A DNA stretch of 64,000 bases. It comes from Acidobacteriota bacterium. Lineage in GTDB: Bacteria > Acidobacteriota > UBA890 > WLXD01. Below the pieces are notes generated by a model. It ran no database searches and had not been told where the DNA came from. It saw only the letters and a program-made list of their open reading frames with translations. Of the stretch, positions 1 to 64,000 are shown piece by piece (positions within the stretch are counted from its first letter, which is position 1; the number at the start of each line of letters is the position of its first letter). The position numbers were made by a program, and so were the translations under genes. The stretch lies in NCBI GenBank assembly GCA_965248695.1, contig CBDFKD010000002.1, positions 3,968,001-4,032,000 on the forward strand, written 5' to 3'.

Positions 1-114
1 GCCAACGCGGGATCCAATGATGTCTCGGTCATCGACACCCGGATGATCGAGGAGGTGGCGCGCATCAAGGTCGGTCAGACACCGAAGCGCAATCACACGC
101 TGGTGATGCAGTGA
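1..114 (+). CDS. 3' end of a YVTN/YncE-type beta-propeller repeat protein (partial, runs in from the left edge)
   Basis: Frame 1 reads ANAGSNDVSVIDTRMIEEVARIKVGQTPKRNHTLVMQ*, a typical YVTN blade (N.GSNDVSVID...I.VG..P). The TGA at 112-114 overlaps the next GTG start (GTGA). Confidence 0.8.
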   Translation, partial: ANAGSNDVSVIDTRMIEEVARIKVGQTPKRNHTLVMQ

Positions 115-947
115 GCGCACGACGAGTGGCCGGGACCGTTGCGCTCGTCGCTGCGGTCTGTGTCGTCGGTTCTCTGCCGTCGTTCGCTCAGACCCTGAAC
201 TTCGATCGCTACCGCGAGGCGGTCGAGCCGATCTTTCTGGCCGAACGCGGCGGATACGGGCCTGGGCGTGCGGCGTGCGTCACCTGTCACGCCAAGCAAG
301 GCACGCCACTGAAGCTGCAGCCATTGCGGGAGGATGACGGCGGCGGCGTCTTCTGGTCCGAGCAGCAGTCGCGTCAGAACTTCGAAACCGTGGCGCGCCT
401 CGTGGCACCGGGTGATCCCGACAACAGCCGGCTGCTGCTCAAGGCGCTCGCCGTACCGGCCGGCGGCGCGTCGTTCCACGTTGGCGGGAAGTTCTTCCTC
501 TCGCAGGCGGACCCGGAATGGCGAGCGATGGCCGACTGGGTCGCAGCCGCGGCCAGCCTACCCGCGGGCGTCGATCTCGTTGCGCCGGAGTTGGATTTCG
601 AGTTCTTTCACGACTGCGTGCAGAGGGTGTTCCTGGACAAGAGGGACGGGTTGATGGAGTGCATCAACTGCCACGATTCGGGAGCTCGCGGGTTCGCGCA
701 GACGATTCGCGAAGACCGAGCCTACTGGAGCCACGAAGAGTCGCGCCAGAATCTCGCCCTGCTGAGCCGCTACATTGAGCCCGGCCATCCGCTACGAAGC
801 CGGTTTCTGACGCACCCGCTGGCACCCGATGGTGGCGGTGATCACTTCCACGGCGGTGGCCGGCGGTGGCAATCGCAACAGGACCCGGAGTGGCAGATGC
901 TGGCCGCCTGGGTGCGGGGTGAGAGCCCTGCGTGCTTGAGCTACTGA
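111..947 (+). CDS. Exported diheme c-type cytochrome-like protein with an internal duplication
   Basis: Signal peptide ending SFA-Q. Two CxxCH motifs (CVTCH at 276-290, CINCH at 660-674). Two homologous halves, each with WS.E.SRQN, P..SR.L, FH.GG and DPEW. Confidence 0.8.
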   Translation: MSARRVAGTVALVAAVCVVGSLPSFAQTLNFDRYREAVEPIFLAERGGYGPGRAACVTCHAKQGTPLKLQPLREDDGGGVFWSEQQSRQNFETVARLVAPGDPDNSRLLLKALAVPAGGASFHVGGKFFLSQADPEWRAMADWVAAAASLPAGVDLVAPELDFEFFHDCVQRVFLDKRDGLMECINCHDSGARGFAQTIREDRAYWSHEESRQNLALLSRYIEPGHPLRSRFLTHPLAPDGGGDHFHGGGRRWQSQQDPEWQMLAAWVRGESPACLSY

Positions 948-1003
948 GCCAACTCCGCCGTCATTGAGGCGGGGGCAGCACTTCTTCACCCAGCGGACGT
1001 GGG

Positions 1004-2119
1004 CTACGGAGCCGTGATGGCCCACACTCCCGAGGTCACGGTGGGGCCGGCGGTCATACCGCCGACCAGGTAAAGGGTGCCGCCGCAGCGGGCCAGGCTT
1101 CGATGATCCATCGTCGCTGGGCCCTTGCTCGCCGGGTGATGGCTGAATGTGCCGTCGTAGACCAGCGTCGATCCGTTCGGTGGGGCAGGTTTGCCGCCGG
1201 CGTACGCCAGGCCGTTGGTGTTGTACGGAACGTCGGTGCCACCGTGAAACCATAACTCCCCTGCCTGCGTGGAACCGCCGGCAGCCCGATAGCGGGCCAG
1301 CCCGGGATGGCGGCCGAGATCGGCCCAGACGATCGTCTCCGGCCGTGCCGGATCGAGCTTGCCGCTCCATGCTTGGTTGACCAGTCGATAGCCATCCGGC
1401 CCCCTCTCGGTGCCGTCGATGACGACCAGCTCGTCGCCGGCGATGGCGCCGGCGTGACCGAATACGGGTACGCCGGGAAAGGGGGTTGCGGTGCCCCAGG
1501 TGTCGCGTGTGCTGTCGTATATCTGCACCGCGTCGACATTGTCTGTGTACGACCAACCACTGACCAAGACGATGTAGCGGTCACGCCAGGCGATCGCGAC
1601 CGTGTCGTCAACCGGTACCGGCAGCGGCGCCCCGGCGGACCACGCTTCGGTCAGCGGATCGTAGATGTCCAGATCGGCGAAGCTCGCCTCGGCGCCGTTC
1701 TCGGCCACCGAGTAACCGCCCAGCAAGTAGAGCTTGCCGGCAACGCCGACCGCGGAGGCGGCGACGCGTGCGGCGGCGCTTGGCGGCGGGCCGACGTCGG
1801 TCCATGCAGAGTCGCCGATCCGATGCAGGTAGACCGAGGTGGTGATGTCGGAGTGACGCAGCCCGGACCCGATACCCAGGGCGCTCATGATCCAGCAATG
1901 GCCGCCGGTCTGTACGGCGGCGACCGCATTGTTGGCTGTTGGCGTCGGCAGCGCCGGACGGTGGCTTGTCCACTCGGCCCCAGTCGGCGCGGCGACGTTG
2001 GCCGCCCAGCTCGTCGAGGCGTGTCCAGCGCGATCGTCGAACCCCGCGGTGCGCGCGTCGAGGCCCATCCCGGCGACAACCAACGCTGATGCAACGGCCC
2101 GCATGAACGTCAGCTTCAT
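1004..2119 (-). CDS. Secreted Kelch-repeat beta-propeller protein
   Basis: Start taken at MKLTFMRAVAS (ATG 2119, purine-rich GGAGAGAG upstream), followed by a signal peptide. Kelch motifs LYLLGG...YDPLTEAW, YDSTRDTW and LYLVGG. Confidence 0.8.
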   Translation of the reverse strand: MKLTFMRAVASALVVAGMGLDARTAGFDDRAGHASTSWAANVAAPTGAEWTSHRPALPTPTANNAVAAVQTGGHCWIMSALGIGSGLRHSDITTSVYLHRIGDSAWTDVGPPPSAAARVAASAVGVAGKLYLLGGYSVAENGAEASFADLDIYDPLTEAWSAGAPLPVPVDDTVAIAWRDRYIVLVSGWSYTDNVDAVQIYDSTRDTWGTATPFPGVPVFGHAGAIAGDELVVIDGTERGPDGYRLVNQAWSGKLDPARPETIVWADLGRHPGLARYRAAGGSTQAGELWFHGGTDVPYNTNGLAYAGGKPAPPNGSTLVYDGTFSHHPASKGPATMDHRSLARCGGTLYLVGGMTAGPTVTSGVWAITAP

Positions 2120-2322
2120 GGTTCTCTCTCCGGGCCTGTCGATGGTCAGCACGTCGTGTCGGCGCCCCTTCCACTTGTGCGTCGCGGCACCGGACATGGA
2201 GAATGCGGCGCACCATACCAGCCGGGACCGTACTCGGCCATGGCGGTCGACGGCTGATCGTACCTGCTGGTACCTGGCACAGAAAGGACTCTGCATCTGC
2301 ACAGCGAACTCGGAGAAAGGAC

Positions 2323-3696
2323 ATGAAATCACGCGTGGTGTTCCTGCTGGTCGGCGCAACGTTCGTCGGTGTAACGCTCATCGGAGATGCGGCCACTGCG
2401 CAGCTGCCGGCGCGTACGGCGGCGACCGATGCCGAAGCTCTGCGGCTGATGAGGAACGACAAGCTCGACCTCATGTTGCCGGGCGCCATGCGCGACAACG
2501 GCGTCGACATGTGGATTCACGTGACGCGGCCGGGTGCGCCGGACCCGATGGCCCTGCAGTTCGGGCGCACCGCCGGCTACCTGATCTTCACCGACCTCGG
2601 CGACCGCATCGAGCGCGCCGTGTTCGGGCGTGGGGGCGCGGTGGAGAATATCGACGTTCGCGGCTCGCTCGAGCTCGGTCTGGCAATCTCGGGTTACGAC
2701 CACAAACCGGGCATCTACGACGAGATCTCTGGCTTCGTCGAGCAACGCGATCCGCAGGTGATCGCGGTCAACACCTCGGAGATGGAGCCAGTCGCCGATG
2801 GCATCTCGCACTCCGAGTACCTCAAGCTCGAGCGCATCCTGGGCCCTGAGTACAGTGCTCGCATCGTCTCGGCAGAGAGCGTCATCCGTGACTTCATCCT
2901 TCGACGCACCGCGCGCGAGATCGCGGCTCAAGTGGAGGTGCTGGCGCTCGCCCGTCAAGGCGCCAAGGAGCAGCTCTCCAGAGTCGTCCCCGGCGTCACC
3001 ACCGTCGCCGATATCAACGCCCGGGTCTACTATTCGGCGGTCAACACGCCGGACGAGACGGTCGAAATCTCCCCCCCTGACGTGCGCTGGTTCATCCACA
3101 ATCCGGAGTACGTGCTACAGCGCGGGGATCTGTTCGTCGGCGGCGGTGGCGGCGCCGGCGGCGACTACATGGGGTTCGGCGTCGACACCAAGATCCACGC
3201 CTATATCCTGCGTGAAGGTGAGACCCGGGTTCCCGACTTCCTGCAGGGGGTGTTCGACAAGGCGATCGCCGGCCAGTGGATCATGCGCGACCACATGAAG
3301 ATGGGCATGACCGCCAAGGAGTCGCTCGACGCCATGGTTGTAGCCATGGAGGCCGCTGGCTACATCTACACTCCGTTTCGGGATATCGGCACCGAGGATT
3401 ACGCCATGATCCAGCGGGCCCTGGCCGATACCGACAAGCCGGGCTTCTCGACCGACAATCACGCGTTCGGCAACTACGGCGATCTCGGGCCCTCGATGGC
3501 AGCCTTTCGCTCCAACACTCACCATCTGCGGATCCAGGAGAACCACATCTTCGCCTTCGAGTACATGGTCCACATGAACATCGACGAGCGTCCCGGCTAC
3601 CCGCTGGCGTTCAACATCTCCAACCCGCAGCTGATCACCAGCAGGGGCGTCGAGTTCATACAGCCGCCGAACGAAGAGATCTTCTTGATCCGCTAA
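2323..3696 (+). CDS. Secreted M24-family (Xaa-Pro aminopeptidase/creatinase-fold) protein with a degenerate metal site
   Basis: RBS AAAGGA before ATG 2323 and a signal peptide. N-terminal LLP.AMR..GVDMWI and DP..IAVN.S...ADG segments, plus a C-terminal pita-bread-like domain (LQRGDL, NHAFG, FAFE). Confidence 0.7.
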   Translation: MKSRVVFLLVGATFVGVTLIGDAATAQLPARTAATDAEALRLMRNDKLDLMLPGAMRDNGVDMWIHVTRPGAPDPMALQFGRTAGYLIFTDLGDRIERAVFGRGGAVENIDVRGSLELGLAISGYDHKPGIYDEISGFVEQRDPQVIAVNTSEMEPVADGISHSEYLKLERILGPEYSARIVSAESVIRDFILRRTAREIAAQVEVLALARQGAKEQLSRVVPGVTTVADINARVYYSAVNTPDETVEISPPDVRWFIHNPEYVLQRGDLFVGGGGGAGGDYMGFGVDTKIHAYILREGETRVPDFLQGVFDKAIAGQWIMRDHMKMGMTAKESLDAMVVAMEAAGYIYTPFRDIGTEDYAMIQRALADTDKPGFSTDNHAFGNYGDLGPSMAAFRSNTHHLRIQENHIFAFEYMVHMNIDERPGYPLAFNISNPQLITSRGVEFIQPPNEEIFLIR

Positions 3697-3715
3697 GACA
3701 CGGTATTCTCGCCAC

Positions 3716-5122
3716 ATGAAGAACGTTGCCGCTTGCTGCATGTTGCTGCTGTCCATGTCGGCTACCGCTCAACAGGTGCTCCCCGGGTTGGAGTCACCTA
3801 CTCTCGAAGCGGAGACGCTGGCCCATTTCCAGGCGCTGCTGCGATTCGATACCAGCGATCCGCCGGGCATCGAGCGGCCGGCGGCGGAGTACCTGCGCGA
3901 GGCTCTCGAGGCCGAGGGCATCCCGGTGCAGGTGTTCGCGACGGACGACAATCGGCCCAACGTCGTGGCGCGGCTTGCAGGCACCGGGGCCAAACCGCCG
4001 CTGCTGATCATGGGCCACACGGATACGGTGAACGTCGATCCGGAGAAATGGACCCATCCTCCCTTCAGCGGCACCGTGGACGGCGAGCATGTCTACAGTC
4101 GCGGCACGGTCGACGACAAGGACAACGTCGTGGCCGGGCTGATGGTCATGCTCGAGCTCGCTCGCCGAGAAGTGGCGCTCGATCGCGACGTCATCTTTCT
4201 GGCGGAGTCGGGCGAGGAAGGCAGCACCGAGTACGGCATCCAGTTCATGGTCGACAATCACCTCGACGCGATCGCCGCCGAATACTGCCTGGCAGAGGGT
4301 GGCCGTGTGACTCGAGTCGACGGGGCGGTGCGATACGCCGAGGTGGAGACCGTCGAGAAGATCCCGTATCGGGTGGAACTGGTGGCTCGCGGGGTTGCTG
4401 GGCATGGATCCGTTCCGCTGCAGACGAACTCAGTGGCGCACCTGTCCAAGGCGGTGGCCGCCATCGCCGACTGGCGCACCCCGATCCGGCTGAACGAGAC
4501 CACGAGCGAGTACTTCCGCCGGCTGGCGACGATTTCGCCACCGGAGGCCGCTGCACGCTACCGGATGGTGCTCGATCCAGCGACAGCCGACGAGGCGGGG
4601 GAGTACTTTCTGACGCACGAGCCGCGGCACTCCTCGATGCTGCGCTCCTCGCTGTCGCCGACGATCATCGACGCCGGCTACCGCATCAACGTCATCCCGT
4701 CGGACGCCGCCGGCTCGGTCGATCTGCGGGCCCTACCCGACGAGGAGATCCCGGCGTTTCTCGACGAGATCCGTCGGGTGATCGACAATCCGGCGGTCGA
4801 GGTGTCGCTGGGCAGGCGCAACACTCGTCCGCCGGGCGAGGCGCGGCTTGACACCGAGGCGTTTCGCGTTGTCGAGGCCAATATCAGCAAGCATTACGAC
4901 ACCACCACGTTGCCGATGATGTCGACTGGCGCCACAGATATGGCGTATCTGCGGGCGAATGGTATCGAGTGCTACGGCATCGGCCCGGCGATCGATCGCG
5001 AGGACGCCGCCAAGGGGTACGGGGCGCACAGCGACCAGGAGCGCATCCTGGTGGATGAGCTGCACCGCTTCGTGCGCTTCATGTGGGACGTGGTCGTCGA
5101 CCTGGCCGCAACAGACGCCTGA
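3716..5122 (+). CDS. M20/M25/M40 family metallopeptidase (secreted)
   Basis: Metal and catalytic motifs GHTDTV, SRGTVDDK, SGEEG, GHGS, NVIP, TGATD and GAHSDQE. Signal peptide present. Confidence 0.9.
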   Translation: MKNVAACCMLLLSMSATAQQVLPGLESPTLEAETLAHFQALLRFDTSDPPGIERPAAEYLREALEAEGIPVQVFATDDNRPNVVARLAGTGAKPPLLIMGHTDTVNVDPEKWTHPPFSGTVDGEHVYSRGTVDDKDNVVAGLMVMLELARREVALDRDVIFLAESGEEGSTEYGIQFMVDNHLDAIAAEYCLAEGGRVTRVDGAVRYAEVETVEKIPYRVELVARGVAGHGSVPLQTNSVAHLSKAVAAIADWRTPIRLNETTSEYFRRLATISPPEAAARYRMVLDPATADEAGEYFLTHEPRHSSMLRSSLSPTIIDAGYRINVIPSDAAGSVDLRALPDEEIPAFLDEIRRVIDNPAVEVSLGRRNTRPPGEARLDTEAFRVVEANISKHYDTTTLPMMSTGATDMAYLRANGIECYGIGPAIDREDAAKGYGAHSDQERILVDELHRFVRFMWDVVVDLAATDA

Positions 5123-5180
5123 CCACCGGCCGCCGAGCGTCTTGCGTAGGCCAACCCGGGACGGCAGAGAGCCCGCCGGA

Positions 5181-6107
5181 TCAGAAGCGTGAGATGACGA
5201 TGCGAAACCCGATGAACGCCCGGCGCGCGCCAGGGTCGACACCGCCACGGACGGTCGTGCGGATATTCTGTTCCGGATCGCCGAAGTGCCCGCCGCGCAT
5301 GACCCAGAGGGCGTCCGCATCGAGGTCGTCGAGGTCGTCGGTCGGATCGAAAGGATACGGCTGGTAGCGGCTGCGCGTCAGCTCCCACAGGTTGCCGCTC
5401 ATGTCTGCAAGGCCGTACGGACACTCCGGACAGTCAAAGCTGCCGACCGGGGCGGCGGCCGCGCCGCGATAGTTCGCCCGTGACGGGTTCGGAAAGTTCC
5501 CCCATGGGTAGATCCGTGCGTCGGTACCGCGCGCGGCCTTCTCCCACTCCGCCTCGCTCGGTAGCATGACCTGCCCTCCCCGACGCAACAGTTCGCCGAG
5601 TGACGGAGGCGTCTCCGGCCATGCCCTCAGCGTGGCGTCGAGCCATCGGCAATAGGCGAGCGCGTCCGGCCACGAGACCCACGCTACGGGGTGGTCGGGA
5701 GGCGCCCGTATGGCTCGCGCGTCGACCACGTACCCGGTGTTTTCTACGAACGATCGGAACTGCGCCACGGTGACCTCGAAGCGACCTACGTAGTAGTCAG
5801 GAAGCTGCACGGTTCCGTAGGCGCTCCTGGTGCTCCAGCGCTCGTTGTCGAAGGCGAGCGCGTCGACTGCCGCCTCGCCGCCCATGACGAACTCACCGGC
5901 GGCGATCTCTACGAAGCCCAGGAGCTCGTCATCCGGTAGAAACCAGGCATCGGCGCGAAGCCCGGCGACGGCGGCCGAGGTGCTCACTCCGGAGCCATCT
6001 CCGATATCACTCGCGGAGGAGGCCCCCGACGGGGCTTGCTGGCAGGCGGCCGCAACGACGAGCGATGTGGTCACAGCCGCCCGCTGGAGCCCCGTGCACC
6101 GCGTCAC
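5181..6107 (-). CDS. FGE-sulfatase (SUMF1/PvdO-type) domain lipoprotein
   Basis: Motifs F.MG, FEVTVAQF, HPVAWVSW.DA.AYC.W, LPSEAEWEKAARG, GLADMSGNLWE, RGG and GFRIV. Lipobox-like VAAAC. GTG 6107 overlaps the upstream stop (GTGA); ATG 6125 is an alternative start. Confidence 0.85.
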   Translation of the reverse strand: MTRCTGLQRAAVTTSLVVAAACQQAPSGASSASDIGDGSGVSTSAAVAGLRADAWFLPDDELLGFVEIAAGEFVMGGEAAVDALAFDNERWSTRSAYGTVQLPDYYVGRFEVTVAQFRSFVENTGYVVDARAIRAPPDHPVAWVSWPDALAYCRWLDATLRAWPETPPSLGELLRRGGQVMLPSEAEWEKAARGTDARIYPWGNFPNPSRANYRGAAAAPVGSFDCPECPYGLADMSGNLWELTRSRYQPYPFDPTDDLDDLDADALWVMRGGHFGDPEQNIRTTVRGGVDPGARRAFIGFRIVISRF

Positions 6108-7630
6108 GGCGAGGTCTCGTTGCATGCGAAGGCCCAATTGTGCCGGCAGGCGCGCGCCAACAGGTCCGCATCCGACATCTCGAGCAGATTCTCGCCGCCC
6201 TCGCGCAGCAGAAGCCTCAGATCGAGGGATCGTGGATCGGTGCCGTGAGATCCGTCGGCATCCAGCAGGTTGAAGCACGCCGGCAGGTAGCGGAGCTCAC
6301 AGGCGCGCGAGAAGAAACCCAACGCGGCCTCTGTGTCGCGCTCCAGAATCGCACCGGCCCTGTTGTGCAGCCCCAACTCGTTGCAGGCCCAGGCCGAGTT
6401 GTCGGCACAGTATGAGGATTGGATCTGCAGCAGGCGATCACAGCCGTCATGACGACCCTCGACGCAAGCTCGTTGCCAGAACGGCAAGGTGTCGCCAGGG
6501 TGCGTTCCGTCGGTCGATCCCAGCGCCGCCATGGCGCCGAAGAAAACGATCCAGACGGCGATGTGGGTGGAATTCGCGCCCAGCGGATCCCATCGAACCC
6601 GATACCGTCCGGAGAGCCGTTCTTCCGCCAGTCGCGCCAGGCGGTCGATTCGCTGCACGCTCAGGTTCAGCAGCGGCACGCAAAGCAACTTGTCGTAAAA
6701 GGTCGGCGCCCCGAACGCTCCCAGCAGGGCGTAGAGACCGAATACGCCCAGACCATAGAGCATTCCGAATAGGGTCTTGCCGAGCGGCGTTCGCGGCGAA
6801 GTGGACGGATCGGTCACCAGCAGGTGAAGGCCGAGAAAGACCGCGGTCGGGATCTCGGAATCAACGAAATACGGGATCCCCGTCCACCCCCAGTACAGCG
6901 CGCTCATCGCGAACAGCGAGACGGCGGCCGATCCGGCAACGAGCGTGATCGCGAAGAAGTGCATCACCACCAAACCGAGGAGAAACAGGAACAGGTAGAT
7001 CTGCGGCGCCAGTGTCAACGTGGTCGCAATATCCTGCCCCCATGTGATGTCGGTGGTGTCGGTGGCGAGCAGAACGAGGGAGAACAGCCCGAGAGAAAAT
7101 GCCGACGGGTTGAAGATATGAGTTCGCGTCCCGTCTCGGCGCCACCGCACGAGCTCCTTGCCGAGGAACCCGGCCCCGATCATCAGGAACTGCAGTGCGA
7201 ACCAGTCGTCCTTGAACCAGAGGAACAGATTGGTGCTGAATACGACGGGCAGCGGACCGAAGCCGAGCAGGTAGGTATCGCGCCGCGACCAGGCGAGCAG
7301 CATGTCGAACGCGTAGGCGAAGACGAGCTGTGCGATCAGCAGCCAGGCGTAGTCGAATACGGGTCGCCAGTAGTAGCCCCAGTAGGCGAAGACCGCCAGC
7401 TGCACCGCTGCCTGGATGTAGTGCTGCGGCCGCAATAGCGGTCGCAGCCGCGGCTCAATGCCGGCGCGATGAGTCCGTACGAAGAGGCACGCCTGCCATA
7501 CCAGCAGCAACAGCGCCGCGCCCCAGAACGAGCGAGCGAGCGCAGGGCTGTCGCTGATGCGTGGCACCAGCGACAGGAGCAAGATCGTGACTGCCAGCGC
7601 CAACGGCACGCCGAAAGCCCCCCGCGACAT
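6104..7630 (-). CDS. Stand-alone RnfD/NqrB-like (UnbU-like) polytopic membrane protein with C-terminal Cys-rich Sel1-like repeats
   Basis: About 12 hydrophobic segments. GK...HIFNPS and LLVTDPSTSP resemble the RnfD/NqrB FNPA and TDPVTSP motifs. The tail has repeated C.....AC units (WACNELG, FSRACEL, ACFNL). Confidence 0.65.
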   Translation of the reverse strand: MSRGAFGVPLALAVTILLLSLVPRISDSPALARSFWGAALLLLVWQACLFVRTHRAGIEPRLRPLLRPQHYIQAAVQLAVFAYWGYYWRPVFDYAWLLIAQLVFAYAFDMLLAWSRRDTYLLGFGPLPVVFSTNLFLWFKDDWFALQFLMIGAGFLGKELVRWRRDGTRTHIFNPSAFSLGLFSLVLLATDTTDITWGQDIATTLTLAPQIYLFLFLLGLVVMHFFAITLVAGSAAVSLFAMSALYWGWTGIPYFVDSEIPTAVFLGLHLLVTDPSTSPRTPLGKTLFGMLYGLGVFGLYALLGAFGAPTFYDKLLCVPLLNLSVQRIDRLARLAEERLSGRYRVRWDPLGANSTHIAVWIVFFGAMAALGSTDGTHPGDTLPFWQRACVEGRHDGCDRLLQIQSSYCADNSAWACNELGLHNRAGAILERDTEAALGFFSRACELRYLPACFNLLDADGSHGTDPRSLDLRLLLREGGENLLEMSDADLLARACRHNWAFACNETSP

Positions 7631-7663
7631 CGCCAGGTTAGACCGGGCTCCCACCACTGCCTG

Positions 7664-8641
7664 CTAGTCGGTACAGTCCTCGGCGTCCCCATGCCGACCG
7701 GCGCGAGCCATGCGCGCCCACAGCGACAGGTCGGCCTCGGTTAGGAAGTGCCATATGAGGCGCGCCCACGAGTCGTGGCTGCCGAGCGAGTCGTAGTACT
7801 CCGGTGCAATGGCGGTGATCTGCGGCAACCGGTTCCACGGCACCGAGGTGAAGTCGTGGTGCTCGTTGTGATAGCCGACGTTGCAGGCCACCCAGTTCAG
7901 CTTGCCGTAGTAGCTGAACGTCTCCTGGGTGTCGGAGTCGACCATGTAGTGCTCCTGGATCCAGCGTGCGCCCAGGGGATGCAGTCCAACCGCGAAGAAC
8001 AGAGAAGCCAGCAGATACAGGAATGCTCGTGGGCCCCACGCCCAGATCACCAAGGCATCGATGGAAAAAACGATTGCCCAGTCGACGAGGGTCCATCGTG
8101 TCAGGAACGCCATCTGCTTGATGCGCAACGGGCGAAGTGCTTGCACCACCGGGAATAGCGTCAACCAGATCAGCTTGCGGAAGAACGAGTTGCCTACCAG
8201 TCGCGCTTCCCAGTAGCTGGGTATGTCGGCGTCCACTTCGTGCACGCCCTGATGCGAGTGGTGTATCAGGTGATACGAGCGAAACGACATCGCCGTCGGC
8301 ATCGTGTTCACCGCGCCCGCGAGGATGGCGGAGAGATTGTTCGCCCAGCGCGACCGGAAGATCAGCCCGTGGGTGGCGTCGTGAACCATGACGTAGCTTG
8401 TATGGTTCGCGAAGGCGCCGAGGCAGTAGGCGACGATTCCGATCAGCCACCACGGGCTGTCACGCAGCATCCAGGCGACCGTGAACTGCGCCGCGACGAT
8501 GCCGAGGATGATCGCGAAGGACCAGGGATTGCGCCCGATGAGATCGCGCATCTCGGGATGGTCGAGCAGGATCGCCCGGGTACGGCCGTGATGCGGTTCG
8601 CACTCTTTCGAGTGCCGGAAATCGTCCGCGGTCTGCGCCAA
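7664..8641 (-). CDS. Sphingolipid delta-4 desaturase/C4-hydroxylase-like (DEGS1/DES1-like) membrane di-iron desaturase
   Basis: His boxes HDATH, HLIHH and HNEHH. N-terminal DF...EPH..R..IL..HPE...L.G (Lipid_DES-like). Also DADIP, FRKLIW, GLHP...I.EHY, ETFSYYGKLN...NVGYHNEHHDF and IAPEYYD. Likely TTG start at 8641 with GGAG upstream. Confidence 0.88.
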   Translation of the reverse strand: MAQTADDFRHSKECEPHHGRTRAILLDHPEMRDLIGRNPWSFAIILGIVAAQFTVAWMLRDSPWWLIGIVAYCLGAFANHTSYVMVHDATHGLIFRSRWANNLSAILAGAVNTMPTAMSFRSYHLIHHSHQGVHEVDADIPSYWEARLVGNSFFRKLIWLTLFPVVQALRPLRIKQMAFLTRWTLVDWAIVFSIDALVIWAWGPRAFLYLLASLFFAVGLHPLGARWIQEHYMVDSDTQETFSYYGKLNWVACNVGYHNEHHDFTSVPWNRLPQITAIAPEYYDSLGSHDSWARLIWHFLTEADLSLWARMARAGRHGDAEDCTD

Positions 8642-8718
8642 GCGCAAAGCTCCGGGTGAAGGGGAAAGGCCCGGTAGCCGTCCGGACGTCGGCAGCCTAG
8701 CGTCCGCAGTGGCCAGCG

Positions 8719-9569
8719 TCAAAACAATACAGCACACCGCGACCCGGGGTCGAGATGCTCCTGTAGCCCACTGCCGAGCATGTTGGTGGCCCAGACGACA
8801 ACGACGATCGTCAGCCCCGAGAGGTTGGCGATCCATGGCGCGACCCACAGCTGATCACGACCCTCGGCCAGCATGTTGCCCCAGGTCGCCGCTGGCGGCG
8901 GCACTCCCAGGCCGAGGAAGCTGAGGGCGGTTTCCTGCAGGATCACGTGCGCTACCTGCAGCGTGGAGACCGCCGCCAGCACTGGTAGTAGGTGCGGGAA
9001 GATGTGGCGGGACAGGATGTAGAGGTCACCGGCACCCTGCGCCACGGCCGCCTCGACGAAGGCGCGTTCCTTCAATGCCCGGGTCATGCCGAACGTGACG
9101 CGCGCGTAGACCATCCATCCAGACACTCCCAGCACGATGATCAGATTGAGGGCGCTGCCGCCGATCGCTGCGACGATCAGAATCGCCAGCAAGATGTCGG
9201 GCATCGCGAGGTGCGCATCGGCGAGGCGCATGATGAGCTGCTCGGTCTTGCCGCCGCGATAACCGGCGATCATGCCCAGCGCGGAGCCGAACAAGCACGA
9301 CAGCAGCATCGCCGCGAAGCCGACAAGCATCGAGATTCGAGCCCCGTAGATGAGCCGAGAGAAAAGGTCACGCCCGTAGTTGTCGGTGCCCAGCAGATGT
9401 GTCGCCGAGCCGGTGGAATACCAGGATGGTGGCGCAAGGCGGTCCAGCAGCGCCTGCTCGTCGGGATCGTGGGTCGCCGCGTAGGGGGCGAGGAGCGCCG
9501 CCAGCAACGCCAGTGCCACGATGCCGCCGCCCACGCTGATCTTGGCGTTCCTAGAATGCGCCGCGGCAT
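8719..9569 (-). CDS. Peptide/nickel ABC transporter permease (DppC/OppC type); apparent 1-nt frameshift near the 5' end
   Basis: HLLGTDNYGRDLFSRLIYGARISM, EAA motif FVEAAVAQGA, and ETALSFLGLG...WGNML. ATG 9569 (GGAG RBS) is out of frame; one extra G at ~9550 gives MPRRILGNAKISVGGG. Confidence 0.85.
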
Positions 9570-9572
9570 GGC

Positions 9573-10490
9573 CTACTCCAGCCTGACGCGTGGGTCGATG
9601 GCCGACTGCGTCAAGTCGACGATCAGATTGGAAAGGACGATGGCGAGGCTGGCCAGAAAGACTGCGGCAATGACCACCGGAGCATCGCGCTGGAAGATGC
9701 TGCTGACCATCAGACGTCCGACTCCCGGCCAGGCGAAGATGGTCTCGGTGATGATCGAGCCCCCTACAAGTCGGCCCGCCTGCAGTCCGAGGAACGTGAG
9801 CACCGGATTGATCGCGTTGGGCAGGATGTGTCGTACCAGCACCACCGGTGGCGCTAGCCCTTTCGAGCGCGCCGTCCTCACGTAGGGCTCGGAGAAGTTC
9901 TCCAGAACGCTGGCCCGCGTCAGCAAGATGAACCCGGGAAGCAGGAAGCTCGCAAGCGTCAACGCCGGCAAGACCAGGTGGCGCCAGCTGCCCTGCCCCG
10001 ACGTCGGTAGCCAGCCGAGCTGCAGCGCGAACAACTGGATCAGCAGCAGGCCGAGCCAGAAGCTGGGCATCGACTGTCCGGCGATGGCGGCGGTGGAGAT
10101 CAGGAAGTCGAGGGGCCGGTCCGGGCGTAGGGCGCACAGGACGCCGGCCGCGACCCCGAGCGCGAGGGCAATCGCCAGGGCGATGGCCATGAGCTGCAGC
10201 GTGGCACCGAGGCGCTGCAACACGAGGGGCATTGCGGGCGCCGAGTACTGCAGCGACGTGCCGAAGTCACCCCGGACAACATCGCCCAGGAAATGGAGAA
10301 ACTGCAGCGGTATCGGCTCGTCGAGGTGCAACTGCGCTCGCAGCTGTGCCTCGGCCGCCGGTGTGCTGTTGATGTCGAGATATAGCAGCACCGGGTCGCC
10401 GGTGACCCGCAGGATGACGAACACGACGAAGCTCACCAGCAGTAGCGAGACCGGTGCGATGGCGAGCCGCCGAGCGGCGTAGTTCAGCAT
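9573..10490 (-). CDS. Peptide/nickel ABC transporter permease (DppB/OppB type)
   Basis: GDP, GDFGTS, PSFWLG, YVRTARSKGL (EAA), HILPNA and ETIFAWPGVG...RDAP. Confidence 0.93.
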   Translation of the reverse strand: MLNYAARRLAIAPVSLLLVSFVVFVILRVTGDPVLLYLDINSTPAAEAQLRAQLHLDEPIPLQFLHFLGDVVRGDFGTSLQYSAPAMPLVLQRLGATLQLMAIALAIALALGVAAGVLCALRPDRPLDFLISTAAIAGQSMPSFWLGLLLIQLFALQLGWLPTSGQGSWRHLVLPALTLASFLLPGFILLTRASVLENFSEPYVRTARSKGLAPPVVLVRHILPNAINPVLTFLGLQAGRLVGGSIITETIFAWPGVGRLMVSSIFQRDAPVVIAAVFLASLAIVLSNLIVDLTQSAIDPRVRLE

Positions 10491-10503
10491 CTGTTACAGG
10501 CCA

Positions 10504-11631
10504 CTAGACGACGAGGATCTCCTCGTTGTCGAAGAACCCGGTGCGGACGATCGGCGCCCCGTCCGTGATCTCGACGAGATCCTCCATGTGCAATCCGTAC
10601 TCGCCCACCCAGCGGACGCGCGTCTCGACGGTCGACATCATGCCGGGCTGATAGACGATCTCCTCGTGCGGGCTGATCAGCGGATGCTCATGAACCTGCA
10701 GCCCGATGCCGTGTCCGTTGTGCCCGAGCGGGAACGGGATTCCCGCCTTCTCATACAGCTCGGCGGTGCGCTCGAACAGCTGGCGGCCGCTGTTGCCCGG
10801 CCTGAGCATGTCGATGATCTCCCAGTGGATCTCGCGTAGCCGTTTCCACCAGGACTCCTCCTCATCCGTCGTCTTGCCGAGCTTGGCGGTACGTCCGACG
10901 TTGGAGTGGTACTCGCGATAGTAGGCACCGACGTCGGTCTTGATGATGTCCCCCTGCTTCACACGATAGGTGGAGGGATGCATGTGCGGATACCCGGTGT
11001 TCGGGCCCGCGTTGAGAAGATTGAAGGCTATGGCGTCGGCACCCGAGCGCAGGATGGCATCGACCAGACGGCGGGACATGCTGCGCTCGGATTCGCCTTC
11101 CTGCACCGTTGCGTAGGTGCCCAGCAGAGCCTTCTCGGTGCCGCGAAACGCGTCGATCAGGATCTCGCGCTCGCGTGGCGTCTTCACCATCCGCACGTGA
11201 GCAAACAGATCGGCGCAGGGTTCGATGCGCAGCTCGGGCAGCTCTCGGGTCAGCTGCGCGTGGTACTGGACGCCCAGGTATTCGGTATCGGCGCCGATCC
11301 GTGCCTTGGCGAGGCCCAGCTCCGTGAGCACCTCGGCCAAGAGCTCGATGGGCGAGACGACGAACTCCTTGTACGGGCGCAGGTCCTGGATCCAGGATTC
11401 CTGCCGCATGTAGGCCTCTTCGATCTGGCACAGGACGTAGACGGGGTCGCTGCCCGACGGCCAGACGATCAACCCCAGTCGGTCGCGGATCACGTTGTGG
11501 GTGGCGATCGGTGCGTCGGTGACATACCGCAGGTTCTCCGGCGACATCGCCACGACGGCGTCGAAGTCGCTTTCGTCGATGGCCCGGCGCAGTCCTGTCA
11601 GATCGCCGATAGCGTCCTCGATCGTCTTCAT
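10504..11631 (-). CDS. M24 family Xaa-Pro peptidase/creatinase-like hydrolase
   Basis: Starts MKTIEDAIG with an ATGA overlap on the binding-protein stop. Motifs SPENLRY, RMVKT..E, TDVG, YHSNVGRT, GHGIGLQVHEHP, TVE and MEDLVEIT. Confidence 0.88.
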   Translation of the reverse strand: MKTIEDAIGDLTGLRRAIDESDFDAVVAMSPENLRYVTDAPIATHNVIRDRLGLIVWPSGSDPVYVLCQIEEAYMRQESWIQDLRPYKEFVVSPIELLAEVLTELGLAKARIGADTEYLGVQYHAQLTRELPELRIEPCADLFAHVRMVKTPREREILIDAFRGTEKALLGTYATVQEGESERSMSRRLVDAILRSGADAIAFNLLNAGPNTGYPHMHPSTYRVKQGDIIKTDVGAYYREYHSNVGRTAKLGKTTDEEESWWKRLREIHWEIIDMLRPGNSGRQLFERTAELYEKAGIPFPLGHNGHGIGLQVHEHPLISPHEEIVYQPGMMSTVETRVRWVGEYGLHMEDLVEITDGAPIVRTGFFDNEEILVV

Positions 11632-13134
11632 GACGGCGGGCTCAACGTCGTCTTGTGGAGTCGCAGCACCTTGTCGGTTGGTGGCTGCCAGCCCGTGACC
11701 CGGCGGCTCTTGGCATAGATGCTGGGCAGCGAGAACAGGAAGATCGCCGGAGTTTCCTCGTGCATGATCTCCATCATCCGCCGGTAGATGCGACGGCGGG
11801 CACCTTCGTCGATCGTCGATCTCGCCTGCAGGAAGAGCTCTTCGTATTCCGCGTTGTACCACAGCGCCCGACCGCTTGCCTCGGTGAACCACACGGTGGC
11901 GAAGTCGGCATCGCCGAGGCTGTACCAGCCGACCATGTGGATCGGTCCGAGCTCCCTGGCGAGCACCATCTTGGAGAACACGCCGCCCTCCACCACGTTG
12001 ATCTTCGCTGCGATGCTCACCTTGTCGAGCATGCCCGAGACCGCGTTGGCGATGTAGACATCGGAGACGTACTTGCTGGCGCGCGTCGTGATCGAGGTCG
12101 CGAACCCGTTCGGGTAGCCGGCGCCGGTCAGTAGGTCGCGCGCGCGCGGGATCGTACGGTCGGGCGCTGAGTGCGGGGTTGTGTCCCGGTGTGCTCTCGG
12201 GGAGCAGTTGCCCGTCCAGTAGGCTGCCGCTGCCGCGCAGCAGGGCCTCGCGGATCAGCGGCTTGTCGATGGCGTGGTCGAGGGCGACCCGCACTGCTCG
12301 GTCATCGAACGGTGGTCTGCGAGTGTCCAGCGTCAGCACCAGCGCCACCGCTGATTCCACCGGCGCTACCTCCAGATCGGCAGCTTCCTCCACCCGCGGG
12401 ATCAGGTCGACGGGAAGCTCCTCGATAATGTGGGTCTCATTGGCCAGCAACGAGGCAAGGCGCGTGGAGGACTCGGGAATCTGCCGAAACACCACCCGTT
12501 CGATCCGCGGCGCGCCGCCCCAGTAGCTCTCGTTAGCGGTCAGCTCGTAGCGATCTCCCGGCTCCCAGCGCGCGAAGATGAACGGCCCGGTTCCCATCGG
12601 GCGCTGGGTGCGCTCCTGTTTCGTGGTCTTCTCGTGATAGTGGCGCGCCTCGATCGGTATGTCCGAGAGACCGAGCGTCAGCGTTGGAAACGGACCATCG
12701 GTGCGCAAATCGATGGTGTGCTCGTCGACGATCGTGATCGTTTCGAGCTGCTCGATGCGCCGCCGGCCGGTGTGGATCGAGGCCGGGTCGAGCACGTACT
12801 CGAGCGTGTGCTTGACGTCGGCGGCGGTGAAGGGCATGCCATCGTGGAATGTGACGCCGGGTCGAAGCTCGATCCTCCAGGTGGTGTCGTCGACGGCCTC
12901 CCACGACACGGCGAGTCCCGGCCGCAGGTTGCCCTGGTCGTCGCGCTGGATCAGCGGATCCATCGTCTGATAGGCGAGACTGAGGCCGGCGAAGCTGGTG
13001 GCGCTACCCTCGAGCGACTCGGGAAAGACCGCGGTGGCGACGACGAGCGTGTCGGACGATGCGGTGACGACAGAGCACCCCACCAGACCGAGGTTCAGCA
13101 TGAGGAGAACGAGGCGAGTCTGCAGGCTGGTCAT
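11628..13134 (-). CDS. ABC transporter substrate-binding lipoprotein (SBP family 5), frameshifted at ~12140
   Basis: Lipobox LVGC; PGLAVSW, LRPGVTFHDG.PFTAADV, PMGTGPF and VRVALDHAID. The C-terminal part (DLLTGAGYPNGF...MLDKV...HEETPAIFL) is in another frame and is joined by restoring one CG unit at 12137-12148. Confidence 0.85.
12137..12148. repeat. (CG)6 dinucleotide tract coinciding with the SBP frameshift
   Basis: The sequence reads cgcgcgcgcgcg; (CG)7 would restore YDPARARDLLTGAGY. Confidence 0.75.
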
Positions 13135-13318
13135 AGGACGCATCGCCGTGGTGAAGGGGACCCGATTGCACCGCGATTAATCAGCGTGGTCAAGGTCGTT
13201 GGCGGCCACGTGGTGCGGTCGTTGCAGCATCGTTGAACTTCGGCGACGGGTGTGGTCATGTGGTCGATCTCTGGCCCGAATGATGCCGGTCAATGCGATG
13301 AGGAGCGTCCAGGACATC

Positions 13319-14584
13319 ATGACGACACGGCGCGGTTTCTTGCGATATCTCGCCGGCACGCCGTTGCTCGCCGGCGCTGGCGCTGGTGCCGGCCTGTCGG
13401 GTTGGCCGCTCGAGGAGTCGGCGGCGAATCGGTTCGACGAAGAGCTCTTCGCCACGCTGGCGCAGTTCGTCAGCGAGCAGGGGCGCGTCGTCTACGGGCC
13501 GGATCAGGCCGTCAGCATCTTCGACTTCGAGGCCACGGCGCGCACCAACGTGCCGCAGTCGCACTTCGGCTACATCGCCACCGGAGTCGACGGCGAGGCG
13601 ACGCTGCACGCCAATCGGGAAGCCATCGCCCGGGTGCAGTTGCGCGCTCGTCGCCTGGTGGATGTGAGCGAGATCGACATGTCGACGGAGATCTTCGGGC
13701 GGCGCTGGGAAACGCCGATCGTGATTCAGCCGTGCGGCAGCCAGAAGGCCTTCCACCCCGAGGGGGAAGTGGCCGTGGCTCGAGCCGCCCGCGCCCGCGG
13801 ACACCTGCAGATGCTGTCCACGGTTACCACGTCGTCGGTGGAGGAGGTCAACGAGGCTCGCGGCGAGCCGGTCTGGTACCAGCTTTACCCGACCACCGAG
13901 TGGCGTATCACCGAGGCCCTTTTGCGTCGTGCCGAGGCTGCCGGTTGTCCGGCGGCCGTGTTGACCATCGATAACCCCGTCGGCGGCAATCGCGAGACGT
14001 CGAGGAGGGAATCGCTGGCCGATCCGCGCGATTGCAGCCTCTGCCACGTGCCGCAGGGGGAGTTTGCCGACTACGCGCGCCGCAAGCCCATGTTCGACGG
14101 GCTCGACCTCGAAGGCGTCACCGGGGTCGGAAACCCGAGTGCGACGTGGGAGTTCGTCGATCGTCTCAGGGAGACGACCGACATGAAGTTGGTGCTCAAG
14201 GGGATCGTCACGCGCGAGGATGCGGAGCTGTGCATCGAGCACGGCGTCGACGGCATCGTGGTGTCCAACCACGGCGGCCGCAACGTGCCCTCGGCGCGCG
14301 GCACGATCGAGAGCCTGCCCGAGGTTGTCGACGCCGTTGCCGGTCGCATCCCGGTGATCGTCGACGGCGGTTTCCGGCGTGGGTCGGACATGCTGCGGGC
14401 ACTCGCGTTAGGTGCCGACGCGGTCGGTATCGGCCGCCCGTATCTCTGGGGTCTGGGTGCGTTCGGAGAGGCAGGCGTCGACGCGGTGTTGCAGATGCTG
14501 ACGGATGAGCTGCGCCAGTCCATGCAGCTTATCGGCGCGCCGTCGCTGGAGGTCTTGAACCGCTCGTTCGTCGACGGCCGCTGA
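13319..14584 (+). CDS. FMN-dependent alpha-hydroxy acid oxidase/dehydrogenase with Tat signal
   Basis: Tat motif TRRGFL. Family motifs WYQLY, LTID, VLKGI, SNHGGR (catalytic His/Arg), DGGFRRG.D..ALALGA and GRPYLWGL. Contains CSLCH. Confidence 0.92.
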   Translation: MTTRRGFLRYLAGTPLLAGAGAGAGLSGWPLEESAANRFDEELFATLAQFVSEQGRVVYGPDQAVSIFDFEATARTNVPQSHFGYIATGVDGEATLHANREAIARVQLRARRLVDVSEIDMSTEIFGRRWETPIVIQPCGSQKAFHPEGEVAVARAARARGHLQMLSTVTTSSVEEVNEARGEPVWYQLYPTTEWRITEALLRRAEAAGCPAAVLTIDNPVGGNRETSRRESLADPRDCSLCHVPQGEFADYARRKPMFDGLDLEGVTGVGNPSATWEFVDRLRETTDMKLVLKGIVTREDAELCIEHGVDGIVVSNHGGRNVPSARGTIESLPEVVDAVAGRIPVIVDGGFRRGSDMLRALALGADAVGIGRPYLWGLGAFGEAGVDAVLQMLTDELRQSMQLIGAPSLEVLNRSFVDGR

Positions 14585-15045
14585 TGGGCGCCCCATCGTC
14601 CGAGGCGGCGTCAGATCGCGAGCCAACACCGTCGGCGGCAGGCCGCGAGGCTCTGCTGAAGCTCGTGCTGCGGGTCATCGGCGGTTTCTCGCTGTTGGCG
14701 CTGATCTTCGTGGTGGCGCCGTACAGCTGGATGAACACGATTCACGACCGGTGGCTCGGTATGGGAGAGCTCTCGAGCCAGCCGGTGGTCGGCTACCTGG
14801 CGCGCTCCACGTCGGCTTTCTACGCGCTGCTCGGTGGGCTGTTGATCTTGGTCTCCCGCGATCCGCGAGCGTATCGTTCGGTGCTCCTGTACCTCGCCTG
14901 GGCAATCATGGCCCTTGGCGTGGCCCTGTTCTTCATCGACCAGGCCGAGGGGCTACCGCCACCCTGGAGCCTGTGGGAAGGCCCGTTCGTCGCGGCGTTC
15001 GGCGTGCTGGTTCTTTGGCTGACGCGTACGCTTGGCGAGGAATAG
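14584..15045 (+). CDS. Hypothetical 4-TM membrane protein
   Basis: TGATG coupling with the oxidase gene; four hydrophobic helices. Confidence 0.7.
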   Translation: MGAPSSEAASDREPTPSAAGREALLKLVLRVIGGFSLLALIFVVAPYSWMNTIHDRWLGMGELSSQPVVGYLARSTSAFYALLGGLLILVSRDPRAYRSVLLYLAWAIMALGVALFFIDQAEGLPPPWSLWEGPFVAAFGVLVLWLTRTLGEE

Positions 15046-15085
15046 GCTGCCGTTGATCCGATCTGAATTCTCGAGGGAGGCTCTG

Positions 15086-17056
15086 ATGAATCCGCACCGC
15101 ATCGATGGCCGGACACCTGCAACAGAGCGAACCACCCTGGTCCGAGTGCCGATCGTCGTTTCCCTGGCAATCGGGATGCTGGTCTCCGCCTGCGCGGCGG
15201 AGGTGCCCACTCCTCCAATGGAGGTCGCAACCTACGATATCGGCGCGTTTCTGGACACCACGAACTATCGAGGTGCTTCGTTCTCGCCCGACAACTCGAG
15301 CCTGCTGGTGAGCACCGACCAGACGGGCATCTTCAACGCCTTTACGTTGGCAGTGGACGGCTCGGGTGGGGACCAGCTCACAAGCTCGAGTACGGACTCT
15401 GTCTTCGCGCTCGGCTATTTCCCCGACGATGAGAGAATCCTTTACGGCGCCGACCAGGGGGGCAACGAGCTGCGACACCTGTACGTGCGCGATCCCGATG
15501 GTGCGGTGACCGACCTCACCCCGGGGGAGGAGCACATCGGTAACTTCGCCGGCTGGGCGGGCGACAACGAGTCGTTTTACGTATCGAGCAATGAGCGGGA
15601 CCGCCGGTTCTTCGATGTGTACGAATACGACGTCAATACCTACGACCGTGAGCTGATTTTCGAGAACGAGGGGTTCTTCCCGGCCGGGAGCTCGAACGAC
15701 GGGCGTATGATCGCGCTGGCGAAGATGAACACCAACGCCGACTCCGACGCGCTGGTCTATGATCGCGACACCGGCGAGCTACGCAACCTCTCGGCACACG
15801 AGGGCGATATTTCCAATTCGCCCGCCGATTTCACTCCGGACGATCGCGGCCTGCTGGTGCTCACCGACGACGGTGCCGAGTTTGCCTACCTGGTTCGTTA
15901 CGATCTGGAGACCGGCGCCCGGGAAGAGATGCTGCGCGCCGACTGGGACATCTCCTTCGCGGCCTACTCGCGCGGTGGCACATATCTGGTGGTCGGAATC
16001 AACAACGACGCCCGTACCGAGCTACGCCTGTACGAGGCCGCGACGATGGCGCTCGTCGAGCTGCCTGATCTCGGTGACGCCGAGATCAGCTCCGTGTCGA
16101 TCTCGCGCGATGAGCAACACATGGCGTTCTACTCCTCATCAAGCCGTGCGCCGCGCGATCTCTTCTACTATCGACTCGGCGCCGACGCACCGGTTCAACT
16201 GACCCGCTCGCTCAACCCGAACATCGACCCCGACCATCTGGTGGACGGAAGCGTCAAGTGGTTCGAGTCGTGGGACGGTCTGGAGGTTCCGGGCATTCTC
16301 TACAAGCCCCATCAGGCCAGCCCGGACAACAAGGTGCCGGCCCTGTTGTGGGTGCACGGCGGTCCCGGCGGCCAGTCGCGCATCGGCTACTCCGGACTGA
16401 TCCAGTACGTGGTCAACCACGGCTACGCGGTATACGCGATCAACAACCGCGGTAGCTCCGGGTATGGCAAGACGTTCTTCCACCTCGACGATCAACGGCA
16501 CGGTCACGACGACCTCGACGATTGCGTCGCCAGCAAACGAATGCTGATCGACACGACCTGGGTCGATCCCGACCGGATCGGCATCCTCGGAGGTAGCTAC
16601 GGCGGCTACATGACCCTCGCCGCGCTCACCTTCCGACCGGAAGAATTCACCGTTGGCGTGGATCTGTTCGGCATATCCAACTGGGTACGGACGCTCGAGA
16701 GCATTCCGCCGTGGTGGGAGGCGCAGCGCGCCATGCTGGAGAACGAGATGGGCCCGTTCGACGACCTGGACACCTTCCGCGCCAAGTCGCCGCTGTTCCA
16801 CGCCGACCAGATCGTCCGACCGCTGATGGTGCTCCAGGGAGCCAACGATCCGCGCGTGGTCAAGGCGGAATCTGACGACATCGTCGAGGCGGTGCGTGAG
16901 AACGGTGTGCCGGTGGAATATGTCGTGTTCGATGACGAGGGTCACGGGTTCGTCAAGAAGGAGAACCAGGAGGAGGGGTATCGGAAGATCCTCGAGTTCC
17001 TGGAAACCCATCTGCGCGGCGCGGCTGCCCCAGCGTCCGACCGGGCGACGGGGTAA
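15086..17056 (+). CDS. S9 family (acylaminoacyl/prolyl oligo-) peptidase, lipoprotein
   Basis: GGAGG RBS and lipobox VSAC. Beta-propeller N-domain, VHGGPG, and catalytic triad GGSYGG / GANDPRV / DEGHGF. Confidence 0.93.
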   Translation: MNPHRIDGRTPATERTTLVRVPIVVSLAIGMLVSACAAEVPTPPMEVATYDIGAFLDTTNYRGASFSPDNSSLLVSTDQTGIFNAFTLAVDGSGGDQLTSSSTDSVFALGYFPDDERILYGADQGGNELRHLYVRDPDGAVTDLTPGEEHIGNFAGWAGDNESFYVSSNERDRRFFDVYEYDVNTYDRELIFENEGFFPAGSSNDGRMIALAKMNTNADSDALVYDRDTGELRNLSAHEGDISNSPADFTPDDRGLLVLTDDGAEFAYLVRYDLETGAREEMLRADWDISFAAYSRGGTYLVVGINNDARTELRLYEAATMALVELPDLGDAEISSVSISRDEQHMAFYSSSSRAPRDLFYYRLGADAPVQLTRSLNPNIDPDHLVDGSVKWFESWDGLEVPGILYKPHQASPDNKVPALLWVHGGPGGQSRIGYSGLIQYVVNHGYAVYAINNRGSSGYGKTFFHLDDQRHGHDDLDDCVASKRMLIDTTWVDPDRIGILGGSYGGYMTLAALTFRPEEFTVGVDLFGISNWVRTLESIPPWWEAQRAMLENEMGPFDDLDTFRAKSPLFHADQIVRPLMVLQGANDPRVVKAESDDIVEAVRENGVPVEYVVFDDEGHGFVKKENQEEGYRKILEFLETHLRGAAAPASDRATG

Positions 17057-17126
17057 CCGGGCGACGGGGTGACGCTCGAGGCTTCGCCGGCACGGCGACG
17101 TGTATGGACCATCTGACGAGGACGAG

Positions 17127-18746
17127 ATGCGACGACGCGACTTTCTGCGCCATTCGCTAGCCGGAACCGTAGCCGTGGCCTCGAGCGTGCCCCAGAGCCG
17201 AGCGGCAGCTGCGACCCACAGTGCCCATGTCGGTGAACAGCAGAGCGCCGACGTCGTCGTCGAGGAGGTCAGCGTGCGCGACCTCCAGGCTCAGATGGCC
17301 GCCGGGCGATTCAGCGCCGAGCAGCTGGTGCGAACGTACCTGGATCGGGTCGAGTCGATCGATCGTGCCGGCCCGACTCTGAACTCGATCATCGAGGTGA
17401 ACCCCGACGCGCTGCCGATCGCTCGGAGCCTCGACGGGGAGCGTGACGCGGGGCAGGTACGTGGACCTCTCCACGGCATCCCGGTGGTGATCAAAGACAA
17501 CATCGACACCGGCGACCGGATGCTGACCACCGCCGGTTCTCTGGCGCTGGTGGATGCGCCGAGGCCGCGTGACGCGTTCATCGTCGAGCGCCTGCGCGAG
17601 GCCGGCGCGGTGTTGCTCGCCAAGACCAACTTGAGCGAGTGGGCCAACATGCGCTCGACGCGCAGCAGCTCGGGATGGAGTGGTCGCGGTGGCCAGACCC
17701 ACAATCCGTACGTGCTCGATCGCAGCCCCTGCGGATCGAGCTCGGGCTCGGGTGCTGCGGTCTCGGCCAGTCTGGCCGCTCTCGCCATCGGCACCGAGAC
17801 CGACGGCTCGATCGTCTGCCCAGCGAGCGCTTCCGGGATCGTCGGCATCAAGCCGACGCTGGGGCTGTGGAGCCGCGGCGGGATCATTCCGCTGGCCCAC
17901 AGCCAGGACACCGCCGGGCCGATGGCGCGGACGGTTGCCGACGCAGCGGCGCTGCTCGGTGCACTGACCGGGGTCGACCCGAACGATCCGGATACCGAGG
18001 CCTCAGCCGATCACCGTCGGGCTGATTACACTCAGGCCCTCGACGCCGACGGACTGCGGGGCGCCCGAATCGGCGTCGTGCGTGCCTTCTTCGGGTTCCA
18101 CGAGCGTGTCGATGCGCTGATGGATCGTGCGATCGAGGCGATGCGGCAGGCAGGCGCAGTGATCGTAGATCCGGTCGAGATCCCGAACACCGACAAGTAC
18201 CGGGATACCGAGAACGAGGTCCTGCTGTACGAGCTCAAGGCCGACATGGGGGCCTACCTGGCGGCGCGCGGCGGCAGGATGCAGAGCCTCGCCGACCTGA
18301 TCGCCTTCAACCAGGAGAATCGCGACCGCGAGATGCCCTACTTCGGCCAGGAGCTGTTCGAGATGGCCCAGGCGAAGGGGCCGCTCACCGAGCAGGCGTA
18401 CCTCGACGCGCTGGCGAACAACCGGCGCTACGCCGGGCCCGAGGGTATCGATCTGGCACTGGGTGAGCATCGCCTCGACGTGCTCGTGGCGCCCACCGAC
18501 GGTCCCGCCTGGCCCATCGACCTGGTGACTGGCGACCACTTCCTTGGGGGAAGCTCCAGCCCTGCCGCCGTCTCCGGCTATCCCAGCATTACGGTTCCGG
18601 CAGGCAATGTCTTCGGGCTACCTGTAGGGATCTCGTTCATCGGACCGGCATGGGGTGAGCCCACGCTGATCCGACTGGCGTACAACTACGAACAGGCGAC
18701 TCGCCACCGCGCGGCGCCAGCGTTCCTGCCTAGTCTGCCGCTTTGA
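17127..18746 (+). CDS. Amidase signature family enzyme with Tat signal
   Basis: MRRRDFL; GPLHGIPVVIKDNI, KTNLSEWAN, GSSSGSGAAV and GTETDGSIVCPAS (Ser-cisSer-Lys triad). Confidence 0.93.
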   Translation: MRRRDFLRHSLAGTVAVASSVPQSRAAAATHSAHVGEQQSADVVVEEVSVRDLQAQMAAGRFSAEQLVRTYLDRVESIDRAGPTLNSIIEVNPDALPIARSLDGERDAGQVRGPLHGIPVVIKDNIDTGDRMLTTAGSLALVDAPRPRDAFIVERLREAGAVLLAKTNLSEWANMRSTRSSSGWSGRGGQTHNPYVLDRSPCGSSSGSGAAVSASLAALAIGTETDGSIVCPASASGIVGIKPTLGLWSRGGIIPLAHSQDTAGPMARTVADAAALLGALTGVDPNDPDTEASADHRRADYTQALDADGLRGARIGVVRAFFGFHERVDALMDRAIEAMRQAGAVIVDPVEIPNTDKYRDTENEVLLYELKADMGAYLAARGGRMQSLADLIAFNQENRDREMPYFGQELFEMAQAKGPLTEQAYLDALANNRRYAGPEGIDLALGEHRLDVLVAPTDGPAWPIDLVTGDHFLGGSSSPAAVSGYPSITVPAGNVFGLPVGISFIGPAWGEPTLIRLAYNYEQATRHRAAPAFLPSLPL

Positions 18747-18793
18747 AACAATTGACGGCCGGCGCGCGCGCCCCGGCGACCGGGCTCAGGGAT

Positions 18794-18849
18794 CGAGACC
18801 TGCACGTCGGGGGTCGTTCTTTGACGCCGATGACCGGGTGCAGGTTTCG
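18794..18849. terminator. Long imperfect hairpin between convergent genes (candidate bidirectional terminator)
   Basis: CGAGACCTGCAC (18794-18805) pairs with GTGCAGGTTTCG (18838-18849) with one G-U. Inner arms GTCGG/CCGAT and GTC/GAC. No clear U-tract. Confidence 0.4.
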
Positions 18850-18857
18850 TTAGCTGA

Positions 18858-20480
18858 TCATCTGATCGGGTTGATGCGCTCGATGATGATCGGCGGCTGC
18901 AGGCTTTCGTCCTTGTGGGCCGGGGCTTGATGGATCCGACGGACGACATCCATCCCCGAGACAACCTGCCCGAACGCGCCAAAACCCTGACCGTCGTTGT
19001 TGCGCATTCCACCGAAGTCCAGCGACGGCTGGGCGCCGATACATATGAAGAAGTCGCCGGTGGCCGTATCCGGAGCGCCACGGGCCATGGAGATGGTTCC
19101 GTCGAGGTGTCGCAGACCGGTGTCGCGTGTACGTTCGAGGGGGATGGGCTCGAATCCGCTGTCACCATCCGTGTTCGCGCCCGCCTGGATCACCTCGATG
19201 AGGATGTCGTCGCGGACCTGATTGTCGAGCGTCACGGTGCGGTGAAACTGACCGCCGTCGTAGCGTCCGGCCTCGACGTAACGTAGGAAGTTGGCGACGG
19301 TTCCCGGCGCCCGCGCGTCGTCGAGCTCCAGCTCGAATGCTCCCAGACCGGTCTCGACACGAACCCGCGTTCGCTCGGTCTGCGAAACTGCGTCCGGGGC
19401 CGAGCTCGATAGCTCCGGGCGGTCCATGATTCGGATCCACTCGCGATCGGACCGCAGTGCCTCGAAGCTGGAGTTTTGTGGCAGCCCACCGCTACCGCGT
19501 CGCGCATTGTAGAGATTGATCTCGACCGCCCGGCGAATCGCGTCGAGCGCATCCGTTCGCCGCCCAAGCTTCAGGTACAAGCTCCCCAGTGCTATCCAGA
19601 CGCTGTCCTTGCCCGGGATCTTGTCGCGCAGCTCGATCAGCATCTGCAGGCCGAGCTCCCGGTCACCGGCCTCGAAAGCCTGATTGGCGGTTGCAATCAC
19701 CCCGCGCGATCGACGCACGGTGAGCAGGCGGCGCAGCTCGATCAGCGGTGTGGGGTGGTCGTTGACGCGAAGATCCTCGGCGACATCGGAGTAGTTGGCG
19801 GCGCCGCCGCGCAGTTGGACGATGAACAGGGCAGCGGATTGCTGCCCCCGCCGGTCGCCGCCGGCGGCCTGCGCAGCATCCAGAGCGTCGAGGACGCGAT
19901 CTGCCAGCGGTTTACCGCTCGTCGACTCGAACGACTCGGCCATTCCATCGACCACCCCCGACCCGGTCATGCTGTTGGCCTGGGCACAGTAGTCGACACC
20001 ACATCGATGCCCTTTCCAGGCCTCCTGCGGATCGTCTCGAGGGTGTGCGTAGACGTCGAGGCCCACGGGGCCGCCTCCGGTGAACGCGGCGGTGCGCCCC
20101 TGGAAGTCGAGAATCGCCACCTGCCGGCGCGCGCTCGCCTCGTCGCTGCGTACCAGCTGCGCCATGATCTCCTGCGGGTGCAGGCCGGCCATGAGCATCT
20201 CCATTCCGATCCTGCCGTAGAACGGATTGGACGACATCTGATGCACGATCACCCCGACGCCACCTCGGAACGACGATCCGTTGCGCCCCACGGCCAGGAC
20301 CCTGCTCGCCACACCGATCCCGAGCTCGCCGGTTCCCGGGTCGCGAACGATGATCGAGTAGGTGCTCAGGTAGTCGGGGTCGAAGTCGGTACTGGTCGGG
20401 TCGTAGACATAGTCCTGCGCGCCCGCCGCCACGGCGGAGCACAGGAACAAGGTGCACACGAGCGCTGACGTGCGGAGCAT
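18858..20480 (-). CDS. Secreted DUF1028 (Ntn-hydrolase-like) + TPR + cyclophilin-type PPIase fusion
   Basis: DUF1028 motifs TYSIIVRDPGTGELGIGVAS, RQVAILD, AGGDRRGQQSAAL and DLRVNDHPTP..EL.RL. TPR-like WIALGSLY...DALDAIRRAV. Cyclophilin motifs APGTVANFLRYV, YDGGQFHR, IQAG, GTISMAR, DFFICI and FGQVVSGMDVV. Confidence 0.85.
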   Translation of the reverse strand: MLRTSALVCTLFLCSAVAAGAQDYVYDPTSTDFDPDYLSTYSIIVRDPGTGELGIGVASRVLAVGRNGSSFRGGVGVIVHQMSSNPFYGRIGMEMLMAGLHPQEIMAQLVRSDEASARRQVAILDFQGRTAAFTGGGPVGLDVYAHPRDDPQEAWKGHRCGVDYCAQANSMTGSGVVDGMAESFESTSGKPLADRVLDALDAAQAAGGDRRGQQSAALFIVQLRGGAANYSDVAEDLRVNDHPTPLIELRRLLTVRRSRGVIATANQAFEAGDRELGLQMLIELRDKIPGKDSVWIALGSLYLKLGRRTDALDAIRRAVEINLYNARRGSGGLPQNSSFEALRSDREWIRIMDRPELSSSAPDAVSQTERTRVRVETGLGAFELELDDARAPGTVANFLRYVEAGRYDGGQFHRTVTLDNQVRDDILIEVIQAGANTDGDSGFEPIPLERTRDTGLRHLDGTISMARGAPDTATGDFFICIGAQPSLDFGGMRNNDGQGFGAFGQVVSGMDVVRRIHQAPAHKDESLQPPIIIERINPIR

Positions 20481-20559
20481 GGTTACCCCCTTGATACGCG
20501 GAGTGGCCGTCAATCACGTGTAGTACGACTTGCGGCCGGAGTTCAACCGGCTTGGCGGC

Positions 20560-22191
20560 CTAGAGCGCTGCGGGAGGCGCCGCCAGCGGTACGCCGACGC
20601 CGCCACCGGCGAGGCTTCCCGGCTGAACTGTCGCGGTGGTGGTGGTGGTGCCGCCGCTCAGCTTGTTGAGGTAAGCGTTCGGCTCGTGATCCAGCGCCCC
20701 GGCCGGCAGGTGTTCCCAGAGTGGGCCCAGCTCGCTGCGCACGCGGTTGACGAAGAACTCCGGGATCACATCGGTCTCGCGTTCATAGAACGCTCGCAAC
20801 GGGCGGTCTTCGCGTAGCCGTCGCCGGAGCTCGGTGTAGTAACGGATGCGCCCATATCCTTCCGATGAGACCGCCCGCACGACGTTCATCCAGGTTGCGA
20901 AGCCGCGCTGCGAGGCGCGCGCCCGGCGGGCGATGCGCCGCGGCGAAAACGTGTAGCGGGTCAGGTCGATGACTCGGTCGTAGAAGTCGCCCCACTCGTA
21001 GTTGATCGGCTTGACGTTCATCGCGTGGTTGTTGTTGAGGAAGTGGAACGGGAAGGCGAGCACGCGTCCGGCGCGTTGCAGGTCGAGGTTCAGTGGTGCC
21101 GCCTCGCCGAAGGCAGACAGCAACGAGTACCCGGGGAACGCCCCCGGCGAGCGATCTATGAAGCGTTTGGTGAGCTCGAACGGCTCGGCGCCCGCGTCGC
21201 CGTCGAGTCCGAGCACAAAGTTGGCCTGCACGTAGGGGATGTGATCCATGATCAGGTTCACGTGTTCGGAAACGTGGCGCACCTTGTCCATCCCGGATTT
21301 GAGCCCGGTGCGCGACTTGCCGCCGAGGTCGTACCAGGATTCGACGCCGGGGAGCATGGCCTTGAATCCGGCGTCGCGCAATCGTCGCAGATTCGGTTCC
21401 GACAGCAGTGCGAGGCTGCTCTCGGCGGCGAAACGAATTGTCCCGGGGGGGACGGCCTCTTCGATCGTCGTCAGATAGTCGTCGAACCGCACGCCGAAGT
21501 TCGGATCGTGCCAGCCTACGCACGGCTTGGGCATCACCTTCGTCAGGAAGCGTAGGTCGTCGCGTATCTGCTCGAAGTCGAGCGGCTGGTAGTCGACCTC
21601 GGCGTCGATGCAGAAGCTGCAGGTGTAGGGACACCCGACGCTGCCGATCATCGGCACCATCTTGATGCTCGTCGGTACCCGGCGCAGCGTCGACTCGATG
21701 TACTTCCAGCGCTGCCGCACGCTCGGAAGCTCCTGCGGCTGGGTTTTCGCCGCCAGATGGACGCCCATCGGTCGGTGCGGCTGGCAGTCGGAGAGGATCT
21801 CGCCGACGATCTCGCGATCGGTGAAGCCGACGACGTAGTCGAAGTACCGCTGTGCGTCTTCGGGATAGCAGCGTGCGTGTGGTCCGCCGAGCACCGTGAC
21901 CGCGCCGCGGCTGCGGAACAGATTGCTGACCGCGTACGACAGTTGAGCCGCCTGCGAGAACGCCCCGACGAACAGTAGGTCTATGTCGTCCGGCAGCTCC
22001 TCGAGGAGGTCCTCGGCGCCCGTGTAGCAGACCAACTCCACGTCATGTCCGGCCTCCTCGCACCAGACGGCGATCACCTGCGGCATGATGCTCGCGAGGT
22101 TGGCGTTCATCACCCGGGCCCAGAGCGCTTTTGTAGGCGCCTTCGCTACCAGGTCCAGAACGCCGATTCGCAGTCGCCGCAAGTCCACCAT
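20560..22191 (-). CDS. B12-binding-domain radical SAM protein
   Basis: N-terminal cobalamin-binding-like region (VTVLGGPHA); GCPYTCSFC CxxxCxxC; DPNFG, PGVES and FVLGLDGD. Confidence 0.88.
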   Translation of the reverse strand: MVDLRRLRIGVLDLVAKAPTKALWARVMNANLASIMPQVIAVWCEEAGHDVELVCYTGAEDLLEELPDDIDLLFVGAFSQAAQLSYAVSNLFRSRGAVTVLGGPHARCYPEDAQRYFDYVVGFTDREIVGEILSDCQPHRPMGVHLAAKTQPQELPSVRQRWKYIESTLRRVPTSIKMVPMIGSVGCPYTCSFCIDAEVDYQPLDFEQIRDDLRFLTKVMPKPCVGWHDPNFGVRFDDYLTTIEEAVPPGTIRFAAESSLALLSEPNLRRLRDAGFKAMLPGVESWYDLGGKSRTGLKSGMDKVRHVSEHVNLIMDHIPYVQANFVLGLDGDAGAEPFELTKRFIDRSPGAFPGYSLLSAFGEAAPLNLDLQRAGRVLAFPFHFLNNNHAMNVKPINYEWGDFYDRVIDLTRYTFSPRRIARRARASQRGFATWMNVVRAVSSEGYGRIRYYTELRRRLREDRPLRAFYERETDVIPEFFVNRVRSELGPLWEHLPAGALDHEPNAYLNKLSGGTTTTTATVQPGSLAGGGVGVPLAAPPAAL

Positions 22192-22385
22192 CCGTCAGGA
22201 GCGACGTCTGGCTCTGGCTGCCTTTTCGGCCCGGGCCGGGTCGTGTGCAGCGGAGGGCAAGCGCCTGGGGGTCGTCCACGTCGTCAGGCGGTGGACGGAT
22301 GCTGAGTAGGAAGGTGGCCAAATGCTAGGGCACGAGGACACCGGGTTGCAACCTGACCGGTCCGCCTGGCGGCCCCCGTGGTTGA

Positions 22386-23090
22386 CTAGCGATGGTCCGC
22401 GGCGTTGTCCATACGGTCGAGATACGGCGCCACAATTCGCGTCCACAGGTCGTAACCTGCTGCGCTCAGGTGCAGGCCGTCTTCGACGAACAGTACCGGC
22501 CGTGGGGTGCCGTCGGTGCCGAGCATGGGCGTCGCCGTGTCGGCGTAGAACAGCAGCGGGTCCTGGTCCGAAAACCGGCGGATCAGGGCGTTTGCGCGCG
22601 CCATCTCGGGCCATAGCGCCCAGCGACTCAGGCTGGGCTTGATGGGCACGAAGAGCACCGGCGTTGTTGGTAGGGCGTCTCGCACCAGGCCGATGAAAGC
22701 GGCGTAGTGCTCGAACACCTGTTGTGGACTCTTTCCGCCCGCGAGGTCATTGTCGCCCGCATAGAACACGATGGCGCTGGGGGCGTACTTCAACACGATG
22801 CGCGCGGCGAAATGGTTCACATCGGAGATGTGCGAGCCGCCGAAGCCGCGATTCATCACCGCGACGCCCGGGAACCTGTCGGCCGTGGGCCAGAAGCGAA
22901 TGCTGGAGCTGCCGACGAAGAGAACGGGATGCGGAGGGGCGGCGTTCTTCCGGTCCCATTGCTCGAAGGCGTCGATCTCGGTATCGAAACGGCCCGGGTC
23001 CGGGTCGGCCGTCGTTTGTGGCTCCGCGAGCGCAAGCGCCGCGAACCCGGCAGCTAAGAACACGCTGACCAGAACGAGTCGGCGACGCAT
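22386..23090 (-). CDS. SGNH/GDSL hydrolase family protein (secreted)
   Basis: Blocks VGSSS, NRGFGGS, YAGDND and DGLHL; signal peptide MRRRLVLV...ALA. Confidence 0.9.
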   Translation of the reverse strand: MRRRLVLVSVFLAAGFAALALAEPQTTADPDPGRFDTEIDAFEQWDRKNAAPPHPVLFVGSSSIRFWPTADRFPGVAVMNRGFGGSHISDVNHFAARIVLKYAPSAIVFYAGDNDLAGGKSPQQVFEHYAAFIGLVRDALPTTPVLFVPIKPSLSRWALWPEMARANALIRRFSDQDPLLFYADTATPMLGTDGTPRPVLFVEDGLHLSAAGYDLWTRIVAPYLDRMDNAADHR

Positions 23091-23260
23091 GCTTGGTCTC
23101 CTCAACGTCTGCGGTTCTGCCGATGAGCGATGCGGTTGATCATCGCTAGACCAAGATTGTAGCCGTTCACGGGAGCGGCCCCGGTGTCGAGCGCGACGGC
23201 CACTCGAGCGCACCGCGGAGCTTCGACGTAGGCGACGCGTTGGTACAGACTGGCGCCGCC

Positions 23261-24463
23261 ATGATGTCCTCAGAACGACTCTCGCTGCGCTTCTCCAACG
23301 TCGGCCACAGCTTCTCGCATCTGTTCATGCTGCTGTATCCCACCGCGTTGCTCGGTCTGGAAGCGGAGCTGAGCATGAGCTACGCGGAGCTGATCGCGCT
23401 GCTGACGGCAGGCAACGTCCTTTTCGGTCTCGGCGCCTTGCCGGCTGGCTGGCTGGGCGACCGCTGGGACACCCTGCGAATGATGGTGCTGTTCTTCGTC
23501 GGTCTCGGCGCCGCGTCGATTCTCACCGGGCTGATGAGCAGCGCCTTCGGCATCGGGCTCGGGCTTGCCTTGATCGGTCTGTTCGCGTCGATCTACCACC
23601 CGGTCGGGATTGCCTGGTTGGTCCGCAACGCTCCGAGGCCCGGCCGTGTGCTCGGCGTCAACGGAGTCTTCGGCAGCTTCGGCATTGCCTCGGCCAGCTT
23701 GATCTCCGGCCTGCTGACCGATCTGATCAGCTGGCGGGCCGCCTTCATCCTTCCGGGGGTCGTTTCGACTGTCACCGGCCTGTTGCTCTGGCGTCACATT
23801 CGCCACGGCACGATTGTCGCTGGCGAGGGCGACGTCGAGGAGCAAGACTCGGGCCCGCCGACCGCAGGTCGATCCCGCGTTTACCTGGTGCTTGCCGTCG
23901 CGGTGCTGTGCGGCGGCACCATGTTCCAGGCGCTGTCCGTCGTAATGCCCAAGCTGTTTACCGAGAGGCTGCTGCAACCGGGTGGGTTCAACGCCCTGGG
24001 GGCCGGCGGTCTGGTATCGCTCGTGTACCTCATCGCTGCCGCCGCCCAGGTGCTCGGCGGTTATCTCGCCGATCGCCATACGGCCCGCTCAGTCTACGTT
24101 GGCCTGTACGCGATCATCGCACCTTTGTTGCTGGTTGCGGCCGCCATGAGTGGCTACGGCCTGGTCGTGACCCTGGCTGCCGTTGTCTTCCTGCAAACCG
24201 GGGCCATTCCGGTCGAGAACGTCCTACTGGCGCGTCATTCGCCGCCCCAGTGGCGCGGCACGGTCTACGGCGTCAAGTTCGTAATCGCCTTCGGGCTCGC
24301 CTCGGTCGCCGTACCCATGGTGGCAGCGTTGTACAGCTTCACCGGCGGGTTCTTCTGGGTGCTGGTGACCCTGGCAGGGCTCGGCGTGGTTGTGGCGTTC
24401 GTCTGCGCATTCCTGCCGAGCGATGGACGTCCGGCACCAGTGCCGCCGCTGCCGGGCCGGTAG
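23261..24463 (+). CDS. MFS transporter (Fsr-like)
   Basis: About 12 TM segments; GWLGDRW and GGYLADRH motif-A variants; SIYHPVG. Confidence 0.88.
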   Translation: MMSSERLSLRFSNVGHSFSHLFMLLYPTALLGLEAELSMSYAELIALLTAGNVLFGLGALPAGWLGDRWDTLRMMVLFFVGLGAASILTGLMSSAFGIGLGLALIGLFASIYHPVGIAWLVRNAPRPGRVLGVNGVFGSFGIASASLISGLLTDLISWRAAFILPGVVSTVTGLLLWRHIRHGTIVAGEGDVEEQDSGPPTAGRSRVYLVLAVAVLCGGTMFQALSVVMPKLFTERLLQPGGFNALGAGGLVSLVYLIAAAAQVLGGYLADRHTARSVYVGLYAIIAPLLLVAAAMSGYGLVVTLAAVVFLQTGAIPVENVLLARHSPPQWRGTVYGVKFVIAFGLASVAVPMVAALYSFTGGFFWVLVTLAGLGVVVAFVCAFLPSDGRPAPVPPLPGR

Positions 24464-24473
24464 CGTGCTTGGG

Positions 24474-26159
24474 CTACAGGCCCTCGGCCTTGCTACACCG
24501 GCGCGGATCGCCGCAGGCGGTCATCGTGCCCGAGTCTGGTTCGAAGTGGATTCCTTCGAACGAGCCGTGGTAGAGGCTCCAGGGATTGACGATGTCGAAC
24601 TCGATACCCCGTTGCTCGACAGCCTCGCGGACGCGGTGGTCATAGTTCTTTTCGATCGTAATTCCACCGCTGCCTACGGGGCTCCCGTAGCGTGGCCGAT
24701 TTACCGACTCCTCGATCGGCATGGCGAAGTCCATGATGTTGATCGCGTTCTGGAGCATGCATTGCGACAGGCTCCGGCTGGGCGACCCGCCGGCGAGGAA
24801 AGGCGCCCCGTCCTCGAAGACGATCATGCCGCCGGGGCCCACGAGCCCGCGCTCGCCCGGGCTGCCACCGTAGACTCGCAGCGAGCAGAGGTTCACGCCC
24901 TTTACCCATAGGCCGGTCTCGAACGGAGCCTGGTTCGACGAATGCACCAGGCTGGCGACGTTCCCTTGCTCGTCGGCCACGGTCACGGCGCAGGTGTCTT
25001 CGGGCAAGGAGGTGGCTGCTGCGGTTGGCGTTACCTCCTCTGTCTGCAGTTGCTCCAGACGCCGGCGGGCCAGCTCGTCAGCGTCGAGGCTGTGCGGTCT
25101 GAAGTAGTCACCCTCGACGATCGTGAGGCTGCGGATCATCTGGTACATCGTGTCCGCCGATTCCGTCGGCGGGCCCTGCGCCGGGATATCCAGCAGCTCA
25201 AGAACATCCAGGGTCTCGGTGATGACCGGCAGCGCGTACCCGTTGAAATCACGATAGGAGATCGGCAGCGCCCGGACGTCGAATCCACGGTAGCTGCTCG
25301 CAGCAGCCTCTTCGGTCGTCGCCTCGTAGCGCTCCATGTCCTGGCGTGTGACGTCGCGGCCGCCGTTCTGGGAGATACGGCAGAATTCCTCGGCGAAATC
25401 GCCGCGATAGAAGTACTCGTTGCCTTCCTCGGCGAGCTGCTCGAGCGTATGCGCGGCCTCCTCTTGATAGAGCATCGCGCCCGGGCGGGGAATGGCATGG
25501 TCGGGCATGTAGATTCTCAGTCCGGCGTCGGAGCGGCCGATTTTCTCGGACTCCATGAAGATCTCTCCCCAGAGGAACGGGTGGGTCTCGAAGCCGTCTC
25601 GAGCGTAGCGAATGGCCGGAGCCATGAGCTCTTTCTTCGACTTCGTGCCGAAGCGCGAGAGCGCTTCCTCGAAACCGGCCCAGAACCCCGGCACACCGGC
25701 CCCTCCCCAGGCCTCTGGCGCCCCGTCGGTCTCCGGGGCGCCCAGCGGAACGTTGGCACTGCCATCGACATAGATCGTCTTGCCGCTCGCCGCGTCGTAG
25801 TACGTCAACGTCAAGTAACCGGTGACTCCCACCAGGTGTGGCTGGATGACGGTCTGCGTGATGGCGACGCAGAGCGCGGCGTCGCAGGCGTTGCCGCCGG
25901 CTCTCAGGACGTTGACGGCTTCACGCGTGGCGAGCGGATGCGCGGTAATCGCCATGCCCGTCCTGCTCCGCGCCGGGGTCTTGCGGCCGAATTGGGCTTC
26001 AGCGATGAGGTCCTGCCGTTCCCGCTCGCCGATTCTGTCACCGACTTGCGAGGAGGCCGGACCCCGTCTGACGGTTGACTTCGAGAGACCGAGCTCCCCG
26101 ACCCCCGCCACTGCCGCACCGGCGAACGCGTTCCTGAGAAAAGCTCTTCGATCCTGCAT
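24474..26159 (-). CDS. Gamma-glutamyltransferase-family Ntn hydrolase with Tat signal
   Basis: MQDRRAFL; HPLAT...LRAGGNACDAA, GVPG, PAIRYARDGF, FYRGDFA, putative nucleophile EDTCAVTVADEQGN and GDPRR. Confidence 0.85.
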   Translation of the reverse strand: MQDRRAFLRNAFAGAAVAGVGELGLSKSTVRRGPASSQVGDRIGERERQDLIAEAQFGRKTPARSRTGMAITAHPLATREAVNVLRAGGNACDAALCVAITQTVIQPHLVGVTGYLTLTYYDAASGKTIYVDGSANVPLGAPETDGAPEAWGGAGVPGFWAGFEEALSRFGTKSKKELMAPAIRYARDGFETHPFLWGEIFMESEKIGRSDAGLRIYMPDHAIPRPGAMLYQEEAAHTLEQLAEEGNEYFYRGDFAEEFCRISQNGGRDVTRQDMERYEATTEEAAASSYRGFDVRALPISYRDFNGYALPVITETLDVLELLDIPAQGPPTESADTMYQMIRSLTIVEGDYFRPHSLDADELARRRLEQLQTEEVTPTAAATSLPEDTCAVTVADEQGNVASLVHSSNQAPFETGLWVKGVNLCSLRVYGGSPGERGLVGPGGMIVFEDGAPFLAGGSPSRSLSQCMLQNAINIMDFAMPIEESVNRPRYGSPVGSGGITIEKNYDHRVREAVEQRGIEFDIVNPWSLYHGSFEGIHFEPDSGTMTACGDPRRCSKAEGL

Positions 26160-26299
26160 CGGCTTTCTCCCTCCGAGCACAGACACCATCGCTCCACGGC
26201 GCGAGTTTATTCTCTGCAGCGCCAGATCGGTCGTGGGCGCAGTCATCCCGATAGGATCACGGCCCCGATAGAAGCGATCGATGCCGGCGCGCCCTGTCC

Positions 26300-27103
26300 C
26301 TAGAACGGGGACCAGGCAGGGTTGCTGTTGAACACGCCTCGCCCACCATCTGCGACCACGCTGCCGGATGCCGTCAGCCTGATCTGGTTCGTCCCATCGA
26401 TGTTCATGATGTAGATCTCGTAGTTGCCGTTCTGCGGCTCGCCGTCGCGATCCGTCGAGTAGACGATCTGCTTGCTGTCCGGGGTCCAGGTCGGCACCTC
26501 GTCGAGGGCGCGCGTGAACGTCAGCCGTTGCTGGTTCGTGCCGTCGACGGCGTTTGCCAGGTAGATCTCGGGGTCGTCCCGGTCTCGGTCTGCCTCGAAT
26601 GCGATCCACAGCCCGTCCGGCGACCAGGCGAGGAAGTTGTTCACTCGTCCCAGCGGATGGTCCTCGGTCAGCTGGGTCAGGTTGTAGCCCCAGTTGCCCT
26701 CGTCGACGTTCGTTCGCCAAACCTGCGAGCTGCCGCTACGTCCGGAGTCGAATGCGATCATCGATCCGTCGGGCGACCAAGAAGGCCCGCCGTCACGGGC
26801 GGGGTCGATGGTCAGCCGTGTCACCCCTGATCCGTCGGCGTTCATGATGTAGACGTCGGCGTTGTCGTCGCGCGATGACGCGAACGCGATGCGCCCGCCG
26901 TCGGGCGACCACGTCGGGGCGCCATCAAACCCCGGGTTGTGAGTCAGCCGGGTCACGTTGGAGCCGTCCGCATCCATGACGTAGATCTCGGGGTCGCCGT
27001 CCCGGTTCGACACGAAAGCGATCTTGGACGTCGCGCTCTGCGGCGCCGCCAGCTGCATGAGCAGGCCAACGACCGAGGAGAGCAATAGGCAGCGGATGAG
27101 CAT
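26300..27103 (-). CDS. TolB-like PD40 (WD40-like) repeat secreted protein
   Basis: Repeated IAF.S.RDG..EIYVM.ADGS...RLT......P.WSPDG units; signal peptide. Confidence 0.9.
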
Positions 27104-27170
27104 GGCGATCCGTCCTTCAAGACAAGAGGGGGTGTCCGGACCCGGGTCAGTATGCGAACGAAGTCCCCAT

Positions 27171-27185
27171 ATGAGTAGGACTCAT
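27171..27185. promoter_or_regulatory. Perfect 6-3-6 palindrome ATGAGT-AGG-ACTCAT in a divergent intergenic region (candidate operator)
   Basis: AT-rich inverted repeat in a GC-rich background, between divergent genes. Function is inferred only. Confidence 0.3.
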
Positions 27186-27286
27186 GATCGCCATGTTCAA
27201 CCCAGCGCGGTAGATGGACCCTGGTCGGCGCACCGGGCCGATACGCTGTGTTGGTCCGTTCGAGCTCACCCGGCACGGAGGCTGTC

Positions 27287-27364
27287 ATGAAGAGGGAGAT
27301 CCCGTTCGCCCTGATCCGCTGGGAGATGACCGGTTTGACCGACGAGGTGGACAAGCTCTGGTAG
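27287..27364 (+). CDS. Candidate 25-aa small protein MKREIPFALIRWEMTGLTDEVDKLW
   Basis: GGAGG 5 nt before the ATG; G/C at nearly all third codon positions; lies in an otherwise empty intergenic gap. Confidence 0.35.
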   Translation: MKREIPFALIRWEMTGLTDEVDKLW

Positions 27365-27491
27365 CCAGGGGCAAGGCATAATGTCCGTCGAATCCGAAAG
27401 AAGGAGTGCCCCGATGGGGTCGAGCAACGACTCCACAGACGGGGTTTATGATGCTCGCGGAGTGGAAGAAGCACCTCGCCCAGGAGCATGG

Positions 27492-27992
27492 ATGATGAAC
27501 AACGTCACGCTACGTGTGAACGGCGCCACACACACGGTCGACGTCGACCCGGCGACCCGGCTGCTGTACGTCCTGCGAAACGATCTCGGCCTGCGGGGGC
27601 CGCGGTTCGGGTGTGGGCTCGGCCAGTGCGGAGCGTGCACGGTGATCATCGACGGTGTGGCGACACGGTCGTGTGTCACGCGCGCGTCGCGGGTGAGCGG
27701 CGAGATCACGACGCTCGAGGGTCTTGCCACCAACGGGACACTGGATCCGGTGCAACAGGCCTGGATCGACGAGCAGGTGCCGCAGTGCGGCTTCTGTCAG
27801 AACGGCCAGATCATGACCGCCAAGGCCCTGCTGGATCAGAATCCGAACCCGACCGATGCCGAGATTCGCGACGGGATGGCCCTAGCCCTGTGTCGGTGCA
27901 TGACGTACTACCGGGTCCAGGCGGCGATCAAGCGTGTGGCGCGCGGAGCACAGGCCGGCGAACCGACCGTCGCCGAGGAGGTGCCCCGATGA
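27492..27992 (+). CDS. (2Fe-2S)-binding subunit of a xanthine-oxidase-family enzyme (IorA/CoxS-like)
   Basis: FGCGLGQCGACTV, SC, QCGFCQNG and LCRC; AGGAG RBS. Start is ATG 27492 or 27495. Confidence 0.93.
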   Translation: MMNNVTLRVNGATHTVDVDPATRLLYVLRNDLGLRGPRFGCGLGQCGACTVIIDGVATRSCVTRASRVSGEITTLEGLATNGTLDPVQQAWIDEQVPQCGFCQNGQIMTAKALLDQNPNPTDAEIRDGMALALCRCMTYYRVQAAIKRVARGAQAGEPTVAEEVPR

Positions 27993-30382
27993 CCACCTTC
28001 ACCAATATCCCGAGAGCCATCGAAGACGTGCTGCAGAGCCGCATCCCATCGACCTCGCGGAGGGAATTCCTGAGGTCTTCGGGTGCCCTTGTCGTGAGCT
28101 TCAGCGCCACCGCCGTTGCGGGCACCGACGCACTGGCGGCGGTCGGCGGAGAGGGGGCTCTCGCCCGGGCGGCGGGCCCGTATCCGGATCCCGATATCAG
28201 ACAGCTGGATACTTGGGTGGCGATCCATGCTGACAACACCGCGACGTTCTATGTCGGTAAGACCGACTGTGGTCAGGGGACCGGCACGGCGTTCCGGCAG
28301 ATGATGGCTGACGAGCTGGATATCGCCTACGACAAGACCAGCCTCGTCATGGGTAGAACCGACGTTACCCCCGACCAGGGCGGGTCGGGCGGATCGGATG
28401 CGATCCAGCGCGACGGCTGGCCGATGCGGCGCGTTGCGGCCGAGGCCCGACGCGTTCTGCTGGAGCTGGCTTCCGAGCGGTTCGGAGTGCCGGTCGAGCA
28501 GCTCGAAGTCCGTGACGCGGTGATCGCGCTGAGATCGGCCGCTGCCCGGACCGTCACCTACGCGGAGTTGGTGAGCGAGCGGCGGTTCAACGTCACGCTG
28601 ACGGGAGACGACGTCAACGCGATCTCGGGTGTGGCTGACGTCAAGCCGGTGGGCGATCTCAGGATCGTCGGCCAGTCGCCGCAGCGTTACGACATCCCCC
28701 CGAAGGTCGACGGGTCGCTGACCTGGGCAGTCGACGTTGCGCTGCCCGGAATGGTGCATGCGCGCAACGTCAGGCCGCCGGTCGTCGGCGCCACTCTGCG
28801 CAGCATCGACGAAGCATCGGTCCGGGACCTGCCGGGGTTCATCCGTGTGGTCAGCAAGGGCAACTACGTCGCCGTCGTCTGCGAGCGAGAAGAGCAGGCC
28901 ATCGACGACGCCAGGCGACTCCAGGCGGAGTGGGACAAACCGTCGGCCACACCGTTCCCGACCTCCGACGGTTTGTATGCGTACATGCGCAGCGCGACGC
29001 CCACCTCGAGCAGCGATCCGGAGGTGGTAGGAAGTCCAGAGGCAGCGTTCGCCGGCGCAGCACGGGTGATCGAGGCCGAATACGACGTCCCGTTCCAGGG
29101 ACATACGGCTTTCGGTCCGGCCCACGCTCTGGCCGACCCTTCCGACGGTCAGATGACGATTTACTCCAACGACATGAAGTCCTACGGCATGCGCAACGGC
29201 ATCGCCGAGTTTCTCGGCATGCCGAGAGACCGGGTGCGTGTCGTCTGGATGGAAGGTTCCCAGGCTTACGGGCGCACGGCTGCCGACGATGCCGGCTTCG
29301 AGGCGGCATTCCTGGCCAAGGAGATCGGCCGTCCGGTGCGTATGCAGTGGAGCAGGGACGAGGAAACGGCCTGGGACACGAAGGGCCCGGCGTTCACTCT
29401 CAGACTGCGCGGCGGATTGGATGCGGACGGCCAGTTGGTGGCGCTCGAGTACGACGCCCAGAGCGCCGACTACAACCACGTCGGATACAACGAGGTCGAG
29501 ACCGTATTGATCTCGCAGCTCATCGGAACACGGCTCCCGACGCCGAACGGGGGGCGCGCCTCGACGCCGTCTGAGATGTATGCGATCCCCAACCGGCGCA
29601 CGACGGCTCAGGTCGTCCGGCTTCCGTTGATCTGGGAAACGCCGCTGCGAACCGGCAACCTCCGGGATCCCAATGGGCCGCAGGTCACCTTCGCGGCTGA
29701 ATCGTTTATCGACGAGCTGGCCGCAGCGGCCAACGCCGATCCGGTCGAGTTTCGGCTTAATCTGCTCGCTGGCAGCACCGACGATGACAGCGGGTTCCGA
29801 CGGGCGCGCTCGATCGCGGTCGTTCGCGCAGCGGCGGATGCTTACGGATGGGATACGCGGCCTTCGCCCAACTCGCACGATACAGAGACGGTTCTGACCG
29901 GACGCGGGATCGCCTACTCTTTCCGTAGCCAGACGATCGTTGCCGAGATTGCCGAGGTCGAGGTGAATCGTGAGACGGGTCATGTCTGGGTGAAGCGGCT
30001 CGTCTGCGCGCACGACTGCGGGTTGGTCATCAACCCGGAGGGGCTGCGGCGTACGATCGAGTGCGGCATGTTGCACTCGCTGAGCCGCGCGCTCCACGAA
30101 GAGGTACAGTTCGACACTGAAAAGGTCACCAGCGTGGACTGGATGTCGCACCCCAGCCTCAGGCACACCGACACGCCGGAACAGATCGACGTGGTCCTGG
30201 TAAACGGCGATCCTGATCCGGAGCGCTCGGATCTGCCGCCCTACGGAGCCGGCGAGGCGGTCTGCAAACCGATGATCGCGGCGGTCGCCAATGCCATCTA
30301 CGACGCCACCGGAGTTCGTCTGCGCCGCGTGCCCTTTCGGGACGAGCGCGTGCTCGCGGCGCTCGAGACTGCGCCGGTCTAG
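27989..30382 (+). CDS. Molybdopterin-binding subunit of a xanthine dehydrogenase family enzyme (IorB-like), Tat signal
   Basis: ATGA overlap with the small subunit; SRREFL; GQGTGT..QMMADEL, GGSGGS, FAAESFIDELA...DPVEFR, AHDCGLVINP and GAGE...AAVANAIYDATGVRLR. Confidence 0.92.
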   Translation: MTTFTNIPRAIEDVLQSRIPSTSRREFLRSSGALVVSFSATAVAGTDALAAVGGEGALARAAGPYPDPDIRQLDTWVAIHADNTATFYVGKTDCGQGTGTAFRQMMADELDIAYDKTSLVMGRTDVTPDQGGSGGSDAIQRDGWPMRRVAAEARRVLLELASERFGVPVEQLEVRDAVIALRSAAARTVTYAELVSERRFNVTLTGDDVNAISGVADVKPVGDLRIVGQSPQRYDIPPKVDGSLTWAVDVALPGMVHARNVRPPVVGATLRSIDEASVRDLPGFIRVVSKGNYVAVVCEREEQAIDDARRLQAEWDKPSATPFPTSDGLYAYMRSATPTSSSDPEVVGSPEAAFAGAARVIEAEYDVPFQGHTAFGPAHALADPSDGQMTIYSNDMKSYGMRNGIAEFLGMPRDRVRVVWMEGSQAYGRTAADDAGFEAAFLAKEIGRPVRMQWSRDEETAWDTKGPAFTLRLRGGLDADGQLVALEYDAQSADYNHVGYNEVETVLISQLIGTRLPTPNGGRASTPSEMYAIPNRRTTAQVVRLPLIWETPLRTGNLRDPNGPQVTFAAESFIDELAAAANADPVEFRLNLLAGSTDDDSGFRRARSIAVVRAAADAYGWDTRPSPNSHDTETVLTGRGIAYSFRSQTIVAEIAEVEVNRETGHVWVKRLVCAHDCGLVINPEGLRRTIECGMLHSLSRALHEEVQFDTEKVTSVDWMSHPSLRHTDTPEQIDVVLVNGDPDPERSDLPPYGAGEAVCKPMIAAVANAIYDATGVRLRRVPFRDERVLAALETAPV

Positions 30383-31716
30383 TGGCCTGCGCTCGCGAGT
30401 TGATACCAGAGACTGAGCCCGTTATCGCGGATCCCGCCGAACACTTTCTCTGCGTCGTTCCAGATCCGCCGGCTCGTTACGTCGACGCCGGCACGGTCAA
30501 CGAACACCAGGGCGAACGCGATCACGTACTGGGTCGGCATGCGCGGATCCTCGATATCGCCGGCGATCGTGCCGTAGTCGAGGTCCGCATCGGCGATCCA
30601 GACGGCCGCCTGCTCGACGCCAAAGGTGACGGACGGGTACAGCGTCGGAGAGTTGGCGACGGTGTATGTGCCAACCTGAATCTGGTACATCAGATCCTCG
30701 AGGCGTGACTCCGTGCTCGGCGGGAGAATCTCGAGGGAGTCGCTGCCGTCCGGAGTTCTGCGATCGCGCTGACGGCCGACGGCCCGCACCGTCCAGTCGC
30801 GCCAGTCGGCGTCCGCGAGCACGACCCATCCATCCCGGCGCGCCACCATGTCCCTGGCACCGTCGGCAGATCGAAAATAGGCTCCGACCGGCGACGTGAC
30901 GACAATCGACTGACCATTGGTTCGCCTGATGCGAATCGTCACCGCTTCCTTGCCTGCACCGACGGCCTGAGCCTCGACCAGACCGGCGTCGATGGCATCG
31001 AACAGGTCGTGACTATCGAGCGACGCTGCGGTGGTTTCGTCGGTCGAGCGGAAAACGAAGAGGTGCTGGCTTGGAAGAAAATCGTGCAGCCGTGCCAACT
31101 CGAAGCCGGCCGCCTTCCATTCCAGGAGCACCTGGCGCACCGACATCCGGTGGTCGGCCTTGATCTGGTCTCCAGTGCCGTCCTCGACGCGATATTCGAG
31201 CAGAGCGACGCGCCCGCCGGGCGCGAGCGACCGACGGATAGCCGCCAACATCGGCACTGGATCGGACATCTCGTGGTAGACGTCGGTGATGACCACCCAG
31301 TCGACCTCGTCAACGGGCAGTTTCGGGTCCACGGGGGTCCCGAGGATGGCCTCGATGCCGGTCACGTCCTCGTCGGCAGCCAGGCCCTTCATGATCTCGA
31401 GCATCTCCGGCTGGATGTCCTCGCAGTAGATGATTCCGCCGGGCTGTACTAACGGCGCCATCTGTCGCGCGTAGTACCCTGACCCGCACCCCACGTCAGC
31501 CACGACGTCACCGGGGCTCAGTGCCATCGCTTCCAGGACGCGCTGAGGCTGTTCCTCCACCACGCGGTCTTCACGCTCGAGCCACCTTGCCCCCAGGTAG
31601 GTCATGAAATCCGCTGGGACCCGATGCCGTTCCTGGCGGTCGGTCTGTGCTTCGGTCGAGTGGAGACCGATGGCGATGCTCAGGAGAGCGGCGAGGACAA
31701 CGAGCCGGCTTTTCAA
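30379..31716 (-). CDS. Signal-peptide-bearing class I SAM-dependent methyltransferase with an uncharacterised C-terminal domain
   Basis: TTG start and signal peptide; motif I VADVGCGSGYY, EDIQPEML, DVYHE and LAPGGRVALLEYR; about 220 extra C-terminal residues. Confidence 0.8.
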   Translation of the reverse strand: MKSRLVVLAALLSIAIGLHSTEAQTDRQERHRVPADFMTYLGARWLEREDRVVEEQPQRVLEAMALSPGDVVADVGCGSGYYARQMAPLVQPGGIIYCEDIQPEMLEIMKGLAADEDVTGIEAILGTPVDPKLPVDEVDWVVITDVYHEMSDPVPMLAAIRRSLAPGGRVALLEYRVEDGTGDQIKADHRMSVRQVLLEWKAAGFELARLHDFLPSQHLFVFRSTDETTAASLDSHDLFDAIDAGLVEAQAVGAGKEAVTIRIRRTNGQSIVVTSPVGAYFRSADGARDMVARRDGWVVLADADWRDWTVRAVGRQRDRRTPDGSDSLEILPPSTESRLEDLMYQIQVGTYTVANSPTLYPSVTFGVEQAAVWIADADLDYGTIAGDIEDPRMPTQYVIAFALVFVDRAGVDVTSRRIWNDAEKVFGGIRDNGLSLWYQLASAGH

Positions 31717-31825
31717 GAGAGATTCCTCAGGGCAACGAGTCCGTTCACCCTACCATCGGGTAGGCGACCGTTACCGAAGAACCCACCGGTGCACCAGTCC
31801 CCACATCGCGTGGCTCGCACTCACG

Positions 31826-33160
31826 ATGATGGCAGCCGGCGGTGGCCCTCAAGCGGGCGGGACGGATTGGCCGGGGTGGCGCGGGGTCGACCGTCTCGCT
31901 CAGTGGAGCGAGACCGGAATCGTCGACACGCTGCCCGCCGAGCTTCTGATGACGTGGCGCGTTCCCATCAACTCGGGCTACGCGGGACCTTCGGTGGCCG
32001 ACGGCCGGGTCTTCGTGACGGATTGGGCCGAGGACCCCGAGTCCCGAACGATCGACGGTACCGAGCGCCTGCTCGCTCTCGACGAGCAGACCGGGAGGAT
32101 CCTCTGGACACACGCGTGGCAGACCAGCTACCGGATGCTGATGGCGTCGTATGCGATCGGACCGCGGGCCACTCCCACCGTCGACGGCGACCGTGTCTAC
32201 GTGCTCGGCGCCACCGGCAGGCTCTTCTGCCTCGACGTGGAGACCGGCGCGGTCCGGTGGGAGATCGATTACGCGGAGGAATACGGCACCAGCATCCCGA
32301 CCTGGGGCACCACGAGCGCGCCCCTCGTCGACGGGGACCTACTGATCGGGGTAGTCGGCGCCGAACCGGATGGCATGGTGATGGCGTTCGACAAGCTCAC
32401 TGGCGCAGATCGCTGGCGCTCGGTCCGCGTCACCGGTGAGATGGGCTACAGCCAACCGGTGATCTATCGAGCCGGTGGCGTCCGTCAGCTGATCGTGTGG
32501 CATGCCTCCGGGCTCGTCTCGTTGGATCCGGGCAGCGGCGCGATCTACTGGGAGCAGCCGATCGAGGCGGGCGCCGGCATGGCGGTCGCTACCCCGGTCA
32601 AGGGGGGTGATTATCTCTTGGTCTCCCAGCTCCACCACGGCTCGACGATGATGCGGCTGAGCTCGGACCGACCGGCCGCGACGATGTTGTGGCAGGGGAC
32701 GAGCCGCAGCGTGGACCGGCCCGACGGACTCCACTCGACGATCAGCGGCCCGATCATCATCGGCGACTATCTCTACGGCCTGGGCGTGAACGGTGAGCTC
32801 CGTGGTCTCGACGCTCGGAGCGGTGAGCGCGTGTGGGAAGACCTGACGATGAACGCCGCTGAGCGCCAGCAGTGGGGCGTTATCCGGTGGGGTACGGCGT
32901 TCATGGTGCGACAGGGTGACCGCTACTTCATGAACAGCGACGAGGGCAACCTGATCATTGCGCGGTTCACCCCCCAGGGCTACGAGGAGCTCAGCCGGAC
33001 ACGGCTGATCGAACCGACGACCAGTGCCGGCCTTGGCGCGGTTCGCCGCTACGACCGTCTCGTCAACTGGACGCACCCCGCATACGCGAACCGCCACATC
33101 GTGCACCGCAACGATCGCCAGATCCTCCGCGCCTCGCTGTCGGCGGCCGACTACGACTAG
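31826..33160 (+). CDS. PQQ-binding-like beta-propeller protein (BamB-like)
   Basis: DWPGWRG, GYAGPSVADGRVF, LD..TG...W repeats, GPRATP, GYSQP and WTHPAYAN. The true start is uncertain and may lie ~31789 if there is an indel in the CCCC at 31799-31802. Confidence 0.85.
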   Translation: MMAAGGGPQAGGTDWPGWRGVDRLAQWSETGIVDTLPAELLMTWRVPINSGYAGPSVADGRVFVTDWAEDPESRTIDGTERLLALDEQTGRILWTHAWQTSYRMLMASYAIGPRATPTVDGDRVYVLGATGRLFCLDVETGAVRWEIDYAEEYGTSIPTWGTTSAPLVDGDLLIGVVGAEPDGMVMAFDKLTGADRWRSVRVTGEMGYSQPVIYRAGGVRQLIVWHASGLVSLDPGSGAIYWEQPIEAGAGMAVATPVKGGDYLLVSQLHHGSTMMRLSSDRPAATMLWQGTSRSVDRPDGLHSTISGPIIIGDYLYGLGVNGELRGLDARSGERVWEDLTMNAAERQQWGVIRWGTAFMVRQGDRYFMNSDEGNLIIARFTPQGYEELSRTRLIEPTTSAGLGAVRRYDRLVNWTHPAYANRHIVHRNDRQILRASLSAADYD

Positions 33161-33170
33161 GGGCGATCTA

Positions 33171-33686
33171 CTACCGGAGGAGCGGCCGCGTCGATCGCGC
33201 CCCGCGGGCGACGAACGCCTCGCACTCGGCGAAGTCGTCGTCGTCTCCCATCACTGCCTTGTGGTGGGCGGCCATGTGGCTGAACGACGCATCGGTTCCG
33301 AACCACTCGTTGACAGTGCCCTTACCCTTCTTCTTGCCCTTGATGTCGATCGCGGTGTGGACGTCGAAGCCCGGGCATCCTCCCTGCAACCATGTGCGCT
33401 TCATCCGCTTGTCCGACATCCAGCGTCCCTCGTCGCATGCGTCGACGATGACCCACGTATGGTCGTCGAAGAGACAGGCCGTGAAGGGGTCCGGGAAGTC
33501 GAAATCGTCGCCCCACTTGTTCCCGTCGTCCAGACCATCCAGGTTCGTCACGTCGAACACCCACACCTTCGTGAGCACCCCCGTGGCGCCGCCCTGAGCC
33601 GCACCGGCGGCGCCACTTGTGGGCGCCATCAAGAGGAGCACCAAGATCCCGGCCACCGCTACCCAACGCTCCCATCGATTGCGCAC
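33171..33686 (-). CDS. Hypothetical secreted protein (4 Cys in the mature part)
   Basis: GGAGG RBS before GTG 33686; signal-like N-terminus; coding-like composition; no family recognised. Confidence 0.6.
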   Translation of the reverse strand: MRNRWERWVAVAGILVLLLMAPTSGAAGAAQGGATGVLTKVWVFDVTNLDGLDDGNKWGDDFDFPDPFTACLFDDHTWVIVDACDEGRWMSDKRMKRTWLQGGCPGFDVHTAIDIKGKKKGKGTVNEWFGTDASFSHMAAHHKAVMGDDDDFAECEAFVARGARSTRPLLR

Positions 33687-33961
33687 GCTGCACCTCCCTG
33701 TCATCTCGGCCGTTGTGGCCCATCATCCCTCGAGCGCCGTCCCGATCCCGCTGATAACGCTCCCGTGGTTCCGTCGGAACGATATCCTCGGAATCCAACA
33801 CCGCATGGCAGCGTACCGCCACGGCCGACAGAGGTCGACCGCAGCGGTCACCACAGTGGTCATTGGATCTCGTCGGCCCCCGGCGATAGGCTTCACGCGC
33901 TCATCCGAACGCTTTCCCAGGACTGCGCCGAGAAATCCACGATCAGGAGGTGGCTAGCCCG

Positions 33962-34273
33962 ATGACCGTTCAAGAGCTCGTTACGCGCTTCCCCGAGATT
34001 CCGGCCGATCTGCATCAGGAACCGCTGCTGGCGGAGTTCGCCACCACGCTCGGCGATCTGCTGGCGGTCGCCAGGGATCCGAGCGCCTGTGCGGCCGAGT
34101 ACGATGCCGCCAACCACTACTACCTCGGCTTGATCGGCCCGTTGAAGATCTACATGTACGGGTTGTCGAGTCGAGACAAGGCGCTGGAGCATCTGAGCGA
34201 CACGCTGGAGCGTCGCGCCGCTGACCATGACGGCTTCGCCGCTGGCCTGATCGCCGAGGGCGCTGCGAGATAG
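33962..34273 (+). CDS. Hypothetical protein
   Basis: AGGAGG upstream; GC3-rich codons; no family recognised. Confidence 0.65.
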   Translation: MTVQELVTRFPEIPADLHQEPLLAEFATTLGDLLAVARDPSACAAEYDAANHYYLGLIGPLKIYMYGLSSRDKALEHLSDTLERRAADHDGFAAGLIAEGAAR

Positions 34274-34350
34274 GGGCGACGCAGCCGGCCGGCACGTGGG
34301 AAGCCGCGGGGCCAGACGATCATCCTGAACAGCTACGCGGAGAAGATTAG

Positions 34351-34821
34351 ATGGCTCGGAGAATGTTTCTTGCGTTGGCGATGGTCGCGCTGGCTCTCGT
34401 GACAGGGGGGTGCAACGTCACCAACTTGTTCCTGGCCTTCGTGCCCGAGGTGATCTATCTCGACGGCGTGTGGACAGAGAAGGAGTGCCTGATCTTCACG
34501 GGCTCTCCGTTCGAGATTACGAGCGGCAAGTACAGGGTGCTTGGTAGTCTGCCGTCAGGAGCGCCGCCCCCGCGGGTGATCAAGTTCCGGTTTACTCGCT
34601 TTGGCGCCGATGAGCGGAGAATGGAGAAACGCCAGGTAAGGATCAAGGTCAACGACGATGGCACCATCGACGACACCGTAAACAACAAGAAGGAGCTCGC
34701 CCTCGACCAGGGGGACACTCTCTGCATCGCCATAAGACCCGAAGGAGCCGACATCCAGCGTTCATCGATCCGCGCGGGCCGAGAGCCACAGGTCGTGCTC
34801 AATGCTTTCAAGCTGGAGTAG
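34351..34821 (+). CDS. Hypothetical lipoprotein
   Basis: MARR, hydrophobic stretch and TGGC lipobox; GGAG RBS. Confidence 0.65.
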   Translation: MARRMFLALAMVALALVTGGCNVTNLFLAFVPEVIYLDGVWTEKECLIFTGSPFEITSGKYRVLGSLPSGAPPPRVIKFRFTRFGADERRMEKRQVRIKVNDDGTIDDTVNNKKELALDQGDTLCIAIRPEGADIQRSSIRAGREPQVVLNAFKLE

Positions 34822-34847
34822 GCTGGCCAAAAAGGGGCCGCACCAAG

Positions 34848-35246
34848 ATGGCGGATAGCAACGGATCTGAGAAGGCAATCGCCCTCATGTCCCGGGCGGT
34901 GGGAGTGCTGGTGCCCGCGGCCGTGGGCGGGGTCCTCTTCTTCTGGTTGTTCGCCGCCTTCGATACGTTCGTCGGAATCCCGAATCCTGCCCGCCGGGTG
35001 CTCCTCGGTGTCGCAATGGCACCCTGGGCGTTGCTGTTCTTCTTGCTGATTCCTTACGCGGCGGTCAGAGGAATCAGCTGGTTTCGTAGCGCCCCGCAGG
35101 CTGAGAGCAGTGCCACGGTCCGCACGATGCGCGGCGTCTTCCTCAGCCTCATCGTCGTGGCCATGATTCTGAGCGGCGCCCTCGACCCGCTCTTCGACCG
35201 GATCGTCGGCTTCCTCAACACAGTGCGGACAAGTCTGTTCGGCTGA
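34848..35246 (+). CDS. Hypothetical 3-TM membrane protein
   Basis: Three hydrophobic segments; follows the lipoprotein gene after 26 nt. Confidence 0.6.
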   Translation: MADSNGSEKAIALMSRAVGVLVPAAVGGVLFFWLFAAFDTFVGIPNPARRVLLGVAMAPWALLFFLLIPYAAVRGISWFRSAPQAESSATVRTMRGVFLSLIVVAMILSGALDPLFDRIVGFLNTVRTSLFG

Positions 35247-35324
35247 GACGAAGCCGTTATGGAGTTGATCTGTAGCCCGGGTGGGGCGGAAGCGGCCCGG
35301 CGCACCGAGGTGTGAATCCGGCGC

Positions 35325-36584
35325 TCACTCGCCTGGTGTCTGCCAGAGTGACAGCGACGAGGTGTCCTTGATGAGCACGCCTCGTCCCGTCGGTACCGGA
35401 TGCGCGTAGGTACTGCTCTCGGCGACCGAGTAGCGCGCCAGCGGCTGGAATTCTCCGCTGTCCGCTGGGAGCACGATGAGCTCGCCTCCATCGGTAAGGG
35501 CGACGAGGCGATTCGCGAGCCCCACTAGCGCTGCGTTGTCGCCCTCCCTGCCGCGGCTGGTCCACAGAGTCTCGCCAGTTGCGACGTCGATGGCGAAGAA
35601 CTGTCCGCTCTGCTTGTGGGAGAACCCGAACAGCCGGGAACCGAGGAGGACGGGCGAGCTCATGTACATGGGCAGGTCATCGTTGCGCCATAGCTCTGCC
35701 GATGTCCACGAGTCCCCGTCGCGGAGAAGTTCGACCGCGAAGACTCCGCGATCCAGTCCGGAGAAGATCAAGTGATCGCCATCGGCCACTGGCGTGACGA
35801 CGCTCTGGTCGTAGTCGGTCGTGAACGGGATCTGCCAAAGAACACGGCCGCTGTCTGCGGCCACCCCGACGATGTGAGCATCGGTTTGCGTCACGAGCTG
35901 ACGCTGCCCGTGGAGTTGCAGCAGAATCGGTGAGGTGTGTCCGGGGCCGTCGCCGCGCGTGGCCCAGATCGGCTCGCCGGTGTCGGCGTCGAATGCCGCG
36001 ATGGCGCCATCGTGGTAGCCGCCCACGTGAATGAAGACACGGTCGCCATCGACCAGCGGCGACGCCGACGCACCGTAGATTGGCGACGTGGTCGGGTACT
36101 CGCTGCCGAACTCGCGCCGCCAGGCGAGGTCGCCGGTTTCAGCGTCGTAGCAGGACAGGATGCCATCGATGCCGAACGTATAGAGCTTGCCGCCGGAAAG
36201 CGCCGGAGTGGACTTGGGTCCATCGCCGTGGGCTGTCGCCGATACGTTCACCTCGTAGGGGGCGGCGTAGGACTGTCGCCATATCGTGGCGCCGGTGCTC
36301 AGATCCAGCGCCCGTACGACCTCTTCGTCTGCTTCCCGCGTCAGCAGGTAGACACGATCTCCGGCGACCACCGGGCTCGAATACCCGCGTCCCACCTCGA
36401 CTTGCCAGAGTCGCTCGAGCCCGCTGGGTAGGACAGTAGGTAGAAATTCGGCCGCTCCTTTGCCGTCACGCTCCGGTCCCCGCCACTGTGTCCAATCCTG
36501 GCTGAACGCCACGGTCGGCGCGGCAGCCGACCAGACGAACGCCAGCAGCCAGACGGCGCACCGTACACCTCGCTCGTTTCTCAT
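35325..36584 (-). CDS. PQQ-binding-like beta-propeller protein (BamB-like)
   Basis: GAGGAG RBS and signal peptide; DWTQWRGPERDG, GYSSPVV, GPKSTP, ASPLVDG and MSSPV. Confidence 0.9.
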   Translation of the reverse strand: MRNERGVRCAVWLLAFVWSAAAPTVAFSQDWTQWRGPERDGKGAAEFLPTVLPSGLERLWQVEVGRGYSSPVVAGDRVYLLTREADEEVVRALDLSTGATIWRQSYAAPYEVNVSATAHGDGPKSTPALSGGKLYTFGIDGILSCYDAETGDLAWRREFGSEYPTTSPIYGASASPLVDGDRVFIHVGGYHDGAIAAFDADTGEPIWATRGDGPGHTSPILLQLHGQRQLVTQTDAHIVGVAADSGRVLWQIPFTTDYDQSVVTPVADGDHLIFSGLDRGVFAVELLRDGDSWTSAELWRNDDLPMYMSSPVLLGSRLFGFSHKQSGQFFAIDVATGETLWTSRGREGDNAALVGLANRLVALTDGGELIVLPADSGEFQPLARYSVAESSTYAHPVPTGRGVLIKDTSSLSLWQTPGE

Positions 36585-36692
36585 TCACTCCTCACGGCCA
36601 ATCCGAGTACCATCGCCGGCAGCCTAGCATCATGAGCTGCCCGAGGGGTGGTCACCGAACCACTGCGAGCTACCTGACAAAGGAAAACGAAC

Positions 36693-39113
36693 GTGCGTAG
36701 GGAAGCGCGAGTTGTCGTCATCGGAGGTGGGGTAGCGGGCTGCAGCGTCCTCTATCACCTTGCAAAGCTCGGGTGGAGCGACGTGGTCCTGGTCGAGAAG
36801 GACGAGCTGACCAGCGGCTCGACGTGGCACGCGGCCGGTCTGTGCACCCAGATGAACTCGAGCTTTAACCTGATGAAGCTCCTGCAGTACAGCATCGATC
36901 TGTACGGAAAGCTCGAAGCGGAAACCGGTCTGGAGGTCGGCTTCCATCAGTGCGGCAGTCTGCGTATCGGAACGTCGAAGGACCGCCTCGACGAATTCAA
37001 TCACCGCAAGGGCATTGCCGAGACGCTCGGCATCCCGTTCAACATCGTCACGCCCGCCGAAGCGCAGGAGCTCTTCCCGTTGGCAAGCTTCGATGATGCG
37101 CTCGTCGTGGCGCACCTGCCGACCGATGGGCACGTGGATCCGTCCGGCGTTACCCGGGCGCTGGCCAGCGGAGCAACCACCGGCGGCGCCGAAATCCTGC
37201 GGCACGCGGGGGTAACAGCGATCGAGCGGGACGGTGACTGCTGGCTCGTGCGGACGACGAAGGGCGACATCCGTGCCAAAGTGGTCGTCAATGCGGCAGG
37301 CCAGTGGGCCAGGGAGATCGGCCGCCTCGTAGGTATCGAGCTGCCGATTGTCTCCCTCGAGCACCACTACCTCGTTACGTCGGCACTACCGGAAGTGCAG
37401 GCACTCGCCTGCGAGCTGCCCGTGCTGAGAGACCCGGACTCCTCGTTCTACGTTCGCCAGGAGGAGGACTCTCTGCTCGTCGGCCCGTTCGAGCGCGAGA
37501 CCGTGACGTGGGGGCTCGACGGAATTCCGGACGACTTCCACAGTGCCTTGCTCAGACCCGTGATGGCCCGTCTGGAGGCGTGTCTCCTCGGCTGTGCCGA
37601 GCGCGTATCTGTTTTCGCCGACGCGCCAATCGAAACCATCATCAACGGCCCCGACGGCTACACACCGGATGGACACTGCCTCATGGGGCCGGTGCCGGGC
37701 CTGCCGAACTTTCACGTGCTGGCGGGGTTCAGCATCTTCGGCATCGTCTTCGGCGGTGGAGCTGGAAAGTACGCCGCTGAGTGGATCGTCGAGGGTCAGC
37801 CGAGCGACAACATGTGGGAGCTCGACGTGCGTCGGTTCGATGAGCAAGCGGCGAATCCCGGCTACGTCTCGGAACGTGCGCTCGAGGTCTATCGGCGCGA
37901 GTACGCCATTCACTTCCCTGAAGAGGAGCTTCCCGCCGGCCGGCCGTTGAAGACGGATCCACTGTACGAGGAGCTGCTCGCCAGGGGAGCCGTCTTCGGT
38001 GCCCGATTCGGGTGGGAGCGCCCGCTGTGGTTTGATCCGGATGGGCCGGGCGAGGATCAGTATTCGTTTCGGCGCGGGAACTGGCACGACGCGGTGGGCC
38101 GGGAATGTGCCGCGGTTCGATCCGCGGTCGGGGTCCTCGACCAGGCGAGCTTTGCCAAGTACGAGGTCTCCGGACCGGGAGCCGAGAGCTTTCTCGATCG
38201 CCTTTGCGCCAACCGGCTTCCGAAGAGCGACGGGCGGATGGTCCTGACCCAGATGTGCACGCCCAAGGGTGGGATCGAGTGCGATGTCACGGTGACCAAG
38301 CTCGGTGAGGATCACTACTACGTCGTCTCGGCAGCTGCGACGGAGCTCCACGACTACGCGTGGATCGAGCGCCATCTGCCCGCCGACGGCAGCGTCAGCT
38401 TGTTGAACACGACAAGCAGCGTTGCGACCCTGACGGTGGCGGGCCCCCGCTCACGCGATCTCATCCAGCCGCTCACCAGCACCGACATCTCGAGGCGTGG
38501 ATTCCCCTTCTTCCGCTGCCAGGAGCTCCGCGTCGGCAGCGTGCCCGTGCGCGCGCTGCGCGTTTCCTTCGTCGGCGAGCTCGGCTACGAGCTGCACACT
38601 CCCATGGAGCACCAGCGAACGCTCTACGAACTGTTGATGAAAGAAGGCGAACAGCACGGGATCGTCGATTGGGGGTATCGGGCGCTCGATTCGATGCGAC
38701 TGGAGAAGGCGTACCGGCTCTGGGGAGCCGACATGTCGGCCGACTGGACGCCGCTGCAGGCTGGAATGGGGCGCTTCGTCGCTTTCGACAAGGGCAACTT
38801 CATCGGTCGCGAGGCGCTTCTCGAGGAGCAGAAGCGGGGTGTCGACTACAGTCTCGCCTGTCTGGTCATCGACGCCGCCGACGCGGATGCACATGGCTAT
38901 GAGCCCGTCTACGCCGATGGCAAGCCGATTGCCTACATCGCCTCGGGTGGCTATGGCCATACTGTTCAGAAATCGATCGGTTTCGCATACTTGCCGGTCG
39001 CGTACGTCGAACCCGGCACTGAACTGGAGGTTGGCATCCTCGGTGAGCGCCGATCTGCTCAGGTCGTCGAGCAGCCGCTCTACGACCCCGGTAATGAGCG
39101 ACTGCTCAGCTGA
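36693..39113 (+). CDS. GcvT-family FAD-dependent oxidoreductase (dimethylglycine/sarcosine dehydrogenase-like)
   Basis: VIGGGVAG, GSTWHAAG (covalent-FAD His motif), NGPDGYTPDG, GWERPLWF, and a GcvT domain (SFVGELGYELH, SMRLEKAYRLWG). Confidence 0.92.
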   Translation: MRREARVVVIGGGVAGCSVLYHLAKLGWSDVVLVEKDELTSGSTWHAAGLCTQMNSSFNLMKLLQYSIDLYGKLEAETGLEVGFHQCGSLRIGTSKDRLDEFNHRKGIAETLGIPFNIVTPAEAQELFPLASFDDALVVAHLPTDGHVDPSGVTRALASGATTGGAEILRHAGVTAIERDGDCWLVRTTKGDIRAKVVVNAAGQWAREIGRLVGIELPIVSLEHHYLVTSALPEVQALACELPVLRDPDSSFYVRQEEDSLLVGPFERETVTWGLDGIPDDFHSALLRPVMARLEACLLGCAERVSVFADAPIETIINGPDGYTPDGHCLMGPVPGLPNFHVLAGFSIFGIVFGGGAGKYAAEWIVEGQPSDNMWELDVRRFDEQAANPGYVSERALEVYRREYAIHFPEEELPAGRPLKTDPLYEELLARGAVFGARFGWERPLWFDPDGPGEDQYSFRRGNWHDAVGRECAAVRSAVGVLDQASFAKYEVSGPGAESFLDRLCANRLPKSDGRMVLTQMCTPKGGIECDVTVTKLGEDHYYVVSAAATELHDYAWIERHLPADGSVSLLNTTSSVATLTVAGPRSRDLIQPLTSTDISRRGFPFFRCQELRVGSVPVRALRVSFVGELGYELHTPMEHQRTLYELLMKEGEQHGIVDWGYRALDSMRLEKAYRLWGADMSADWTPLQAGMGRFVAFDKGNFIGREALLEEQKRGVDYSLACLVIDAADADAHGYEPVYADGKPIAYIASGGYGHTVQKSIGFAYLPVAYVEPGTELEVGILGERRSAQVVEQPLYDPGNERLLS

Positions 39114-40663
39114 TGACTCCTGTAGTGAGGTTCTCCCAGGTCGCCGCACCGCCCACGCTAGCAATCCTGCTGCTCGCCGGGTTTGGCCAGGCGGCAGCGC
39201 CCCAGGCCGATTGGGAGATGACCGCCCGCATCCGCGAGGAGGGCTTCCAACGCTCGCAGCTCGCCGACACGGTTTCCTACATGACCGACGTGCTCGGGGC
39301 GCGACTGACGGTTTCGCCCGGCATGCGGCGCGCACAGCGATGGGCGATCGGCGAGATGGAGCGCATCGGCCTGGCGAACATCGAGATCGAGCCGTTCATG
39401 GACTACGGCATCAGTTGGAGCAACGATTACGTATCGCTGCACCTGCTCGAGCCCGACTACCAGCCGATGGTCGGGTACCCGCTGAGCCACACACCTGGAA
39501 CTGATGGCGCCCAGCAACTCCAGGTCGTTGTCGCGGACGTCCGAACTCGCGACGAGCTCGAACTTCTGCGCGGCACTTTGAACGGCAAGGCCGTGCTGGC
39601 AACGTCGCCCGCGGTCATTGATCTCGCCAGGCTCAATGCCGGTGTAACACCACTGAACGAGGACGATCTACGGGAGCTCGAACAGATGGGCCCTCCGCGG
39701 CCACCGCGCCCGGAGCCCAACCCTGCCCATATCACCGAGGGCGAACGGATGAGCTTCTTCAAGGCCGAGGGTGTCGAGACGGTCCTCAGATCGAGCACCA
39801 GGACCGGTCGGCCCGGCGCGGTCAGAGGCGCAGCCCGCCCGGGAACCAGAGTCGATCGGTGGGCTCGTCGGGAAAGCCTCGAATCCCTGCCGATCGTGGT
39901 GATAACGCCGGAGCACTACAACCGCATGTACCGGGTGGTCCGGCGTGGCATCGACGTGCGCATCGAGATCGAGGTGCGCAACACCATCGGTGACGAGGTG
40001 CAGCAAGCGGCCAACGTGCTCGGGGAGATCCCCGGGTCGGATCTGGCCGACGAAGTGGTGATGCTCGGTGCCCACTTCGACACCTGGCATGCGAGCCCCA
40101 ATGCCAGCGACAACACGTCTGGTGTGGCGGTGATGCTGGAAGCTGCGCGCATCCTGAAGGCACTCGGGGTACAGCCACGTCGAACGATCCGGCTGGCGTT
40201 GTGGTCCGGGGAGGAACAAGGTCTCTTCGGGTCGCGCGCCTACGTGAAGAATCACTTCGGTGACCCCGGCGATGCCGACGTCGGTGCCAAAGACGCCTAC
40301 GAGACGTTCTCCGTCTACTTCAACCAGGACTACGGCGTTGGCAAGTTTCGCGGTGTCTACCTGCAGGGCAACGAACATGTGCGGCGCACGTTCACCGCCT
40401 GGATGGAGCCGTTCCGGGATCTCGGCATGACGACGCTATCGCCCCGTAGCGTCGGCAACACCGACCACATACCGTTCAACGAGGTCGGGTTGCCGGCATT
40501 CCAGTTCCTCCAGGACCGCGCCGGTGGCACTGCCGGCCACACCAACCTGGATTTCTTCGATACGCTGCCGATCGAAGATCTCAAGCACAACGCCGTAATC
40601 GTCGCAGCTTTCGTGTATCACGCCGCGATGAGCGACGAGCGAATGCCGCGCAAGGGGCGTTGA
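39113..40663 (+). CDS. M28 family peptidase (carboxypeptidase Q-like), secreted
   Basis: TGATG coupling; GAHFDTW, ASDNTSG, SGEEQGLFGS, NQDYG, TDH and GHTNLD. Confidence 0.88.
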   Translation: MTPVVRFSQVAAPPTLAILLLAGFGQAAAPQADWEMTARIREEGFQRSQLADTVSYMTDVLGARLTVSPGMRRAQRWAIGEMERIGLANIEIEPFMDYGISWSNDYVSLHLLEPDYQPMVGYPLSHTPGTDGAQQLQVVVADVRTRDELELLRGTLNGKAVLATSPAVIDLARLNAGVTPLNEDDLRELEQMGPPRPPRPEPNPAHITEGERMSFFKAEGVETVLRSSTRTGRPGAVRGAARPGTRVDRWARRESLESLPIVVITPEHYNRMYRVVRRGIDVRIEIEVRNTIGDEVQQAANVLGEIPGSDLADEVVMLGAHFDTWHASPNASDNTSGVAVMLEAARILKALGVQPRRTIRLALWSGEEQGLFGSRAYVKNHFGDPGDADVGAKDAYETFSVYFNQDYGVGKFRGVYLQGNEHVRRTFTAWMEPFRDLGMTTLSPRSVGNTDHIPFNEVGLPAFQFLQDRAGGTAGHTNLDFFDTLPIEDLKHNAVIVAAFVYHAAMSDERMPRKGR

Positions 40664-43600
40664 TCTCGCCTACTGGCGCCGCCATCGCGGCACGCCGCGG
40701 GCCGGGTGTCCAGGGCACACCGGCCGCTTCGAGCTGTTCCTGCAATGCACTCAGGTCGTCGTCGATGAGCGACCGGATCCGTGGCAGCAGCGCTTCGAAC
40801 TGTGTGGCGGCGATCTCGTACTGCTCGCGGTGGGTCTGCGTCGGGCCGTGGCTGGTCGACCAGGCGCCGCGCACGGTGGCAGCGATGCGCTGCATGATTC
40901 CGGGCATGTCGGGCTCGCTTCGACGACGACGAGTGGCATCGCCGTTGAGCTCTTCCTGCAGATCGCGCAAGCGCAGTCGGATCGCGACGACGTCCTCCAC
41001 GAGCGCCAGGTCTACTTGCCGATGGCGGCGCACTGCCTGCTCGATCGTTTCGAGCTGCTCGGCGGCGTCGGCCGCGGCGTTGCGGGCCCCGGCGGCGGCG
41101 CGGTGTAGCTCGCCCGCTTGCTGGTTGAAGGCCGCCACGGCCGCACGATCCGGCAAGGACAGGGTCGGGGTTCCGACCGTCGTTACCTCGAACGATGCCG
41201 GTGAGGCGATGGTGGTCAGCGCGCCATCGTGCCACCGGGCGATTTCGACGCTGTAGGTCCCGGGCATCGCCATCGGGCCGTCGTTCTCGTCCGAGCCGGA
41301 CCTGACGGGCCCGAAGTCGGGGTACTGCAGATTCCAGGTGACGCGGTGCATGCCGCTCGAGCTCGGGCCAGTCAATCGCCTCACCACGTTCCCATCGCTG
41401 TCGCGCACGGTCAGCACGATCGCCGGATCAGCCTCGCGATCTTCCGCGCGGAGAGCATCCCAGGTCGGGTAGAAAACGTCCCCTCCCTGCTCGGACAGCT
41501 CTTCCTCCTGCTCGCGCCGGCGCTCGCGCCGCGTCGTCAAGGAATCGCGCAGGTGATAGGTGAAGGTGGCGCCGAACTCCGGGTTGGGCGCGATGAAGAA
41601 ATCAGCTCCCTGGAAGGCGCGATCGTTCAGCGCGATCGGCGTGCTCTCGAAGAAGGCGAGCGCGTCTCGTATGGGGAAGACATGCGCTTCGGCCTCGAGC
41701 GCTGCCTCGTCGAGCGTGCGCAGCGCCGAATAGTCGTCGAGCACGTAGAAGCTGCGGCCGAACGTCCCCAGCACCACGTCGTCCATCTGCCGCTGGATCT
41801 CGAGGTCGCGCACCGCGATGGTCGGCAACCCTGACGACAGCTCGACCCAGTGATCGCCACCGTCGCGCGTGAACCAGACGCCGAACTCGGTGCCGGCGAA
41901 GATCAAGTTCGGGTCGACGTGGTCCGGTTTGAGCGTGTAAACCGAGCCGCGCTCAGGCAGGTCACCGGTGATCGATGTCCAGCTGGCGCCGCGGTCGGTG
42001 CTCTTGAACACGTAGGGGGCGAAGTCGCCCATCTTGTGGTTGTTGAAGGCGGCGAACACGGTGTCGGCGTCGTGCAACGAAGCCTCGAGATCGTTGACGT
42101 AGGTCATCTCGGGAACTCCCGGAACCCGGTCGATGCGACGCCAGGAGCCGCCGCCATCCTCGCTCACCTGAACCAGGCCGTCGTCGGTGCCGACGTAGAG
42201 CAATCCCTCGACGAGCGACGACTCGTCGAGCGCCACGATCGTTCCGTAGGGCGACGTCGAGGTGTTCTTGCGCACCGAGTCGACGCTCCAGACGCGTCCC
42301 ATGATCTCGAGGCGGTTGCGGTCCATGTTGCGGGTCAGATCGTCGCTCACAGCGCGCCACGAGTTACCTCGATCGTCGCTGCGGAAGAGGATCTGCGCGG
42401 CGTAGTAGATGCGCGCCGGGTCGTGCGGGCTGATCAGCAACGCCGAATCCCAGTTCCAGCGCAGCGCCGGACCGTCGGCTGATTCCCGCGGCCTCACATC
42501 GAGGCTCTCGGCGGTCTGATGGTCGTAGCGCACCAACCGGCCGTACTGCGACTGCGCGTAGATGATGTCGGCGTTGCTCGGGTCGATCGCCGGGTCGAAG
42601 CCGTCGCCGAAGACCGGAACGTACCAGTCGGAGTTGCGGATGCCGTTCACCGCCTTGGTGCGTGCTGGACCGCAGTGTGTGGCGTTGTCCTGGGTGCCAC
42701 CGCACACGGTGTAGAACGGCGCGTCGTTCCCCACCGCCAGCTTGTAGTACTGCGTGATCGGCAGGTTGGTGAAGAAGCGCCAGGTGCGGCCGCGATCGAA
42801 GCTCTCGTACAGGCCGCCGTCGTTGCCGTTGAGCAGATGATCGGCATCGTCGGGATCGATCCACAGGGCGTGGTTGTCGATGTGCTTGTCCTGCTCGCCT
42901 ACCGCGCTCCAGTTGCGGCCGCCGTCCTCGCTCACCTGCGCGAAGGTGTCCATCGCGTAGAGGCGGTCGAACTGGTGCGGATCGGCGAACAGCTCCTGGT
43001 AATACTGCGGGCTGCCGGTGACGTAGTCGCTGCGCTTGCTCCAGCTGGCACCGGCGTCGTCGCTGACGTACGTGCCGCGGTCCTCGGCGGCGTCGATCAG
43101 CGCGTACACGACGTCGGGCCGCTGCGGCGAAATTGCTAGGCCGATGCGACCTAGATCGCCCGACGGCAGGCCGCTCTCGAGCTCGCTCCAGCTCTCCCCG
43201 CCGTCGGTGGTCTTGTAGAGTCCCGCTTCCGGACCGCCGTCGAGCAGCGTCCAGACGTGGCGACGCCGTTGGTAGGCGGCGGCATAGAGCACGTCCGGAT
43301 CGCGCGGATCCATCACCAGGTCGGTGACACCGGTGTCGTCGCTGATCTCCAGGACCTTCGTCCAGCTGTCGCCGCCGTCGCCGGTGACGTAGACGCCGCG
43401 ATCGCCTCCCGACCGCCACAGCGGACCCTGCGCCGCCACGTAGACGGTGTCGGAATCCTCCGGATGCACGAGGACGCGGGCGATGTGCTCCGACTCCTCC
43501 AGCCCCATGTTCTGAAACGTCTTGCCGCCGTCGACCGACTTGTAGATTCCGTCGCCGTATGCGACAGAACGTTGGCTGTTGTTCTCGCCGCTGCCCACCC

Positions 43601-43946
43601 AAACGGTTAGCGGGTCGTTCGGATCGATGACGACGGTCCCCACCGAGTAAGAGCCATACGAGTCGAAGATCGGCTCCCACTGCACCCCCGCGTTGGTCGT
43701 CTTCCAGACGCCGCCCGAGGCGACGCTGATGTACCAGGTGTGCCGATCGGTCGGGTCGACCGCGATCTCGGTGATGCGGCCGGACATGAACGCCGGTCCG
43801 ATGCTGCGCCAACTAAGGGCGGAAACCGTGCCGGGCGTGAGACCGGGCTCCTCGTCGTTGGCCTCCTCCTGCGCCACGACGACCGGCGCCAAGTACAGGA
43901 GGGCGCATGACAGCGACGTAGCGGGCAGCAGGCAAGCCTTCTTCAT
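40581..43946 (-). CDS. Large secreted BNR/Asp-box (VPS10/GH74-like) repeat protein; probable +1 frameshift near the 3' end (corrected stop at 40670)
   Basis: WRSIGP...GRI; many S.DGG.TW Asp-boxes; GGTQDN, RWNW and GTFGRSFYVLDD. Removing one base at 40698-40704 gives ...VPWTPGRGVPRWRRQ* and removes the overlap with the M28 gene. Confidence 0.88.
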   Translation of the reverse strand: MKKACLLPATSLSCALLYLAPVVVAQEEANDEEPGLTPGTVSALSWRSIGPAFMSGRITEIAVDPTDRHTWYISVASGGVWKTTNAGVQWEPIFDSYGSYSVGTVVIDPNDPLTVWVGSGENNSQRSVAYGDGIYKSVDGGKTFQNMGLEESEHIARVLVHPEDSDTVYVAAQGPLWRSGGDRGVYVTGDGGDSWTKVLEISDDTGVTDLVMDPRDPDVLYAAAYQRRRHVWTLLDGGPEAGLYKTTDGGESWSELESGLPSGDLGRIGLAISPQRPDVVYALIDAAEDRGTYVSDDAGASWSKRSDYVTGSPQYYQELFADPHQFDRLYAMDTFAQVSEDGGRNWSAVGEQDKHIDNHALWIDPDDADHLLNGNDGGLYESFDRGRTWRFFTNLPITQYYKLAVGNDAPFYTVCGGTQDNATHCGPARTKAVNGIRNSDWYVPVFGDGFDPAIDPSNADIIYAQSQYGRLVRYDHQTAESLDVRPRESADGPALRWNWDSALLISPHDPARIYYAAQILFRSDDRGNSWRAVSDDLTRNMDRNRLEIMGRVWSVDSVRKNTSTSPYGTIVALDESSLVEGLLYVGTDDGLVQVSEDGGGSWRRIDRVPGVPEMTYVNDLEASLHDADTVFAAFNNHKMGDFAPYVFKSTDRGASWTSITGDLPERGSVYTLKPDHVDPNLIFAGTEFGVWFTRDGGDHWVELSSGLPTIAVRDLEIQRQMDDVVLGTFGRSFYVLDDYSALRTLDEAALEAEAHVFPIRDALAFFESTPIALNDRAFQGADFFIAPNPEFGATFTYHLRDSLTTRRERRREQEEELSEQGGDVFYPTWDALRAEDREADPAIVLTVRDSDGNVVRRLTGPSSSGMHRVTWNLQYPDFGPVRSGSDENDGPMAMPGTYSVEIARWHDGALTTIASPASFEVTTVGTPTLSLPDRAAVAAFNQQAGELHRAAAGARNAAADAAEQLETIEQAVRRHRQVDLALVEDVVAIRLRLRDLQEELNGDATRRRRSEPDMPGIMQRIAATVRGAWSTSHGPTQTHREQYEIAATQFEALLPRIRSLIDDDLSALQEQLEAAGVPWTPGPRRAAMAAPVGEINAPCAAFARRSSRRDTRKLRRLRRCA

Positions 43947-44172
43947 GACGCAGATCCTCGGCGTGTGGACGGATCGAGCACGCTGCCGGAGTCTAGTGGC
44001 CTGTAGCAGATGAATCGATAGTGCCGCAGATGGGATTTGCGGGCGAGATCAAGGCGCGGCGAGGGATGGCGATGCGCCGCCATCTCCTCGGGGGCCTCGA
44101 AGAAGACCGGAGGCTCAGAGGGCTCGGTGATACCCTGCGGCGCGAATCCCGAACGCGGAGGAGGTCGCGGAA

Positions 44173-45063
44173 ATGAAGATCGCCGTCATTGGCCTGGGAA
44201 CGATGGGCGCGCCTATGGCCGCGAATTTGCTCGCGGCCGGAGTCGAAGTCACGGTGCACAATCGCACCAGGAGCCGAGAAGAGCCTCTCGAAGCTAAGGG
44301 GGCCTCACGAGCGGCGAGCCCGCGGGAGGCTGCGGCGGGAGCGGACGTAGTGCTGAGCTGCGTGTCGGATACTGCGGACGCTACCGAGGTACTGGATGGT
44401 CCCGATGGCGCGCTGGCGGGTCTGGCGCCCGGGACCCTGGTTATCGACTGTTCGACTATCTCGCCGGAAGGTGCCCGCGACCTGGCGGGGAAAGCGGCGG
44501 ATCGGGAGATCGGCTTCGTCGACGCACCGGTCTCCGGCGGCTCCGAGGGCGCCATCCAAGGAACGCTGGCGATCATGTGTGGTGGGTCGGACGCGGACCT
44601 CGAGCGAGCGCTGCCGGTGCTCGAGATCATCGGTGGCAAGGTCACCCACGTCGGACCGGTGGGCTGCGGCCAGATCGCCAAGGCGGTGAACCAGGTGCTC
44701 ATAGCCGGGACCTTCCAGTCGCTGGCCGAGGGCATGGCGCTGGCGTTTCGCGCCGGCGCCGACCCGCGCCGGGTCATCGACGCCATCAAGAGCGGCGCCG
44801 CCGCCTCCTGGGTCCTCGACAACCGGGCCGAGAACATGGTTCGCGACGAGTATCCGCTGGGATTCCGGACCCGGCTACATCGCAAGGATCTCGGCATCGC
44901 GCTGGAAACTGGCCGCGCCGTCCAGCTGCCGCTGCCGATCGCGGCGTACGTTGCTGGCATGGAGGACGGACTGATCGCCCAGGGCTACGGCGACGAGGAC
45001 ATGTCCGCCCTCGCTCGCGTGGTGCGCCGGGCGGCGGGGATTCCGGACGGCTCGATGGAGTAG
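44173..45063 (+). CDS. NAD(P)-dependent beta-hydroxyacid dehydrogenase (3-hydroxyisobutyrate dehydrogenase/tartronate semialdehyde reductase family)
   Basis: IGLGTMGAPMAANL, DAPVSGG, catalytic K in AKAVNQ, and KDL; GGAGG RBS. Confidence 0.93.
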   Translation: MKIAVIGLGTMGAPMAANLLAAGVEVTVHNRTRSREEPLEAKGASRAASPREAAAGADVVLSCVSDTADATEVLDGPDGALAGLAPGTLVIDCSTISPEGARDLAGKAADREIGFVDAPVSGGSEGAIQGTLAIMCGGSDADLERALPVLEIIGGKVTHVGPVGCGQIAKAVNQVLIAGTFQSLAEGMALAFRAGADPRRVIDAIKSGAAASWVLDNRAENMVRDEYPLGFRTRLHRKDLGIALETGRAVQLPLPIAAYVAGMEDGLIAQGYGDEDMSALARVVRRAAGIPDGSME

Positions 45064-45412
45064 CGCTGCGCCCATGCCGCAGTACGACCCGCGACCTGTG
45101 CCGCGGTGGCCCCGATGATGAGTCGGATCCAGTCGGTTTGCGTTGTGGCCGGGACGGCCAATACAGTGCCGTCGTCATGACCCCGGAGACCAGCTCGGCC
45201 GCTCTCGGATCCTCCACGTACGCTGGGTGAAGGCGGGGTGGGCAGCGTCTATCTCGCGAGGCTGGCGCGTTTCTGAAGGCCTAGCAGATTCAGTGGTTAG
45301 ATATCGAGGACAGATTTCGGCTGATGATCTACCAGGCCATCGTGGAGCGCGTTCACTAGACTGCGCCGATACGGGTCACGCACTGCTTGGCCTTTGGAAC
45401 AGGACCGGAGGA

Positions 45413-46813
45413 ATGACCGGACTGGGTAGCCTCGATACCGGAATCATCTTCGCGTACTTGCTACTGCTGCCCGCAATCGGCGTCTATGCCAGCCGTCAGC
45501 AGGAGAGCGTCGAGGACTACTTCATTGGTGGCGGGCGAATAGGTCCGGTCTCTCTGGCGTGCCTGTGGGTCGGTGCGTGGGCCGGCGGGGCAGCCATCGT
45601 CGGCGGGACGGCCACGGCCTTCGAGCTCGGCATCTCCGCAGGCTGGTACACCACGTCGATGGTTATCGGTTGCCTGATGTTTGGGTTGTTCTTCGCCAAA
45701 CATGTAAAGCGAGCCGGGTTAGAGGAAAAGATGCTGACGTATCCCGACTTTATCGAGTCGCGATACGACAGCCGCACGCGCATCGTTGCAACGATCACCA
45801 CCATCGTGGCGTACGTCGGATTCGCCGGGGGGCAGCTGGCGGCAGCTGCCGCGATCCTGCAAAGCCTCTTGGGTTGGGATTACGTCACCGCTTTGATGCT
45901 GGCCAGCGGCGTCATCGTTGCCTACACCGCCACCGGCGGATTTCTGGCCGTCACCTACACCGACTGGCTCCAGATCCTGTTGCTGTTCGTCGGCGTGGTG
46001 TTCGTCGGCATCCCTGTCGCCATCATCAAGGGGGGCACCTGGGCAGCGTTCACGGCCGGTCTACCGGATGTCTATTTCGACATCGGTGGCTGGGGCTGGC
46101 CGACCATTCTCGCCATGGTCGTCTCGATCTCATTGAGCTTCTTCGTGGCCATGGACAGCTTTACCAAGACCTTCGCCGCGAGAAGCGAGGAGGCCGCACG
46201 TCGAGGCATCTTGCTCGCAGCTGTCCTCCTGGTGCCGTTTGTCTTCGCCGCAGTCTGGCTCGGCATGACGTCTGCCCTTCTCTTTCCGGGCGCCGAGAGC
46301 AGCGGCATCCTCTCCACCTTCATCGTGCGGGAGTTTCCGACGGGGCTGAAGGGGCTGACGCTCGTCGGTGTTCTCGCAGCCCTGATGTCGACCGCCGACA
46401 TCTGCATCCTCACGGCATCGGCGAACATCAGCTGCGATATCTACAAGCGATATATGAATCCGCAGGTCGCGCCCAAGAAGCTGTTCCGCCTGAGCATGGG
46501 CGCGTCCCTTGTCATCGGAGCCTTTGCCGCACTGCTGGCATGGGGGATGCAGGACGTCATCGGCATCCTCTTGTTCGCTTTCACGGTCAATTCTGCAACG
46601 CTGTTCGTTCCGACCATCGCGATGGTGTACATGCGCAGTGTTAGCAAGGGCGCAGCCTTCTGGAGCATCACGCTGTCGCTCATCACCGTGCTGACCCTCT
46701 ACATCGGGTCCTTTCTCAGCGACCTCGACGTGTTCGCGATCGATCCGCTGTGGCCGGGGCTCGCCGTCTCAATCGTGGTGTTCTTGGCATTGCGCATGAG
46801 GGAGAAGCCTTAG
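45413..46813 (+). CDS. Sodium:solute symporter (SSS) family transporter
   Basis: GGAGGA RBS; DYFIGG, YTATGGFLAVTYTD and LAALMSTAD; about 13 TM segments. Confidence 0.92.
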   Translation: MTGLGSLDTGIIFAYLLLLPAIGVYASRQQESVEDYFIGGGRIGPVSLACLWVGAWAGGAAIVGGTATAFELGISAGWYTTSMVIGCLMFGLFFAKHVKRAGLEEKMLTYPDFIESRYDSRTRIVATITTIVAYVGFAGGQLAAAAAILQSLLGWDYVTALMLASGVIVAYTATGGFLAVTYTDWLQILLLFVGVVFVGIPVAIIKGGTWAAFTAGLPDVYFDIGGWGWPTILAMVVSISLSFFVAMDSFTKTFAARSEEAARRGILLAAVLLVPFVFAAVWLGMTSALLFPGAESSGILSTFIVREFPTGLKGLTLVGVLAALMSTADICILTASANISCDIYKRYMNPQVAPKKLFRLSMGASLVIGAFAALLAWGMQDVIGILLFAFTVNSATLFVPTIAMVYMRSVSKGAAFWSITLSLITVLTLYIGSFLSDLDVFAIDPLWPGLAVSIVVFLALRMREKP

Positions 46814-47050
46814 GTAGGCGCCCCTGTGATCTCCACCACCACCCGGAGCGTGCCGTCCGCGTATGCCACGGCAGATTCCGGAAGTGGAACAACGACCGAC
46901 CCGATCGGGGCGATCACGCGGGAGATGGCCGGCGGCTTGGCAGCACACGAGGCAGGACGTACCCTCGGCCACTGCTCCCGGTCCGGACCGGCCTTCGATT
47001 CTGCAGACGGCAGTAGGGCGTCCGCGTCAGCGACCTCGCGAGGTGTTTCG

Positions 47051-48052
47051 ATGCTCACCACGAAACTCGGCCATAGCGGTCTGGAGGTCTCCCGCATCTG
47101 CCTCGGCTGCATGACCTACGGCGACCCGGGGTGGCGGCCGTGGGTGCTGAGCGAGGAGCAGGCGCGCCCACACTTCGAGCGCGCGCTGGAGCTGGGCATC
47201 AACTTCTTCGACACCGCCGACATGTATTCGCTCGGCGAGAGCGAGCGCATCACCGGGAAAATGCTCGGCGAGATGGCGCGGCGTGACGATTACGTGCTCG
47301 CCAGCAAGTGCTTCTACCCGGTCGTCGAGGGACCCAACCGGAGCGGCTTGTCCCGAAAGCACATCCTGGCCGCCTGCGAAGACTCGCTGCGCCGGCTCGG
47401 CACCGATCACATCGACCTGTACCAGATTCATCGCTGGGATTTCGAGACGCCGATCGAGGAGACCCTCGAGGCGCTCGACGCGCTCGTGCGTGCGGGCAAG
47501 GTGCGCTACCTCGGTGCGAGCAGCATGGCGGCGTGGCAGTTCCTCACGGCTCTGTACACCTCCGACACCAGCGGTTGGCACCGCTTCGTCTCGATGCAGA
47601 ACCACCACAACCTCGTCTATCGCGAGGAGGAGAGGGAGATGCTGCCCCTGTGCCTCGATCAGGGAGTCAGCACGATGCCGTGGAGCCCGCTAGCGCGCGG
47701 CTTCTTGAGCGGCGTCCGCTCGCGCGACGAGCCCCGGCCTACCGTTCGCGCACGCTCCGATTCCTACGCCGATGCCATGTACTACCGGGACGCTGACTTC
47801 GATGTGCTCGAGGCGCTGCTCTCGGTCAGCGAGGAGCGCGGCGCGAAGCCGGCAGCGGTCGCCTTGGCATGGCTACTGAGCATGCCCGCCGTGGCCAGCC
47901 CGATCGTCGGCGCGACCAAGGTCGAGTACCTGGACGACGCTGCCGCCGCGATCGATCTGGAGCTGACCACCGAGGAGATCGAGACACTCGAGGCCGCCTA
48001 TGTCCCGGGGCCGGTCCAGGGGCACGATCAGCCGGGGCCGCGCGACGCCTGA
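47051..48052 (+). CDS. Aldo/keto reductase
   Basis: LGHSGLEVSRICLGCM, FFDTADMY, SK, DLYQIHRWD, GKVRYLGASS, PWSPLARG and PIVGATK. Confidence 0.93.
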   Translation: MLTTKLGHSGLEVSRICLGCMTYGDPGWRPWVLSEEQARPHFERALELGINFFDTADMYSLGESERITGKMLGEMARRDDYVLASKCFYPVVEGPNRSGLSRKHILAACEDSLRRLGTDHIDLYQIHRWDFETPIEETLEALDALVRAGKVRYLGASSMAAWQFLTALYTSDTSGWHRFVSMQNHHNLVYREEEREMLPLCLDQGVSTMPWSPLARGFLSGVRSRDEPRPTVRARSDSYADAMYYRDADFDVLEALLSVSEERGAKPAAVALAWLLSMPAVASPIVGATKVEYLDDAAAAIDLELTTEEIETLEAAYVPGPVQGHDQPGPRDA

Positions 48053-49515
48053 CCGGCTTGCATCAGCCGCTCGATTCGATCCAGTAGCGCGCCGATGATG
48101 ACCTCGTCGGTCAGTGGGTTCATCACCGTCAGCTTCAGGTAGGTGATGCCGCCGACATCGGCCGTGGCGATCAGGAACCTCCCGTCCATTCGCAGCGCGC
48201 GTCGGATCGTGCGCTGAAGCTCGTCCGGATCGACGGCCGGCGCGTCGCTCGATGCCGCCGAATCGCACCCGGTCCCCACGTATCGGAAGCACAGGTTGTT
48301 CGACTGTGGCTCGAACGGACATTCAAAGCCGGGGCGGTCCGCGATCAGCCTGTGAAAACCCTTGGCGCGGTCGAACAGCAACTCGACGTGGTCGGCGAGC
48401 CGGCGCTCGCCCAGCGCCGCGAGCACCGGGTAGACCTTGAGGCTCAAGACTCCCTTGGAGCATTCGAACGAGCGCTCGAACAGGTTCGGATACTCCGGAT
48501 CCTCGTCGGGCTCGAGGTAGCTCTGCTGCTGCGCGAACGTGGTTCCGCACGCAGCGGCGTCGCGGTACAAGACCGCCGTGCAGAGCACCGACGTCTGCAG
48601 CATCTTGTGGGCGTTCCACACCAGGGAGTCGGCGAGCTCCGCACCCGCCATCAGGTGTCGCGTGCTCTCGGGTAGCAGCGCCGCGCCACCGTGGGCGGCG
48701 TCGATGTGAAACCAGAGATCGTGCTCGCGGCAGAAGTGGCCCGTTTCCTCCAGCGGATCGAAGAGTCCGGTGGCTGTGGCGGCAGCTGTTGCCACGACCG
48801 CAATGACGCGGCGCCCGCCCGCCGCCGCCGACTCGTACGCTGCCGGGAGCGCGTCGGGTCGCAGTACATCGTTGTCGTCGACCGCAACGGGAACGACGGC
48901 CCGAGCGCCTAGCCCGAGCACTGCGACTGCGCGAGCGACCGAGTAGTGTGCACTGGCCGGCGCCAGCACCGCGACCGGCTGTCGCGCGCCTTCCTCCCAG
49001 GAGTCCGGGCAGGCATGGGCGCGGGCGGCGAGTAGCCCGGTGAGGTTACCCAGCGAGCCGCCGTTGGTCAGCACGCCGTCACCGTCAGTCCAGCCGAGAT
49101 GCCCCAGCATCCAGCGAATGATCTCGAGCTCCATCACCACCGAGGCCGGCCCCATCTCGTAGATAGCCGAGTCGCTGTTGCCGACCCCCTTGACCAGATT
49201 CGACGCCGCTGCCAGATGGTGCGGTACCGCACCTTGCAAGGCGATGTAACCCGGGTGCTGGAGCAACACGCTGTGCTCCAGGTACCAATCCAGGAAGGCG
49301 CGGAACCCCTCCAAGGTCATGCCGCCTTCGGCGATCGACCCGAAAGTGCGCAGCTCGTCGCGCAGCTCCGAGAACCCGCGGTAGGCGACCACGGGTCGCT
49401 CTTGGGCAACTGCAGCTTCCAAGTGTGTCCGGAGCGCATCGACCGCAAGCTCGACGCTGGTCTCGAACTCTCGGATCGAAAACGTCGGCTGTATCTGCTC
49501 CTGCAGGTCGCGCAC
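48028..49515 (-). CDS. Group II PLP-dependent decarboxylase (diaminobutyrate/aromatic amino acid decarboxylase-like)
   Basis: GVLTNGGSLGNL, AHYSV, TATGLFDP, WFHIDAAHGG and PLP-Lys WNAHKM. Confidence 0.9.
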   Translation of the reverse strand: MRDLQEQIQPTFSIREFETSVELAVDALRTHLEAAVAQERPVVAYRGFSELRDELRTFGSIAEGGMTLEGFRAFLDWYLEHSVLLQHPGYIALQGAVPHHLAAASNLVKGVGNSDSAIYEMGPASVVMELEIIRWMLGHLGWTDGDGVLTNGGSLGNLTGLLAARAHACPDSWEEGARQPVAVLAPASAHYSVARAVAVLGLGARAVVPVAVDDNDVLRPDALPAAYESAAAGGRRVIAVVATAAATATGLFDPLEETGHFCREHDLWFHIDAAHGGAALLPESTRHLMAGAELADSLVWNAHKMLQTSVLCTAVLYRDAAACGTTFAQQQSYLEPDEDPEYPNLFERSFECSKGVLSLKVYPVLAALGERRLADHVELLFDRAKGFHRLIADRPGFECPFEPQSNNLCFRYVGTGCDSAASSDAPAVDPDELQRTIRRALRMDGRFLIATADVGGITYLKLTVMNPLTDEVIIGALLDRIERLMQAGQASRGPG

Positions 49516-49818
49516 GTGGCGGCCTCACTCGTACCGTTTGCTGCTGGCTGTCCCGAACACGACCGCGGTCGGGTGGTCCCGCGAGCTACGGTACGCGCGG
49601 CTCACACGGGAGTCTATGTCGGCTGCGTCAAGGGTTACACCGCTGGGCCGCCCAGCATCATCTCCACTTGAAACTGTTTTGGCTCTGAGCACCAACGTCA
49701 TCTCTCGATCCGAAGCCTCTGACTGGTAGAGTGCACCCGCGCGGTGCCTACAATCCTGCATGTCACATACAACCTGCCTGCGCGCACTTCACCAGAGGCA
49801 ATCCACCGAGGCGAGACT

Positions 49819-50553
49819 ATGGGTCCCGAACGGCTGCGCGACTTCAAGGTCCTCACATTCGACTGCTACGGAACGCTCATTGACTGGGAGACGGGAATCC
49901 TCAATGAGCTAAAGCCGTGGGCTGCTCGACACGGTCTGACTCTGGATGACGAACCGCTGTTGGGGGCCTTTGCCGAGGAGGAGGCAGCGTGCGAGAGGCA
50001 GACGCCCAAGAAGCTCTATCCCCAGCTCCTCGAGTCGGTGCTCGAGCGGCTCGCGGAGCGGTGGTCCGTAGCGCTCGACGAGGGGGAGGCGGCGGAGTTC
50101 GGACGGTCTGTGGGCAGGTGGCCGGCCTTCCCCGACAGCTCGGAGGCTCTCGTGTATCTCCAGCAGCACTACAAACTGGTGATTCTCTCCAACGTCGACC
50201 GCGATTCCTTCGCGCTGAGCGAGTCGCGACTGGGGATCAAGTTCGATCGCGTCATCACGGCACAGGACGTCGGCTCCTATAAGCCCGACGCGCGGAACTT
50301 CGTGTACATGTTGGAGGACCTGCAACGGACCCTGGGGACCGGACCTGAGGTGATTCTGCACACGGCGCAGAGCCTCTTCCACGACGTCGTTCCCGCCAAG
50401 GTAGCGGGATTGAAGACGATGTGGATCAATCGCCGCAGAGGATCCGACGGATGGGGTGCCACGCCACCGGTGGAAGGTGAGGGCGCGACACCGGATCTCG
50501 AGGTCGCGGGCATGGCGGAGCTCGTCGCACTACACCAGGCGGCCCTCGCATGA
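49819..50553 (+). CDS. Haloacid dehalogenase type II family hydrolase
   Basis: LTFDCYGTLIDWETG, ILSNVD, GSYKP and HTAQSLFHD. Confidence 0.9.
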   Translation: MGPERLRDFKVLTFDCYGTLIDWETGILNELKPWAARHGLTLDDEPLLGAFAEEEAACERQTPKKLYPQLLESVLERLAERWSVALDEGEAAEFGRSVGRWPAFPDSSEALVYLQQHYKLVILSNVDRDSFALSESRLGIKFDRVITAQDVGSYKPDARNFVYMLEDLQRTLGTGPEVILHTAQSLFHDVVPAKVAGLKTMWINRRRGSDGWGATPPVEGEGATPDLEVAGMAELVALHQAALA

Positions 50554-50581
50554 TGGAGGCGGCCGCACCGGCGACGGCGAG

Positions 50582-52558
50582 ATGAACGACCGCGATCGCG
50601 CACTGGGAATGCACCGACCGATCAAGCGTCGGGACTTCGTTGCCGGGGTCGGCGCCGCGGTGGGCGGAGCCATGGTGATCCCGGGAATCACCCGGCCCGC
50701 GGTGCCTACGTCGCGTCAGCTCAGACCAGTTGACGCCGAGAGCTACCCGCCTCTCCGAACCGGGTTGCGCGGTGCCCACCCAGGGTCCTTCGAGGCGGCG
50801 CACCGGACGCGCGACGGGGCCAGCTGGGAAGGAGCGGAGCCTGTCGACGAGAGGTACGACGCCGTCGTCGTAGGAGGTGGCCTCAGCGGTCTGGCGGCGG
50901 CGTACTTCTATCGTCAGTCGACGGGCCCGGATGCTCGGATCCTGATCCTCGACAATCACGACGACTTCGGCGGCCACGCCAAGCGAAACGAGTTCGAGAC
51001 AAGTGCGGGGACGCTGATCTCTAACGGGGGGTCGTCCTACATGGTTCGGCCCGTGACCTACCCGGCGCCGGTCCTGGCCATGCTCCGCGATATCGGTGCG
51101 GAGCTCGACGAGCCGACGAACAGTGTGGATAGAAGCGCGTTCCGCCGCCGGGGGATGGTGCGCGGGACGTTCTTCGACCGTGAAACGTCCGGGGAGGATC
51201 GGCTGGTCACCGGTGGCAGTCTTTCGCAACCGACGCATGAGTTCCTCGCTCGAACGCCCTTGTCGGAACGCGTGCGTGCGGACCTTGTTCGCCTTTACGC
51301 CGGGGAGGACTACCTCGCCGGCATGTCAGCGGAGGAGAAGGAAGCCCATCTGCAGCGCATCAGCTATCGCGACTATCTGCTCGACGTTGCGAAGGTCCAT
51401 CCCGACGTGCTCACGCTGGTCGGGAGCGTGTGGGCGCTCTCGCAGGACACGGCGAGCGCCTGGTTCGCCTTCTACCGCGGTGGTATGGGCTTCGAGGGCC
51501 TCGGGCTGACCCGCCCGCCCTTCTCTCCGGAGCGGTCCGAGGAGGGGCACGAATCCGTCACCTTCCCCGCCGGAAACTCCGACATCGCGCGGCTCATCGT
51601 TCGCTCTCTGATTCCGCCCGCCCTTCCGGCAGGGCGAATGGCGGACGGCATCCTCGATCGCGTGGATTACTCGAAGCTCGACGAGCCGAGCGCGCCGGTA
51701 CGGATCCGGCTAGAAAGCAGCGCCGTTCAGGTCAAGCACCTGGGCGAGATACCCGTCGGCCGACTGCGCACGGACGATCGGGAGACCGAGGTTACCTATG
51801 TTCGAGAGGGCAGGCCGTACCGGGTTCGATCGAAGGGGACCATTCTCGCCTGCGACAACTCGATGATTCCGTACATCTGTCCGGGGCTGCCCGAGAAGCA
51901 GCGTGAGGCGCTCCTCCTCTCCGACCGGGCGGTGAACATGATGACCACGGTCGTGGTTCGGAACTGGACTTCGTTCGAGCGGTTGGCCATTACCGGGGTG
52001 GACAGCCCGGGGATGTTCTACAACACCTTCAATCTCCGTCCACCGAGGCAGTTCGGCGCAAACCGGCCGGAGTTCGACCCTGCCAAGCCCGCGCTGGTGG
52101 GGTTGCAAAGCCCGTCTGGTGTTCTGCACCACAGCACCATGGTTCGGGAGTTGTTCGGCGGCAATCCACCCGTGCCCGGCACTCCGCTCCGGGAGCAGCT
52201 CGCGGCGCTCCGTACCCGTATGTTGGCGACCTCGTTCGAGGACTTCGAGCGTCGGATTCGGGAGCAGCTTGCGCGAGTCCTGGCGCCCGGCGGTTTCGAT
52301 CCCGCCCGCGACATCGAGGCCATCACGATCAACCGTTGGCCGCACGGGTTCGCAATGGGAACCAACGCGCTCTTCGATCCCGCCGAGTGGACGGGCGACA
52401 ACCACCCCACGGTGGTAGGTCGTCAGAGGTTCGGAAGGATCACCATCGCAAGCTCCGACGCGGCCGGTCTGAGCCTTGCGCAGGCGGCGATGGGCGAGGG
52501 CCGTCGGGCCGCGATCGAATTGGTGCCTCGGAACTACGGGTACTTCAACGAGATCTGA
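50582..52558 (+). CDS. Tat-exported FAD-dependent oxidoreductase, spermidine dehydrogenase (SpdH)-like
   Basis: KRRDFV; YPP..TGLRGAHPGSFE.AH, VVGGGLSGLAAA, ILDNHDDFGGHAKRNEF, FP.GN..IAR and DIEAITINRWPHG, matching my recollection of Pseudomonas SpdH. Confidence 0.82.
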   Translation: MNDRDRALGMHRPIKRRDFVAGVGAAVGGAMVIPGITRPAVPTSRQLRPVDAESYPPLRTGLRGAHPGSFEAAHRTRDGASWEGAEPVDERYDAVVVGGGLSGLAAAYFYRQSTGPDARILILDNHDDFGGHAKRNEFETSAGTLISNGGSSYMVRPVTYPAPVLAMLRDIGAELDEPTNSVDRSAFRRRGMVRGTFFDRETSGEDRLVTGGSLSQPTHEFLARTPLSERVRADLVRLYAGEDYLAGMSAEEKEAHLQRISYRDYLLDVAKVHPDVLTLVGSVWALSQDTASAWFAFYRGGMGFEGLGLTRPPFSPERSEEGHESVTFPAGNSDIARLIVRSLIPPALPAGRMADGILDRVDYSKLDEPSAPVRIRLESSAVQVKHLGEIPVGRLRTDDRETEVTYVREGRPYRVRSKGTILACDNSMIPYICPGLPEKQREALLLSDRAVNMMTTVVVRNWTSFERLAITGVDSPGMFYNTFNLRPPRQFGANRPEFDPAKPALVGLQSPSGVLHHSTMVRELFGGNPPVPGTPLREQLAALRTRMLATSFEDFERRIREQLARVLAPGGFDPARDIEAITINRWPHGFAMGTNALFDPAEWTGDNHPTVVGRQRFGRITIASSDAAGLSLAQAAMGEGRRAAIELVPRNYGYFNEI

Positions 52559-52574
52559 CTTCGGAGCGCGTCGG

Positions 52575-52605
52575 TTGACAGCTTGCCGTCGCAATCTGTA
52601 TCAAT
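52575..52605 (+). promoter_or_regulatory. Possible sigma70 promoter for atoE
   Basis: Perfect TTGACA (52575-52580), 18-nt spacer and a weak -10 TATCAA(T). Confidence 0.3.
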
Positions 52606-52759
52606 CGCCTCATACGATTTCTCAGCGCTCCTGTTGCTCGCTGACCGCTGTCTGCCCGCCGTCCAGGTACACCCCTGCACGCGAGTGGCGTGATCCGCGA
52701 ACCCTCAGGAGCGTTGGCCCAACGGATTCTGAGTTCATAGCGTCTTCAAGGAGCCGAGC

Positions 52760-54181
52760 ATGACGACTGATGAGCAGGCCATCGAGCCTGACATGACTCC
52801 CGTCCAGAAGTTCGGGGAGGCCATCGCCGACCGGGTAGAACGGTGGATGCCGAGCCCGTTCCTCTTCGCGATCCTCCTGACCTACGTCGCCGCGGGCGCT
52901 GCGTTTATCTCGGAGGGGTCCGCAGTGACCGAGATCGCCCTGTCATGGTACGGAGGCTTCTGGAACCTGCTGCAGTTCGCCATGCAGATGGTGATCATCC
53001 TCGTGACCGCCAATGTGGTGGCCTATCACCCACGGGTCAGGGGAATGATCCTGGGCCTCGTTCGGATTCCCAAGAACGGCCGACAGGCCGTCGTTCTCGT
53101 TGGTGTCGGATCGATGCTGACCGGATGGATCTCCTGGGGCTTGGGGCTCATCTTCGGAGCGATCCTGGCCCGCGAGATGGGCAAGCACGCCGCACGAAGC
53201 GGGATGGCTGCCCACTATCCGCTGTTGGCCGTGGCGGGCTACATGGGGATGAGCCTTACGTGGGGATGGGGGCTGTCCAGTTCCGCCGGTCTCCTTCAAG
53301 CGACCGAGGGCAACGCGCTGATGAGGATGGGCTTCGTCGATCGCGTGATCCCTTCGACGGAGTGGGTGTTCCACCCCTATCCGCTGATTCTCACGGGCCT
53401 GTCGATCATCTTCGGCTCGATCATGCTGTATCTGCTGAGCCCGCCCGATCAGAACTGCAGGCCGATTGGCTATTACGTGAACGACGACGGTGGGGATGCT
53501 CGACCGGAAGCCACCCCGGCTGCGCAAGAGGATCCCGCTGACGCCAAACCGGCGATAGCCGACAGGATCGACAACAGCCGGATCCTCGGTGGCATCATCG
53601 CGTTGACTGGCGTCGTGCTGTTTCTCAGACAGTTCTTCACGCAAGGCCTCGGAGCGCTGGACCTGAATAACTTCAACTTCGGGTTCCTGATGATCGGCCT
53701 CTTGCTCTACGTCAGTCCGACCAAATACCTGCGCGAGTTTTACGACGCCGTTCAGGGGAGCGCGGGAGTTGTGCTGCTCTTCCCGTTCTACGCCGGCATT
53801 ATCGGAATCATGACCGGGACAGGGCTGGTCGATACGATGACCGCCTCGCTGCTCTCGATCGCCACACCGGAGAACTTCGCGGTGACCGCCTGGATCACCG
53901 GAGGGGTCCTCAACCTCTTCGTGCCCTCAGCCGGGGGCGAATGGGCGATCATCGGTGGCCCCATGATGGTGGCCGGTGCCGAGTTGGGCATCCCGCACGG
54001 CCAGACGATCGCCGCCTACGCGGTCGGGGACGCGCACACGAACCTCCTCAACCCGTTTTGGGCCATCCCGCTGCTGGCCATCACCGGCCTTCGTGCTCGG
54101 GACATGTTCGGCTACGCGATCACCATGATGATCTTGCTCGTCCCGTTTCTGGCGATCGTGCTCTACGTGCTGCCCTACTGA
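52760..54181 (+). CDS. atoE: Short-chain fatty acid transporter (AtoE family)
   Basis: ERWMPSPFLFAILLT, GFWNLLQFAMQM, HYPLL, FPFYAGI, NLFVPSAGGEW and GDAHTNLLNPFWAIPLL; AAGGAG RBS. Confidence 0.9.
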   Translation: MTTDEQAIEPDMTPVQKFGEAIADRVERWMPSPFLFAILLTYVAAGAAFISEGSAVTEIALSWYGGFWNLLQFAMQMVIILVTANVVAYHPRVRGMILGLVRIPKNGRQAVVLVGVGSMLTGWISWGLGLIFGAILAREMGKHAARSGMAAHYPLLAVAGYMGMSLTWGWGLSSSAGLLQATEGNALMRMGFVDRVIPSTEWVFHPYPLILTGLSIIFGSIMLYLLSPPDQNCRPIGYYVNDDGGDARPEATPAAQEDPADAKPAIADRIDNSRILGGIIALTGVVLFLRQFFTQGLGALDLNNFNFGFLMIGLLLYVSPTKYLREFYDAVQGSAGVVLLFPFYAGIIGIMTGTGLVDTMTASLLSIATPENFAVTAWITGGVLNLFVPSAGGEWAIIGGPMMVAGAELGIPHGQTIAAYAVGDAHTNLLNPFWAIPLLAITGLRARDMFGYAITMMILLVPFLAIVLYVLPY

Positions 54182-54353
54182 GCGCGCCTGGGAGGCGCTG
54201 GCGTTACAGTGCGTAATTCGTGGTCTAGGGAGTGCTCGTCGTGACCGTTTGGGCATCCCGGCGGTGGCACGGGCTCACACTGGAACCTACGAGCTCGTCT
54301 CCAATTGGCGGAATAGATCTCTGCCTCGTCACCACTTCCCCAGGGAGACACCC

Positions 54354-55676
54354 ATGCGGTACGCGGTAGCTTTGTGCCTGTGTTTGTTCATTGCCACCGA
54401 CGGGCTCGCCGCCGTGGCTGACGGCATCGACATGGTCAGGATCCGGCGCGGCACGTTCACGATGGGCAGCGACGACGAACTGTCGGCGCCGATCGCCACA
54501 AACGTGCCCGCCCATAGGGTCACCGTATCCGCCTTCAAGATGGGCGTGTACGAGGTGACCAACCAGCAGTTCGCCGAATACCTCAACGCAGCAGAGCTCG
54601 GCGGCGAGATCGAGGTGCGTGACGATCTCCCCGCCACCGCTCACGGTACCGGGGTCTTCGTCCTCGGAACGAGCGGGTACCCCGCGGCCGCGCAGAAGAT
54701 CTACCACCTCGGGGGAACGAACCTGGACGGCGAGAGCGAGCTCAACATCCCCTGGATCGCCTACGACGAAGGTGCCGTGCTCGGGATGCGCTTCCAGATC
54801 CTCGACAGCCAGGACGTGTTCGGCAACAACGACGCGCTCGATACTTCCGACTGGCCAGCGACCTTCGTCATGTGGCATGGAGCGGCCGCTTTTGCCGCAT
54901 TCAACGCCTATGCGCTCCCCACCGAGGCCCAGTGGGAGTACGCCTCCCAGGGAGGCGTGGGCAACGACTACGGTACCGACGACGGCACCCTCTCGCTCGC
55001 CAACGCCAACTACAGCGGCCAGGACACTCCCGGCGCGATCGCCGCGGGTGCGGTGGGGCACGTCGTCGCCGTGGGATCTTATGCGGCCAATCCGTTCAAC
55101 CTGTACGACCTGGCAGGGAACGCGTGGGAGTGGACGGCCGACAACTACGACGGTGACTTTTACGCCAACACCGACGGTGCCACCAACCCCTTCAGCCGCA
55201 TTGGAATCGACGGAACCAGCGACAATCCCGCGGAGGCGGTCGCCTGTATGGGCGGTCCGAACCTGGTGTACACCTGCAATACACGCCTCAAGCGTGGCGG
55301 CAGCTGGAACTTCCACGGTGTGACGATACGGAGCGAGGCGCGCAACACCGACTACCCCTTCCGCGGTAACGATCACTTCGGGTTCAGGGTGGCCGGCGCC
55401 GTGTCCAAGCCTGACAAGACCGGCAAGCTCGCAGCCGATGTCCAGGATGACGGCGCGGTGCTCTTCTCCTGGGACGACAAGTCCGATGACGAGTCGTTCT
55501 TCGAGCTGGAGTGCAAAGGCTCGGGCAAGTGGAGCCACCTTGCGAAGGTCGGAGCCAACGTCGAGCAGGTGACCAGCGAGGCACTAGAAGCCGGGACGAA
55601 GTATAAGTGCCGCGTTCGGGCGCAAAATTCAGCCGGGAAGTCCGGCTGGAAGCGGAAGAACGTCGACCTCAGGTAA
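54354..55676 (+). CDS. Secreted FGE-sulfatase-domain protein with C-terminal fibronectin type III domain
   Basis: GTFTMGS, YEVTNQQF, LPTEAQWEYA, LYDLAGNAWEW, RGGSW and FGFRV. The FN3 domain reads SWDDKSDDESFF...LEAGTKYKCRVRAQNSAGKS. Confidence 0.85.
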   Translation: MRYAVALCLCLFIATDGLAAVADGIDMVRIRRGTFTMGSDDELSAPIATNVPAHRVTVSAFKMGVYEVTNQQFAEYLNAAELGGEIEVRDDLPATAHGTGVFVLGTSGYPAAAQKIYHLGGTNLDGESELNIPWIAYDEGAVLGMRFQILDSQDVFGNNDALDTSDWPATFVMWHGAAAFAAFNAYALPTEAQWEYASQGGVGNDYGTDDGTLSLANANYSGQDTPGAIAAGAVGHVVAVGSYAANPFNLYDLAGNAWEWTADNYDGDFYANTDGATNPFSRIGIDGTSDNPAEAVACMGGPNLVYTCNTRLKRGGSWNFHGVTIRSEARNTDYPFRGNDHFGFRVAGAVSKPDKTGKLAADVQDDGAVLFSWDDKSDDESFFELECKGSGKWSHLAKVGANVEQVTSEALEAGTKYKCRVRAQNSAGKSGWKRKNVDLR

Positions 55677-55797
55677 CCTGATCCGGATTGGCGACAGGAG
55701 CATCGTGCCGGCGGCTAGAGCACGCAGTCCTTCACCTGATCGGTCGGATCGACCGTCCAGACGCTGTCTCCCCGCCTGCACCGCTCAGCGCGACCTG

Positions 55798-57172
55798 CTA
55801 CTCGACGCCTGAGCCGAGTACATCGAGGTCCAACAACAGCTTGCCGGTGTGCTCGAGGAGCCGCACTCCGGGTCGGTGCCCCTGGCCGACGGCGCCAACC
55901 AGGAGGTCTTGCCGGCCGGCAAAGATGGCGTAGATCCCACGCGCCTGAGAGCTGTGGAAGGTGGCATCGAATGCCTGAGCAGTTCCCAGTAGTGTCAGAT
56001 CAACACGGCTCCAGAATTGCACCTGCACACTGCGGTCGTTGGCCGTGTATACGAGCGCTACGTCGCCGCCGACGCTGCCGGCGCCGCGAAAATTGCCGGT
56101 TACCCAGTGGTTCACGGCCACATCGCCCGTCAACACCGTGCCGCCGCCCACTCGTCGGGCTCGCTTATTGGCAGTGTCGTACGTGCGAAAGGCTGCGCCG
56201 CCTCGATTCCTCTGGTAGCCGACGAATACCAGATCGCCGCTGGACGGGTCGACGCGGGACTCGATCTCCGTGCCACCGGCCACCGAGCGCCACGTCAAGT
56301 TCTCCACGTTGGTCGGTGTCAGGGTCCCGGCCGAAAGGGTCTTTGCGGCCACATCCAGCACGCGTGCCTCACCGCGGCCGTTTCTCCGCCGTTGTGCACC
56401 GATCAGGGTTTCGCGCCCGACACGGGTCGGCACGAAGTCGCCGACGACGAACGCGGCGCGATCGAACGACCGGCCCGAAGACACGTCGGTCCGCCAGCAA
56501 CGCGCCCGATGCCAAACTGGCCACCCTCAGGTAGGCGCCGCGCCCGTTGCGACCCGAGTAACCGGCTATTAAGACCGGGGCGCCGTCGCCGGTCAGATCG
56601 TCGGAGAGCCAGGTAATCTCGGTGCTGTTCGCGGGCACGAGGCTGATCACACGCTCACGTGCCAACGTGTCGGGTGCCCGGGTGCCCGCGCCGCTCCGCA
56701 GTGACCACACCTCTGCGCTTCCCGATCCGTCGGCTGACTGGTAGCCAATGCCGATACGCGTACGCTCATCGCTTCCGGCGGGCACCTCGAACAACTGCAG
56801 ATCGATGATCTCCTGCCCGACCAGCGTCTCGGCGCTGGCGACCGCTTTGCCGCTGCGTGTTCGCACCAGTAGCTTGATGAAGCGGCCGTCCGGGTCCACC
56901 CCGACGATTGTCAGCTCCTCGGTACCGGTGCCGTCGAGTTGCAAGTTCGCGAGCTGGAACTCGCCTAGCTCCTCTCCGAGGAACACGTTCAGCACTCGCA
57001 CACCGTTGCCATCGTAGGCCTGGAACCAGGCGCCCCGTGCCGCGCCTTCGCTCTCGATTCCGAACACCCCGATGCGCTCGAGGGTGTCGGCGGCGTTGCC
57101 GGACCACGGCAACACGGCGGCGACCGAAACGGACAGGAGCAACAGAATCCCGAACCGACGCACGTGCCTCAT
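55798..57172 (-). CDS. Secreted hypothetical protein (FG-GAP-like beta-rich), split by a +1 frameshift at ~56474
   Basis: ATGA overlap with the giant gene; signal peptide; LDGTGTEEL, DLTGDG and VGDF motifs. Deleting one base at 56471-56477 joins ...DRRVFG to RSFDRAAFVVGDF... Confidence 0.65.
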
Positions 57173-60100
57173 CGCGGCAGCTCCTCAGTGAGCGCGGAAG
57201 AGGCGGAGTCGTAGTCTCGGCTGCCGGTATCGGGCGCCGAGGTGACCGCAGCTACCGGAGCGTCCCAGAGGTGGCGTGTGAGGCGCCACAACTCGCTGAT
57301 GAACAGCTGCAGGCTCGATGCCTCGGCGGCCTGCTTCACAGTGAAGGTCTGGCCGGCCATCGTCACCGTGCCGGAGCGCTTGCTACCGGTGGCGTTGACA
57401 ACCACCGAGTAGGGAATCGAGGCGTTGCCAGTACCGCTAGACGCGCCGGTCGCAATCACGATCCAAGGGGCGTTGCTCGTCGCCGTCCAGCCACCCGTTG
57501 CGCTCAAGGAGACCACGCCGTCTCCACCGTCGACCGGAAATGAGACCTCCATAGGCAAGATGAAATTCCCCGACGGCGTCAGGTTGACCACCACGGGCGC
57601 CGCGCTCTGGAGCGTTCCGTCGTCCGCTCGTACCGTCAACGTGTAGGTCGGCGTCGTATCGAAGTCGAGGGCCGCAGAGTTGGCCACGGTGACGGCGCCG
57701 TTGCTGTTGCCGATGAAGAATGCACCGAAACCGTTGCCGGCCGTGATCGAGTAGGTCACCCCGCCGTCGCCGTTGTTGGCATCGACGTCGCCCACCGAGG
57801 TGCCGTTGCCGGCGTTCGCGGCGACGCTGAACGGCCCCGTGGCCGTGAATACCGGAGGCTCGTTCACCGGGGTGAGACTGACCACCACGCTGGCGGTGCT
57901 CTGGCTGCCGTCGTCCGCCTGCACCGTCAACGTGAAACTCGGCGTGCTCTCGAAGTCGAGCGCGGCCGAGCTAGCGACGGTGATCGCGCCAGTGCTGGCG
58001 TCGATAGCGAAGGCCCCGGAGCCGTTGCCGGCTGTGATCGAGAAGGTCACGCCCACGTCGTTCGCCCCGCCGTCGCCGTCGTTGGCGTCGATGTCGCCAA
58101 CCGCCGTGCCGCCGCTCGAGTTCTCGGCGATGCTGAACGGCCCGGTGGCGGTGAACACGGGCGGGTTGAAGTTCGTCGGGTCGTCGGCCGGCGTCACGGT
58201 GGGGTCGCTGCCGCCTCCGACGTCCGGGTCATCGGTGCTCAGCGAGGTGAAGTTCGCGCCCGTTACCACGCCCTGCGCCGTTAGCTGCGCGGTGCCGTCG
58301 GGCAAGCTGTTGACCGTTGCATGGATCTTCACGGTTACGCTCTTGCCAGCAGGGATCGTGCCGATCGTCGTGCTCAACGTCAACGGCCTCGGCGCTCGCG
58401 GCGGTGCAGGCCTGAGCGCGGACGACGCCGGCGGGCTGGCCGTGGTCCTGCGGATACCGGGAACGAGTTCCAGTCGACCCCTGATCAGCGGCAATGCTCG
58501 TGCCGGGGTATTCACGAGGGTCTCGAGCGCTGGTCGGGACGCTCTGGAGAGAGCGGCCAGTAGCTCGCGGACGGACCGCGCCGATAGCGGCTCGACGCCG
58601 CGTACCGCCAACGGTGCCCGGGAACGGGGCGCCGACTGCAAAGCAACGTCGCCCGCCGCGGCGGCGTCGACCCCACCGTCGACGAACCAACGCGTCTGGT
58701 CGAACGCCGGAAGGGCGGTGATCACCGGCTGCGTGCAGTTGGAGTTGCCGTTGAACGCCGGCGTACCGGATCCGATGGAGGAGTTGGCTCCGGTGTTGCC
58801 GAGCACGCCCGTAATGTCGCCGGCGGTGACGTTGGCGAAGCCAGCGCCCTCCACCAGCATGGTGCCGTTGTCCTCGCGCAGCAGGACCTCCGCCGTCACC
58901 GTTCCCAGGGCGACGTTGCTGCGCACGTCGACGCACATCGTCGGGGCGGCGGTGACGGTGCGGATCTCGATATCGTCGCTGCCAGCTGTCCGAACGTTGT
59001 TGCCAGTCACCGTCACGTTCATCGTGCTGTTCTCAGTGGCGTCGATCTGCAGCCCCTCGCTGATGATGCCGCCGTCGACGATGTCGTTGTTGGTCACCTC
59101 GACGTTCATCAGGGCGGTGCCCTGCGTCTCGATGGTCACGCCGTCCAGCACGATGATTCCGCCGACCGGCTCGTCGGCGCCGCCCACCACGCCGTCGGGC
59201 CCGGTGCCGACGTCGTTGCCGCTGATGCGCGCCTCGAACAGGCCGGTGCTGTTGCGTGCCGAGACGGTGATCCCGGTCTGGTCGACATCGAAGATGTCGT
59301 TGTCCTGGATGTCGATGTTGAAGCTGGTGGCGGCAGTGCCCTGCGAGACCACCGAGATGCCGCGGTGGCGCATCCCGTTCGGGTCCGACGCCCCTTCCAC
59401 CGGCGCTACCTCGTCGATCAGGTTGTTGAGGATGTCGCAGCTCACGTCGCCGTTGGCGCTGCCGCCGGCGAGCTGCACCTGAATGACGCCGGAGGCGGCC
59501 GTCGTGAGACCGACGTCCTGGAAGGTGTTGCGCAGGCCCCCGGCGCCGCCGATGGTGCAGGTCAGGTTGCCGCCCTCTGTGGCGGCGTGCACCAGCACCC
59601 CGAGGCCATCGGCGATCGCGTCGCGGAACGTGTTGCCGGTGATCGTGGTCGTGATGGTGCCGGTGTCGCCGGGGTCGACGCCGGCGCCGAAGTTCAGGCC
59701 CACGCCGAACAGGTCCTCCACCGTGTTGCCGGTGAAGGTGACGTTCATGCTGCCGCTGTCTTCCTGCTGGAAGTTGAGGAACGAGCTGCCGTTGGTGCTG
59801 GCCTGGTCGCGGAACGTCGAGCCGTCGATGGTCATCGACATCGGGTTGGCGCCGGTATTGACCACCTCCAACCCCTGCATGTTGACGACGTCGACGTTCT
59901 GGATGCGGCTGTTGCTGTCGATGCGGTTGCTCGTGCCGCTGAGGTCGCGTGCCTCCCAGCCGCTGGCCGCCGGCGTGTCGATGTCGACGCCGCGCAACTG
60001 GACATCGCTGCTGCTCTGGCTCTGGATCCCGTGATCGTTCGTGGCCAGGTTCTGACCGCCGCTGCCGGTGTCGCTGGAGTCGCCGACGTTGGTCAGGTTC

Positions 60101-63100
60101 ATCGATTGCAGGATGACGCTGTCGGCGCTGTCGAGCACGATGCCGTCGCCGGTAGTGCTCTGGATCGTGCCGCCGCTGCCGTTGCGCGCCAGGGTGCCGT
60201 CGCCGCTCACCGTGAAGGTGCCGGACGTGCCCGTGGTGTCGAGCACGATGCCGTTGACGGCGCCGTTCACCGAGATGCTGTCGAACGTCACCCCGGTGGC
60301 GCCGATGGTGGTGTCGGCGATGTTGACGCCGGTCCCGGTCGACGTGTCGATGGTGTTGGTCGCACCGGCGCTGACGTTCACGATGCCACCGTTTGTGGCC
60401 GTGAAGGCAGCATTCGTCGTGGTGTCCAGATCGAGGCCGCCGCTGAAGGTGATGGTGGCGTTGCCGCCCACGTCATTGTTGTCGAGGAAAATGCCCTGAC
60501 CGTTGTCGTCGATGGCGCCGCTGAAGGTGATTGCGCCGCCGCCAGAGTTGGTCACCTCGACGGCGCGGCCCCCAACGGTAGTGCCGATTGTGCCCGCGTA
60601 GCTGAAGTTGCCGTCGTGGTTCTGGATGTCGATGCCTTTGTTGGAGGCGTTGCCGATCGAACCGCCGCCGACGGTGACCGTCCCCGCCCCGGTGTCGTCG
60701 AGATTGGTGCCGAGAGCGGCGCTGGTCGTAGTCACGCTGGCGAGGGTGATGCCGGTGCCGCCGATCGTGGTGTCGGTGATGTTGACCGCGGTGCCGTTCG
60801 TCGTGTTGATCGTGTTGTTGGCGCCGGACACGTTCACGGTGCCGCCGCCGGTGGCGTTGAAGCCGACGCCCGATATGGTGTCGATGTCGAGGCCGCCGCC
60901 GGTGAAGTTGATCGTGTGGCCAGTGTTGTTCGTCAGGTCGACGGCGGTGGTCGTCCCGGTACTTACAGCCTTGGTGGTGCCCCCGAACGTGCTACTGCCG
61001 CCGCTGTTGCTGGTGACGACGATCCCGACCCCGCCGTCGTTGCGCGTGATCGTGCTCGCGGTGTCGAAGTCCACCGAGCCGCCGGCGTCCACACCCTGAG
61101 CGCGAATGACCTCGCTGGTCGGGTTGGTGATGTCGACGTTGTTGAAGTCGGCCGTGCCGGTGATCGAGTCGCCGGCGCCGCCGTCGATGAGCACGCCGTC
61201 GCCCGCGGGGGTCGTGACGGTGACGTCATCGAAGGTGAACGTGCCGGTGGAGGCGCCCGAAATCTCGATACCGTCGTCATCGGGTGAGGCAATCGTCGTG
61301 CCGGCAGCGGTGACCGTGACGCTGCCGGCCACGTCGTTGAGCCGGATGCCGGTGCCGGTATTGGCGCCGGCGCCCGAGTCGCTGAGCGTGGTGCCGTCGA
61401 GGCTCACCGTGCCGCCGGTCGTGCCGACTACCTCGAGCAGACGGCCCGCCGTGTTTGTGATGTTGCCGCTGTAGGTGACGTTGGCGTTGCCACCGTCGAC
61501 GTTGAACGCGGTGCCGGCGGAGCCGGTGATGGTGCCGCCGTTGATCGTCACGGTGCCGGCGGTATCCTTGATCGAGACGCCGGTGCCGGCGGCGGTGGCA
61601 CTGCTCACGGTAGCGAACGTCGCCGCGGCCGTGAACGGGTCCAGGTCGAGCGCCGTGCCGTTCGTGGTGTCGACGGTGCTGTTGGCACCGTTGTTGACGG
61701 TCAACGTGAAGTCGGCCGCCACCAGGCCGCCGCCGCTGTTGTCTACCTCCAGGCCGGTTCCGCCGGTGTTGAAGATGTCCAGGTCGGTGAAGGTCAGCGA
61801 GCCCTTGACGGTGTTGAGGTCGATGCCAGGGCCGGTGAGGCGGTTTCCGGCGTTCGTGCCGACGCTGGTGTTTCCCGCCGCCACGGCCTGGATACCGCCG
61901 CCCGGCGTGGCGTCGAACGTCGCCGTCCCGATGTCGATGCCGCGACCGGTCGAGCCGCCCGGCACGCTGTTGCCGGACAGACTCGTGACCGTCAGCGTGC
62001 CGCTGGCCGCCGTGAAGCTTGCGCCCTGCAGGACGATCCCGGATGCCGCCGCGTTCTGCACCGACAGCTCAGCGTTGTCGATGCTGACCTGCACGTCCGC
62101 GGTCCCGGTCGAGCCTACGAAGATGCCGTGTGGTGGGCCGCCCATGGCACCACCGGCGACGGTGACGTCGCTGATCGTCAGCGTTCGCACGCCGGCGCTG
62201 TACGTGGCGTCGATGCCGGCGTTGAAACCCGCGATGTCGAGGCCGCGGATGGTGTTGTCGCCGGCCAAGTTGATGATCTCCACCCCGTCCCCGGTGCTGC
62301 TGCCTATCTTCGGCTTGTTGCCAGCGGCGTGTAACGTGGGTCCGACCACCCCGTTAACGGTGTCGGGCACCGTCAGCGCCACGCCTTCACCGATCAGCCG
62401 CTGGTTGGCCTTCAGCGCAATGCCGGCGTTCTGACCCGTGGTGGTGCCGTCGCCCTCGTCGACGAAGATCGTGTCGCCGGCCCCGGATGCGGTCTCGGCC
62501 TCCATCAGCGTGTCGAACGGATCGGACGATCTGCCGAGGCCGCCGGGCCGCGGCGGAGTTGTCGACGAACCAGATCTCGTTCTTGCGGGTGAGCGTCACG
62601 GTGACGGGTAGTGTGGTGGTGCCATCGAAGAGGTTGTATTGGAAGGTGTCGGTGGCGTTCGCATCGCCGTCGTCAGGCGTGAAGCTGAACTGCCCGTTGG
62701 ACTCCATCGTCACGCTGCCCGTGTTGGTGGTCGGGCAGTCGGTGAACGGCGCGGTGACGTCGACGCAACCGACGATGCCCGACACCGAGATCGCCCCCTC
62801 GGGGTCGGTGTCGTTGTCGAGCACACCGTTGGTGGAGCCCGTGGCCACGATGATCTCGGGGGCGCCCGTGGTCGCCTTGTCGACCAGCAGCAGCGTGTTG
62901 CCGACGAAGTCGAAGGCGTCGGCCGTGCCCATCGGCGCTTCGTTGACGTTGGTCACCTGCACCGCGATATCCTGCACCCCGGTCAGGGCGCCGCTGTCGG
63001 TGACGGTCACCTGCACGTCGTAGATGTTGTTCATGCCGTTGTCGACGGGCGCCTCGAAGTTCGGGGCAGCGTTGAAGGTGAGCACGCCGGTGTTCACATT

Positions 63101-64000
63101 GAGGCCGAACAACGCCTGGTCGAGGCCGCCTGTCTTGGAGTACGTCAGCCCGCCGCCACCCTCGGTCTCGCCCTCCGGGTCGGTCGATTGGACGTCGACC
63201 GCGCCGGTCTGGTTCTCGGCCACCATCGGGGTAGCCGAGCTGCTGATGGTCGGCGGCTCGTCGACGCCGGTTACCGTCACCTGCAGGTCTTGCACGTCGG
63301 TCAGGGCGCCGGAGTCGGTGACCGTCACTTGCACCTCGTAGATGTTGTTGCCGCCCGCATCCCCGGGGACGTCGAAATCGGGTGCGGCGGCGAACGTCAG
63401 CACCCCGGTATTGGCGTTGATCGCGAACTTCGCCTGGTCGGCGCCGCCGGTAAGCGAATAGGTCAGACCTGCGCCTTCGGCCTCGCCATCCGGATCGGTC
63501 GATTGCACGTCGACGACACCGGTCGTGTTCTCGGCGGTGTTGGCGGCGGCTGCGCTCGTGATGCTCGGGGCGGTGTTGGCTGAAGCGACCGTCACGCGAA
63601 CGGTCCCGGGTTCATTAGAATCGTCGCCCTTGGCGTCGGTTGCCTTGAAGCTGAACTCTGCGACGCCGTCGAAGCCGGCGGCCGGGGTGAACGTCAGGTT
63701 CGGGGCGGTGCCGGTCAACGTACCCTCGGCGGCCGGTGGCGGGGTCACGACCATGAAGGTCAGAGTTGAGGTCTCCCCGGGATCGAGATCGATGCCGGTG
63801 AGCGTAATCGCCTTCGCCGTATTCTCGGGCGTCTCCCTTGCCTGGTCGTTCGCGATAGGGGTGATGTTGACCATGGCCGCGGTCGTGTTCGGGTCCTCGG
63901 TGAAATCGAGCATCACGTCGGCGGCGTCAGAGGTTCCGCCGACGTTACTGATGGTGACGTCATACTGGATCACGTCGCCGACGTCCGCCTTGTTGTCGGC
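57169..64000 (-). CDS. Giant (>2270 aa) surface/adhesin-like protein with DUF11-like, Ig/cadherin, beta-helix repeat, cadherin and BACON-like domains; 5' end outside the window; +1 frameshift at ~62545
   Basis: Open to the edge (ADNKADVGDVIQYDVTISN). Cadherin repeats (AENT...DPDGE...LTYS...AAPDFD; LDFE), a long G/T/N/D-rich beta-strand region, and BACON-like WTATSNAPWI...SGTGN...R.GTVTMAGQTFTV.Q. The two ORFs join as WFVDNSAAAGGLGRSSDPFDTLMEAE. Confidence 0.85.

Follow-up and report, generated by a model that had tools for sequence, protein, structure and literature searches.

What is a gene that resembles the sphingolipid desaturases of eukaryotes doing in a soil-type Acidobacteriota, and is it really a stranger there? 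The bacterial route to ceramide consists of Spt, the acyltransferase bCerS and the NDUFA9-like reductase CerR (PMC11087976), and bacteria are said in review to make dihydroceramide, which is distinct from eukaryotic ceramide (PMC10191378). The published bacterial pathway thus described has no enzyme that works at C4 of the long-chain base. An earlier note on the locus, which lies in a window of 64,000 nucleotides (the whole stretch of DNA that was analysed), had taken the gene to be of eukaryote type and unusual in a bacterium, and had supposed that its product might either complete the cell's own ceramide or remodel sphingolipids scavenged from elsewhere. The host genome amounts to 5.89 Mb in 2 contigs and is 96% complete.

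The gene itself, which we call DES, is intact (Table 1). Its frame on the minus strand, ending at 7664, is open as far as 8848 and would give 394 amino acids if a GTG start were used; the TTG at 8641, the start chosen in the earlier note, gives the shorter protein considered here, and it is with this TTG that the N-termini of the DES relatives coincide in the alignment. The N-terminal Lipid_DES match spans positions 2-37 of the 37 in the Pfam model, and a profile scan of the whole genome returned this single match (G000:C2:3976522-3976629). We take the Lipid_DES domain to be the hallmark of the family of sphingolipid delta-4 desaturases. All eight of the box histidines are invariant in each of the 17 aligned bacterial homologues. 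Beyond the boxes, the translation also contains EPHHGRTRAILLDHPE, DADIP, FFRKLIW, GLHPLGARWIQEHY, ETFSYYGKLNWVACNVGYHNEHHDF, IAPEYYDSLGSHDSW and ARMAR.

Table 1. Positions of the predicted DES gene, its parts and two further genes discussed in the text (window positions, except that an entry beginning with C2 is a genome coordinate)
Feature	Position	Strand	Details
DEGS/DES1-family membrane di-iron sphingolipid C4 desaturase/hydroxylase gene (predicted)	7664..8641	-	325 aa, TTG start, TAG stop
Shine-Dalgarno-like GGAG	8650..8653	-	sequence reading; 8 nt 5' of the TTG start
N-terminal Lipid_DES domain PF08557 (residues 5-40)	8522..8629	-	Pfam 38.4 bits, cut-off 23
FA_desaturase domain PF00487 (residues 63-284)	7790..8455	-	Pfam 102.3 bits, cut-off 29.7
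His box 1, HDATH (residues 87-91)	8369..8383	-	HX3H; H87 and H91 invariant in 17/17 aligned sequences
His box 2, HLIHH (residues 124-128)	8258..8272	-	HX2HH; context FRSYHLIHHSHQGV
His box 3, HNEHH (residues 258-262)	7856..7870	-	HX2HH; context NVGYHNEHHDF
Polytopic membrane protein gene, 517 aa	6104..7657	-	downstream of DES; real start likely ATG at 7630
Spt-like alpha-oxoamine synthase	C2:2678733-2680031		best NCBIfam model serine palmitoyltransferase NF047600

How eukaryotic is the likeness? The earlier note had claimed that it extends well beyond the histidine boxes, and this is borne out: every motif listed there is in the translation, and residues 3-314 of DES run collinear with residues 5-315 of a protein from the nematode Gnathostoma named sphingolipid 4-desaturase in UniRef, with 118 identities in 314 positions (38%), 2% gaps and an E value of 1e-75 (BLASTP). 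Identity to a DES1-like isoform of Mya arenaria is 41%. These eukaryotic comparisons are drawn from the hits in a representative library of 1.84 billion proteins, in which DES matched 2581 clusters at E <= 0.001 (1320 at <= 1e-10 and 398 at <= 1e-30) and from which 20 hits were selected for a look-up of source names. Six of the 20 proved to be named eukaryotes: a mollusc (DES1-like), two nematodes (one of them the source of the Gnathostoma protein), a choanoflagellate, a green alga and a diatom. Pfam finds the pair of Lipid_DES and FA_desaturase in five of the six; the mollusc isoform has a shorter N-terminus and shows FA_desaturase alone. The core of the third histidine box printed for rice DES1, VGYHNEHHDF, is identical to that of DES, and around boxes 2 and 3 the flanking residues agree with the rice DES1 subfamily as given in Table 2 of PMC6923433; the boxes of a peanut delta-4 desaturase are also quoted (PMC5731756). 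As an alignment result, this likeness to eukaryotic DES1 far exceeds what chance would give. DES shares the two-domain architecture of DES1/DEGS1, the dihydroceramide delta-4 desaturase of animals, plants and fungi (and of DES2/DEGS2, the bifunctional desaturase/C4-hydroxylase), as well as its approximate length, and neither carries a fused cytochrome b5 domain; what sets DES apart from the eukaryotic enzymes is that it sits on a purely bacterial branch and that the pathway upstream of it in the host is of the Spt/bCerS/CerR type, which PMC11087976 treats as non-homologous to eukaryotic CerS and KDSR.

One might object that all this describes a generic desaturase of acyl lipids or fatty acids, with merely its histidine boxes in common with DES1; after all, some of the relatives go by the name "fatty acid desaturase" at NCBI, and the FA_desaturase domain is itself generic. 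We regard this as highly improbable. The Lipid_DES match is over its cut-off, DES can be aligned collinearly with a named DES1 homologue from one end to the other, and it falls inside the tree of the DES family, a tree that was built without an outgroup. The NCBIfam models for bacterial desaturases, ketolases and hydroxylases, among them DesA, CrtW and CrtR, give DES 25 bits or less against cut-offs of 350-500, so DES is not one of those named bacterial enzymes. Domain pair, model scores and tree placement together uphold the assignment that the note had made to the DES1/DEGS family, of which the window protein is, to judge by its sequence, a true member and not a generic fatty-acid desaturase.

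The supposed strangeness of such a gene in a bacterium fares less well. Scanning a single genome for each prokaryotic species gave matches at no fewer than 594 stretches, 591 of them confirmed, which places DES relatives in at least 591 species-representative genomes from many phyla, a lower bound by the way the scan was made. A word-indexed search returned 5037 related proteins at E <= 0.001 among 7476 candidates, and both domains are present in 119 of the best 120. Many of these relatives are already labelled by JGI as "sphingolipid delta-4 desaturase" or "sphingolipid 4-desaturase/C4-monooxygenase," and a search of the ESM Atlas with DES gave no clusters other than bacterial ones of this family. 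The best 80 of the at least 591 come from Acidobacteriota (63% identity), Gemmatimonadota, Ignavibacteria, many Bacteroidota, Planctomycetota, Kiritimatiellota and others, with Puia sp. P3, Chitinophaga filiformis, Taibaiella chishuiensis and Parasediminibacterium as cultured carriers among these 80. Closer to home the gene is patchy: Lipid_DES was found in 12 of 301 sampled genomes of Acidobacteriota (in 11 of them over the cut-off), and DES in five of ten sampled genomes of the same family and three of four of the same genus. Because at least 591 species genomes carry relatives, DES is no oddity of its host. With its own bacterial branch and with the labels that JGI had already given, the claim of a eukaryote-type gene unusual in a bacterium has to be given up: the window gene is no intruder from the eukaryotes but an ordinary member of a bacterial branch that is large, already annotated and uncharacterised.

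"Uncharacterised" is meant within the literature that could be covered. A full-text search, whose coverage excludes most subscription journals, returned no characterised bacterial homologue of DES1/DEGS, and none is described in the portions available to us of PMC10191378, PMC11087976, PMC11324152, PMC11334938 and PMC2444003, nor in those of PMC6923433, PMC5731756 and bioRxiv 10.64898/2026.05.08.723234. The 14 papers in which Lipid_DES or PF08557 is mentioned have, going by their titles, eukaryotic or unrelated subjects.

The branch itself can be seen in two trees. In an IQ-TREE analysis of 50 rows, all 17 named bacterial rows, the window protein included, fall on one branch (SH-aLRT 91), which is nested in a set of 22 rows (SH-aLRT 95), and five of the six named eukaryotes lie across a split from the bacterial rows that has an SH-aLRT of 98%. 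The diatom row is the sixth, and it stands on the bacterial half, among rows that have no source name. A FastTree of 138 rows gives the same two halves. Both trees hold family sequences only, with no outgroup of other desaturase families, and they are therefore silent on the root and on the direction of any transfer. Within the bacterial branch the phyla are intermixed (a Betaproteobacteria metagenome-assembled genome, or MAG, and a Bacteroidota isolate are paired at 100%), which points to horizontal transfer or mis-binning. It is tempting to go further and to imagine that in hundreds of bacterial species, the acidobacterium of the window included, an enzyme of the DEGS type that does not depend on b5 makes true ceramides with a 4-unsaturation or a 4-hydroxyl, and that the large bacterial branch, and not a eukaryote, was the source of the ceramide desaturase of eukaryotes. 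We offer this as a conjecture that is unlikely to hold. If it did hold, the statement that bacteria stop at dihydroceramide would be wrong, and the last step of eukaryotic ceramide synthesis would be of bacterial origin, the earlier steps being convergent.

If DES belongs to its host, does the host make anything on which such an enzyme could act? The note had proposed a search of the genome for spt, bcerS and cerR, and the search turned up an operon of Spt-like, bCerS-like and CerR-like genes at G000:C2:2676578-2680031, 1.3 Mb from DES. The first of these was found by an NCBIfam scan of five of the top-scoring among 28 matches to PF00155; it scores 434 bits with the serine palmitoyltransferase model NF047600, whose equivalog cut-off is 640, and 388 and 367 bits with bioF and Kbl, respectively. 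Its place in the operon speaks for Spt. Directly 3' of it, on the same strand, lies a gene for a protein of 379 amino acids that has no Pfam or NCBIfam match of its own; its relatives, which go by the name of GNAT-superfamily N-acetyltransferases, have the GNAT domain PF00583. The third gene, directly downstream of the second, encodes an NAD-dependent epimerase/SDR-class reductase (Epimerase PF01370, 96.8 bits). By enzyme class, the three are putative counterparts of the Spt-bCerS-CerR set of Caulobacter crescentus (PMC11087976, PMC11324152), bCerS being likened by class and not by alignment. Co-localisation of Spt, bCerS and CerR is used in the literature to mark potential sphingolipid producers (PMC11334938).

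The arrangement recurs where DES does. In four of the five other DES-bearing genomes of Acidobacteriota, the homologue of the bCerS-like gene adjoins the Spt-like gene; in the fifth genome, assembled into 370 contigs, the two genes lie on separate ones. Three cultured DES-bearing Bacteroidota have the bCerS-like homologue beside an Spt whose score, 708-730 bits, exceeds the equivalog cut-off (640). Puia sp. P3, which also bears DES, has weak matches to the bCerS-like acyltransferase (1.2e-27) and to Spt (291 bits).

With this trio in the genome, action on endogenous ceramide becomes the best reading, and the notion that DES modifies sphingolipids acquired from a host or from prey, one of the two uses that the note had envisaged, is made unnecessary by the presence of a putative de novo pathway. 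What speaks for uptake is the resemblance to eukaryotic enzymes and nothing more. Against it, apart from the operon, stand the habitats of the carriers, which among the matches listed are mostly free-living lineages of soil, sediment and water (to go by the titles of their records), and the tree, where the bacterial copies keep to their own branch, unlike recent acquisitions from a host. We give this possibility very little credence.

A more serious question is whether the substrate is ceramide at all. Among the 301 sampled genomes of Acidobacteriota, 87, one of them an unpublished genome, have a bCerS-like gene (E <= 1e-10), and all 12 genomes with Lipid_DES are among these 87, each with a bCerS-like match at E <= 1e-48; in the 214 genomes of the same sample that have no bCerS-like gene, Lipid_DES does not occur. 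The cases over the cut-off fall in four families (f1, f23, f49 and f82), and the genomes are related and not independent of each other, which leaves the co-occurrence with about four independent lineages behind it instead of twelve. DES would be an accessory step, since 12 of the 87 carry it.

Physical linkage is rare. Among the best 80 loci, DES is linked to ceramide genes in two, and it is not so linked in the other 78 or in the window genome. In a Kiritimatiellae MAG, the bCerS-like gene, the CerR-like gene and DES stand in a row on one strand; there the bCerS-like gene has an in-frame stop and DES has no canonical start, defects that are perhaps assembly errors. The second case is a Gemmatimonas MAG, where DES and a cluster of ketoacyl-synthase, GNAT and alpha-oxoamine-synthase genes are convergent. 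When the 1582 open reading frames around the 80 loci were clustered, no neighbour of DES proved common to more than 7 loci.

That last result leaves room for an enzyme of the same chemistry that works on some other long-chain amino-alcohol or amide lipid, such as a 1-deoxyceramide, a base of the sulfonolipid type or another N-acyl amino lipid. The largest shared family of neighbours reaches only 7 of the 80 loci; the DES family is abundant, among the matches listed, in lineages of Bacteroidota; Puia sp. P3 has DES along with its weak bCerS-like and Spt matches; and environmental bacteria make many ceramide variants, 1-deoxy and sulfono forms among them (PMC11334938). The nesting of all the Lipid_DES-bearing Acidobacteriota within the bCerS-like-positive set, and the two genomes in which DES adjoins bCerS-like genes, argue the other way, and we judge a different substrate of this kind possible, albeit unlikely. 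Our preference stays with the cell's own dihydroceramide, and we think it probable that DES carries out an O2-dependent desaturation, hydroxylation or both at C4 of that lipid. The Caulobacter-type pathway, as published, ends at dihydroceramide, and the window host would add DES as a putative further step; the sole enzyme of the desaturase family mentioned in connection with Caulobacter sphingolipids, in the passages of PMC11324152 available to us, is a DesA-family hydroxylase, which acts on the amide-linked acyl chain and is not an enzyme of C4 of the long-chain base.

How might DES do its work? The AlphaFold model, a confident one (pLDDT 83, pTM 0.83), finds its best matches in the PDB in 8xks_K (TMq 0.62) and 8xqw_M (0.60), both from chloroplast Orf2971/Ycf2-FtsHi complexes, and in 8sbb_A, which is the alkane hydroxylase AlkB (0.54), and stearoyl-CoA desaturase came out of the fold search as a weak match. 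With AlkB and with a chain of the chloroplast Orf2971/Ycf2-FtsHi complex, the DES model has in common the membrane di-iron fold class with histidine boxes; these proteins differ from DES in having 15-17% sequence identity to it, no Lipid_DES domain and other substrates. A sequence search of the PDB with DES returned no desaturase among its seven matches, all at chance level, and sequence and fold searches together found no DES1/DEGS entry there. The conserved boxes and the fold lead to the prediction of an O2-dependent di-iron enzyme. Eukaryotic DES1/DEGS enzymes take their electrons from cytochrome b5. In the host genome, which is 96% complete, no cytochrome b5 domain (PF00173) was found, which implies that the electron donor of DES must differ from the eukaryotic one.

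The mechanism that we have in mind would run as follows. The eight histidines of the three boxes would hold two iron atoms, and the metal center, using O2 and two electrons for each turnover, would by homology attack C4 of the long-chain base of N-acyl-sphinganine (dihydroceramide). Either a second hydrogen would then be removed at C5, leaving a 4,5 double bond, or a hydroxyl would rebound, giving the 4-hydroxy or phyto form. The substrate would be the cell's own ceramide, built by the Spt-like/bCerS-like/CerR-like operon, and the electrons would come from a carrier other than b5, for example, a protein of the ferredoxin or flavodoxin type. We infer each of three elements here, namely the substrate, the choice between desaturase and hydroxylase, and the electron donor. 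CerR is periplasmic in Caulobacter (PMC11087976); were the same true of the host, DES could, as a matter of speculation, act before the reduction or after a flip of the lipid.

Why should one care about a tailoring step? A conserved gene of the DEGS type nested among putative ceramide producers predicts an additional, O2-dependent modification of their lipids, and in lipidomics of the environment or of hosts, bacterial lipids so modified would look like those of eukaryotes. The bacterial proteins would also offer small, b5-independent homologues for biochemistry and for structural work on a family of which the PDB searches returned no structure. In Chitinophaga filiformis, Taibaiella chishuiensis and Puia sp. 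P3, the prediction is directly testable in cultured organisms. The copy in the window adds little to what the DES family already shows; it is the family as a whole that merits the experiment.

A word remains to be said about the genes next to DES. Upstream is an Opp-type ABC permease that ends at 8719. Downstream is the gene for the 517-residue membrane protein of Table 1, whose match to RnfD/NqrB, at 22.5 bits, is under the cut-off and whose C-terminus is Cys-rich and Sel1-like. From the DES stop to the ATG at 7630 there are about 33 nt, and no terminator was found between the DES stop and this gene. Could the two form an operon of partners? All three genomes of the same genus have the membrane/Sel1-like gene next to DES; a search for it found nothing in two further genera of the family that bear DES, or at any of the 80 DES loci elsewhere, and we have rejected it as an operon partner on these grounds. 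A partnership is weakened as well by the membrane/Sel1-like family itself, which is far larger (6053 matches), is highly conserved (65-90% identity among the best 120) and is tied to an FGE-sulfatase gene. The adjacency is probably a matter of local gene order and not of partnership; one relative of the membrane/Sel1-like protein is fused to an FGE-sulfatase domain, which is the domain of the next gene in the window.

In one genome, a Kiritimatiellae MAG (L064), the gene for the DEGS/DES1-family sphingolipid C4 desaturase/hydroxylase (DES) follows directly on bCerS-like and CerR-like genes (Table). A stop codon falls in frame at a conserved site of the acyltransferase, and no ATG, GTG or TTG start precedes the conserved N-terminus of DES; misassembly, decay of the cluster or unusual start codons may account for this. 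On the window's own genome (G000:C2), the three genes adjoining the Spt-like operon are candidates for carrying ceramide to the outer membrane.

Has DES moved between phyla? In the DES trees, built without an outgroup, a MAG labelled Azovibrio restrictus (Betaproteobacteria) has a DES that clusters with those of Taibaiella and Parasediminibacterium (Bacteroidota), with 100% support and short branches (DES genes of L053 and L108), a placement that would mean either recent transfer or a mis-binned contig.

Downstream of DES in the window, the membrane protein has a weak RnfD/NqrB-like match and a Cys-rich, Sel1-like C-terminus. Its relatives number thousands in Acidobacteriota (65-90% identity among the best 120 of 6053), and one, of 796 aa, bears a fused FGE-sulfatase domain; these many close relatives and the single fusion suggest a conserved two-gene module.

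The surroundings of DES are also abundant in peptide-degrading functions. Nearby lie a Kelch-repeat protein, an M20 peptidase, an Opp-type ABC transporter, an S9 prolyl oligopeptidase and an amidase; none of them has a role in lipid metabolism. The 879-aa ORF, with an SBP_bac_5 solute-binding domain at residues 73-336 and Creatinase_N and Peptidase_M24 at 517-861, is either a peptide-binding protein fused to a peptidase of the Xaa-Pro type or a read-through of two genes.

Table. Positions of the genes discussed
Feature	Position	Strand	Basis or context
MlaC/HpnM-like lipid-binding protein, outer-membrane efflux protein, MMPL-family transporter	G000:C2:2680082-2684813 (= L030 12082-16813)	MMPL divergent	adjoin Spt-like operon
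bCerS-like, CerR-like, DES, consecutive	L064 3880-6933	same for all three	
Polytopic membrane protein, then FGE-sulfatase-domain gene	window 5181-7657	-	domain matches
Single 879-aa ORF, SBP_bac_5 + Creatinase_N + Peptidase_M24	window 10504-13143	-	domain matches
Peptide-degradation-type neighbours	window 1004-2359	-	
Peptide-degradation-type neighbours	window 15032-18746	+
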